Positions 1 through 64,000 of a stretch of 64,000 nt of DNA are shown here, piece after piece. This DNA comes from Eledone cirrhosa (lineage: Eukaryota). The stretch covers positions 228,470,001 through 228,534,000 of the forward strand of contig OZ024741.1 of NCBI GenBank assembly GCA_964016885.1, read 5' to 3'. Below the pieces are notes generated by a model, which saw only the letters and a program-made list of their open reading frames with translations, was not told the origin of the DNA and made no database searches. Within the stretch, counting starts at the first letter, position 1, and each line of letters starts with the position of its first letter. A program made the translations under genes and the position numbers.

Positions 1-143
1 CACTCACTGTTTGGTTGGTTTTCGCTTCTGTATCTTTTATATCTCCACAGTTAATTCGTTTGGTCCTCAATGTTTATCATTGACTGACGAACGGTCAAAA
101 ATACAGATATAATATAGATATAAACACATATATAAAGTCTAAC

Positions 144-184
144 AAAGTTCTTTCGTTGCACATTTGCAACATCATCAGTGGTAC
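144..184 (-). ncRNA. Minimal type I hammerhead ribozyme in the 3' pLTR of the PLE
   Basis: Minus strand TACCA-CTGATGA-T-GTTGCA(aatg)TGCAAC-GAAAGAACTT-TGTTA; stem I has one mismatch. Confidence 0.7.
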
Positions 185-419
185 TATTATGTTTCTCCTG
201 TTGTAGTGTATGTCTACGCCATTTTGATTTTTATTTTATCTGTTTATTTATTTATTTTTGTCTTCTTCTCTGCGCATGCGTTTGCGTGTGTGTATAGTGT
301 TTGGTGTGTGTTCGCATTTGGGTGACTGTGTTTTGGTTATTGTATTCTATCTTAGTTTACTAGTGTGTATTTATATGTGTTTGTTGTTATTGTGCTTATG
401 TATATATTTATTTATTTAT

Positions 420-2700
420 TTATATTTCTCTTAAGTCAGTATTGTTTCTTTGGGTGTTGTTATTCCATTCATTTTTTCTGTTTAGCTTTGGCCTTCTAAG
501 CTCTATTTCGCTTGCCTCTCTGATTTGCTTATCCGCTGAATCATTTCTATGTTTAGATATTATTTTAATTTCTATGTTGTCTATGTTACCGTCATGTTGT
601 CTGGCGTGTTCGTATTGTACTGAACCGTTTTTTCGTCCTTTTAGTTCCCCCCAGTGTTGGGCTATCCTTTCTCCTACGCTACGAGCTGTGTCGCCTATGT
701 ATGTTTTTGTCATGTTTCTGCAAGTACCCTTTGTATATCTTATGCTATAGACTACGTTTCTAGTTTTACAGTTTATCCGGGGGGTTTACTTTATAACACA
801 TTTCCTATTAGTACAGTTCATTTTCTTAAAAGGGTATGTTTTGCTGATCATAGATTTTATGGTAGTTCCTGGCTTTTCTACCACTTTAATCTTTAAGTGG
901 GTCTTTCTCAGGGCCTTTCTACACTGGTTAGCTAATTTCCCTCCACGGGTAGCGTCCACGAACATGACACTCTGATATCCCTGGTTGTCGTACCATAAGG
1001 TGGCTTTTCCTATCTTATGTTTAGTCCTATCTAAGCTATTCTATGATTTGCCTCTGTATAATGGGCAAATTCCTTTCATGTCCAGTTCTATGAGGGTCTT
1101 ATACTTCTCCGTGGCTCCTTTGTATACTCTGATTCTGTCTCTTTGGTTGTAGCCAGAGAACTGCATGCGGTTAATGAAGTGTTGGATGTGTCTTTCCATT
1201 TCTGTTGGGTCGCACATGCGGGACACGTTCTTCATCACTCGTACCAAGTCTGCGATCAGAATATTAAACTTAGCACTACTGGACAATGCTGAGTTTTTGA
1301 GTATCAGGTATTTGGAGTCCATGGGTTTAGCGTAGTGTAAGTGGAGAATTTGGGCCTTCTCGCCTATAGTGTTAATCCAGAGTTCCGTGTCTAATACAGG
1401 TAGTGTACTGTTAGGGTGTTTGGAAGGGCAGTCAATAGTTACAGTTATACTCTGGTGTATCGAGTTAGCTATCTGCTGGATGCTTTCCATTGTACTACAT
1501 TCTAAATCATACTTGTTAGTACTCTCTTGTGGGGGTGTCCTTATTACTATATTGATATCGTCTACATAACGAGAGTACATGATGAGGTCTATGGAGCTCT
1601 CACCAAGGAGATCTTTGAGTCTCCTTTCCCACCATACCATAAAAAGGTTGGCAACGTCCCCAGCTATGCTGACGCCAGTGGCTGCTCCCTCATTTTGGGT
1701 GTAGATCTTTTCGTTGAATTTGAATATGTGGCCCTTTAGGCTAGTTTTAATACTAGCCCCTATTGCATGCGCGACCATTTTTCTTACCTGATCATTGTTT
1801 TGGGGGTCCGTATTGCTTTGGTCCACCCAATCTACCTTCCTATGGGAGTCGTTTTTGCCATTGAATTTATGGTGTGGGGGGGGGGGGGGGTTACCTCTTA
1901 TGGGTCTACTGGGGCAGAAACGGCTAAGGTCTTGGCTGTCTAGGTAGTCGTCGGTGTCATAGGTAAGTCTAAGTAGGAGGCCCAGTTCATCTGTGTCGAC
2001 GTCCTAGAACGCCACCTCGCTCTCACTGATCATCTCCACACATTTTCCACAGAAAAATCAATGTTAATGGATGGGTATAGTGATACCACGTCCATACCGC
2101 CTATTATGCAGTTAGATAGGTTTTTGTTTTTGTTGCATTCATTGATTCTGCTGAGGAGGTCCTCTGCACTGTCACATACATCTGGGGACATCTTGATTAT
2201 GGGGTGTATAACCATTGAGAGGAAGTAGGAGATCCTGTAGTTGTTAGCGATATTGGTTCCGCATACAGGTCTTGTTGGTGGTCCTGTTGTCGGGTCGTCG
2301 ACTGTCTTGTGGTCTTTGCGGATCCCATACAAGGGAAGTATGTCATTCTTAGACGTCTGGAAGTTGTTGGCAGTGCGTCTGCTTGGCTTTTTTGGGGTTG
2401 CATAGCCTTGATGTAGTTCGGCATGCTGTCTATTGACATCCCACCAGACTTATCTGTGTGTAGACACACTACCTCACCATCCCTTATGCGCTGCTTGTTG
2501 GGCCTCTGGTTTGCTTTGTCTCTTAGTATATCGGTCTACTATTTGTCTAATCTTATTTCTAGCTATGGTGAACTGTGCCTCTGTCTCGTCATCTATTTGT
2601 TGTATTATACAAACCCTTTTATTAAAGGGTAACCTCGTAGGATAAATTTTACTCATCTTATATGTTTTGTCAGCTGGGTTGAAGAATAGTTTCTCTAAGG
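420..2700 (-). pseudogene. Penelope-like retroelement ORF (RT + C-terminal GIY-YIG endonuclease), frameshifted
   Basis: Collinear minus-strand fragments: HTDKSG (2197-2469); RPVCG and GMDVVSLYPSI (2030-2332); YTQNEGAATG..AGDVANLFM, YSRYVDD, LPVLD, HYAKPM (1041-1826); TYIGDTARSVGERIAQH..IREASEI..PKLNRKNEW (420-713). Confidence 0.9.
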
Positions 2701-3004
2701 GGTTGTCATTATATTTGTCGTCATAGTTGTGTGTGTTGTTATTATTGATATTATGGTGGTTGTTGTTCCTACCATTAACATTATTATTATTGTTATGATT
2801 GTTAGATGTATTGTTGTTGTTTTCTCTATTGTTATTGTTGTTGTTACTGTTATTGTTAACATTGTGGTTGTTGTTGTTACTCGTATTATTTCCATTATTA
2901 CTACTGTGGTTGTTGTTGTGTCTGTCGTTAATGTTTCCATTATGATTATTGTGGTTGTTGTTGTGTCTATCGTTAACAATACTACCATTATTATTACTAT
3001 TTTT

Positions 3005-3195
3005 CGGTGAATTGGCAGTATCGGTAGAGGGTTGGACGCCATGCTTTGATGCATAGAGTTACGGCCCTTGCCATTCTGAGTTCAAATCCCGCCTAGGTTA
3101 ACTTTGCCTTTCATCCTTACGGGGTCGATAAAATAAAGTACCAGTAATGCACTGGTTAATTGCTGGCCTTGTGCCAACAGTAGAAACAATTATTA
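3005..3195 (+). mobile_element. tRNA-derived SINE, family A
   Basis: Head TGGCAGTATCGGTAGAG, B box GAGTTCAAATCC, central GCCTTTCATCCTTACGGGGTCGATAAAATAAAGTACCAG (Meta-SINE-like), tail TAGAAACAATTATT; about 18 copies in the window. Confidence 0.85.
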
Positions 3196-3299
3196 CTATT
3201 TTTCACTCTCCTGCTATTGTTATTGTTATAACTGATACTATTACAGCCGTTATTTCTATACTCAGAGTTATTGTCCATATAGATGTTGTTTATTTTCGC

Positions 3300-3330
<31 letters not shown>

Positions 3331-3357
3331 ATTCTCTTTTATTAATATATATATATT

Positions 3358-3405
<48 letters not shown>

Positions 3406-3589
3406 CAATTACAGCGTGGAAGAGTCATTTTAGCAATTCAAAAACATCTGTTATCTTATTTTATATTTATTGACTACTTCTTGGTGTCAAAATTTTCATC
3501 GCACTGTTAGTGACGAAGTCGCAGACAGTTCGACAGAAATATTGACACTCAGTAAATACTTTTACGCATAACACACGGTTGCAGAGGTT

Positions 3590-3922
3590 GCAAAGGTATA
3601 TATTGAGTTAGAAACTCAAAATAGTCTCTTACAATTAAATAGCTCTAGGAAAGAAATTTTTCCGAGCCGTATATTATAATTCCGGTTTGTATTTATTTTC
3701 TTGATTTATTCTTAAATTGAGTCAGGCAAACCCTATTGTCTATAGTTAGTATGCTTTTCACGTTAGCGAATCTGGTCCCTTACGATTTGAACACATATAT
3801 GTATATATCTGTGTTGGTTTTTCTTTTATATTCAATTATAATATACGGCTCGGAAAAATTTCTTTCCTAGAGCTATTTTATTGTAAGAGACTATGTTGAG
3901 TTTCTAACTCAATATATACCTT

Positions 3923-3925
<3 letters not shown>
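3590..3925. mobile_element. Fragment of the 519-bp pLTR/retrozyme family with fold-back end
   Basis: 3678-3925 matches 24966-25213; 3590-3680 is the reverse complement of about 3835-3924; followed by (TA)n. Confidence 0.8.
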
Positions 3926-3990
<65 letters not shown>

Positions 3991-4063
3991 CAAAATGAAC
4001 GGTCAAAACGCAGGAGGCAATTGTACACAGTTATATTGGGTTCACGCTTATTGGAAGTGGAGG

Positions 4064-4099
4064 TTTCAACTTTTCGGACAGAACTCATTCATCAGGAAA
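4064..4099 (-). ncRNA. Degenerate minimal hammerhead ribozyme
   Basis: Minus strand TTTC-CTGATGA-ATGAGTTCTGTCC-GAAAAGTT-GAAA; stem I TTTC/GAAA; stems II and III eroded. Confidence 0.45.
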
Positions 4100-4186
4100 G
4101 TTCGGATAGCGGGATAACAGGAACACCTAAAAAATAATGATAAAAATAAAAAAATAAAAAGGTAAAAGTAAAATAAATATAAATAA

Positions 4187-4270
<84 letters not shown>

Positions 4271-5322
4271 AGTTTATAAGAGCCCGCTTGTGTATAAAAC
4301 TATGCATTATATTCAAGTTTCTACATAACCTGGAAATTATTTATCCCAAATTGTAGAAATCTTATAACGAAACGGCCGTCTGGAAGGAAAGAGATATCTA
4401 TTTAATGATGTCTCATATAAAATAATACAACCAGCTATCCACGAAATACTGATTAGTTAGCACCCCAAACACTAAATTGGGAATATACTTGGGTATATCC
4501 TAACGTTTGTTGAGTGAGATGGAGTTGGTCAGCATATCGCTTTAGGCTTTCTCTGTTAATGTATTAAATATATACTCTTGGTAGCCGGATATGATTTCCA
4601 GATATAAGGTATGACTCTCTTTATTATTATTATTTTTTATATGAAATACTGATTGATCTTCCTTATATCCCATGTCTGATTTAGCCTTAGAGTATAACTA
4701 TATGTGTATATGGGTGTTCCATACATGTATTTATTATGTTTTAATATCTCTATGTGTGCATTGATTGTGTATACATATAGTTATTCTTTTAATATCCAAT
4801 TGAGTTCTTAAACACGTGGTTATAATACCTAACAGGTTTAAATGATCAGCGTGTATATTGTTTTATATTTTTTGTTTCTACTTGACTATATTCGCATATA
4901 TAATATATATATATATACAATATTCTCTTTTATTAATATATATATATATTAATATATATATATATATATATATATATAGCAATTACAGCGTGGAAGAGTC
5001 ATTTTAGCAATTCAAAAACATCAGTTAACTTCTTTTTAGTCGGTAAATGTTCGGTGAATCCATACGTACATATATATATGTGTGCATGTATGTATATATA
5101 TATACAACTGTACGTCTGTATACATATAAGTATGTACGTGTACCTACTTATATTTAAGTAACAGCCGTACTAAGAGTGGGAAATGAAATTTCGTTTCATT
5201 TTTTCCGTTTATCGTTTTCGGTGCAGCCGGCCGATTAACCCACTCGATATGCAAATTGGGCTACTCAGCCGTTAATATGCATAAGGTAAGTATATATGTT
5301 CAACAATCTGGCAGGAAGGTAT

Positions 5323-5365
5323 ACGTTGCTGACGATAGCTAATAAGCTTGAAACTAGTACAGCGT
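5323..5365 (+). ncRNA. Type I hammerhead ribozyme, copy 1
   Basis: ACGTTG-CTGACGA-T-AGCT(aata)AGCT-T-GAAACTAGTA-CAGCGT; palindromic stem III ACTAGT; GUA site after 5359. Confidence 0.88.
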
Positions 5366-5738
5366 TCGTTTGTCAGTGTTGAACAAACGAGCAACGATGG
5401 TTGCTGGACACTACGGCTTAATACGGGATGTTTGTTTACAAACACACCGAGCATTATAATAAATGTTCGATGAATCCATACGTACATATATATATGTGTG
5501 CATGTATGTATATATATATACAACTGTACGTCTGTATACATATATGTATGTACGTGTACATACTTATATTTAAGTAACAGCCGTACTAAGAGTGGGAAAT
5601 TTCATTTCATTTCATTTTTTCCGTTTATCGTTTTGGGTGCACCCGGCCGATTAACCCACTCGATATGCAAATTGGGCTACTCAGCCGTTAATATGCATAA
5701 GGTAAGTATATACGTTCAGCAATCTGGCAGGAATGTAT

Positions 5739-5781
5739 ACGTTGCTGACGATAGCTAATAAGCCTGAAACTAGTACAGCGT
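5739..5781 (+). ncRNA. Type I hammerhead ribozyme, copy 2
   Basis: Same motif with one stem II change (AGCC); site after 5775. Confidence 0.8.
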
Positions 5782-6160
5782 TCCTTTGTCAGTGCTGAAC
5801 AAACGAGCAACGATGGTTGCTGGACACTACGGCTTAATACGGGATGTTTGTTTATAAATACACCGAGCATTATAAAAAATGTTCGATGAATCCATACGTA
5901 CATATATATATATGTGTGCATGTATGTATACATATATACATACTACTATACGTATGTATACATATATGTATGTACGTATACATACTTATATTTAAGTAAC
6001 AGCCGTACTAAGAGTGGGAAATTTCATTTCATTTCATTTTTTCCGTTTATCGTTTTCGGTGCACCCGGCCGATTAACCCACTCGATATGCAAATTGGGCA
6101 ACTCAGCCGTTAATATGCATAAGGTAAGTATATACGTTCAACAATCTGGCAGGAAGGTAT

Positions 6161-6203
6161 ACGTTGCTGACGATAGCTAATAAGCTTGAAACTAGTACAG
6201 CGT
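6161..6203 (+). ncRNA. Type I hammerhead ribozyme, copy 3
   Basis: Identical to copy 1; site after 6197. Confidence 0.88.
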
Positions 6204-6400
6204 TCCTTTGTCAGTGTTGAACAAAAGAGCAACGATGGTTGCTGGACACTACGGCTTAATACGGGATGTTTGTTTACAAACACACCGAGCAGTATAATAA
6301 ATGTTCGGTGAATCCATACGTACATATATATATGTGTGCATGTATATATATATATATACAACTGTACGTCTGTATACATATATGTATGTACGTGTACATA

Positions 6401-6476
<76 letters not shown>

Positions 6477-7097
6477 TACAAACATACACACACACAAACA
6501 CACATCTCTCTGAGGGATGGTTTTACAGAGGGAACTTTACTGAAGTATCACCTGCAGTAATTTTCTGAATATGGCTGAAGAATGAGGTAAAATGAAAAAT
6601 TAAATAGAAAATAGAAAATATGGGAGGAGAAAACAATTGTAAATCCTTTGCAATAGACGAAATCTAAAATTTATTGATAAAATTCCTTCATGTCTTATTG
6701 CAAACAATGGAAAACCCACGTAAGGTGTCTTGCAGGAATAATACCTTTATTTCCATATTTTCTTTCTGTGTGGCTTTTGCTTCATTAATGTAGTTACAAT
6801 CAGCACTATGTGTTGCTACAAGGTTTGATGGGTCATGAATAGCCAGTAGTTGGATGACATCAAGTAATATGCCAAGTCTAAGACACAATTGGAAAATCCT
6901 TAACTTGAGTGTCAAAACCCATAGCTATGACATCAATATTCAGTTTGAAGTTTTAGTTTCACTTTCAGAACATTAATGAAATCGGTAAAGACTGACGCTG
7001 AAATCAGTCGGATATTAAAAAAATTGGGAAAAGATAGGCCATATAGATGTCAGGGGTCAACGTGGACGAGCCAATTTATCATGCTAAAATGAAAGAA

Positions 7098-7282
7098 ATA
7101 ATTGTTTCTACTTTTGGCACAAGGCCAGCAATTACTCCAGTACATTACTAGTGCTTTATTTTATCGACTCCGTAAGGATGAAAGAAAATTTAACCTCGGC
7201 AGGATTTGAACTCAGACCCTAAAGGGCCGTAACTCTATGCAGCAAAGCATGGCGTTCAACCCTCCACCGGTACTGCCAATCA
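7098..7282 (-). mobile_element. SINE family A
   Basis: Reverse complement of the family A consensus. Confidence 0.8.
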
Positions 7283-7531
7283 AACAATAATTCGAGAACA
7301 CATATGACGGACTAGTATGTTCCTAAAAAGTAATATGTTGCTGTTGTCATTGTTGCCGTTGTTGCTGCTGTTTACATCGCAGACGTTGTTGCTTCTGTTA
7401 TTGTTGCTGCTGCTGCTAGTGTTGCTGCTACTGTTGCTACTGTGGTCCTTGTCCTTGTTGTAGACATTGTTGCTGCTGTTCTCTACGTTGTTTGTTTTTG
7501 TTGTTACTGCTGTTGTTTATGTTGTTGTTGT

Positions 7532-7833
7532 TGTTATGCACATCACATTACAATAGAAACGTAAATAGCAGAACATGTGAAAGAAACATTCATGTGAAAG
7601 GAACATCAGAATGATTATTTGATGGACGGAGAGAGAGCATGGACTAAGTGTGGACAAAATGATTCCGCACTCGGGTGCATAGTCAACGATAAAGTCACAG
7701 GCAGCGGCGAAAGAACTTGGACGGACTATTTAATCAACTGTGATTATTAAAACTGAAATAAAACTTATAACCAGTGTGTCTGTTCTTTATTCACATACGA
7801 CCCTCTCGAAGTAGAAAATTATTTGTTTCAACA
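7532..7833 (+). mobile_element. Possible solo LTR
   Basis: About 300-bp complex island with TGTT...AACA ends and internal AATAAA, interrupting a (GTT)n tract; no clean TSD. Confidence 0.3.
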
Positions 7834-8952
7834 CTTGAGTTCGCATTAAGAATCTTGCAAACAATTACATAACGATCTGTTTTTCTGTTGTTGTTTACGA
7901 TGTTTCATCTGTTATTATTGTCGCTATTGCAATTGTTGTTGTTGTTGTTCGACTCATTGCCAGTTCTGATCAAAAAGTCATCAGATATTCGAGCTATAAC
8001 CATCCCGTGTTTTTTTTTTCTAATTGCAGACGACCAGCGTATTAGTTTTGTGAGATTTGGTTGCTATTTTTAGCAGATCAAACTACCACGTATCGGCTCC
8101 TCCATCGGTTTATTATTATCGTTCTTGATTTTTCTTTTTTTTTATTGCTGCTGTTGTTGATGTTGCATTTGTTTTTATTGCAGTATTTGCCGTTGTTTTC
8201 GTTATTAATGTTAGTGTTACGGTTGATTTCCATATTTCTTGCTGTTCTTTATCACTTCGCTATTTTGTCTCATTTATCTCACAATTCACTTAATTTCTAA
8301 CCACTACCACCGCCAACTGCTCGTTTTTATTAGTGACTGGGTGGCTGAGTGTGTAGATGGCTGGGTGAATAACGGTTCAAGGAAAGAAGACAAATTTCAC
8401 TAATCTAGGATTAACACTCAATCACTAAGCTAGGATTGTCATCAGCTGACAAACTTTAGTGAATATTATCCAACCTCCCTGTCAACCAACACCTCGACTC
8501 CACACCACAAGAAGTCTCAGATATTTGATCAGATTGTAAATTGACTTTGGCGTGGGTGCCTGGAAAAATATTCTTTTATTTGTTTTTTGTTTTTTTAAAA
8601 ATATTATTGTGTTCACATTGTGTGGCCTTCTGAAAGAATTGGGAACCACCACTTTCCTTTTAGCCAAGTCCTCATCGAGGTGTTTTTTTCAAGTTGTTAG
8701 GGTGTTAGGGTGTAGAGGGAGATGCTGTCACCAAGAAATTTTGTTGAAACTTTAGTGAGAGTGCTGAACATGGCCCAAGTCAATGAGTCTACTTTCATCA
8801 TTTACCTCTAGATCGAGGATTATAACTGGGGGAGATTACTTATCCTTATTAGTCAAGGTAATCCTGGATCTATGGGGTTTCTTGATTGATCTTATGTGGT
8901 TGATCTCACTATTGTGGGCATTTTCCTGCCAAAAGTAGAAAAAATTATTATT

Positions 8953-9112
8953 ACGGCCATTTATGATCTGAGTTAGAATCTCGCCGAGATGAGCTTTGTG
9001 TCATCCTTACGGGGTTGATAAAATAAAGCACCAGTAATGCAATGGGGTCGATTTAATTGACTTCCTGTCCCCTAAAATTGATGGCCTTGTGCCTAAATCA
9101 GAAACCATTATT
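8953..9112 (+). mobile_element. SINE family A, 5'-truncated
   Basis: CATCCTTACGGGGTTGATAAAATAAAGCACCAG core and tail. Confidence 0.75.
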
Positions 9113-9371
9113 ATATTAATATTGTTTATTGTTATTGTTGTTGTTGTTTGTGGTAATTTATTTTTTACCCGATGTAAACTCCCACTGTTTGTATCTAGTC
9201 CCTGTATTGTTTAGTGGAGTCCAATTTGTTGCAAGTATACAGACCAGGTTTACTGTCTAATAACAACTTCTCGATTTGATAAAAAATAGTCGTGAGCACT
9301 GTTCCTTTTTTTATGATTAAGTCATTAAAACGACAGCAACAACAATATATTACCTGCAATAGCAACAATAA

Positions 9372-9580
9372 TAACGGTTTCTAATTCAGGCACAAGACCA
9401 ACAATTTGAGAAGACAGAAAAATCGATTATATCGACCTCAATACGTGGCTGGTACTTTCCGGCCCTGGAATGACGAAAGTAACGTTAACCTCTGCTGGAT
9501 TTGAATTCAGAACGTAAAGAGCAGGAACAAATATGTCGAAATATTTGCCCGACATTCAAACGATTCTACCAATCCACTGG
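9372..9580 (-). mobile_element. SINE family A, diverged
   Basis: GGATTTGAATTCAGAACGTAAAG B-box region and tail on the minus strand. Confidence 0.7.
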
Positions 9581-9811
9581 CCTTAACAGCAACACTACTA
9601 AGAAAAGCATTAACTACAATTAAAGTGAAAAAAATATTAGCAACGAAAAGTTCCCTACGTGGTCTTTCGACTTGCTAGTAATAGTCAAATCATGTCAAAG
9701 TGCCTTTTATATATATAACATAAAATGTCTGGTCATGGTTGGAATGTCTTTGATCACTGGTCTGCTCTTAAAACGGAACGACCATTAAATAATGCATTAG
9801 GCTGTACGTAA

Positions 9812-10158
9812 AGGTGCATGGCTTAATTGTTAGAGCATTGGGCTTGCAATCAGGAGGTTGTGAGTTCAATTCTCGGACCGGATGATGCGTTGTGTCCTTG
9901 AGCAAGACACTTCATTTTCACGTTGCTCCGGTTCACTCAACTGTAGAAATGAGTTGCGACGTCACTGGTGCCGAGATGTATCGACCTTTACCTTTGCCTT
10001 GGACATCATTGGTGGCGTGAAGAGGAGAGGCTGGTATGCATGGGCGACTGCTAGTCTTCCACAAACAACTATGCCAGGACTTGTGCCTCAGAGGGAAACT
10101 ATCTAGGTGCAAATCCCATGGTCATTCGTGATCGAAAGGGAGTCTTTACCCTTTGCCC
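9812..10158 (+). mobile_element. tRNA-derived CORE-type SINE, family B
   Basis: A box TGGCTTAATTG, B box GAGTTCAATTC, CORE-like GTGTCCTTGAGCAAGACACTT, TTTACCCTTT tail. Confidence 0.75.
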
Positions 10159-10411
10159 TAGGCAGCCGAAGTATAGAATAAAGTTAATCGGCATTTATAC
10201 AGAATAGAGGTAACCATGACTGTGTAAATGTGTATACAATTGTATATAAATGGAAACATGCGAAATATATGTATTTCCCTGTAAATTGAGAACATTTGAA
10301 ACCTATTTAATCAATTTTCGGACCTAGTTGGATCCATCATCAGAAAGTGTGTAGATCAGCCAAACAACCACAAGGAAATACGTTATAGAGTGGCTTATAT
10401 ACGTTATCATA

Positions 10412-10632
10412 TATAATGGTTTCTTATATAGACACAGGGCCAGCAATTTTGGGGTAGGGGAAAGTCGATTAAATCGACCCTAGTGTGTGACTGGTACTTT
10501 ATTTTATCGATCCCGTAAGGATTAAAGGCAAAGTTAACCTCGGCGTGATTTGAACTCAGATCATAAAGGTCAGTAACTCTATGCTGCAAAGCATCGTGTC
10601 CGACCATTACCGATACTGCCAATCCACCGCCC
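10412..10632 (-). mobile_element. SINE family A, long variant
   Basis: Reverse complement of consensus with the extra TCGACTTTCCCC segment. Confidence 0.8.
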
Positions 10633-10767
10633 TTTGTCTATCCACCATATATAATAATAGCCTAAAATGGCCGTACTATTTTGCATATTGTTAACGCTCA
10701 TGTTGGTAGTTAATTAGATGTCTATAAAGTTGTACGCTATGCATCCGAAGAATATGATGAAGTTATA

Positions 10768-10810
<43 letters not shown>

Positions 10811-11272
10811 ATCCCGTACACTATTGATTGGTCTATTTTAGACCATTCAAGAGAATACCAAATACCAAAGAGACACAAAGAATTCTTCTTTGTGCACAAC
10901 GGAAAAATTTAGAATTCTCCAAAATTTGAAAGCCAATTCCACTTGCCTTAACTCCAAGAACGAGATCTTCAGATGTTGTCCTCATCTGAAATCACATCTA
11001 CTTTGTAACTGGATTGACATTCCTACAATGACTCAAACACCTTGAACTTCATCTTTACTTTTTACTCCTTATATCCAATACGATTTTTATTACTCTCTGA
11101 ACTCACTTTCTGTACCCATTTATTCTTCTCTCCCTCCTCTCCTCCTATATTTACCTCTTTTATATATAGATATTTGTTTCTGTGTGTATGTATGTATTTG
11201 TATATATGTGTATGAATGTATGTGTATATATGTCTGTACGTATGTATATGTATGTATGTATATATATGTATG

Positions 11273-12033
<761 letters not shown>

Positions 12034-12215
12034 CTTATGTGAGTGTGTACTTATTGTGCAGTAATATGCACACGTTTGTTTATATGTTTGTATGTGTATG
12101 CATTTTTATTTATATTTATGTATATATATGTATATATATGTGTATGTATGTGTGTGTATGTACATGTATATATATATAAATGATTATATATGTATGTGTG
12201 TTTTTGTGTGTGTGT

Positions 12216-12271
12216 GTGTATTTTTATATTATGTGGTGATGTAACCTTACGTATGTGTGTGTGTATATATA

Positions 12272-12335
<64 letters not shown>

Positions 12336-12391
12336 TATATATACACACACACATACGTAAGGTTACATCACCACATAATATAAAAATACAC
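12216..12391. repeat. Near-perfect palindrome centred on (TA)n
   Basis: GTGTATTTTTATATTATGTGGTGATGTAACCTTACGTATGTG... mirrored by ...CACATACGTAAGGTTACATCACCACATAATATAAAAATACAC. Confidence 0.9.
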
Positions 12392-13558
12392 ATATATATA
12401 TATATATATATGTATGTGTGTATGTCTGTGTATTGTATATATATATGTGTAATTATTTTTAATTATATAAAAAGAAATTTAATATAATTTTACTCCAAGA
12501 ACTTGTTGAGTGCTCTAATTCAGTTATAAACATTGATATTCTTATTTATATTTGTCGTATTTCCAACCCTCTGAATACCTCTTCCACTTTCTTTATATAT
12601 ATATATTTTTTGTTTATGGCTTGCATGTATGTGCGTGTGTATGTATGTGTACCTATGTGTATGTATGTATATTTTTATATATAAGTAATTATTTTTATAT
12701 ATATGTGCGTATGTGGTTGTATGTATTTTTTCTCATATTATGTGTGTGTGAATATATTTATATATTTTTTGATATATGTATATACACCTACATTTGTATA
12801 TATGTACCTATACGTGTGGTTGAGAGTATATGCGTGCGTACGAGTGTATATGCACGTGAGTATGTATATGTATGTATATGTATGTATATGTATGTATATG
12901 TTGTATGTGTAGTTATATATGTATGTGTATATGTGTGTATGTGTGTATATATATATATATATGTGTGTGTGTGTATATGTTTTGTATGTTTATACTTATC
13001 TGTGTATATGTTTGTACTGTATATTTATATATATATGTCTGTATATTTCCCTGTATGTGTATGTGTATGTGTATGCATATGTATGTGTGTATATATGTTT
13101 ATGTATGTGTGTGTATATATATATAATTGTGTATGTGTATATGTTTGCGTATATATATGTATATATATGTATTTATATGTAAGTATATATATATATATAT
13201 ATATATGTATATTTTTTTTATGCATTCGCTTACCACGTGTGTTTGTTTATTTATTTTTATTTGTTTTTTTTCAGTTTGTTTTCCTCTTTCGTATTGCTGT
13301 CAACTTGGTAATTTTTTATTTTTTATTTATTTTTTAATTTTGATATTTGACTTTATATTTTACTTTTATTTATTTATTATTTTGATTTCATGTATATGTA
13401 TTTTGTCTGTGTAAGGTGATGTGACTGCTTACTTTAGTATATGCATTATATTCGTTTATTTATCTTTATTTATTTATTTTTATAATTATCTCTATATATA
13501 TATGTATAAAAATATATGTGTGTATATATGTATGTATATATATATATATACCTATATA

Positions 13559-13627
<69 letters not shown>

Positions 13628-13823
13628 ATTTGTGTTTTTATGTGTATGTGTGTGTATATTTATATATATATATGTGTGTGTATATATATGTGTGTGTGTG
13701 TGTGTGTTTATATACTTTTATATTTATTATCTTTTTCTCTTTTTTCTTCTTCCTTCATCCTCACTGTCATATTTCTAATATTTTTGTTTTTCAAATCTAC
13801 ATTCAATAAAAACACCAGGATTT

Positions 13824-13883
13824 TTTCATTCTGACGATTGAAAGCAGATTTATTTGCTTTCAAGAAACCACTGGTAAATGAAA
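13824..13883 (+). ncRNA. Type I hammerhead ribozyme, intact core
   Basis: TTTCATT-CTGACGA-TTGAAAGCAGA(ttta)TTTGCTTTCAA-GAAACC(act)GGTA-AATGAAA; stem I 7 bp, stem II 11 bp, GUA site. Confidence 0.92.
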
Positions 13884-13999
13884 TAATCATCTTATGTTGT
13901 TTATTACATAAATAAGCTCTGTAACCTACATAGAGCACTCTTTTTTCTTGGACCTTTTCGACGGAATTACTTCATTCACACACACACTCACACATATAT

Positions 14000-14700
14000 A
14001 TATATATAGCCATCACCACTACTACAACCACCACCATCACTAATACAGACATGTCCACTTCTACAACTACTACAGCCACCACCACTACTACAACCACCAC
14101 CTTTACTACAACCAACACCACTACTACACCCACCAACCATCACAACTACCACCACCACCAAAAGAGCCCCGCTATCACCAACCAACCACTGCCAACATCC
14201 CACCAATTGTGCCATCTTATCACTGCAACCAGCCACTACTACCAACACTCCGCTACTATCATCATCACTAACATTGTCACGACACCTACAACCATCACCA
14301 ATGTCTTTAATATAACCACCACCACAACTACTACCAGCACTACCACCACTACCACAACCACGACGACGACGACGACGACCTCCACCACACCACCACCACC
14401 ACCACCACCACCACCACTGCTACCACTACAACACGCAGCATTACCAGCCCACCATTACCCCATCATAATAACCATCACTAACACCACCAAAAACCACCTC
14501 CACCACCACCACCACCACCACCACCACCACCACCACCACCACCACCACTGCTACCACTACAACAAGCAGCATTACCAGCCCACCATTACCCCATCATAAT
14601 AACCATCACTAACACCACCAAAAACCACCACCACCACCACCGCCAACACCACCACCACCACCAACACCACCACCGCCGCCGCCATCACTAACACCACTTT
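14000..14700. repeat. (ACC)n-rich low-complexity tract with an internal duplication of about 130 bp
   Basis: GCAGCATTACCAGCCCACCATTACCCCATCATAATAACCATCACTAACACC at about 14435 and 14565. Confidence 0.8.
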
Positions 14701-14939
14701 CACAAACAACGAAAACATCATTTTCCAGTGTCGAGCGGTTTTGTAGAATTCTGTTCATTTCTGTCAACAAGCCGTCACTTCCGGCTTAATGGCTTGCGCG
14801 GCTTTCACGCTAGGCGTCGCCACCTGTCCTTCCTTCCTTACTTCCTCTCGTGCGCTCGTGCGCCGGTGACGAAAAGCTGCTTGTCAATTGCTCACCTTAC
14901 AAGATCCCTGTGTCCCCGTTTCCGTATCAGTTATTATAA

Positions 14940-15489
14940 CACACACATACACATACTTACATACACACACATAAGCACACACTAACACACATATAGACAC
15001 ATATTCTCACATACATACGCACACTCATATATATATCTCTCTCTATATATATATATATATACATACATACATACACACTTTTGCACATAAACACGTGCTC
15101 ACACACACATACTTACATACACACACATAAGCACACACTAACACACATATAGACACATATTCTCACATACATACGCACACTCATATAGCTCTCTCTCTCT
15201 ATATATATATACATACATACACACTTTTGCACATAAACACGCGCACACACACACACACATACTTACATACACACACATAAGCACACACTAACACACATAT
15301 AGACACATATTCTCACATACATACGCACACTCATATATATCTCTCTCCATATATATATATATACATACATACACACTTTTGCACATAAACACGCACACAC
15401 ACACACACACACATACTTACATACACACACATAAGCACACACTAACACACATATAGACACATATTCTCACATACATACGCACACTCATA

Positions 15490-15523
<34 letters not shown>

Positions 15524-15570
15524 CATACATACATACACACTTTCGCACATAAACACGTGCTCACACACAC
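14940..15570. repeat. Minisatellite, 4 x about 155 bp
   Basis: ACATACTTACATACACACACATAAGCACACACTAACACACATATAGACACATATTCTCAC repeated at about 14951, 15107, 15257, 15411. Confidence 0.85.
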
Positions 15571-15934
15571 ACAAAAACACACACACATATATATATGCGT
15601 GTGTGTATGTGTGTCTAAATATATACGCACACCCATATGTATGTTTCCATCACACATACATAATACCCTAATATACGCACTCATACACACGCGCATTTTC
15701 TACACATACATATATGTATATACAATATCCTACCTACATACATACAAACATACAAACATACAAACATACATACATAAAGACATACTTACATACAAACACA
15801 AATATATACATACATACACATATACATACATACATACATATATACATACATACATACATACATACATACACTTATATATACATATACATCTACATATATA
15901 CCTACCTACCTACATACATACATACATACATACA

Positions 15935-15966
<32 letters not shown>

Positions 15967-16469
15967 CATGTACATACACATATACACACATGCATTCACA
16001 AATACACATACAAAATACACAAATAATGCATACATACACATAAATACATAAATACATACACAAATATATACATACATACATACAAACATACACATACACA
16101 CAACTCCTCTAGAGCTGAATTTATTTACCTCCACCCGCCCCTTCCATATCCTCTTCCGCCTTCAATACATACCTTAATTATTCCATATACCTTCCCCATC
16201 TCCCAACTAACTCTCCCTTTCTCTGCGAGTCCCTTTTCATTTCATATTTCACACTCTCTATCTCTCTATCTCTTTCGTTCAGCTTCCCCCGAAATGTTGA
16301 GTACTGTTATCTACCTGACCCCCAACTAATTTACATCACCATTACCATGACCACCACCATTGATATCGTCATCATCAGCAATACCAACGACATCATCATC
16401 TTTAACATCATAAACATAAGCACCACCACTACTACGATCACCATCATCATTAGCACCCATATCATTCTA

Positions 16470-17005
16470 ATAATTGTTTCTACTTTTTGGCACAAGGCCA
16501 GCAATTATTCCAGTGCATTCCTGGTGCTTTATTTTATCGACCCCGTAAGGATGAAAGGCAAAATTAATCTGGGCGGGATTTGAAATCAGACCGTAAACGG
16601 CCGTAACTCTATGCTGCAAAGCATGGCGTCCGACCCTCTACCGATACTTTTCAGCATAGAGTTATGGCCCTTTACGTTCTGACTTCAAATCCCGCGTAGG
16701 TTAACTTTGCCTTTCATCCTTACGGGGTCGATAAAATAAAGTACCAGTCTCGCACTGCTGTTGATTTAATCGACTTTCCCCTCCCTCAAAATTGCTGCCC
16801 TTGTGCCTAAATAAGAAACCATCATTATCATAATGGGTGGTGGACACCATGCTTTCCAGCATAGAGTTATGACCCTTTACGTTCTGAGTTCAAATCCCAC
16901 CGAGGTTAACTTTGCTTTTCACCCTTACGGGGTCGATAAAATAAAGCTCCAGTAATACACTGGGATAATTGCTGGCCTTGTGCCAAAAGTAGAAACAATT
17001 ATTAT
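16470..17005. mobile_element. Cluster of three family A SINEs (-, +, +)
   Basis: About 16470-16648 minus, 16652-16825 plus, 16835-17005 plus. Confidence 0.85.
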
Positions 17006-17659
17006 CCTCATCATCATTACCATCTTCCCCGTGACCGAAGCCACCATTGTCTTTATCACCACTTTCTCCTCTTCATCTTTATTCAGAGCATTTCTTTCCT
17101 AATTATTTTCTCTATTTCTTTGCCCTTTTGTCTCTCATGACCCTTATAAAATTACCAACCATCACTACCCTCACCGATTAGACGACATTTTATAAATCAC
17201 TGATCCACGATCATTCTAGTTTGTATACAGAGAACAGGTTCATCGCCCTCCTCGACAATATGACAAATATCACAGTACGTGTGTATCTGTAGAGACTGTT
17301 ACGAACCAGCAATGACGTGGTTGAACTTCCAGACCTAAGACCATTGGTCTTCTACCATCTTACACCTGAAATTTCACTGGGAAAAGCTGTTCAAACTATT
17401 CATATCAGTTTTTCACCTCCACATCCTTCCAATATAGTCTTCTCCCCGATATCGTCACTTATATCCTAGAATAACCCTTCACAATAATGCAAGGATGGAC
17501 GTTCCATCAATTGCATTGTCAAGATGATAGAAATACGTGAGCGTCCTACATCTTGAGATGTCAAACAACCGCTCTTAGACGAACACTGACATGTATGCAA
17601 GTATTGATCGGTAACCGCCGATGAGTTTGAGAGAAAGTAGGTGAAAAAGAAATGTGGAG

Positions 17660-17802
17660 GAAGAATTGACCCCAGTATTCGAAAGGAGGAACGACAAAGT
17701 TGATCGCGGAGGTATTTGAACTCAGCGAGTGCAGAGAGCCAGAACCAATATCGCAAAGCATTGTATTCGACATTTTAACGACTCTGCCAATTCACCGCCT
17801 CC
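17660..17802 (-). mobile_element. Diverged SINE family A relative
   Basis: GGTATTTGAACTCAG and TCTGCCAATTCACCGCC head. Confidence 0.55.
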
Positions 17803-18550
17803 AAAATTGATTTATGTCTGCAGTTTGTAAGACAAGTATCAAAGAAAATATTCTTTGATATTCATATGAACATCCACCTGTTTTAGAAACTGCAATGTGT
17901 AGATACTGTTGTACTTTAGCATCATTTTCCATGAACAAAATGAGAGTGGTGTATTAATTATCTACATAGTAATGCCAAATGTCTATAATGTTAAGCGAAA
18001 GCTAGCTGAAATGCTAAGAGATGACGCTGATTTAGCTGGGAAATTAATAACATTATAGCAGTTCATGAATGTTTTCATCAAATCTGTAATTGGTAAAACC
18101 GAAATGTTACACAACCTCTTTTGTAAAGATTACTTATAAAGATAGTCATAGATACGTTTCAGAAAATATCAACACTGAGAACTGTTTATGTTGTTAAATA
18201 TGGAATTAGATACATTATAACAATTAAGGAATGCATGCATCATGCCATTTGTAATTGGTACAACCAAAATGTTATAAAATCACTCTTGAAAAGATATTGA
18301 CAGATTACTCCATCAGGATAGATATAGGCACATTCAATAAAATAGCTCTACTTTTAGAGTTGCCAACACAAAATCCCAATTTTATGTTAAATTTCAGAAG
18401 AAAATATGCCAAAAAATGCTTTAAAAATGCTACATCGGAAAAAAGAATGTTTAAGTTCAATCATAATATAATAAAGGGGGGAGTGCGGGACTGTGTCCTG
18501 GATATATTTTTTTATCCCGGTAGTAAAATAAGTTGGATTACTTTGAATAA

Positions 18551-18880
18551 ATAATTGTTTCTACTTTTGGCACCAGCCCAGCAATTATCCCAGTGCATTA
18601 CTGGTACTTTATTTTATCGACCCCGTAAGGATGAAAGGCAAAGTTAACCTCGGCGGGATTTGAACTCAGATCATAAAGGGAGGTAACTATATGCTTCAAA
18701 GCATGGCGCCCGACCCTCTACCGATACTGCCAATCCACATAATTGTTTCTACTTTAGGCACAAGGCCAGAAATTACCCAGTGTATTACTGGTACTCTGGG
18801 TAATTGCTGGCCTTGTGCCTAAAGTAGAAACAATTATGTGGATTGGCAGTATCGGTAGAGGGTCGGGTGCCAATCCACAT
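18551..18880. mobile_element. SINE family A (-) plus SINE-derived fold-back
   Basis: Full minus copy about 18551-18738; 18704-18780 inverted against 18796-18871. Confidence 0.85.
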
Positions 18881-20333
18881 AATGAATGAATATAACATAA
18901 TTTATCTACTAAATTTCGTAGCTGTTGATTAAACATAAATATTCTTATATATAATGATTGCATATTTTAAGATTCACTTCTTTTAAAATTTCCAAATGTC
19001 AATACTTCCGGTTATGATATAACGGACGCTATATCACATATCGTTTGTATAAACGTTCATATATTTGCATCATTATATCATAACGTTTCTATTTCCGTCG
19101 CTAATTTTCTCCTTTGCCGTTTTCATTAGATTTCACCGTAATGCAGTTTATATATAATATCGTCTTTTTTAAAAGTATCATGGATTATTTTACTTACAGA
19201 AGAGAGTCTAACACAGTCTCATTTCAATTTCTGTGCATATTGTCAATTACGATTTTATTTGACGTATCATATCTACATGCATATATATATTTGCGTATAA
19301 TATCAATATGCGCACTACACATGCTAGCAGAAAACCACCCGAAGCGTGGATTTTAAGCTAGTTATATTAAAAAGGTTTTATTTGCATTTTATTTTCAGTC
19401 CTTAATTACATTCAGCATTCAGAAATAATTTCTTCAATTTCACTGATTTGTTTACTTTTAGCTTCAATCTCTGCGTCTTAATTTTTGTCTGCATCCAAGG
19501 TCCCAATCTTGTTAAATATAGGTTTTGGTGTGTGAAAGTTTTTACAGCATTTGTCATATCCTTTTAAGCCGCAATCTTGGGTCAAGAGGAGACTCAGGCT
19601 GGGCGCCTGACATTTAGAATGTGGCCAGGCGCTCACAACCCTCCACCAGGTGGGCAATGCCGCCAGTGAAAATTCCACTCCAGATTTCTATAGAAATAAC
19701 CCTTGCTTCATGACCAAAAGAGATGTTTAGAAACCACAGAAAGGTAACAAGCTGGAAATTGACCAGCTAGAAACAGCAGTTGTATTCCTCTGAAAGTATA
19801 CCCTACAAACTTAAAGAAGAATACGGTGATGAATTTGGTCTCTGATATACAAAAGAAAAATGGGGTGATCATAGTTGGAAGACATTTGATAAGAGGTATA
19901 CTGTACTTCGGATTTACCTGAATATAACATAACATCTACACTGTCATCAACATCACCCACAATCATAACTAAAACGACAACCAAGGCAGCTACCAATACT
20001 ACCACCAATACAATCATCCCCATCTCATTCACCACCACTAACAACAACAAAAACGCTGCCACCACCAACAACAATAACTAACCGCCACCAGCACCACCAA
20101 CATCACTGTCACCACCACCAATATCACTACCACCACCTCCAATTTCACCACCACCACCAACATCCCCCCTCCACCATAAACACCGCCACCACCGTCAATA
20201 GCATTTTTCTTTGTTTAACTGTTTTCTTTCGTTCCAAGTTTCATTTTCTTTCACTTCTTCCGTTACTTTCTTCTTGTTTGTCTTTCTTTCTTGCGTTCTT
20301 TCTCTTGTAATTATTTATTTCGTCCATAACTTC

Positions 20334-20472
20334 CTTCTTCTTCTTCTTCTTCTTCTTCTTCTTCTTCTTCTTCTTCTTCTTCTTCTTCTTCTTCTTCTTC
20401 TTCTTCTTCTTCTTCTTCTTCTTCTTCTTCTTCTTCTTCTTCTTCTTCTTCTTCTTCTTCTTCTTCTTCTTC
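20334..20472. repeat. (CTT)n microsatellite
   Basis: Pure trinucleotide run. Confidence 0.95.
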
Positions 20473-20760
20473 TCATTATTATTATCCTCTTCTGTCATAT
20501 ATTCCATTACCTCCCTCCTCACTCCTCTCTTTTCCATCTTTCATCAGCAGATGACAATAAAAATGTGTAATTGGAGAGTTTAATATTGCATCGTTGTCAA
20601 ATCCAGCGTTGGAGAGCTGAAAATGGAGAGCTCTCTCATGATGTCTCTCTATCCTGTACTACCACTATACCACCACCACCACCAGCTTCTCTTGTCTAAT
20701 ACCGTCTCCTTTATCCCTTTCTCCACTCTGTCTTTCTGCCTGTCTGTTTTCTCTCTTTAT

Positions 20761-20882
<122 letters not shown>

Positions 20883-20951
20883 CACACACACATATATATA
20901 TATATATTACTTCAAAATATTAATAAATATAGACATTCATGTGATCAAATA

Positions 20952-21017
20952 TATTTTATTATACATATTTCAGAGATACTGTGCTATTTCAACAGTACGT
21001 CCTCATCAGATAAAATA
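20952..21017 (-). ncRNA. Type I hammerhead ribozyme, inverted arm
   Basis: TATTTTAT-CTGATGA-GGACGTACTGTTG(aaa)TAGCACAGTATCTCT-GAAATATGTATA-ATAAAATA. Confidence 0.8.
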
Positions 21018-21797
21018 GGTTGATGCTTGACATACCTTGACTATGTTGATGGTTATAATTTAGCCATGGCAGTGATTAGTTATGGCAAAACTCAATATTT
21101 ATATACCTTGAGTTGAAACATGAAAAATTACATATAATACAGAGGGTGCGTATGGGAATGTGTAAAAAGATCTATAAATAATTAATAATATATAATACAT
21201 AAACTTCTATAACTGTTAAAAATGTATATAATAATAATATATTTATACCTTTTTATTGTTGATAGTGGAAGTGATAGATCGAGATAGCAAATCATGAGGA
21301 AAGAGAGAAAAAGAGAAAAAAGAGAAAAAAAGAAGAAAAAAGGAAGATTTGATCGTAGGAACTAGAGAAGGGAGAAATGATCAAATGATAGAGAGAGGAA
21401 AATAAGTTAAATCGTATACTCAAAGGGAGGGAGATATGTATTGTAACATGTAAATAGCGTATAATTAGATAGGGGGAAAGAATAATGCGTGACCGTTTAT
21501 TTTCAAATCTAAAGTTAATTGAAAATAGTTAATTAATCAAATGACCTAAGATTTTAGACTATACAATTTTAAAGAATTTATATTGTTGTATTATATATGA
21601 GTTCAAGCAAATGTAACGTGAAAGAGATACATTTATGTCTATCATAACTCCAAATGTATTCACAAGTATATTTAAAAGTATATTAAAATCAAGAATATAA
21701 TCAATATACAAGTAAAAAAAAACCTTTTGTCATAACTAATCACTGCCATGACTAAATTATAACCATCAACATAGTCAAGGTATGTCAGGCATCAACT

Positions 21798-21863
21798 TAT
21801 TTTATCTGATGAAGACGTACTGTTGAAATAGCTTAGTATCTCTGAAATATGTATAATAAAATA
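21798..21863 (+). ncRNA. Type I hammerhead ribozyme
   Basis: Stem I TATTTTAT/ATAAAATA, CTGATGA, bulged stem II, GAAA-TATGTATA (AUA site). Confidence 0.82.
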
Positions 21864-22003
21864 TATTTGATCACATGAATGTCTATATTTATTAATATTT
21901 TGATGTAATATTAATAACTCCAGAAACCAGCTGTAGAGTGCTTATAATCTATTGTGAAACTTTATTCATTGATGAATTCATTGAACGTTGTTAAACTTTT
22001 AAT

Positions 22004-22058
<55 letters not shown>

Positions 22059-22137
22059 GGAAAAAATGAAACGAAATTTCATTTCTCACGTACGGCTGTT
22101 ATATACTTATATATATATATATACATTTATATAGGAA

Positions 22138-22238
22138 AAGAGTCAGGACCCCGACGGCTGAGCTCCGGCCGTTTCGACAGCTAGATCCGATCTAGCTGTC
22201 GAAACGGCCGGAGTTCAACAGTCGGGGTCCTGTCTCTT
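22138..22238. repeat. About 100-bp GC-rich palindrome in (TA)n
   Basis: AAGAGTCAGGACCCCGAC...CCGGCCGTTTCGACAGCTAGATC-C-GATCTAGCTGTCGAAACGGCCGG...GTCGGGGTCCTGTCTCTT. Confidence 0.9.
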
Positions 22239-22249
22239 ATATATATATA

Positions 22250-22385
22250 TATAGATGAGATTCTACAGGACTAGAACTCTTCTAGTCCTGTAGAATCTCA
22301 TCTATATTAAAACTTTTATACGCTGCTATGTATTGAGTACCTTACTTACTGTGGTTACCTCCGATTTAACCCGGAATAACTTAGC
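22250..22385 (+). mobile_element. Short pLTR 3' fragment with fold-back end
   Basis: ATAGATGAGATTCTACAGGACTAGAA/TTCTAGTCCTGTAGAATCTCATCTAT; homologous to 60767-60875 (minus). Confidence 0.75.
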
Positions 22386-22426
22386 TATATATATATATTT
22401 ATAAATATATATATATATATATATGT

Positions 22427-22995
22427 AAGGCAGAGTTAATATCTCATACTGATACCCTGCAATTAACAAGCTCAAAGTATAAATACTGACCATTTTAGAC
22501 ACACAATTTACTGTGTTTATTTCTACATATATTATTATTAAAATGCTCAGTATTTATACTTTGAGCTTGTTAATTACAGAATATCAGTATGAGTTATTAA
22601 CTCTGCCTTTTATTTGTATTTCGGCTCCCTAAATAGGTGAGCTTATAAGTTGGGTGTATTAAGGCTATTGTTTCGAGCCGGTCCACTCACACCACTTTTG
22701 ACTTCTAGCACACGAGGTGAAATATTCATTCGTGTGGCTTTTGGCTTAGGTGTTTGTTTCATTTAATCTAATTCTCTCGCTGATGATGCCCACAGATTAT
22801 CTGTTTCAAACACAATTCTCAGGGCGAAACAGATTAAATCCCTAATCTGTCCGGGAAATGTAATAGTTATTGATACGGTCTGTATATATTTTATTTTATT
22901 TTATGTACATTCCGTTTGCTTCTGGTTAAATTTCTCAAACAAATGTGGTATTTCAACCGTCGTAATTTTAGATACACAATTTACTGTGTTTATTA
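22427..22995 (+). mobile_element. About 475-bp HHR-bearing unit with terminal redundancy and an inverted 5' arm
   Basis: TTTTAGAYACACAATTTACTGTGTTTATT at about 22493 and 22966; 22427-22496 inverted against 22540-22608. Confidence 0.8.
22771..22859 (+). ncRNA. Full type I hammerhead ribozyme with stable stem III
   Basis: TCTCG-CTGATGA-T-GCCC(30 nt)GGGC-GAAACAGATTA(aatccc)TAATCTGTC-CGGGA; canonical GUC site after 22851. Confidence 0.92.
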
Positions 22996-23038
22996 ATACA
23001 TATATTATATATATATATGTATATAATATATATAGACA

Positions 23039-23108
<70 letters not shown>

Positions 23109-23109
<1 letters not shown>

Positions 23110-23144
23110 GAACGAGTAGGACCCCTACGGGGTCCTACTCGTTC
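23109..23144. repeat. Short palindrome at the start of a TA-embedded fragment
   Basis: GAACGAGTAGGACCCC(tac)GGGGTCCTACTCGTTC. Confidence 0.85.
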
Positions 23145-24609
23145 CTATTACCCACTCTACTACTTTAAGTATTGAGTACTTTGGTGCGTTATGGTCCACC
23201 TGGTTCCTTACCACATTTACTTCCTTATATATATATATATATATAATGTTGTAGCAATCCTATGTCTGCAAAAAATTGACCTTTCTATTTTGCTGTTGAG
23301 TAGCATTTTATCGTTCCTTAGGATATGCAGCAATTCAAGTTTGCAGAGCCCGCAGTCGGACATACCGCTGCTATGTGTTTGCGGCCGCCAATTTCGACCA
23401 GCTAATATTGTAATCAAGGTTTTCGTCCTTAAGTTGCCAGATTTTATTGGCGAGGGTTATAGAATTCCACTGGGATGGGGCAGTAATGTCTACAACTATC
23501 TTATCAACCCATAAATTAATCCCATCTTCACTGTTATTCACTCCTTCGGACCAAACAATTATATCTCTCATTAGCACTCTTGAGTACATTATCTTATTAC
23601 TCCTACACTCCTTGAAATCTTACTTTCCTCTTATTATTCTTATTATTATTATGAAGATCTCAATGTATCCCTAATATTATTCATTATGTTCTCTATATCT
23701 ACCATGCACATTACTATTTTATTACCTTTATTGTTTCTATTATTGTTGTTATTACTCTCTTATTTATACACGATTTGCTATTGATGCTGTGAAAACTAAA
23801 CCCCCATGTTTCGAACTAACAATCCCTATCTTTAGTATAGGCCACTTAAATAACGTATCTACAACTCCATTTAACACCACATAATAACTATCATCCTCAC
23901 TAAATTATTAAAACGAAAATGTTTATCTGTCAAATAATAACTAAATCTCCGGTTTATTGCCAGAATAGTAGATACCTCATAAATTCTGTCTCCAAATACT
24001 TTTTAGTGGTTAATGTTATCTCGTCGCCATCTCAACACTATATCTAATGTACCCTATAGCAGTTTTCACATTTCGATTCCATACATCTGTATCATATCAG
24101 TCTGTTTAACATGCTAGATTCTTCATTATACTCTATCTCTTACTTATATGGATGTTAATATTTTAACTATTTGCTATCTAGTTATTTTATTTTGTTATTG
24201 ATATTATTGTTCTGGTTTAATACCAAACCTATATAAAAGCCATGCCTTGTGTATCTTCTTCATTTCGCGTGCTCTGATGGAAACGAATGGTTATAAACAA
24301 AGTATTGGAGATCGATTGGCGCATAATCAAGCGGATAGCGAACTCTAGACCTACCAGATCAAAGAAACAATTGTCAGCAATATGAATAAAGCCCTTATTG
24401 TATAGCGAACCATGTCACTTTTCTTTGTTGAATTATTATTACTCCAAGTATAAACTACATAGAAATCACCGCGAACTCGCAGCATCACTATGGAAACGTC
24501 TTGTTGAGTCAAACTAAGCCACACGTTAATACTATCCACTACACGAAATACAAATACTCCAACTGGACTACATCTAAGTGGACTGCCTATAACGATAACC
24601 TATTATCCC

Positions 24610-24650
<41 letters not shown>

Positions 24651-24870
24651 GGTAGCTACCAATCACCCAGCAGCGTTTAGCTATGCTGTTTCACAAAATT
24701 AATTGTGAAGAGGAATACCGATTCTTGCTCATCAGTGGGTGAAGAATTAGTATCCTGGTCACACTAAGAGTTTGTGAGACACGTTAGATTCCGATACCGT
24801 ATGCGTTATTATATATACGCACACTATTCAATTTTTTATTATACTTGGAAGTGACCAGGATATTAATTCT

Positions 24871-24951
24871 TCACCCACTGATGAGCAAGAATCGGTATTC
24901 CTCTTCACAATTAATTTTGCAAAAGAGCATAGCGAAATGCTGTCTGGGTGA
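24871..24951 (+). ncRNA. Hammerhead ribozyme, copy 1, enlarged domain II
   Basis: TCACCCA-CTGATGA-GC...GC-GAAATGCTGTC-TGGGTGA. Confidence 0.78.
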
Positions 24952-25389
24952 TTGGTAGTTACTACAATTCCGGTTTGTATGTATTTTCTTAATTTATTCT
25001 TAAATTGAGTCTGTCAAACCCTATTGTCCATAATTAGTATTCTTTTTACCTTAGCGATTCTGGTCCCTTACGATTTGAACACATGTATGTATATCTGTGT
25101 TTATCTTTCTTTTATATTCAATTATAATATAGGGCTCGGAAAAATCTCTTTCCTAGAGCTATTTTATTGTAAGAGAGTATTTTGAGTTTCTAACTCAATA
25201 TATACCTTTGATATATTCGACTCCGTTAATTTGTTGAGCTAATTCAAATGTCGAGTAAACCTGGCTGCTAGTTTTAGTGGTGTGAAGTGGTGAGACACGT
25301 TAGATTCCGATACCATATGCGTTATTATATATACGCACACTATTCAATTTTTTAATAATATACTTGGAAGTGACCAGGATACTAATTCT

Positions 25390-25470
25390 TCACCCACTGA
25401 TGAGCAAGAATCGGTATTCCTCTTCACAATTAATTTTGCAAAAGAGCATAGCGAAACGCTGTCTGGGTGA
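25390..25470 (+). ncRNA. Hammerhead ribozyme, copy 2
   Basis: TCACCCA-CTGATGA-GC...GC-GAAAC(gct)GTC-TGGGTGA; site after 25463. Confidence 0.85.
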
Positions 25471-25908
25471 TTGGTAGTTACCACAATTCCGGTTTGTATG
25501 TATTTTCTTAATTTATTCTTAAATTGAGTCTGTCAAACCCTATTGTCCATAATTAGTATTCTTTTTACCTTAGCGATTCTGGTCCCTTACGATTTGAACA
25601 CATGTATGTATATCTGTGTTTATCTTTCTTTTATATTCAATTATAATATAGGGCTCGGAAAAATCTCTTTCCTAGAGCTATTTTATTGTAAGAGAGTATT
25701 TTGAGTTTCTAACTCAATATATACCTTTGATATATTCGACTCCGTTAATTTGTTGAGCTAATTCAAATGTCGAGTAAACCTGGCTGCTAGTTTTAGTGGT
25801 GTGAAGTGGTGAGACACGTTAGATTCCGATACCATATGCGTTATTATATATACGCACACTATTCAATTTTTTAATAATATACTTAGAAGTGACCAGGATA
25901 CTAATTAT

Positions 25909-25989
25909 TCATCCACTGATGAGCAAGAATCGGTAGTCCTCTTCACAATTAATTTTGCGAAGCAGCAAAGCCAAACGCTGTCTGGATGA
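25909..25989 (+). ncRNA. Hammerhead ribozyme, copy 3, core mutated (CAAA)
   Basis: Stem I TCATCCA/TGGATGA is a compensatory variant; GAAA changed to CAAA. Confidence 0.65.
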
Positions 25990-26028
25990 TTGGTAGTTAC
26001 CACAATTCCGGTTTGTATTTATTTTCTT

Positions 26029-26118
<90 letters not shown>

Positions 26119-26119
26119 T

Positions 26120-28334
26120 TAAAAGACGGCAAGACGATACTTTGGTTCATGGAAACGTTCCCTGGCAAAGAACGGAAATAAAACGAAGATAATACGTCAT
26201 TATTTGGAGCGATGAAAAGAATTACACGCAAAAACAAATCCACGTTTATGGTATAAATGAAGTCGTAAACTAATATTATCTTAGATGGTTCGTGGAGACG
26301 TTCTCTGGCAATGAACGGAAAAAAAAAAGAAAATACGTCATTATGTGGAGCGATGAGTTCAAATCCCGCCGAGGTTAGCTTTGCCTTTCATCCTTACGGA
26401 AGAGGGGGGGGGATAAAATAAAGTACCAGTAATGTACTGGATAATTGCTGGCCTTGTGCCAAAAGTAGAAACAAGTATGTGGAGCGATGAGAACAATTAC
26501 ACGCAAAGGCAAAACCACGATTATGGTATAACTGAAGTCGTAGACTAAAATTCTATTTAGGAAACCGAATGAGTATCGGCTTCAGATTTAAGAATAATGT
26601 AAATAAATTACAGCGATAATTGAAATCAACAAAAATTAAATATATACATGCACGCATCCATATACGTACATACACATGCATACGCGAAAACACCCGCCAT
26701 GGGTATGCAAATACAAGCACGTACACAAAAACACGCACGCACATACAGAACCCACGCAACGCCTGTACCCGCACATATACGAACATATACACCAAATACA
26801 TATAAAAATATATATAAAATATATATATATATATGTATATGTGTGTATATGTGCATGTATACATATAATTATATAGACGTATATATATATACACACATAA
26901 ATACGTATATAACGCGCGCACACACATACCTACATGTAAATACACATATGTTCGCTAAAGGAACGTCAACCGAAACACAAAGTACTTAACTATACAAATA
27001 AGTAATGGTATAAACATAACATATACTTAGCTACCACATCAAGACGTAAAATATCCGCGTATAGTTCGTACTATCCGTTAGGGTATAATGTGGGGCTGTA
27101 ATACAGGAAAGTTTTGTGCAATTTATGTTTACAACCGAAATTGCCTCAGATTTTTTTGTTTAAGATGTGGTCTTTGGCGTAGAGTATTTCCAGGGCTTTA
27201 GCGGCGCAGGGGTCACATGGTCTTTTATTTCCGTTATACCATCTAGCCTAAGCTATGAACTCCCAGTGTAACTTATATTGGGTGTGGTTGTCTTTTAGAC
27301 TTCAGATATAAGTTGAAAGTGACGTCATATTTCTTCTTAAAGGGTTAAGAAAAGAATGGGTATGCATGTAAAGGCGCTGCTTTAATCTATTGGCGGTTAA
27401 CCCTATGTGGGCCCTACGGGACGTGGGTGTTTCAACCTTACATTTGTAGACAATGTTACTAGAGAGGCATTTCCGGATAGGGGGCAGTCAACCCAATTCC
27501 TACAATTACAGTTAGTACTAGCTACAGGGTTCCACGTGTTCCTTCGACTAGGTAATTTAGCTAAGATTTAAGCTGTGATGTTATGTGCAAGGTTAGAAGT
27601 CGTAGAGTAAGACATTTTAGTGGTATTTCTATTAAAAATGTTAATATATTTATGTGCTGGGGGGAAATGCTTCATAATAAGGGAGAGAAGGATCTTAGCT
27701 AATGGTGTGGCCACCTCCATACTATATGGTGGGTTATACCATATAATGTGTCGGGATCTATTCTCATACTCTGTACATGCTACCTTATCGACAAATCCAC
27801 TCCAAGCAAGATCTTCATTGTAATATGTGGAATGGTCGGTGAAAATATGCTCGTTTGTAAATAGACGGGAAAGCCTCAGTGAAACGTTTCTTACCAGGTT
27901 CTTGGTTATGCTGGCAGGATGGTTAGAATGCTTAATTATGTAATTAAGCGTATCATTTGGCTTTCTATACGGGTAGTGCAAGCCATTCGACAAATTGGGG
28001 TTACGTCGACGTAATTAACGAATGCTGTGAGTTCTTTTCTGAACCTGTCGCAAGCACGTGGGCCGCACTTTGTCATGGTCAAATGACCGTCATCACGGTA
28101 CAAACCACCCCCACGTTGAGGAATTCTTGCTAGATAGAGAAAAGAAGGAAAAGGCCGATAAGATCAGTAACCTCCGCAGAATCGCTGGCGCCCATACTAA
28201 CGTCGAATGGGGGTACTATTAAATTTTTTAATCCAAATAGAGTCGTGGAAATTAATCACCGACTTACGGGCATTGAGGATGACACCAACTTCGAAATCCT
28301 TAACCACTGTGAATGTTTTAGCGAAATTGATAGC
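26120..28334 (-). pseudogene. PLE (GLYRDD-type RT + GIY-YIG) remnant with 3' UTR
   Basis: Minus strand PFDVSMGASDSAEVTDL, GGLYRDDG, PYRKPN..HSNHP, IIWYNPPYS, MSYSTT, CNCRN..CPL..C; SINE inserted at about 26354-26475. Confidence 0.88.
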
Positions 28335-30313
28335 TCTATCTACAAACGAGCATATTTTCACCGACCATTCCATATATTACAATGAAGCTCTTGCTCGGAG
28401 TGGATTTGTCGATAAGGTAGCCTATACAGAGTACGAGAATAGATCCCGACGCACCATATAATATGGAGGTGGCCAATCCATTAGCTAAGATCTTTCTCTC
28501 CCTTATTATGAAGCATTTCCCCCCAGTACATAAATATATTAACATTTTTAATAGAAATACCATTAAAATGTCTTACTCTACGACTTCTAACCTTGCACAT
28601 AACATCACAGCTTCAAATTTAGCTAAATTACCTAGTCGTAGGAACACGTGCAACCCTGTACCTAGTACTAAGTGTAATTGTAGGAATCGGGTTGACTGCC
28701 CCCTATCCGGAAATGCCTCTCTAGTAACATTGTCTACAAACGTAAGGTTGAAACACCCACGTCCCGTAGGGCCCACGTAGGGCTAACCGCCAATAGATTA
28801 AAGCAGCGTCTTTACATGTATACCCATTCTTTTCTTAACCCTTTAAGAAGGAATATGACGTCACTTTCAACTTATATCTGAAGTCTAAAAGACAACCACA
28901 CCCAATATTAGTTACACTGGGAGGTCATAGCTTAGGCTAGATGGTATAACGGAAATAAAAGACCACGTTACCTCTGCGCCGCCGAAGCCCTGGAAATACT
29001 CTACGCCAAAGACCACATCTTAAAAAAGAAATCTGAGGCAATTTCGGCTTGCAAACATAAATTGCACATAACTTTCCTGTATTACAGCCCCACATTATAC
29101 CCTAACGGATAGTACGAACTATACGCGGATAATTTACGTCTTGATGTGGCAGCTAAGTATATGTTATGTTTATACCATTACTTATTTGTATAGTTAAGTA
29201 TATATTACCTGCATCTTTTGTGAAGGTACGTATACTTTCTTGTACGTATATTTACTTGTATATGTTATAGGCGTATATATTATATTATATATACTGGTTC
29301 ATGTGTATATGGTTATGTGTATACGTGAGTTTTGCGTCTGTGTGAGGATGCGGGTTCGCACGTATGTGTACTTTGTGTTTTGGTTGACGTAGGTTTAGCA
29401 AACATATGTGTATTTACATGTAGGTAATGTGTGTACGCGCGATATATACGTATTTATGTGTGTATATTTATATACATCTATATAATTATATGTATACACG
29501 CACACACACACACAGACACATATATATATATATATATCTTATGTATATTTTCATGTGTATTTGATCTATACGTTCGTATGTGTGCGGGTACAGGCGTTGC
29601 GTGGATTCTGTATGTGCGTGCGTATTTTTGTTTACGTGCTTGTATTTGCATACCCATGGCGGGCGTTTTCGCGTATGCATGTGTATATACGTATATGGAT
29701 GCGTGCATGTATATATTTAATTTTTGTTGATTTTAATTCTCTCTGTAATTTATTTACATTATTCTTAAATCTGAAGCCGATACTCATTCGGTTTCCTAAA
29801 TAGAATTTTAGTTTACGACTTCAATTATACCATAAACGTGGTTTCGTCTTTGCGTGTAATTGTTCTTCGCTCCACATAATGACGAATTTTCTTCGTTTTT
29901 TTCGTTCATTGCCAGTGAACGTTTCCACGAACCACCTAATAGAATATTAGTCTACGACTTCATTTATACCATAAACGTGGTTTTGTCTTTGCGTGTAATT
30001 GTTTTCAACGCTCCAAATAATGACGTATTATCTTCGTTTTTTTCCCGTTCTTTGTCAGGGAACCTTTCCACGAACCAAAGTATCGTCTTCCTGTCTTCCT
30101 TCGGTTGCAACGTTTTTCGAAATATTTACTTCTGCGATCACAGATTGATTTTTATAGTTTCAGAAGATCCCGTTAAGGGTAAAAGCAGCGATTCTTTGCT
30201 TAAACTTTAATCTGTTATTTTAATAAATATTTGCTCTACGGTTCTTATATATTTGATATATATTTATCCTTATCGAGCCCTCTTTGGATTTTAGTCTTCA
30301 AATTTATTATTAT

Positions 30314-30318
<5 letters not shown>
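28335..30318 (+). pseudogene. Inverted copy of the same PLE 3' half with pLTR
   Basis: TNEHIFTDH.., HFPP.HKY..IFNRNT.KMSYSTT, CNCRNRVDCPL; reverse complement of about 26480-27870; ends in (TA)n. Confidence 0.88.
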
Positions 30319-30361
<43 letters not shown>

Positions 30362-30494
30362 TTAAATTCCATTATAACGAAATTTACGGGGTATAGAAAA
30401 AATCGTTGTAACGAAAAATTCTTTATAACGAGGTCGACCGAAACAAATCCAGTGTTTGTTTGTTATTACTTCGGGGAATGAAAAAATGTTCGAT

Positions 30495-30682
30495 ATAATT
30501 GTTTCTACTTTTGGCACAAGGCCAGCAATTATCCCAGTACATTACTGGTACTTTATTTTATCGACCCCGTAAGGATGAAAGGCATAATTAACCTCGGCTC
30601 GATTTGAACTCAGATTGTAAAGGGACGTAACTATGCTGGCAGCATCCCCGACCCTCTACTGATACTGCCAATTCACCCGTTA
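30495..30682 (-). mobile_element. SINE family A
   Basis: Matches consensus. Confidence 0.85.
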
Positions 30683-31208
30683 TAATGAAACGTCTAGTGT
30701 GGACGTCATCAGCTTTCGATACAAAAGATGGGAGCCGAAGATTAGAGACACATTCCAAAAGTTCTCGGCCTTGTATCGATAAAAATAAGCAATTTGGCTG
30801 AAACATCAAATCTCCTTCGGTAACAACTTGACAGCAGTAAGGAAGATTTGCATCACCCAAATACATTGAGTTATAAGCAAACACTCATTTTAAAAGTATA
30901 TTAACTTATAGTAAGCTGCTACAACCCTGGTATAAAATAGTAAATTAAGCTTTTCTCTTTTCAAAATATAACCCTCTAGAAACGGGAAAATATGGACTGT
31001 GTGTTCTACAGAGATAGTACTTGTACCCGCCGTATACCGGACGGCTTCATTAACATTACACTAAGCAAAACTGATCACTTGGCTGCTGTTTTTAAGGCCT
31101 TGTCTTTCAGTCAAGAGATGTAAACAAAGAAACAATCGTTTTACAATGCATTGAGTAAATTTCAATTTTGAAAGTGTGTAAGATGTTACAACGATGGTTT
31201 GGCTATAA

Positions 31209-31632
31209 AATAATTGTTTCTACTTTAGGCACAAGGCCAGCAATTACCCAGTGCATTACTGGTACTTTATTTTATCGACCCCGTAAGGATGAAAGGCAAA
31301 GTCAACCTCGGCGGGATTTGAACTCAAATCGTAAAGGGACGTAACTATGCTGGAAAGCATGGCGTCCGACTCTCTACCGATACTGCCAATCCACCGCCAT
31401 TATAGCCGTTTGGCTATAAAATAATGGTTTCTGTTATAGGCACAAGGCCAGTACTTTTGGGGGAGGGGGAAGTCGATTAAATTGACTCCAGTTCGTTACT
31501 GGTATTTTATTTTATCAACCCCGTAAGGATGAAAGGCAAAGCTAATCTCGGCGGGATTTGAACTCAGAACGTAAAGAGCTGTAACTTTATGCTACACAGC
31601 ATGTTGTCCGGCGCCTTACCGATACTGCCAAA
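31209..31632 (-). mobile_element. Two tandem family A SINEs
   Basis: About 31209-31398 and 31420-31632; GTTTGGCTATAAAATAAT repeated at 31197 and 31408 is a likely TSD. Confidence 0.85.
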
Positions 31633-32060
31633 ATAAACTCCCAACACGTTTGACTATATTATAGTCAAACCTACGATGTAGAAGTTCATAAAAAGTTAAC
31701 ATACATTCAATATTCACGTTCAGTTATATTTTTATCGCTGTTAAAACAGTCTTCGGTGGATTCTCTTTTCAAAATGGGGAATATTGAAAATAGAGAAATT
31801 CCATGACTGCTCTATATTTGATATTCGACGTCTAGTTTTGCTTCCTACATATAATTTAAATTTATCTCTGATTAATTGATTATTTATTTAGTTAATTTCT
31901 CTGGACTGAGAAGAAAAGTTAGGCAAATTTTATATAGCTCAGATTAATGGATTATTTATTTAATTCATTCATTTATCGAGCCACAATCAGCTGAAGGGGG
32001 ACTACACTCATATATGTATCTGTGCTTATGTATAAATATGTATGTGTATCCTCTGACTTT

Positions 32061-32104
<44 letters not shown>

Positions 32105-32269
32105 GATAACAATATATCGTTAAAGGTGATTCGATAAGAGTTTGTGAAAACTACTTATCATGGATAGTTTAAGCGTACGGTGCTGTGTGACTCAACAAGA
32201 GGTTTACGTGGATGGCGAGTTTATGACTTCGCTTGTATTCCTATGTAAGTGTATCGTGGAGTAATAAAA

Positions 32270-32833
32270 AAAGTGGAGAATAACATGGTCAACAGTACAA
32301 ACAAGGACATTTATTTACAGTCTGACAATTATTTCTATGATACCCCCGAAAAAAAATGTGCAACCCTCATCTCCAGGAGTACGGAGAGCTTGTACTCCTT
32401 TCCTCTCCTCCTCCTTTTCCTCAACCTACAGGCTGATATAGAGAGAAGGCCCATTCACTCGGGCCATTCTCGCCACTTTCACCCACCTTTCATAAAACTT
32501 GCTGGGGTACAGCACCTCTCTCTCCATCCTGATTCTTCTTCCAAAGTGGTATTTGAAAAAAAGAATCAGTTGTTGGCCGGAGAGAAAGGTGTCTGACCTC
32601 AGCCCTTTCAACCTTGTCCACCATACAACCTCTTTCGCCATAGCTATCACACAAAGGAAAACCGTCTCTCCTTCGTTTTTGAAGGAGGGTGGCGGTTTGA
32701 TCATGACAATGGACTCGGTGGTCAACTGGATTGGTCCCACCCGCGACAATAGTCGTTCTACATAGCCCCACATGTCAGTGACGCCCGGGCAGTGTATGAA
32801 TGCGTGCGCGACGGTTTCTTCGTCTCGCACGCA
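32270..32833 (-). mobile_element. L1/Tx1-clade LINE 3' fragment (zf-RVT C-terminus)
   Basis: ETVAHAFIHCP..MWGYVERLL..AKEVVWWTR in ORF 32426-32830. Confidence 0.7.
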
Positions 32834-32904
32834 CCTAGCTAGCTAGATAGATAGATAGATATGTTTCTTTTATTTGCCACCAGGGCATCAAAAGTGGGAC
32901 AAGT

Positions 32905-32936
<32 letters not shown>

Positions 32937-33996
32937 AGAAATACGGAGAGAGAGAGATGGAAAGATTTGAAAATTAAAAAGAAAGAAAGAAAAGAAAGTA
33001 AGAATGAAAGAAAGAAGGATGAATAAGAGAAAGAATGAGGAATCAATAGAGAAGGATCGAAAAGTGTAGAGAAAATAATCATGACTAAGATTAACCATTT
33101 AAGATTAGTGAAACAAAATGGCTGCCGACAGATTTTAAGCACGGGAAAATAGGTTTTTGACTATAATAGAAATTGTGAAATTAGAGATGATGATAAGAGC
33201 TTCATGTAAAGGATTGCGCTGTATTTTGTTGTGTGCTTTATATGTATTTTGTATGTATGTAGTGTATGGCGTGTGGTGAGTTGTATATGTGAATGTTATG
33301 TTTAGGAATGGATGGAGGGAAATTAGAAAGTGTAAGGAGAATATAGTAGAGGAAGAAGAAGGAGAAATGTAGAGTACATACGTGTATATGTATGCGCGTA
33401 TATATATTTCTATATGTACGTCTATGTGTGTGTGTAAGTGTGTGTAAGTGTGTGTACGTCTGTGTATATATATATGTGTGTGTGCGTTTTTGTTTGTTTG
33501 TGTTTGTATACGTGTAAGCGTGTGTGTGTTTGTGTGTTTGTATGTGTGTGTGTGAGTGTTTGTTTATATGTGTGTGTATATGTGAGTGTGCGTTCGCAGA
33601 CGTGTGTGTATGTGTGTGTGTGAAAATAAAGGACAAAAATAGTATGGAATGGGAAATGGAGGTGAAAACGAAATAACGGAGATATTAGTGGTGGCGGCGA
33701 CGGAGGTGGAGGTGTTGTAGTTGAGGCTGATGTTGTTGTTATTGTTGTTGCTGAGGATGAGGTGGGGTAGTGATGGTAGTGATAGTGGCGGTGGCAGCGG
33801 CGGTGGTGGTAGTGTTTCTGTTGAAGTTTTTGTTCGTGCGCATGAATGTTTAAATCGTTACCATCCCAATATCAGCAGACGTTTGATCAAAGGCAGTCCA
33901 GCCAAGACCCTCTCATCCTTTTTCTACTATCAGGGAACCTACGACCACGTTAAATATGTTTATTTAATTTGGATAATTTCACGTCTTTCTTACTTT

Positions 33997-34055
33997 TAGG
34001 TTGATGAAGCTTCGAGTTGTATTTTTACGAAGATAGTACGTTCGCAGAAACACTA
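33997..34055 (+). ncRNA. Degenerate hammerhead, family shared with 62130
   Basis: TTGATGA-A-GC...GC-A-GAAACAC(tat)GCGTC; C3 mutated. Confidence 0.45.
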
Positions 34056-34260
34056 TGCGTCCCAGTTATACACACTTGCACACACATACACAATATATAT
34101 ATACTTTCACAATTATTATCATTTTAAATATATTCCATCGTGGACTAAGAAATTGTATTTGGAAGAATATACCTGATGCTGAGTGCTTAATTCTAATCAG
34201 CACATCGTTCACTGATTGATGTGTTGCATACGTAACTCTGATTAATCAACATTTACCCCT

Positions 34261-34305
<45 letters not shown>

Positions 34306-34834
34306 TTTCCTCCGCTATGACCCGTCTGTTTCTTTCTTACTGCTTCCCCTTTCTCCGTATCTCTCACTTTCTACCCCCTCTGCCAGTCACTCTCTCTGTT
34401 GTCCTCTTCCTCACACTTTCACTCACTCACTCTCTGCCACTCCCTCTCCATCACTTCCTCCAGTTTGACCTGTGCGAAATCCTTTCCCCGCTCACATTTC
34501 AACCAGGTTGGATGGTCTTTTTTCTCTGGTCTACGATTTCACAGAACTTATGTTCATCGATTTCAGGGACTTGACTCCTTCTCCCTCACTTTTCGTTGTA
34601 TTACCATCTTTGTTTGTTTACTGTCTCGCTCGTTCCCCCTATTTACGTGTCCCAACGACTTTCTTTAGCGGTTGCTCGCACCAACCAGAGGTATATGATC
34701 TTTAAAGCGATGAAATACCAATGAAGGCTGGAAGATCACTGATGAAGGACTGATTTTATTCATATATATATATATAAAAAGGTAGAACACTGAAGGGTAA
34801 TATCCTTAGTGGTAGACCATGGGACGAGTTTGGT

Positions 34835-35111
<277 letters not shown>

Positions 35112-35158
35112 AATGAAAAAGTATAGAAATTGTTGTAGCGAGAAGCTAACAGTATTCC

Positions 35159-35256
<98 letters not shown>

Positions 35257-35750
35257 GAATAGATATACATATACATATACACTACCAGTAGTGCAGTACA
35301 ACTATGGCTTGATAGCATGTACCATCGTTTCGTACCATGCAGTTACAAGCAAATACAGACCCCCTCACATACCTCACTATCTTGAATCACCGGAACATCC
35401 AAGGTATGACAAACAGCCAGAAGGGGAGAGGGCTACACCAGCAGTGAATTGTTACTTTCTTTATTGATCCCAAATGGAGAAGGGGGAAATTGAATGGCGG
35501 CGGAATTTGAACTTGTGCAGAAACAAATATCCAACAGCCTAACGACTTTACTAACTATATCCATATATATATGTGTGTGTGCGTGTGTGTGGGGGGGGGG
35601 GGGGGGTATAACTGTATCTATATATGAGAGAGAGAGAGAGAGAGTGACAGAGAAAGTGTGTGTGTGTACCTATATCTATATGTGTGTTTGTGAGAGAGAG
35701 AGAGAGAGTGGGTGAGAGAGAGAGGGTGTGTGTGTGCATGTGTGTACCTA

Positions 35751-35811
<61 letters not shown>

Positions 35812-35964
35812 TAAAATGTGTGTGTATGTGTGTGTATACCTATATCTATATGTGTGTGTGTGAGTGAGAGAGAGTTGAGTTAGTTGGTGTGTGTATGTGT
35901 GTGTATGCGTGTATGCGCACACTTGTATGTCTATCTGTCTGTCTGTGTATCTGTTACTTCAATG

Positions 35965-36172
35965 CTTTCTACTATAGGCACAAGACCAGCAATTTTGGGT
36001 AAGGGTAACTTCGATTAATCGACCCCAGTGCATGACTGCTGCTTTATTTTATCGTCCCGGTAAGGATGAAAAGTAAAGCCAACCACGGCGGGATTTGAAC
36101 TCAGAACGTAAATAACCGTAACTCTATGCTGCACAGCATGGTGTCCAACGATCCACTGATACTGCCAATCCA
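35965..36172 (-). mobile_element. SINE family A
   Basis: Matches consensus. Confidence 0.8.
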
Positions 36173-37418
36173 CTATAATATTCTATGATATATGGGGCGA
36201 ATCAAACAAAACTATGTGAAATTTAAGTAACTAGAATATTTTTGAATATGCTGATGTGCATATGTATAAGTGTGTCCGTATGTATATGTACATTAGTATC
36301 TAAATATAAACGCACAAACGCACACATACATTAACGCAAACACACTCACATACATTTACACAAACACACCCATGCACATGCACTCACACACAGCGCAGCA
36401 AAGGAACGCCAGCCTCTGTTTTGCTATAGTTTTCCCCCCTATCTACTTCCTTCCTTTTATACACACATACGTTCACACACACAGACACTCACATATTGTG
36501 CGACGGACGGACGGAAGTTGTACAAATTTATATATAGATGGCGAATGTTCTAGCTTCAGTACTTATACAAACACATTCTACAGGATTTACTGAGCACTAT
36601 CTTCATCTTCAGCTTCCATTAACTTCCATATCACTTTCCTTTTAGTATTGAGTACTTTTTCTTTCCCTTGTTTACATTAAAATGTATACATGCATCTATA
36701 TATCTCTCTAGATATTCCTCTATCTCAGTCTATCTCTTTCTCTTTCTCTTTCTCTCTCTCTCACTCTATATATATATATGTCGATAAATCATTAGATTCC
36801 TTCATCTTTTTTGACTGATTATACACTCAAGCAAAAATAACTTTTCTTCCTAAATATAAATAAATATAATAAACCATTCTAGAGAGATATACTGAGGGCT
36901 CTTGAAAGGAGAAAATATTTCTTATATTTTTTATTTTTCATTGCTTGATAGTTTCTCCTATTTTGAAAGTTTATCCTTTCAAAGTTTCTGTTTATTTCTC
37001 TTATGAATATAAAATTAAGGTAAATATACGTAGAATATTTCTATACTAAATCTATTAAACATACTATTATTTTGAAATTATAACTTGAAATATTCTATAA
37101 TATTTTAATGTTATATTGCTTATAATTATATTTCCAAATCGTAATATAATTCTTTTGTATTTTATGTACTTCAATTATACTTCTCTCTCTATATGTGTGT
37201 ATGTATGTATATGTGTGTATTGACATACATGTACATATGTTTTATGCGTGTAAGTCTATCTGTATGTATATATATACGTGATACGTATCTACCTATTTGT
37301 GTGGGTACATATATGTATGTATATGTGGGAATTGTGTATGTACATGTGCGTGTATATCCATACAATTCGATTGCACTTATGTATAGTGATTATCCCAAGA
37401 TTCGTGACAAATAGACAT

Positions 37419-37610
37419 ATAATTGTTTCTACTTTTGGCACAAGGCCAGCAATTATCCAGTGCATTACTGGTACTTTATTTTATCAACCCCGTAAGGATG
37501 AAAGGCAAAGTTGACCTCGGCGGGATTTGAACTCAGAATGGAAAGGGCCGTAACTCTATACGTCAAAGCATAGCGTCCGACCCTCTACCGATACTGCCAA
37601 TCCACCGCCC
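37419..37610 (-). mobile_element. SINE family A with TSD
   Basis: Matches consensus; TAGACATATAAT on both sides (37412 and 37612). Confidence 0.9.
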
Positions 37611-38413
37611 TTAGACATATAATAACAGCCATAAATACATAACAGGTAATCTTATAAAACTTATATAAAACAAATTTTGTTTAATAACATAAAGTATGTA
37701 TAACATAAAATTTCCTTTAATATCTTAACAATTGTAACATTGATACAACTATATAACATAATTTTCCTTCTCTGATTTTATAAGATTCATATATCTTAAA
37801 TTAAAGAATCCTTTATATTTTGTATGTATATATTATATACGTAGTTAGATATGTATATATATTTTTATAAGTGTGTATATATATTCATATGTATGTGTTG
37901 TTGCGTATTTATACGTGTTATATAATATATAGATCTTTAACAATTATAGATTTCTTAATATATAGATCCCAATTTTTAATATATTGATCTCAATATTTAA
38001 CTGATTAACTAAACATCTAATCATATATAAACAATGGTTAAATTTCTCATATTATATATGTATATTCCATTCATGATTATTAACAGTTCTAATTTTATTT
38101 ATTCATTTCATCTCAATTGTTAAGTTAACTCAACAAGATATGACTTAGGGTTTTTCGTTCTCTCTCCTTTTCTCTGTCTATCTCTCTCTCTATCTTTCTC
38201 TCTCTCTATCTTTCTCTCTCTGTTGTTCTGCTCTTTCTCTCTCTTTCATTCTCTATCTTTCTCTGTCTCCGTAACCAACGGCTTATTTTAAAAATATCCA
38301 ATATTAACTTACCTAAAATTAAAGCTACAGCTCCACTATCCGGGACTTCCAACAGTAATGGTTGCATTATTTAAGGGTATGTCAATATTTATTTAAAAAA
38401 ATGTTCTATATTA

Positions 38414-38478
38414 TATTTTATCTGGTGAAAGCACACCATAATTTAACTTGGTGTCCCTGAAATATGTATAATGAAATA
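38414..38478 (+). ncRNA. Hammerhead ribozyme, core mutated (CTGGTGA)
   Basis: TATTTTAT-CTGGTGA-..ACACCA(10 nt)TGGTGT..-GAAATATGTATA-ATGAAATA; homologous to 59801. Confidence 0.6.
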
Positions 38479-38537
38479 AATATGGTTTTATAAATATAGT
38501 TTCCATTTATTAATATCGTATTATATATATATATATA

Positions 38538-41055
38538 CTAGCAGAAGTACCCGGCGTTGCCCGGGTGTAAGTCGACCTTTGGTCTGTTAGAATGTGTGAA
38601 AGTTACTTCCCGCGCATCACAGGTTCAAAACTTCGAACTTCAATGAAAAAAAATAGGTTAGTAGACACAGGTGTGTAATTTATTAATTGTAGTTACACAG
38701 TGTATCGTTGAAATTGTTCTCTGCACGACTGACGGAAGTCAAAATCGCTTGATATTGAATGTTCAGTTAATTTAAAGCAGGGTGAAAATGTCGATTACTT
38801 TCAGGGTTCTTTTTTTTTTACAATTTTTGCGCTCACATGTGCAGAAGAAGAATTAAAAGGGCCTTTATCTTAACCGCGGCATAATGGCGAGCTTTTGTGA
38901 CAGTTTTCAAGAATATAGGACGTTCCTGTTAAAAGTTTTCCCATGTGTAACTTTGCCTTGTTTTTTTGCGCAAAGTCGAGCCCCGCTTCAGTTTTATTGA
39001 TTTTTTTATATCAATGCGTGATCTCTGAAGTAGATTTGAGTAGCTAAAAACCTGTCCCGGTAAATTTGCTATAGGTGAAAAAAAGTTGATCAAAATTGTA
39101 TCTAGGGTTATTGCCCTTTGCCACAGCTTCAAGCCTCGTCTGACGGGATGTTGGTGATTCCTCCGTCAGCGCTTGTTGGCGACGAAGGCGAACATCAGCA
39201 AGCCTTGTCGTACGTGATGTTGGTGACTCAACCATCCGGGAAAGACGTCTATCAGCGAGTCGAGATTCGCGCTCAGCAGGTGTTTCCTAGAGAAAATTAA
39301 TTAATTCTACTGGTTAGCTAAGCCAATGGCAGTGTCAATAGTAAATGAGAAAAGTCTAACATGAACAAAAGGGAATCAAGGTAAGACAATAAATTTAATA
39401 TAACTACGATTAGAATGTTGTAGTTGCTTAAAGGTGGTGACAGTTAGGATAAACGCAGTACTTGCTAACATTAAGGGAGAATATTGCATAAAGGATTAAT
39501 CAATTGTGAATGAACTCATACCTGAGAACGCTTAATTCGTTGTCTCAAAGCAGTAGCTGTACCTTTTTTGGAGGTAAGTCTTGAACGTTTCCGTGTGGGC
39601 ATAACGACGTGTAACGAAGCTGTTAGGTTAGAGAGAGGTGATTAAATACAGAGAGAGATGACACCAGATTCGTTAGCATGGTTACTGGTGAATGGGAAGG
39701 TTTGGAAATATGATTACAATAACTTACCGAATTTTCCGGTCTATAAATTGCACTTAAAATAATTAAATTTAATCAAAAACAGCTCTGTGCTTTATACTCC
39801 GGTGAGCCTTATGTATAAATAATACAATGGTAATCATTCACGGCTCTAACAGAAGTAATAGATCTAGACTAAAAGTAAAGAAGATAGCATTTTCCTGGTT
39901 GGCCTTACACGCCGTTGCGCGGACCTGACTTTAAATGATACGCCTTATATCCTGGTGAGCCTTATAGAGCGGAAAATATCTATTGGAAAAGAATACGAAT
40001 TCATGACCAAGGTGTGACAAAATAGGCGTCTATACAGCGCCTGAAACAAACTTGTCCAAAACCCTAGGATTTTTCTCGTTAAGTATCCACCCAAAAGGAA
40101 CCGTTTTTTAGTTACAAAAAATAACCAAAGTGTATAGTAGCTATATTTCTGACATATCATGCCAAAAAGAACAATATATTCAAAAAATGTTCTAAAGTAC
40201 ATTCAATCTCTCTTTTTGACCGATATCTTAATAAGCAAGTTATCGATTTTTTTATTGGCTGTCAGTGTCTATCTGCATGCAGATGTGCACGTGTGCGCAA
40301 TTAATTGCAAATGCGCTCATAACATTTAGTCGTAAGCAGAACAAAAAATGCCATTAGAGGTGGGCTAATAATGAAGACACAAACGCTGGTGAACTGACGT
40401 TTAAACTCCTGAAAAGTTACTCACTTCCTGTGCAAAAGACTGTATTATAAATTAAGTAATTTTTTAGAATCTTTTGTTTAAAAAAGGAAAACATTGGTAC
40501 GACGTAACATTTTTTACAACTTTGTATGTGTACAATACAACTTGGTCAACGTATTATTTTGTAATTTTTTTTTCAAAAAGCATGATTATTTAAGACTGTT
40601 TGAAAATTTACTCACAGCTTTTAGCATCACAAAAGACACCATTAAATTTGGTTCCCTTTTCAGATAGGGATAATACTGTATTTCCACTTGAATAAGGTGG
40701 AATATGAAAAGATAAACTCTTTAATGGTCGGTCGTTTACTGAGACAGCTGGGAAGACATGCAGCTGGCCGTCCAATCAATAACGCACGTCCTTATATGGG
40801 CATATTACATTTATTTTTATTGCGCCAGATGTAAACTAAGAGTTCTTGTGTTCGAATTCACATAAAATTTCATTGGAATCGAAAAACATTCTGTCATAGG
40901 GCCCGATTATCGATTTTTCGAAAATTTCAAGTAGCCTATTCCACTCTACGCGTTGAGTTTTATATATGGGTGAGGTTTCATGAAAATTGGATGAACGGTG
41001 TAGCATGCAAGTTCCGAACACCAAACAATGTCCATCTTCCCTTTATATATATAGA
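38538..41055 (-). mobile_element. Non-autonomous Helitron
   Basis: Minus strand 5' A|TCTATATATATAAAG; 3' hairpin CCCGGGCAACGCCGGG followed by CTAG|T; inserted at AT. Confidence 0.9.
39044..39602 (-). CDS. Putative two-exon mini-ORF (Helitron RepHel N-terminal repeat region)
   Basis: Exon 39602-39522 MPTRKRSRLTSKKGTATALRQRIKRSQ|GTATGAG; acceptor TTTTCTCTAG|39286 in frame with ETPAERESRLADRR..ESPTSRTTRL..ESPTSRQTRL. Confidence 0.55.
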
Positions 41056-41114
41056 TATACAAGATGGCCTAGGACAGAACAAAGGAGTGGCACAAAACAA
41101 AGAAAAGAATCCCA

Positions 41115-41157
41115 GTCACTGAAGAGCTCACAGAATGTATGACGAAAGAACTTTGAC
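41115..41157 (+). ncRNA. Minimal type I hammerhead ribozyme
   Basis: GTCA-CTGAAGA-GCTCA(cagaatgta)TGAC-GAAAGAACTT-TGAC; same stem III as the motif at 144-184. Confidence 0.75.
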
Positions 41158-41308
41158 AATATATGAACAACCGTCCGGTTGTGGAACAAACCAACCAACC
41201 GGAAATTTATAAATTTATAAATTTATAATTTAATTTATAATAAATTGGAGTGAAAGCAACTGGTGCGCGTTTTTCTTATTGGCAACATGGCGCTCCCAAA
41301 GTATAACA

Positions 41309-41386
<78 letters not shown>

Positions 41387-41553
41387 GTGTGTATATAAAC
41401 ATACACGCACAAACACACGTCTGTGTATATATATATATATATGTGTCTGTGTGTTCATGTGTGAGTGTGTGTGAGTTTGTATATTTGACTTGCGTGTGCG
41501 CGCGTGTGTGCGTGTGTGCGTGGGTTTGTATATGAGTATACAAAGACACGCAC

Positions 41554-41636
<83 letters not shown>

Positions 41637-41663
41637 ATTATATATATATATATGTGTGTGTGT

Positions 41664-41694
<31 letters not shown>

Positions 41695-42204
41695 CGTATT
41701 GAATATATAGATCCGAAAATCTTTTTCGGGACAAGTAGATCGAAGGATTTGTAAACAGATGCCTTTGCACTATGTCGATGTCATAAGTGTGTGTGTGCAT
41801 GCGTGTGTGTGCGCGCGCGCATGTATGTGCGTATGTGTGTGTGTATGTGTGTGACCGTGTGTATGTGATTTGGGTTGTGTTGGTTTGGTAAGGGAATCCC
41901 GTCTTAAAAATGTCATCAGTGCCATCTCTGAAATATGATCGAAGCTCTGACAAGGATTAAGAGTGTGCTGTTTTGAGTTGGGATGTAAATGGGTTGGTAA
42001 TAATAGTTGTGATGGTGTGATGGTGTGATGGTAGTATGTTGGAGCTGGTGGTGATATTTGTGCCGAAGTTTTAGTGATGGTGGTATTCGAGTTGGTGGTA
42101 ACAACACCACACTGATTTAAAATAGACACACTCACACACACATACACACACACACACCCGCATATATATAGGCAAACGCAGACAGACAGGTATTTAGACA
42201 CACG

Positions 42205-42279
<75 letters not shown>

Positions 42280-42299
42280 TTATATATATATATATATAT

Positions 42300-42478
42300 C
42301 CCCTCTCTCACTCTCTTTATACCATATCTCCTCTCTCTCTCTCTCTCTCTCTCTGTGTACCATATCTTCTCTCTCCCTCTCTCCCTGTACCACATCTCCT
42401 CTCTCTCTCTCTATCTCTGTAACATAACTCCTCTCTCTCCGTCTGTACTATATCTCCCCCTCTCCTTCTGTACCATAT

Positions 42479-42527
<49 letters not shown>

Positions 42528-42706
42528 CGCTCTCTCACTCTCTCAGTGTTTCTTCTACCACTGATTCTGAACCCCGTGGTCTTTCATACTCTGTACACAC
42601 ACATCCTAAACAGGTGCAACGTGCACAGAAAATTTGGTCAAATTTGGTTGGGAATTGTAAAAGCCTTAGGTGCCCAAAGTTGTCCACAGACACACACACA
42701 TCCTCG

Positions 42707-42715
<9 letters not shown>
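42300..42715 (-). mobile_element. 5' fragment of the large Helitron family
   Basis: Reverse complement of about 44425-44840 (AAGCGAGGATGTGTGTGTGTCTGTGGACAACTTTGG...). Confidence 0.85.
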
Positions 42716-42782
<67 letters not shown>

Positions 42783-42798
42783 TTTAAAAATATTTTAA

Positions 42799-42874
42799 AT
42801 TGCCTTGTCTGACGAACGAATGAGGACATTTCTTGTATTCGCCTTATTCGGGAAACCTCTGGTAATGAGGTAAT
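42799..42874 (+). ncRNA. Type I hammerhead ribozyme, intact core
   Basis: ATTGCCTTGT-CTGACGA-A-CGAATGAGG(16 nt)CCTTATTCG-G-GAAACC(tct)GGTA-ATGAGGTAAT; 10-bp stem I, 9-bp stem II. Confidence 0.92.
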
Positions 42875-43032
42875 TATATTGTATTGTTTACTATACATTA
42901 AATTTAGCTCTGTAACTTACATAGAGCACTCTTCACTCCTATGAAGTATATATATATGTGTGTGTGTGTATATTATATATTATATATACATATGTATGTA
43001 TATATATACATACATACATACACACACACACA

Positions 43033-43087
<55 letters not shown>

Positions 43088-43131
43088 AAGTTAAATAAAA
43101 GTCAAATGATTAAAATTTAGCTTCGTTTATT

Positions 43132-43186
43132 ACTGCTATATATATTTCAGTGACAGCCATCTTTGGCTGTGACCTCTTCAGGCAGT
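43132..43186 (-). ncRNA. Type I hammerhead ribozyme, left arm
   Basis: Exact reverse complement of 43430-43484. Confidence 0.88.
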
Positions 43187-43429
43187 TTGAATTAGTATGG
43201 TATAGACAAGTACATATGTTGTTTAGGTGTATGATATTGTCAATACTCTGATATGCCCCGTTCCTTGTTGGGTTGTTAATTCACTGGGGAACTGGAGTCA
43301 TATACTGGAGATATATGACTCCAGTTCCCCAGTGAATTAACAACCCAACAAGGAACTGGGCATATCAGAGTATTGACAATATCATACACCTAAACAACAT
43401 ATGTACTTGTCTATACCATACTAATTCAA

Positions 43430-43484
43430 ACTGCCTGAAGAGGTCACAGCCAAAGATGGCTGTCACTGAAATATATATAGCAGT
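43430..43484 (+). ncRNA. Type I hammerhead ribozyme, right arm
   Basis: ACTGC-CTGAAGA-GGTCACAGCCA(aaga)TGGCTGTCACT-GAAATATATATA-GCAGT; palindromic stem III, AUA site. Confidence 0.9.
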
Positions 43485-43630
43485 AATAAACGAAGCTAAA
43501 TTTTAATCATTTGACTTTTATTTAACTTTATTTTACACTACTCCGGAGTAACCAAACCAACCTGCGCACTTCGTCGAGTGCTCCAGCCTGCATACTGAGG
43601 TGTTGGTATACAACCAACATAAACTCAAAA

Positions 43631-43728
<98 letters not shown>

Positions 43729-43994
43729 ATAAGTCATATTTGTATATACACAGAAGTGAAGTAACTACGTCTGTACAGAATTGTATATATAAATTTACAA
43801 ATTTTTACTATAGAGGCAACCACAAGGAAATACATAAACGATGAACTTATGTTTGGAACATGAAGTGGATATTTTTGGCATTTTTAAATACGAATCATAG
43901 ACAAATATATTTACACATTTACGCAATCTGGGTCACTTCTATTCTGCATATATACTGATACAATTTTATTACATACTTCGGCTGCTTAGCACAC

Positions 43995-44126
<132 letters not shown>

Positions 44127-44151
44127 AGAGAGAGATGAAGTTGTGTGCTAA

Positions 44152-44198
<47 letters not shown>

Positions 44199-44203
<5 letters not shown>

Positions 44204-44345
44204 TCTGAAGACGGCATATATATGTGTTGGGTATGTATATTTAATTTTGATAGTTTGTATAATTTTGTATAATTTTGTACATAGATCTGTTGAATATGCA
44301 TGCCAATTCTAACACATATATATCCTAGAAACGATCGTTAAATAA
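44199..44345 (+). ncRNA. Hammerhead ribozyme with about 115-nt stem II
   Basis: TTATTT-CTGAAGA-CGG-long hairpin-CCTA-GAAACGATCGTT-AAATAA; second copy at 58412. Confidence 0.78.
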
Positions 44346-44420
44346 TGAACTTTTTTTGTTTAATATAAGGAACTGTTTCATTGTTTTATTCATTATTTTT
44401 TTAATATTTTATATATATAT

Positions 44421-44624
44421 ATATATATATAAAAGCGAGGATGTGTGTGTGTCTGTGGACAACTTTGGACACCTAAGGCTTTTACAATTCCTAACCGAAT
44501 TTGACCAAATTTTCTGTGCACGTTGCACCTGTTTAGGATGTGTGTGTGTACAGAGTATGAAAGACCACGGGGGTCAGAATCAGTGGTAGATGAATCACTG
44601 AGAGAGTGAGAGAGCGAGCGAGAG

Positions 44625-44655
<31 letters not shown>

Positions 44656-44714
44656 AGATATGGTACAGAGGGAGAGTGGGGAGATATAGTACAGACGGAG
44701 AGAGAGGAGATATG

Positions 44715-44752
<38 letters not shown>

Positions 44753-44927
44753 TGTGGTACAGGGAGAGAGGGAGAGAGAGAGAGAGGAGATATGGTATAA
44801 AGTGAGTGAGAGGAGATATGGTATAAAGAGAGTGAGAGAGGGGAGATATGGTACAGAGAGACAGAGAGAGAGAGAGAGAGAGAGGAGATATGGTACAGAG
44901 AGAGAGAGAGAGAGAGAGGAGATATGG

Positions 44928-44995
<68 letters not shown>

Positions 44996-47900
44996 TGAGA
45001 TATGGTACAGATAGAGAGAAAGGGGGAGATATGATACACAGGGAGAGAGAGAGAGAGAGAGAGAGAGTGAGAGAGAGCGCGAGAGCGAGAGAAGAGATAT
45101 GGTATAAAAAGAGACAGAGAGGGAGATGAGATACAAAGAGAGAGAAAGGGGGAGATATGATACAAAGAGAGAAAGAGAGGTGTGATACAAAAGAGTGAGA
45201 GCGGAAAGCCATAATTAATAGAGATGGGCGGGGGGGGGGGGGGGCAGTTGAAATATAAAGAGAGGGAAAAAGAGACAGAGAGAGAGGGAGAAAGAGAAAG
45301 AGAGGAGAAATGACACAAACAGAGATAGATGGGGAAAATAAGATATAAAAAGAGAGAAACAGAGAGAGAAAATAACAGAAAGAAAGAGACGCGTCAGTAA
45401 GAGTGGCGGAAAGAGGTGGGAAGATACGTTGAAGGGGAGGAGAAAAAAGTAGAGGAGAGAGGAGATGAAAAAATTATGGAAGCCAGTTAGGACAAGTAAT
45501 TGTGTATTGTATACAAATCTAAGATGGTCACATCACAAACATTTTTCAAATCGACCCACGTTGAGCAATAAAAAATCGATAGCAATAATATTAAGTGCTG
45601 TATTCGTACACATCAAACTTTATTGACAATGAAGGAACATACTGAACAGGAGTAGTTATTCAAAGGACTTTTTAAGTTTTGCCAGTATATTTTAAATTTT
45701 ACTGTAACGCTTCAATTAATACATTTTGACTTTACAATTTAAATTAAACGATTTAATTAACAACTTAATTTCTGCTGATCATGAGCAAATTATTTTATGA
45801 AAAAATGCGTACTATAAGGGAGATAACAATGAAGACAAAATCCTTATGGGATTTTCCATGCAAATTAAAAGTTGCAATTACTTTTACATTTTTCGAGCTT
45901 TTTTTACCAAATGTGAGGCAGGCATTGCCTATGCCGTAGAGGTAATACAAGAAGATTAATTTTTCTAAAGTGTATGCTGTAAGAGAGAAATCAATCTAAA
46001 AACAATCCTTATGGGACTTTCCATTCAAACCATTGGGGCCTACAACTTTTACATTTTTAAAATAATTTCGTCCACATTTGAGGCAAGCATTATCTATGCT
46101 TCCAGCTGTATTCGTACACATCAAACATTATTGACAATGAAGGAACATACTGAACAGGATGTAGTTATTCAAAGGATTTTTTAAGTTTTGTCAGTGTATT
46201 TTTAATTTTACTGTAACGTTTCAATTCATACATTTTGACTTTACAACTTTTCACCAAATATAAGAAAGTATGCACATATTGGCTGTCGGACTTTGACATC
46301 TCGGTCGAAGAAAACAATGCGTGTAAATGATGCTCCGCCGATAACCGAAAATAGACAATCACAAAATGCGGTGAGTACAGTTATTGCAATATTTTTGTGC
46401 GCCGCTGAGTGTCGGTTAGTGCGGCGAACCAATAATGCTAAAGCAACTGCTGCAGCACGAGCTGCAGAGACTCCAGAGCAACGTGAAACACGCCTTGCTA
46501 TAAGTGCTACCGCTACTGCTGCAGCAAGATCTGCAGAGACTACAAAAATATGAAACACGCTGTGCGTGTAATGCTTGAGCTAATGTTGCAGCACGAGCAA
46601 TTGAGACTGAGCAAGAACATCAAAGTCGCCAATTGAGAAATGCTTCAGCTACTGCTACGGCACGAGCTGTAGAGACCGTAACAAGTCGAGCTATTCGGCT
46701 GGAGGGTAACGCTCAACGTAGAGCTTTATCGAGGGGTATTTCAAAGGCATCACGCTCACGATGGTACCTTAAGGCAGTTAATTATGACCCTAATGTAAAC
46801 TATCAAATCCATCCTGATATTCAAATATATGCCATGTCAAATACTTGCCAACATTGTAAAGCTAAAAAGTGAGGGGGGGGGGGAGGAGAATCAGCTGGAA
46901 TGTGCTGCTCCAATGGTAAGGTTAATTTGCCCACCCTTTTAGGGAACCATCGCAACCTCTTCAGATGCTTCTAACAGGTAAGCATTCACAATCACGTGAT
47001 TTTCTGAAGCATATCCGACAGTACAACATTGCGTTTCAAATGACCTCTTTCGCTGCAAAACGTCTGAAGGAAGATGAATTTATGCCGACTTTCAAAGTAC
47101 AGGGCCAGGTGTATCATCTCATTGGATCATTGCAACCGTTGCCTACTGAAGAGCCACAAATTTTACAGGTTTACTTTATTGTTAACTGTCATCAGCAAGC
47201 AGATCGACGGCAATCGTACACTTCAGACACTAAACTGGAACTCTTGATTGACCTCCAAGACATGCTTCCCTCTAACAATAGCTACATTCAAAGCTTCAAG
47301 TATGCTTTAGAAGAAGCACCTTCGCTAAATTACGATATCGTCATTTACGCTAATGAGAGACCGTCTGGGGAGCATGCGGGCCGGTATAATGCACATACTT
47401 GTAATGAGGTAGCCATCGTTATTAGTGGAGAGCAGCACAACAAGATAGACATTATTATCAAGCGACGAGACAACAGCCTTAACAGAATAAGTGAAACCCA
47501 TCGATCTTACGACGCACTCCAGTATCCGCTATTATTTGTTTATGGTGAGGATGGATACCATTTCGGAATTCATCAAATTAATTCCACAAACCAAGATAAG
47601 CATACCTCGAAAATTGTCATGTGCATGGATTTTTATGCTTTCTGATTCATGATCCGCGGCAACTGCTTCAACCAGCTGCACTGATCACAAGACCTCTTCA
47701 ATCAATTTGTAGTTGACATGTTCGCAAAAATGGACGCCGAGAGATTATGCTTCATTCGACTTAATCAGAGACAACTTCGCTGTGACACTTACATTCACCT
47801 TCGTGGTGGAATGAACAATGATGCAGATCCTGATAGTATTGGACTGTTGTGCATCCTGCCTTCATCTTTCACAGGAAGTCCTCGGTTATTTTTCGAAAAG

Positions 47901-50900
47901 ATTCAAGATGCTTTAACTATTGTGCGCCTTTTCGGTAAACCAGATTTGTTTATTACTTTCACTTCAAACCCAAAATGGGAAGAGATTCAGAAAGAACTCT
48001 TTCCAGGTCAGAAAGTTACAGCCAGGCAGGATCTTATTGCCAGAGTTTTCCATCTTAAGTTAATTAAGCTCATGGAACTTATTAAAACAGGTGAAAACTT
48101 TGGCCCAGTACAATGTGACATGCTCACAATTGAGTGGCAAAAACGAGGCTTGCCACATGCCCACATTCTGATCTGGTTAAAGACAACACTTAGATCAGAT
48201 GAAATTGCTGAGTTTCCGGATCCGGCAATCGATAGGGACCTTTACCAAAAGGTTAAACACACATGGTGCGTGGCCCATGTGGACATGGATTTCACAACAA
48301 CCTATCGTGTGTTAAGGACAAGTCTAGGTGCTCAAAGAAATTTTCCCAACAGTTCCTTAAGGACAGTCAGACTGGTCATGACGGATAACCACTATATCGC
48401 CGGAGAAGATCTGAAGATGGTGGATTCACAGCATGGGTTGGCAAACATGAGGTTGACAACAGATGGGTTGTTCCATATAGTCCACTCCTTATAAAGATTG
48501 TTGATGCACACATAAATGTAGAATACTGTAATTCAATTAAATCTATAAAATATATTTGTAAGTACATTAATACAGGCCCTGATGCTGCTACGTTTGGATT
48601 ACTTCGGGAAAACAGCCGAGATGAAGTGGCCCAGTACCAAACTGGAAGATACATTAACTCTAATGAAGCGTTCTGGCGGATTTTCGGATTTTTTATACAT
48701 CAACGGCATCCTGCTGTTAAAAAACTTCAAGTGCACCTGGAGAACGGTCAGAGAGTATATTTTACGAATGCGTCAGCTGCCCAGTTAGCACAAGAACCAA
48801 AGGATACTACTCTTACCGCTTTCTTTAAACTATGTCAAGAAGATCCATTTGCTAAAACTTTACTATATCCACAAGTCCCATCTTACTATACCTGGGACAA
48901 AAATACATGGACGCGAAGAAAAACAGGACAGTGTGTCCAAGGTTATCCGGGAATCAAGTTCAACGAGTGCTTGGACAGAGTTTATACTGTGCCCCCAAAC
49001 CAACACGAGTGCTTCCATCTTCGCATGTTACTACATGAGGTCAGAGGACCTACCTGCTTTGATGATCTCCGAACGTTTGACAGACAAGTTCTTCCAACAT
49101 ACACAAAGGCATGTTTGAGGCGTGGATTGCTGGAAGATGGTTCACAGTGGGGTGCAACGATGGCGGAAGTTGCTCTTTTACATTCACCTGCCAGCCTAAG
49201 AAATTTATTTGTGGTACTTTTGCACTCGTGCAACTTATCTGATCCTCTGTCCTTGTGGATAAAATATAGGGATGAACTAACAGACGACTACAGACACCAA
49301 GCACAATTACTGCTTCCAGAAATAGAGGTAGGCTTTAGTAATGAATTATACAACAGAGCTCTCATTGATATAGAGGACAAGTTAGCTCTGATTGGAGGAA
49401 AGGTTTTACGTGACTACGGTTTACCAGAAACTCATCGCACAGACTAAACAAACTTCCCACAGATATCATACAGGAGACTTCGTATGACATCCATGATCTC
49501 GGCCTCTACGTCACAGATAATGAGCCAAAACTTCTAGCTGATCAGCGACTGGCTTATACCACCATTACTGAATCGGTATTTCAAAGAAGAGGTGGCATAC
49601 TTTTCCTCGATGCTCCAGGGGGGACAGGAAAAACTTTCGTTACTAAACTGCTTCTTGCAAAGGTTAGACAGAATAAGGACATAGCAATAGCAGTTGCGTC
49701 CTCTGGAATCGCAGCAATTTTGCTCCCTGGTGGAAGGACGGCATATTCAGTTTTTAAATTGCCCCTTGATTTGGCAAAATTGGAAACTCCTACTTGTCAT
49801 ATCACCAAAGACTCCGAAAGGGCTCATCTGCTGCGAAGGAGGTGTCACCTTATTGTTTGAGATGAGTGCACAATGGCGCACAAAGGTGCTCTTGAGGCAC
49901 TAGACAGGTCTTTGCAAGACATACTGGACTGCAGTGATGTTATGGGGGGGTCACCCTTCTGCTATCAGGAAACTTCAGACAGACACTTCCTATAATACTG
50001 AAAGGAACAAGACGAGATGCAGTAAATGCATGTCTTAAGTTTTCACCATTGTGGCGACAAGTGACATAATTAAAAGTAACTACCAACATGCGTGCAAGAT
50101 TGCATGGGGACACTCTGTCATCAACATTTTCTGGAGACATTCTTACAATAAGAGATGGTAACCTACCTCCGGATACAGATGGACACATAGCAATTGATCA
50201 CATCTGCAATGTAGTTGAAACTGTCGATGATCTCAAGGCGAGTGTATTCCCGAACTTGTGTGATAACTATACGAATCTTGATTGGCTATGCGAAAGAGCC
50301 ATTCTTGCACCCAAAAATATCACGGTTAGCTGTATTAATGATCAGCTTCTTCTTGGATGTCCACGGATATATAAATATCTTGATACTGTGTGTGATCCAC
50401 AGGATGCGGTCAATTATCCAGTTCAATTTCTAAATTCTTTAAATCCTCCTGGTTTACTTCCTAATACATTGGTCCTGAAAGAGGAAACGCCAGTTATTTT
50501 GCTGAGAAATATCACTCCTCCAAAACTATGCAATGGTACACGCCTTGTGGTTAAAAAACGTTGCCATGTCCATAAACAACTCGCAAGGTCAAACTCTCTC
50601 TGTCGCGGAATTCACTTGGATGAACCTTGCTTTTCGCACGGACAATTCTACGTTGCCTGCTCACGAGTTCGCAGTAGTGATAATCTCTTTGCGTTTGTTC
50701 CGAAAAGAAAAACAAAGAATATCGTCTATCCTGAAGTGCTTTAGTATTAACAAAAACACTTATCACAGCTCTGCCTTGACTTCACCTTACTCATTACAAA
50801 ACATACCAATGAATATGTCATGCAGGATATTTGGGATTATAAATTCAAAATTTAACCATACACAAAGGATGCTCTCAAAGAATACATTTTCTCTTATTCT

Positions 50901-51217
50901 GCTCTCATTGTTTTTTTGTTTATATACAACTCTGCTTTCATTACAACTTTAGCAAAACTGCGTGTTTTTTTTTTACAGATTTGCGACGTGTATTGTCTTT
51001 AATCATTTGTATAACTACATCCTGTTCAGTATTGTCCTTCATTATCAGAATAGTTTTATGTGTACAAAGATTGCACTAAATATTCGTTTGCATTAATTAT
51101 TGAAGACTTCTGCTTATTTTGACAGGTTGGGGGGCAAATAATCTTCTTCTTTTACTTCCTAGATGTATATTCTTAGCATAATTTCAAACCCCGGGCAACG
51201 CCGGGTAAATATGCTAG
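44421..51217 (+). mobile_element. Helitron, full-length but degenerate
   Basis: Internal RepHel; 3' CCCGGGCAACGCCGGG hairpin and CTAG|T at 51214-51218; 5' end lost in (TA)n, so approximate. Confidence 0.92.
46300..50744 (+). pseudogene. Helitron RepHel (zinc finger, HUH Rep, PIF1-like helicase) with stops and frameshifts
   Basis: CQHCKAKK..MCCSNGK, SYDALQYPL, ILPSSFTGSPR, PDLFITFT, EWQKRGLPHAHIL, KYICKYI, DAPGGTGKT, LCNGTRL, CFSHGQFYVACSRV, TKNIVYPEVL. Confidence 0.95.
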
Positions 51218-51239
51218 TATATAATACATATATATATAT

Positions 51240-53111
51240 AACTCAAATCCTTCTATAAGACTTATATGTCCCTCCAAATCTGATATTGGAATAATTAGCA
51301 AAAAAATTTTGGATAGAGTCATCCCACAAATAAGAAAACACGTTATTTTACCACTCTGGGAAAACACTTCCCAGGTAATTAACTGGTTTAAAAATATTAG
51401 ATGTAAATCTTCTGCTTCATTTCTACAATTTGATATAGATAATTACTATTCTTCTATATCACCTATACTCCTGAACAAAGCATTGATATTTGCTAAAAAT
51501 AGATCTAACTTAACTTTGGATGACATTAATATTATTACACATGCTAGACTAACACTTATTGAATTTCAGAATGAATACTGGACCAGAAACACATATAGTA
51601 ATCTATTTGATATTACTATGGGTTCAAGCGATTCCGCCCAAATTACTGATCTTGTGGGCCTCTTTCTCCTTTTCAACATAAATGCCTCCTTTCCCCACCT
51701 TAAAGGTGGTTTATATCGTGATGACTGTCTTCTTCTTTCCAACAACCTTAGCCTTTCAGAAATAGAAAAAAACAAAAAGCATATTAGAACTTTCCTTAAA
51801 GACTATTATAGTCTTCATATTACTTTTGAAAAAACAAGTAAAGTAGTAAATTTCCTAGATATAACTTTAGACTTAGCTACGGGTATCTACCAACCTTACC
51901 ATAAACCCAACCAAAACTTACACTACATACACTCACAATCTAATCACCCTAAATCTATCCTTAAAAACCTTGCATATAATATATCACTTAGAATTTCTAA
52001 CCTTTCTTCTAACCAAGATGTATTTGATAAAAATGCGACCTTCTATAACGAAGCTCTAGATAGAAGTGGCCACAAAAATAGATTAGAATATATACCTTCT
52101 ACTAAAAATACTATAAACATACAACCTAATATTACCAACAAACACCAAATGAAAAGTACACACCTAAATGCCACCCACACTATACCCCAAAATACCAACT
52201 CTTCTAATATAAAGTATAGTAACTCTCAAAAAACTACTCATCATACAACTCTAATAAATGTTAATAATAAAACTCCTAATAAACAAGATAAAACACCTAA
52301 ATCTACAAATCTAACTAAAAATGTGCGTGGTGAGATCATTAACATTAATCCTCCTAGTAAACATCACGATACAATCTATAAAAATAATAAACAACATAGA
52401 AACCGTAATAGACGGGTTACTTGGTATAATGCTCCATTTAATTTACAAATTAAGGATAATATTGCTAAAAAAATTTTTTATATCCTAGAGAAAAACTTCC
52501 CGCCAAACCACAAATACCATCAAATCTTAAATAGGTCTACAGTTAAATTCTCATACTCAACAACAAATAACATAAAACAAAATATAAGTGCCTATAATGC
52601 ATATAAATGTAAGAATACCATAAGTATACCACCAATACATCAAACTAACCATAATATCTCCTCAAATACAGAATTAACGAAAGGTTGTAACTGTAGAAAC
52701 AAAGCAAACTGCCCATTAAAAGGAAATTGTCTTGTTAACAACATAGTTTATAAATGTAATGTTAAAACTAATGATTCTATTTGCTCATATATAGGAGCTA
52801 CTTCTAACAATTTTAAGGCAAGGTTTAATACCCACAAACATAGTTTTAAAAATGCCGCACTGGCTAATACAACATCTCTAGCAGAAAAAATCAATAGTTA
52901 TAAAAATAAGAATATAGAATATGATATAACCTGGAGTGTGCTCAAAAGAGCCACCCCTTATCAAAATAATAGAAATGAATGTAGATTATGTTCCCAAGAA
53001 CTATTTGAAATAATGAAATCTAAGGATATCCTATTAAATAAACGACAGGAATTAATTATATCGTGTAATCATAAACTAAGAAAAACATTTAAATATTATA
53101 AACCTAATTAA
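51240..53111 (+). CDS. Penelope-like element ORF, 5'-truncated, uninterrupted RT + linker + Cys-rich GIY-YIG (probably Naiad-like)
   Basis: Open from 51240 (NPSIRLICPSKSDIGIISKKILD); FDIDNYYSSI, MGSSDSAQITDLVG, GLYRDD, FLDITL, SNHP, WYNAPF, CNCRNKANCPLKGNC, VYKC..YIGAT..FKARFNTH, CRLCSQE, LLNKRQE. Confidence 0.93.
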   Translation, partial: NSNPSIRLICPSKSDIGIISKKILDRVIPQIRKHVILPLWENTSQVINWFKNIRCKSSASFLQFDIDNYYSSISPILLNKALIFAKNRSNLTLDDINIITHARLTLIEFQNEYWTRNTYSNLFDITMGSSDSAQITDLVGLFLLFNINASFPHLKGGLYRDDCLLLSNNLSLSEIEKNKKHIRTFLKDYYSLHITFEKTSKVVNFLDITLDLATGIYQPYHKPNQNLHYIHSQSNHPKSILKNLAYNISLRISNLSSNQDVFDKNATFYNEALDRSGHKNRLEYIPSTKNTINIQPNITNKHQMKSTHLNATHTIPQNTNSSNIKYSNSQKTTHHTTLINVNNKTPNKQDKTPKSTNLTKNVRGEIININPPSKHHDTIYKNNKQHRNRNRRVTWYNAPFNLQIKDNIAKKIFYILEKNFPPNHKYHQILNRSTVKFSYSTTNNIKQNISAYNAYKCKNTISIPPIHQTNHNISSNTELTKGCNCRNKANCPLKGNCLVNNIVYKCNVKTNDSICSYIGATSNNFKARFNTHKHSFKNAALANTTSLAEKINSYKNKNIEYDITWSVLKRATPYQNNRNECRLCSQELFEIMKSKDILLNKRQELIISCNHKLRKTFKYYKPN

Positions 53112-53597
53112 TAACATTATTTTAGAAATTAATATATAATTTAATTTAAATGTTAGTTAACCTATAAATTTAATTTAATTAAAATTCTACTACAGATGAG
53201 ATTATAAAATATTGTGTAATCATAAATTGTGAAAAACTTTTAAATATTACTAATATATACTTCGTAAATTAATTTATAGATTAATTTTAATTTATTTAAC
53301 CTTTTATTAAAATTCCTTTACAGATAAAATATAACAAAATATCGTGTATTCAATGACAGAGAAATAATTTTTAGTATTATAGACCTAATTAATGTACATT
53401 TTAGAAATATATTTATAATTTGGTTTTAAATTTGGTTAACCTAAAAATTTAATTTAATTGGCTTAAAATTAATATCCTAATACAGATGGATTGCAGAGTG
53501 TCATGTAATCATAGACTGAGATAGGTTTTGGATGTATACCTAGTTAATATATTCTTTGCAATTTTTGAAAAAGTATGTATATGTATGTATATATATG

Positions 53598-53630
<33 letters not shown>

Positions 53631-54269
53631 GTATGTGTATATGTGTATGTATTAATTTTAATTTCTGTTTACCTATAATTATATTCTACTATAGATAAAA
53701 TACAATATCTGTTTTAATTATTATAAACCTAATTAACATATACTATAGAAATTAATATACAATTTTTAATTTAGTTAACCTATAATTTATATTCTACTAC
53801 CGATGTAATACTTTATTTGTTTTTTTCCCTATTACTAAATTCATTTCCTAATATTGATACCATAACGTTAATAATTTTAATTTAGTTATACTATAATTAA
53901 TACTCTACTACTATTTAACTTCAAAATTCCGCTTCAAATATTATAAACCTAAGTAGTATACACCTTAGAAATCAATATATTAACTATCTTTAATTTAGTT
54001 AACCTATAATTAATGGTATACTTATATTGAAATGCATAATTTTGCCTTCTTTCTTACATTTCCTAATACTGAAACTACTATGTAAACACATTATGATCTA
54101 AATGCAGATTAATATTCTATGTTTCTTGAAACCTATATTTACTATAATCCCCACCCCCTACTATTATTATTTGTATTTGTAAGCGTGGATGTATGTATGT
54201 ATATGTAGGTTGTATATATGTTTGGGTGTTTATATGTAAGTATAAAAATACATATGTGCGCATGTAAAT

Positions 54270-54282
54270 AAGGGTGTATGAT

Positions 54283-54327
<45 letters not shown>

Positions 54328-54488
54328 ATATATATATATATGTATATATATGTGTATATATATATATGTATCTATGTATTTATGTGGGTATATGTGTGTA
54401 TGTATATGTATGCACATGTATATGTCTATGTGTATATGTGTGTATGTGTATATATGTACGTATGTGCGCATGTATATGTGAGTGTGTG

Positions 54489-54543
<55 letters not shown>

Positions 54544-54756
54544 AGTTGATGTGTGTATGTGTATATATATATGTATGTATGTGTATATATGTATATATAT
54601 ATATATGTATATATATATGTGTATGTATATATATATGTATATGTATGTGTGTGCATATTTGTCTGACTGTGTGTATTAATTTATTTATTTATTTATTTAT
54701 TTTATTTCTTTATTTTTTTATATATATGTATATGTATGTGTGTATGTGTATATATA

Positions 54757-54811
<55 letters not shown>

Positions 54812-55155
54812 ATATGTGTCTATATATGTATGTGTGTGTATATATATATATGTGTGTATGTATGTGTATGTATGTGTGTTTGTGTGTGTACGTGTGTATA
54901 TATTTATATGTGTATATGTATCTCTATTTATATATGTATATATGTGTATGTATATCCCTTTATTTATGTATGTCTGAGTTGTGTGAGCGTGTGGTGGTGT
55001 TTGTATGTATATACGCATACATGGATGTGTATGTATGTGTATATATGCGTATATGTATGTGTGTATATGTGTGTGTGAGTATATATGTATGTCTATGTAT
55101 GAGTATGTATGTGTGTGTATGTATGTGTGTATATATATATATATATGTGTGTATA

Positions 55156-55196
<41 letters not shown>

Positions 55197-55270
55197 TATA
55201 TGTGTGTGTATGTGTATATATATCTTTATATATGTGTATGTGTATGTGTGTGTATGTATGTGTGTATATA

Positions 55271-55335
<65 letters not shown>

Positions 55336-55421
55336 ATGTGTGTATATATATGTATATATTTATATGTGGGTATGTATGTGTATGTGTGTATATACATGAG
55401 TGTGTTTATATATGTGTGTAG

Positions 55422-55463
<42 letters not shown>

Positions 55464-55660
55464 TGTGAATCTATATATATATGTATGCGTGTATGTGTAT
55501 ATATATATATGTGTGTATACGTGTATATGTCTATGTATTTATATGTGTATATGTATGTGTCTCTATATGTATGCGTGTGTGTATGTGTATGTGTATTTAT
55601 ATGGTGTGTGTATGTATATGTATGTGTATGTATGTATTTGTGTATATGTGTATGTATATG
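54270..55660. repeat. (TA/TG) mixed microsatellite within the PLE 3' region
   Basis: Dinucleotide mosaic between the ORF and the tandem array. Confidence 0.9.
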
Positions 55661-57624
55661 TGACGGTATTTTAACGATAGTTATAGCTCTGATTCATCTG
55701 AATTATTGAGCCCTCTGCCGCTCATTTCGAATTTTGTTTATCGTGAACTCGTGCGCCGATTTTTCGATACTCGATCTTTCTAATATTTTTAGCTCTGGAC
55801 ATAGCTATCCACCAGTTAATTTTATTGCTCATTTTTTGTCGATTCTATTGAGTGATGAATAGCTTTTGTTTTATTTTAACATGTCTATTGAGCACTCTTA
55901 TTCGATATGTGTATTTCCACATTCCCTCGAATAGTTTTCGCGGATGTAGAGGTTATCTCCCTTGTCTAATGCCATGTGCGTTTTTCACTGGTAGTTAGCC
56001 CCTTATCCGCTAGGAAAAAAGCTCGTTGAGAAAGTAAACTCCGTTCCCCTTGCTCTAGTAGGCTTTTATATTTATATGTGAGCTGATAGAGTACAGTCTA
56101 AGGATTTACAGAAACCCAAGAAGCTAGATTTAACACCTTTCTAGTGGGTCCGGGTATGATTTTACATTCATTTAAATTATTGATGTATTGTTTTATTGAT
56201 ATTTTTTATCTGTTTGTCCCGAATCTTCTATTATCGATTTTTTATCGTATGGTTGATTGTAGACTTGTTCTATATGTGACGGTATTTTAACGATAGTTAT
56301 AGCTCTGATTCATCTGAATTATTGAGCCCTCTGCCGCTCATTTCGAATTTTGTTTATCGTGAACTCGTGCGCCGATTTTTCGATACTCGATCTTTCTAAT
56401 ATTTTTAGCTCTGGACATAGCTATCCACCAGTTAATTTTATTGCTCATTTTTTGTCGATTCTATTGAGTGATGAATAGCTTTTGTTTTATTTTAACATGT
56501 CTATTGAGCACTCTTATTCGATATGTGTATTTCCACATTCCCTCGAATAGTTTTCGCGGATGTAGAGGTTATCTCCCTTGTCTAATGCCATGTGCGTTTT
56601 TCACTGGTAGTTAGCCCCTTATCCGCTAGGAAAAAAGCTCGTTGAGAAAGTAAACTCCGTTCCTCTTGCTCTAGTAGGCTTTTATATTTATATGTGAGCT
56701 GATAGAGTACAGTCTAAGGATTTACAGAAACCCAAGAAGCTAGATTTAACACCTTTCTAGTGGGTCCGGGTATGATTTTACATTCATTTAAATTATTGAT
56801 GTATTGTTTTATTGATATTTTTTATCTGTTTGTCCCGAATCTTCTATTATCGATTTTTTATCGTATGGTTGATTGTAGACTTGTTCTATATGTGACGGTA
56901 TTTTAACGATAGTTATAGCTCTGATTCATCTGAATTATTGAGCCCTCTGCCGCTCATTTCGAATTTTGTTTATCGTGAACTCGTGCGCCGATTTTTCGAT
57001 ACTCGATCTTTCTAATATTTTTAGCTCTGGACATAGCTATCCACCAGTTAATTTTATTGCTCATTTTTTGTCGATTCTATTGAGTGATGAATAGCTTTTG
57101 TTTTATTTTAACATGTCTATTGAGCACTCTTATTCGATATGTGTATTTCCACATTCCCTCGAATAGTTTTCGCGGATGTAGAGGTTATCTCCCTTGTCTA
57201 ATGCCATGTGCGTTTTTCACTGGTAGTTAGCCCCTTATCCGCTAGGAAAAAAGCTCGTTGAGAAAGTAAACTCCGTTCCTCTTGCTCTAGTAGGCTTTTA
57301 TATTTATATGTGAGCTGATAGAGTACAGTCTAAGGATTTACAGAAACCCAAGAAGCTAGATTTAACACCTTTCTAGTGGGTCCGGGTATGATTTTACATT
57401 CATTTAAATTATTGATGTATTGTTTTATTGATATTTTTTATCTGTTTGTCCCGAATCTTCTATTATCGATTTTTTATCGTATGGTTGATTGTAGACTTGT
57501 TCTATATGTGACGGTATTTTAACGATAGTTATAGCTCTGATTCATCTGAATTGCTGAGCCCTCTGCCGCTCATTTCGAATTTTGTTTATCGTGAACTCGT
57601 GCGCCGACTTTTCGATACTCGATC

Positions 57625-57632
<8 letters not shown>
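55657..57632 (+). repeat. Tandem array of about 3.2 x 616 bp (PLE pLTRs)
   Basis: GTGACGGTATTTTAACGATAG at 55660, 56276, 56892 and 57508; units nearly identical; ends in (TA)n. Confidence 0.95.
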
Positions 57633-57674
<42 letters not shown>

Positions 57675-57711
57675 GTATGTATATCGATGTATATTTTATA
57701 TTTTACTTGTT

Positions 57712-57817
<106 letters not shown>

Positions 57818-58411
57818 CTTGATATATTTCTTTTTTCTTTTTCTTTTCTTTTTATTTCTAAATTTATAGATACATTTATAAATAGGCAGTCTGCTGACAC
57901 CGGTGAATACTGACCTCTTCTCCCCCCCCACCTACTTTCTGTATCTGGATCTAAATATGTGTGGCAGTGTTTATGTGCGCGCATTAATGTCCATATGCTT
58001 ATGATAATAGTATATACACATATATATGTGTGTGGGTGTGTGTGTGTATATGTATGTTCGTGGTTGTGTGTATGTTTATGCGTATACGCGCGTGTGTGTG
58101 TGAATGTACGTATATGTGTGAGTATATGAATGTGTGTATATATTTATTTTTATATTTATATGTGTATACGTATTTTATCTGTAGATTATAAACATACAGA
58201 GACATTAGCCTTGAATTTTTGTATTTACATACATCTTTTTGGCATGCGTATGCATGTGAACATATATCTTTATGCATATCTGTGAACGAAGTTACTTACA
58301 TATATACACACACCTAACTGTATAAACTTTTTGTATTTTCATTGGTCAATTTGAACTCTGTTCCCAAACAGACCTGTAATTTTGAATTGTTGTTATTATC
58401 AATAAATATAT

Positions 58412-58565
58412 TTCATTATTTCTGAAGACGGCTTATATATGTGTTGGTATGTATATTTAATTTTGATAGTTTGTATAATTTTGTATAATTTTGTACATAG
58501 ATCTGTTGAATATGCATGCCAATTCTAACACATATATATCCTAGAAACGATCGTTAAATAATGAA
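58412..58565 (+). ncRNA. Hammerhead ribozyme with about 115-nt stem II
   Basis: TTCATTATTT-CTGAAGA-...-GAAACGATCGTT-AAATAATGAA; 10-bp stem I, palindromic stem III ACGATCGT, GUU site. Confidence 0.85.
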
Positions 58566-59800
58566 CTTTTTTTGTTTAATATAAGGAACTGTTTCATTGT
58601 TTTATTCATTATTTTTTAAATATTTTATATATATATATATATATAAACTTTTTGAAATGATCTTTGCTAGATGCGATTTGATAGATAATTTTTGGCTTTA
58701 TCTGTTTTTCGACTCTGATGCTTATAATGAACTTGGCAATATATTGTCAATTAATTTTGAAGGGTTGATCTTTGTGGTTTATTTTTATTTTTATTTTTAT
58801 TTTTATTATTGTAGTATTTTCTAATATTTTTATTTTTAATATTTTTAATATGTAATATTTTTAATATGTAATATTCTTTCGTAATATTTTTTAGTTTTCT
58901 ATTTTATTATTACTTATTATTATTATTGTTATTTTTTAGTTTTGTTTCTGATATATATTTTTATTAGTATATTGAAATCTGCTCTTTATTTCTGCTTGAT
59001 AGATAATCTTGTAGAGTAAAGACAGGAATAGTAGTAATATTGACTCTATATATATTTGTGTGTATATATATACACATATATGTATACTTAAATTTTTATA
59101 CCACAATGAGAATGTTTTCCGTGAACTTAGGGTTTGCAGAGTTGATCATGTAAATTCACATAGATGTTTGTAGTTATCACATAAACATATGAATTTTTTA
59201 AAAAAACTAAACATAAGATCATTACTTTTCACACATTATGGATACATGTCTCATTCAGGAATACTGATATTTACAATATAGTGGCTGGTTTTTATACATA
59301 CTAATACTTCTACATTAAAACATAGGGTTTTTACGCCTCGCCTATGTCTGGTTATTTTTAAATTTTTCCTCTCTATATAACAGCTGGTTTCTCTCCATAT
59401 ATCTCCCTTACATTAATACTAGAGCTAAATAAATAAATAAATAAATAAATAAATGTATCATTGATACGTTTACTCAACGGACGTCCCACTACCTAGTTTT
59501 CTATATATATATATCTATCTCTATTTCCTCTCTCTCTATATATATATATCTCTCTCTGTTTCTTTACATGAAGTTCTTCTCTTTATCTATCTTTCCATCT
59601 CTCTATTTTGTTCCATGCATTTCTTCTTTTTCTTCTTTTTTTTTTTTTTTTTTTTTCTTCGTTTTCTGTCTTTCTTTCCTTTTTTCTCTCTTTCTTTCTC
59701 TCTGTGTACAATTTTTTCACTGCCAATTCAACTTTTTCAAATACAAGTCGATGTTGTTACGGTATGTCAAATCTATTTATCTATAAAACTGTTTATATTG

Positions 59801-59866
59801 TATTTTGTCTGAGGAAGGCATAGCATATTGTTAATATGAAATCCCTGAAATATATATAATGAAATA
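59801..59866 (+). ncRNA. Type I hammerhead ribozyme
   Basis: TATTTTGT-CTGAGGA-AGG..CATATT(gtt)AATATG..CCT-GAAATATATATA-ATGAAATA. Confidence 0.78.
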
Positions 59867-59993
59867 AATATGGTTTTATAAATATAGTTTCCATTTATTT
59901 AATATTGTAAATATACTCCAAATACTTGTCGAGTGCTTTTATATCAGTTATAAATATTTACTAGTTGTAACCCAACAATTTAAATATAACTTT

Positions 59994-60162
<169 letters not shown>

Positions 60163-60164
60163 TA

Positions 60165-60354
60165 CTTCTCCAAATTGAGAGATCACAGCTCAGGGTAGAC
60201 CCTGAGCATGATGGTTGGATAACATCCATGATCTTGGGTGTTGATGCTTGGAGATCCAGTCGGATCAGTTGGAGACGGTGCTTCTGACAGGACTCGCTGG
60301 AGGGAGTGTTTGAGGACTCTGTGCCCACCCACGACCCTCTCATGAAGAAGAAGA
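60165..60354 (+). mobile_element. RTE-like LINE 3' remnant
   Basis: [10 protein letters not shown] and DRTRWRECL-like peptides, (GAA)n tail, inserted in (TA)n. Confidence 0.55.
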
Positions 60355-60539
60355 TATATATATGTGTGTGTATGTGTGTGTATTTGTGTGAGTGTGTGAG
60401 TGTGTGTTTCTGTGCGTGTGAAGTGCCCACACTGCGTCATCAAGAAGGCTATAAATTAGTATACTACATGATTACTCTTAAAAAGTTTTGTAAAACTATT
60501 TGAAACGGCTGAGCTCAACGATGGGATTTTACCTCTTCA

Positions 60540-60610
<71 letters not shown>

Positions 60611-60724
60611 TGCGTGCGTGTGTGCGTGCGTGTGTGCGTGTGCATATGCGTGTATGTGTGTGTGTGCGTGTGCATGTGCATGTGTGTATGTGTTTGTGTG
60701 TGAATATTAGTGTGTGGTTGTGGA

Positions 60725-60768
<44 letters not shown>

Positions 60769-61117
60769 TTATTCCGGGTTGAATCGGAGGTAACCACAGT
60801 AAGTAAGGTAATCAATACATAGCAGAGTATAAATGTTTTAATATAGAAGAGCTTCTACAGGACTAGAACTGTTTCATATATATATATGAGGATGCAATTC
60901 CCTAACCTTATGGCATGGTCAAACTTGACAACATCTCCTGATTACTGAGTGAGCATTTCCTTGAGAATCAACAATGGAGTGGGTACATGACAGTAACAGC
61001 CTAGAATATGAACGATTTAAGTAAGCGTGTGAGGTACGAAGCAGGAATGTATAGCGGCTGCTCATGAACAGCATAGGGAAAGAGAAAATGCTTCATTATT
61101 AATATACCTCTCGGGGA

Positions 61118-61542
61118 ATTGCAGTATCGGTAGAGGGTTGGACGCCATCCTTTCTAGCATAGTTACGTCTCTTTACAGTCTGAGTTCAAATCCCGCCGAG
61201 GTTAACTTTGCCTCTCATCCTTGCGGTGTCGATAAAATAAAGTACCAGTAATGTACTGGGTAATTGCTGGCCTTGTTCCTAAAGTAGAAACAATTATTAA
61301 TATACCTCTCGATCAGAATTGAACCCAAGACCAGGATCTCCAGCATCTCTGGGACCTACCACTATGCCACTGAGTATCGGTAGAGCGTCAGACACGATGC
61401 TTTGCAACATAGCGTTATGGCCCTTTAAGTTCTGAGTTCAAAACCCGCCGATTTGCCTTTCATCCTTACGGAGGTCAATAAAATAAAGCACCAGTAATGC
61501 ACTGGGGTATGGCCTTTTGCTAAAAGTAGAAACAATTATTAA
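61118..61542 (+). mobile_element. Two family A SINEs
   Basis: About 61118-61297 (ATTATTAATATACCTCTCG-like TSD) and 61374-61542. Confidence 0.85.
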
Positions 61543-62128
61543 TATGATAGAAACATAGCAGAAAAAGAAAAGACCAACTCTGACAGCAAAGAAAAACAAA
61601 TCACATGTGAGAAGTAAAAAGAATAGTCGCTAAACTATTAGAATAGTCACCAACAGCTCCCAGTTTGCTGTGGTGGCTATAAGGTTAAAGGAAAAATTAT
61701 GAATCAATGTAGGCTAAAACAACCCGGACTTACACTGATAGCATCAATAATGCTTGGCACTACTATAGATACTGTCATGAAGGGCTGAAATCAGTGAGAT
61801 CTCATATTGACAGCTGATGAAGGAAATGTCCTACAATGCAAGCTCAATGTAGACTATTGAATATATATGTATATATGTGTGCTTATGTATGTATGCATCT
61901 GTCTATTACGTATGCATGTATATCGTATGCAGAATATTGAATATATATGTCTGTGTATATATGTGCGTGCTTATGAATGTATACACGTGTGCATTACGTA
62001 TGCCTGTATTTATGCACTCTCTTCATAAATATGTGAATTTCAAATTTTACGAAGTTTCCCTTAATTGTTATGAGTGTACGTATATTCTAATCCAGATAAT
62101 TTCAATGTTTTTAACGTTTAGGCTGATG

Positions 62129-62188
62129 GTGCTTCGAGTTGTATTTTCAGAAACGTTAGTGCATTCGCAGAAACACAATGTGTTCTAG
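62129..62188 (+). ncRNA. Degenerate hammerhead
   Basis: CTGATGG-T-GC...GC-A-GAAACAC(aat)GTGTT-CTAG; A9 mutated; homologous to 33997. Confidence 0.45.
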
Positions 62189-62278
62189 TTATATATATAT
62201 AACTATAAAAATGTATATACACTTCGACAACATTCTAATCAAAATGTGTATACATCCTATGGGATGCCCTGTATATAT

Positions 62279-62417
62279 ATATCTATCTAAGGCGGGTAAC
62301 ATTCCCGAGATCCATTGACGAGTTCTCTCCAGCGGTCTCTGTCCCTCATTATCGCTGCCATGTCCTGCGTCTCCAACAGACCAGTGTCTGTCCTTAGGGC
62401 ATCAACATACGTTAACC

Positions 62418-62420
<3 letters not shown>
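62279..62420 (-). mobile_element. RTE-like LINE 3' end
   Basis: LTYVDALRTDTGL..MRDRDRWRELV then stop and (TAGA)n tail. Confidence 0.65.
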
Positions 62421-62470
<50 letters not shown>

Positions 62471-62486
62471 GTGTGTGTGTGTGTGT

Positions 62487-62565
<79 letters not shown>

Positions 62566-62631
62566 AAAGGATGAAGGGAAAAGAACGGTCTTTGTTATCA
62601 ACAAAGCTGAAATATTATTTATGTCTGCTCG

Positions 62632-62847
62632 ATACAGTTGCTCGCTGCCTTAGGTTTTAAAGCATGTCTCCGAATTAACCATAATATTCTATTATAGTAT
62701 ATTTGGGAATGCTCATCAATAGACGCGTAGATAAGATGACCACCTTATCTACACATTTGATGAACAACATCCACACCTATACTCTATTAGAACTTTATGT
62801 ATAATGCAAGAGACATGCTTTGAAACCTAGGGCAACGAACACTGTAT
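62632..62847. mobile_element. MITE-like fold-back element
   Basis: ATACAGTTGCTCGCTGCCTTAGGTTTTAAAGCATGTCTC / GAGACATGCTTTGAAACCTAGGGCAACGAACACTGTAT; inner GTAGATAAG/CTTATCTAC. Confidence 0.65.
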
Positions 62848-62948
62848 GTGTATATATGCACGCAAAAAGTGAACGGTAACAACAAAGCAAACAACATCGT
62901 ACAATGAGGAACTATTTTAATTTAATGCTAGATGTAGTAGGAAAAGGG

Positions 62949-62984
62949 TCTCTATGTTTCGGACACTAGTCCTTCATCAGAAAA
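62949..62984 (-). ncRNA. Minimal hammerhead-like motif
   Basis: TTTT-CTGATGA-A-GGAC(tagt)GTCC-GAAACATA-GAGA; stem III imperfect. Confidence 0.55.
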
Positions 62985-63695
62985 TAGGACGACAAATAAA
63001 CGATGAAATAGAAAGAGTGTGAGAAGCGAAAGTAACGGAAGAAAGGTTTTTTGAGAAAAAAGATTGGTATTCAGTCAGTCCTTTTGGAGAAATATATATA
63101 TGTGCGCCTTGAAAATACTTGGCTTCAATTAGTCTACACATCATATTCAGTTACACAGACATTACTATGGTTATTAACCACGAACTTCCAACAATATAGG
63201 CAAACACGTCTGTGGACAGTTAAAGGGAGTACGCGGTCGCCGATACAGATTTCTCTGTCCCAACAGTATAGAAGTCTTGCGTCCTCTGTCGAAGCAGTGC
63301 CTGATAGACTAAAGGCTGTAATAATGAAGCGATGTGGATTAATTGAATAATGTTTTGCTGTAACATTGCTGAAAATGTTAGAAACTAGTGTACAAGCTTT
63401 CAAGTAAATTGGTTCAGATTTGGCTGAAATACATTGTTTAACATTTGTAACAGAACTTTTGAGTTACCCTCTAAAGGCAGCGTGTCTACAACTGTCTGTT
63501 ACATCGAGTATTGTGTAAAATCTATATATAAATATTATTATATTTTGGCACTATATAGATATCAAGAAATTAATCGAGGATTAAAACAATACTTTTTCTT
63601 CAATTATAATTTTCAACGTCTTTAGTTACGCTATCCCAAATCCAGAAACACCAACTCCAACGTCGCTGCCATTGCATGCACACACACATACGCAT

Positions 63696-63809
<114 letters not shown>

Positions 63810-64000
63810 GTATTTCGACCAATCGGTGTGTAGTTTCACTGAATTACTAAAGCTGATTGGTTTAGGCGTCAGGGTTGGTTGAGCATGTCTAACAACCACT
63901 AATTGATCCTATCCAAAGCATCAATTGTTTTGCTATTTTTAGAAATGATGAAAATAGCATTTTCTAGTAATCATCACCATCAACATCACTTTTATTATTA

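What the first reader, a model, noticed from the sequence alone, without database searches (positions are those of the whole stretch)
13824..13945. Textbook HHR with a fully covarying relative at 42799
13824 and 42799 share CUGACGA and GAAACC-N-CU-GGUA, yet stems I and II differ in sequence while both pair (7/11 bp versus 10/9 bp). Both are followed about 32 nt later by GCTCTGTAAC(C/T)TACATAGAGCACTC. Structure kept while stem sequence turns over is strong internal evidence of selection on ribozyme function.
Basis: seen in the sequence. Interest (0 to 1): 0.7.

Follow-up and report, generated by a model that had tools for sequence, protein, structure and literature searches.

The report
Hydra-Penelope ends with weakened hammerheads
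Both self-cutting-RNA motifs are real, but they are the tail ends of two related families of a known jumping gene with about 15,000 such motifs in this genome; their lineages spread with core flaws that likely slow cutting, and the shared hairpin beside them likely tells the element's copying enzyme where to start.

Summary
Both type I hammerhead folds are real. They belong to two subfamilies of Hydra-clade Penelope-like elements (68% ORF identity); 14,880 motifs match genome-wide, control 2. The 13824 copy ends a 5'-truncated element starting in the endonuclease gene; 42799 is a ~150-nt stub. Covariation is real but partial: 7 of 22 stem positions change on both sides, and stem II beats 500 of 500 shuffles over 20 chosen copies. 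They are not textbook: only 49 motifs have G10.1-C11.1; 42799 has A·G, 26 of 28 nearest relatives of 13824 have C·A, and an ORF-bearing sister lineage carries U4C. Copy 5' ends do not pile up at the cut site (0 of 30; 3 of 100), so templates were likely uncut or religated. The 'anchor' is the first of two GCUC...GAGCACU hairpins; 64 of 67 copy ends lie just before one of them, and published Hydra consensus sequences from three other phyla show it (by eye). The scan already reported this hairpin pair and core mismatches on other DNA; my searches found neither discussed in print. Cleavage untested.

The parts
10806..13976 (+). 5'-truncated Hydra-clade Penelope-like element, subfamily A, between (TA)n and (CA)/(TA)n; interrupted by other repeats in its own microsatellites (about 11357-11917 and 12400-12600)
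   Evidence: BLASTN to full-length copy L061: 10803-11349 at 78%, 12689-13914 at 70%, 13487-13982 at 80%
10806..11045 (+). C-terminal remnant of the ORF (end of GIY-YIG endonuclease with CxH; frameshifted), stop at 11043-11045
   Evidence: translation compared with L061
12689..13912 (+). microsatellite-rich 3' UTR / pseudo-LTR ending at the short end
   Evidence: direct repeat flanking the ORF in L061 (79% over 950 nt); match to the window
13819..13888 (+). type I hammerhead, copy A: stem I 13824-13830/13877-13883 (+4 outer pairs), core 13831-13837, stem II 13838-13863 with U10.1-A11.1, stem III 13867-13875, predicted cut after A13876
   Evidence: 26 of 28 parsed nearest relatives have C10.1·A11.1
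13892..13911 (+). small linker hairpin just 5' of the short end
   Evidence: 86% of cells paired, 2 of 5 pairs with double changes, weak against shuffles (13 of 500 on score)
13916..13939 (+). hairpin 1 (the 'anchor'), GCUCUG...UAGAGC followed by ACU; start of the one-sided tail
   Evidence: z -3.94; lower stem nearly invariant in 20 copies; copy ends cluster just before it
13913..13976 (+). tail, from short end to long end; in ORF-bearing copies hairpin 2 begins about 7 nt after this point
42793..42944 (+). stub of subfamily B pseudo-LTR end inside (TA)n; tail incomplete
42798..42875 (+). type I hammerhead, copy B: stem I 11 bp, core 42809-42815, A10.1·G11.1 mismatch (42816/42851), stem II 42817-42850, stem III 42855-42863, predicted cut after A42864
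   Evidence: A·G in 49 of 51 parsed B arms
42907..42930 (+). hairpin 1 of copy B

Best explanation
The two motifs are the hammerheads in the pseudo-LTRs of two subfamilies of Hydra-clade Penelope-like retrotransposons, left here as truncated insertions in TA repeats; the ribozyme likely cuts slowly or only with help, so that mostly uncut or religated RNA was copied, and the conserved hairpin after it likely positions the element's reverse transcriptase. Shown: element layout (hammerhead, hairpin 1, hairpin 2, ORF, 3' UTR, hammerhead), copy numbers, covariation, core mismatches, and copy 3' ends just before hairpin 1 or 2. Inferred: the protein binds a hairpin, nicks (TA)n and starts copying a few nucleotides 5' of it; starting at hairpin 1 on one arm and hairpin 2 on the other gives the one-sided ~60-nt tail and the inverted arms; copying then runs through an intact hammerhead 35-40 nt away, which full cleavage would have cut off. 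Cleavage, if any, would need pairing of two stem III loops (dimer) or the element's protein. Odds: element identity 0.97; slow or assisted cleavage 0.6; hairpins as RNA start signals 0.6.
For: Full-length copies with a hammerhead repeat on both sides of an RT plus C-terminal endonuclease ORF: L061 (A; its 5' hammerhead has a damaged core) and L272 (B; hammerheads 3,660 nt apart). Hydra-clade motifs RWK, DKT, CxCX5C, CxxC, CxH (defined in PMC8557442 section 11). Published Hydra hammerheads have the same short stem III and often U10.1·U11.1 (File S2). G10.1-C11.1 in 49 of 14,880. U4C in 22 of 51 B arms (biased sample) is a known weakened but viable natural variant (PMC3088659), the kind of change expected if some activity is kept. 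23 of 30 B copies that run into hairpin 2 read through the upstream cut site and none starts within 9 nt of it. 64 of 67 3' ends lie 0-11 nt before a hairpin. A prediction that B tails continue into a second GCUC gave 44 matches, all at one spacing, control 0. An anole PLE starts copying at two internal sites, its hammerhead cuts only with protein, and cutting is not needed for insertion in vitro (PMC11167929).
Against: No cleavage, binding or expression data. The hairpin's lower stem is invariant in sequence within this genome, so it shows no covariation here, and its upper stem is poorly kept in some subfamilies (partly mis-registered; predicts only 6 pairs); cross-phylum support is by eye. 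It could act as DNA. 3 of 100 arms do have a junction at the cut site, slightly above my rough expectation of about 1. Loss across the cut site (12.0% over 4 nt) was higher than on either side (8.9% over 6 and over 8 nt), though 18 of the 21 cases inspected had other causes. Religation would erase any footprint, so fast cutting is not excluded. TA microhomology blurs end positions by a few bases. In the anole element the start sites lie inside the ORF, not in a 5' UTR.
Confidence: 0.68

Rival explanations
1. Efficient, textbook monomeric ribozymes under selection for fast cleavage; cut monomers are religated to circles and copied by rolling-circle reverse transcription.
For: Core letters and the 3-bp stem III are the same in all 20 aligned copies apart from N7 and loop 3 (these copies were picked on the core); the MFE is the hammerhead; religation would explain intact junctions in DNA (model in PMC4209133).
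Against: 56 of 90 motifs mismatched at 10.1-11.1, a pair whose mispairing was a rejection criterion in PMC3088659; stem III pair probability 0.25-0.43; metazoan PLE hammerheads were weak in vitro; no loop-loop or pseudoknot partner was identified.
Confidence: 0.13
2. The hammerhead is catalytically dead in these lineages; its stems persist as a protein-binding or spacing structure, or are kept paired by DNA-level palindrome repair.
For: Purine-purine and C·A mismatches fixed in amplified lineages; U4C on top of A·G in an ORF-bearing lineage; no clear cut-site footprint.
Against: Subfamilies whose ORFs agree at only 31 of 73 four-fold sites keep the unpaired core letters (softer against the 23 of 31 identity of the linker: about 0.003 for one pair); the only lineage-fixed core change seen is a known viable one; G·U pairs are common, which fits RNA rather than DNA repair; an internal duplicate hammerhead lacking the hairpin tail has a non-cleavable G17 in 6 of 6 copies while the terminal one is intact (one event).
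Confidence: 0.14
3. Element identity as above, but the GCUC...GAGCACU motif works as DNA (endonuclease recognition site or internal promoter), not as an RNA start signal.
For: Sequence invariance rather than covariation in this genome; the Drosophila Penelope tail was required for endonuclease recognition of DNA (cited in PMC11167929); pseudo-LTRs hold promoters (PMC6765202).
Against: Both fixed ends lie a few nt 5' of a hairpin in two subfamilies; upper stems differ in sequence yet pair in published consensus sequences from sea cucumber, coral and copepod (by eye).
Confidence: 0.2
4. A non-autonomous retrozyme/SINE or a host-domesticated ribozyme pair.
For: Copy B is a short stub without ORF; retrozymes derive from PLEs (preprint 10.64898/2026.07.22.740005, passages).
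Against: Both subfamilies have ORF-bearing copies; copy A is attached to an ORF remnant; 5' ends are ragged or inverted.
Confidence: 0.03

Closest known systems
Hydra clade of C-terminal EN+ Penelope-like elements, incl. Hydra-1_Obim of Octopus bimaculoides (Craig et al. 2021, PMC8557442; seen: passages, section 11, supplement parts 2, 52, 53)
   Same: RWK, DKT, CxCX5C linker, CxxC and CxH, ORF under 3 kb, (TA)n targets, one-sided tail, sense type I hammerhead near the 3' end with an A-N-N/3-nt loop/N-N-U stem III; non-canonical 10.1·11.1 (U·U) is already tabulated; the GCUC...GAGCACU hairpin is visible in its consensus files.
   Different: Other families (stems differ from the Hydra-1_oBim hammerhead by eye); longer stem II (9-12 bp); C·A, A·G and A·A at 10.1·11.1, a G-Y pair two steps out (82 of 90), a U4C lineage; about 1-kb microsatellite pseudo-LTR; tail about 60-80 nt rather than 30-40; the main text never uses 'hairpin' or 'stem-loop'.
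Minimal hammerheads of metazoan PLEs (Cervera and de la Pena 2014, PMC4209133; parts 1-3 of 4 read)
   Same: In pseudo-LTRs, thousands of truncated copies, many families with compensatory changes, long helix II, inverted pairs; predicted weak activity.
   Different: Those keep G10.1-C11.1, a single extra nucleotide after A9 and an absent or palindromic helix III; here a 3-bp stem III with ACU, UCU, UUU loops (only ACU near-palindromic) and almost no G10.1-C11.1.
Poseidon element of Anolis carolinensis (Frangieh et al. 2024, PMC11167929; parts 1-2 of 4 read)
   Same: Two internal start sites that bound the tail; AT-rich target; hammerhead close upstream, dispensable in vitro and protein-assisted.
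   Different: Different clade; its start sites are in an AC-rich stem-loop 111-118 nt inside the ORF, not before twin 5' UTR hairpins.

Membership tests
Type I hammerhead ribozyme | Three stems around C3 U4 G5 A6 N7 G8 A9 / G12 A13 A14 / A15.1-U16.1 / H17 | tested here: met
   both window copies
Type I hammerhead ribozyme | Paired 10.1-11.1, usually G-C | tested here: not met
   copy B A·G; copy A U-A but its lineage C·A; G-C in 49 of 14,880. Published Hydra hammerheads also depart, so this lowers 'textbook', not 'hammerhead-like'.
Type I hammerhead ribozyme | Tertiary contact between stems I and II | not tested
   none evident by eye; no modelling run
Type I hammerhead ribozyme | Site-specific self-cleavage | not testable with these tools
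   genomic footprint inconclusive to negative
Rfam hammerhead families | Score at gathering threshold | tested here: not met
   no hammerhead among 10 matches at E<=10 for 13760-13980; none among the 150 of 225 rows shown for the whole window
Hydra-clade PLE | Single ORF, RT followed by C-terminal GIY-YIG-type endonuclease | tested here: met
   YRDD then YVGMT in L061, L271, L273-L275; read by motif, all copies frameshifted; Pfam gave no hit at E<=0.5
Hydra-clade PLE | RWK and DKT motifs | tested here: met
   L061 and 5 of 5 B copies
Hydra-clade PLE | CxCX5C linker; CxxC and CxH around conserved E and N; no CCHH | tested here: met
   CxCX5C and CxxC in 5 of 5 B copies, CPH in L271 and L061; L061 lacks the first two Cys in a deleted stretch; CCHH absence judged by eye
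Hydra-clade PLE | Pseudo-LTR direct repeats with hammerhead, inverted 5' arms, one-sided tail, (TA)n target | tested here: met
Hydra-clade PLE | RT phylogeny inside the Hydra clade | not tested
   reference sequences not available as tool input; assignment rests on motifs and by-eye likeness to Hydra-1_Obim
Non-LTR retrozyme | Non-coding tandem monomers of 150-400 nt without own ORF (recalled size range) | tested here: not met
   both subfamilies have ORF-bearing copies

The most novel reading that the evidence does not exclude
Hydra-clade Penelope elements use a pair of bulged GCUC...GAGCACU RNA hairpins, conserved across four animal phyla, as start signals for reverse transcription on the two arms of an insertion, which explains the Penelope tail; and because the first start site lies only 35-40 nt past the hammerhead cut site, successful lineages were selected for detuned ribozymes (10.1·11.1 mismatches, U4C), giving a natural allelic series that tests what PLE hammerheads are for.
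Probability: 0.35. Interest if true: 0.65.

Novelty: new variant of a known kind. Interest (0 to 1): 0.36.

Why it matters
The hammerheads themselves are expected: PLE pseudo-LTRs carry them. Two open questions in the papers read are what PLE hammerheads do and how the one-sided tail forms (PMC8557442, PMC11167929). This family offers a defined cis element for the tail and natural core variants (U-A, C·A, A·G, A·G plus U4C) that each left many copies, so both questions become testable with short RNAs and one purified protein. It also shows why descriptor searches that demand a paired 10.1-11.1 undercount animal hammerheads.

Tried and rejected
Rfam: whole-window scan swamped by microsatellite-driven microRNA matches; no hammerhead on the A locus. 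Pfam and PDB sequence searches gave nothing useful for the ORFs. RNA runs: no RNA holder listed; two contig runs laid only showed family heterogeneity. One search used a structure string off by one column and is discarded; the three upper-stem pairs of hairpin 1 were also mis-registered, so only stems II, III and the lower hairpin stem count. RNAalifold on the MAFFT alignment did not recover stems I or II: a 1-bp indel shifts stem I between subfamilies and stem II lengths differ; stem I was therefore scored per subfamily from the core outward. CpG decay as the cause of lost G10.1-C11.1: rejected, since G10.1 is not in a CpG and neighbouring CpGs persist. A cut-site footprint from nested counts: apparent excess dissolved on inspection. 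An ORF beside L003 proved to be another insertion. Lunse et al. 2017 (PMC5785218) and Ambros and Flores 1998 (PMC147498) are not held and were not seen; the first may describe similar variants. Supplements of PMC4209133 and PMC11167929 were not read; those of the 2026 preprint are closed; any may bear on novelty. R-scape was not available.

Full report
1. Observation. Both motifs are at the stated places. Copy A folds as a type I hammerhead (z -3.69; 1 of 200 shuffles as stable) and copy B does too, more weakly (z -1.77; 9 of 200). Cut sites are A13876 and A42864. The anchor follows stem I by 32 and 31 nt and is itself a hairpin (z -3.9 and -3.6). The window lies in a 3.0-Gb, microsatellite-rich animal genome; an octopus-like origin is my inference from composition and ORF likeness, not a tool result.

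2. They are two of thousands. The anchor has 1,747 exact matches (control 0), the hammerhead pattern 14,880 (control 2), and stem III plus a looser anchor 7,138 (control 0). From loci covering the first 100 listed places I parsed 90 distinct motifs, which fall into six groups by stem II (my labels A, B, D-G, one unassigned). The window copies are groups A and B. Copies share 3' ends in (TA)n, have ragged or inverted 5' ends, and often form mirror-image arms.

3. The element. L061 holds a full A copy: a ~950-nt repeat ending after the hammerhead, then anchor, 5' UTR, a frameshifted RT-endonuclease ORF, 3' UTR and the repeat again. The window's A copy is its 3' part, from an endonuclease remnant at 10806-11045 to the tail end at 13976. 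For B, 24 of 30 loci show an open stretch of 120 codons or more of a related RT, and L272 has hammerheads 3,660 nt apart around the ORF. A and B ORFs share 106 of 157 residues at the N terminus and 31 of 73 four-fold sites. RWK, DKT, CxCX5C, CxxC and CxH are present; these define the Hydra clade (PMC8557442 section 11), which includes an O. bimaculoides family. No tree was built.

4. Covariation. Comparing A and B by hand over 22 stem positions (one 1-bp indel set aside): 8 identical, 7 changed on both sides, 4 changed to or from G·U, 3 unpaired in one copy. On 20 copies that I chose to span the groups (alignment A1), stem II has 77.5% of cells paired and 9 of 11 pairs with double changes; the covariation score was reached by 0 of 500 shuffles, and slid controls pair 32-41%. 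Relatedness inflates such scores, and the count of pairs with double changes alone was not exceptional (92 of 500). Stem I pairs in nearly all copies at its first 6 positions in every group. So the fold was kept along master lineages. It says nothing about these two loci.

5. Not textbook. At 10.1-11.1, 32 of 90 are Watson-Crick, 2 G·U and 56 mismatched; none is G-C; a G-Y pair sits two steps out in 82 of 90. Genome-wide, G10.1-C11.1 occurs in 49 and the displaced G-C in 8,774 of 14,880. Copy B's A·G is its lineage's state (49 of 51 parsed arms out of 66 found). Copy A's U-A is a minority state among its nearest relatives (C·A in 26 of 28 parsed from 29 loci). A sister lineage of B has U4C (22 of 51; sample enriched), including both ends of ORF-bearing L272. 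PMC3088659 (passages, section 8).1-11.1 the most conserved pair after 15.1-16.1 and reports U4C as weak in vitro but viable in a viroid. Published Hydra hammerheads already list U·U there and the same short stem III, so departure at this pair is a clade trait; the purine and C·A forms extend it. Stem III is marginal as a monomer (0.25-0.43) and its self-duplex is -10.2 kcal/mol for the ACU loop and -7.1 for UCU or UUU, compatible with dimer folding.

6. Was the template cut? Cleavage would leave 5' ends at the cut site. Nested counts lost 8.9% over the 6 nt before it, 12.0% over the 4 nt across it and 8.9% over the next 8. Of the first 100 listed arms, 21 lack GGUA: 9 point changes, 6 an internal decayed duplicate with G17, 3 a local tandem duplication, 3 true junctions at the site. 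Among 30 B copies that run into hairpin 2, 23 read through the upstream site, 7 start 10-66 nt after it and none within 9 nt. Templates were thus mostly uncut or religated. This fits the anole PLE, whose hammerhead cuts only with protein and is not needed for insertion in vitro.

7. The anchor. It is the first of two GCUC...GAGCACU elements in the 5' UTR. A-type 3' ends: 28 of 51 lie 3-7 nt before hairpin 1, 20 lie 0-8 nt before hairpin 2, 3 elsewhere. B-type: 5 of 16 lie 2-11 nt before hairpin 1 and 11 lie 2-8 nt before hairpin 2 (TA microhomology blurs these). I predicted that B tails continue into GCUC and allowed 2-14 nt; all 44 matches had the same spacing. By eye, the motif is in 4 of the 6 published new Hydra consensus sequences (Ajap-1, Ajap-2, Amil-2, Crog with variant letters), with different but pairing upper stems; I did not see it in Amil-1 or Obim-1. 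Within this genome the lower stem is invariant, so an RNA role is inferred. I noted the cross-phylum hairpin and a second copy before consulting earlier notes; the link of hairpin 2 to the tail end came from those notes and I then tested it.

8. Mechanism. Shown: layout, counts, ends. Inferred: the protein binds a hairpin, nicks (TA)n, and starts copying just 5' of it; two starts give the tail and mirror arms; the copy runs through an intact hammerhead; slow, dimer- or protein-gated cleavage may process tandem transcripts at another stage. Rivals: fast ribozyme with religation (0.13), dead ribozyme (0.14), DNA-level hairpin (0.2), retrozyme or domestication (0.03).

9. Novelty. Hammerheads in Hydra PLEs are known. 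Paper searches (listings only unless named above), a word search of PMC8557442 and of the 2026 retrozyme preprint found no discussion of the twin hairpins or of these mismatches; two key papers were not held. Earlier notes of this scan report both on other DNA. Verdict: new variant of a known kind; interest 0.36.

Noticed in passing
window about 55660-57630: 616-bp tandem array, about 3.2 units, 615 and 616 of 616 identical, with GCTCTG...GAGC(C/A)CT motifs like the twin hairpins but no long ORF and no canonical hammerhead; missed by Tandem Repeats Finder (period above 500). Possibly a young non-autonomous Hydra-type element.
   Followed up: partly
window 21806 (+)/21009 (-), 43435 (+)/43181 (-), 59809 (+), 10343 (-), 41119 (+): Other hammerhead-like motifs; two are mirror-image pairs, several have palindromic AU-rich stem III. 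The 59809 motif has C·C four steps into stem II.
   Followed up: no
window 51225-53111 (+): 628-codon open stretch of another Hydra-type PLE (RT core, CxCX5C, endonuclease), 46-49% identical to L027's ORF.
   Followed up: partly
window 420-3058 (-), 27568-28014 (-), 46926-50744 (+): Fragments of further PLEs and of a Helitron-like Rep/PIF1 helicase (Pfam PF05970).
   Followed up: no
L230, L234, L236, L237, L239, L240: An A sub-lineage carries a second, internal hammerhead upstream of the terminal one, with G17 and no hairpin tail, in 6 of 6 copies.
   Followed up: partly
window 13877-13903 and alignment A1 columns 82-106: RNAalifold predicts a conserved G·U-rich hairpin pairing the 3' arm of stem I with the downstream UUGUUU, which would compete with the hammerhead; a possible further brake.
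   Followed up: no
window 12509-12515 (-), 43577-43583 (-), 9294, 36592: Further GAGCACT motifs; the one at 12515 resembles a stretch inside L230 and may be the tail of another family nested in the element's 3' UTR.
   Followed up: no
L231: Local 40-nt tandem duplication of the stretch starting at the cut site, 3 units.
   Followed up: no
L250: The hairpin 1 to hairpin 2 stretch of B appears to repeat in tandem without hammerhead or ORF.
   Followed up: no
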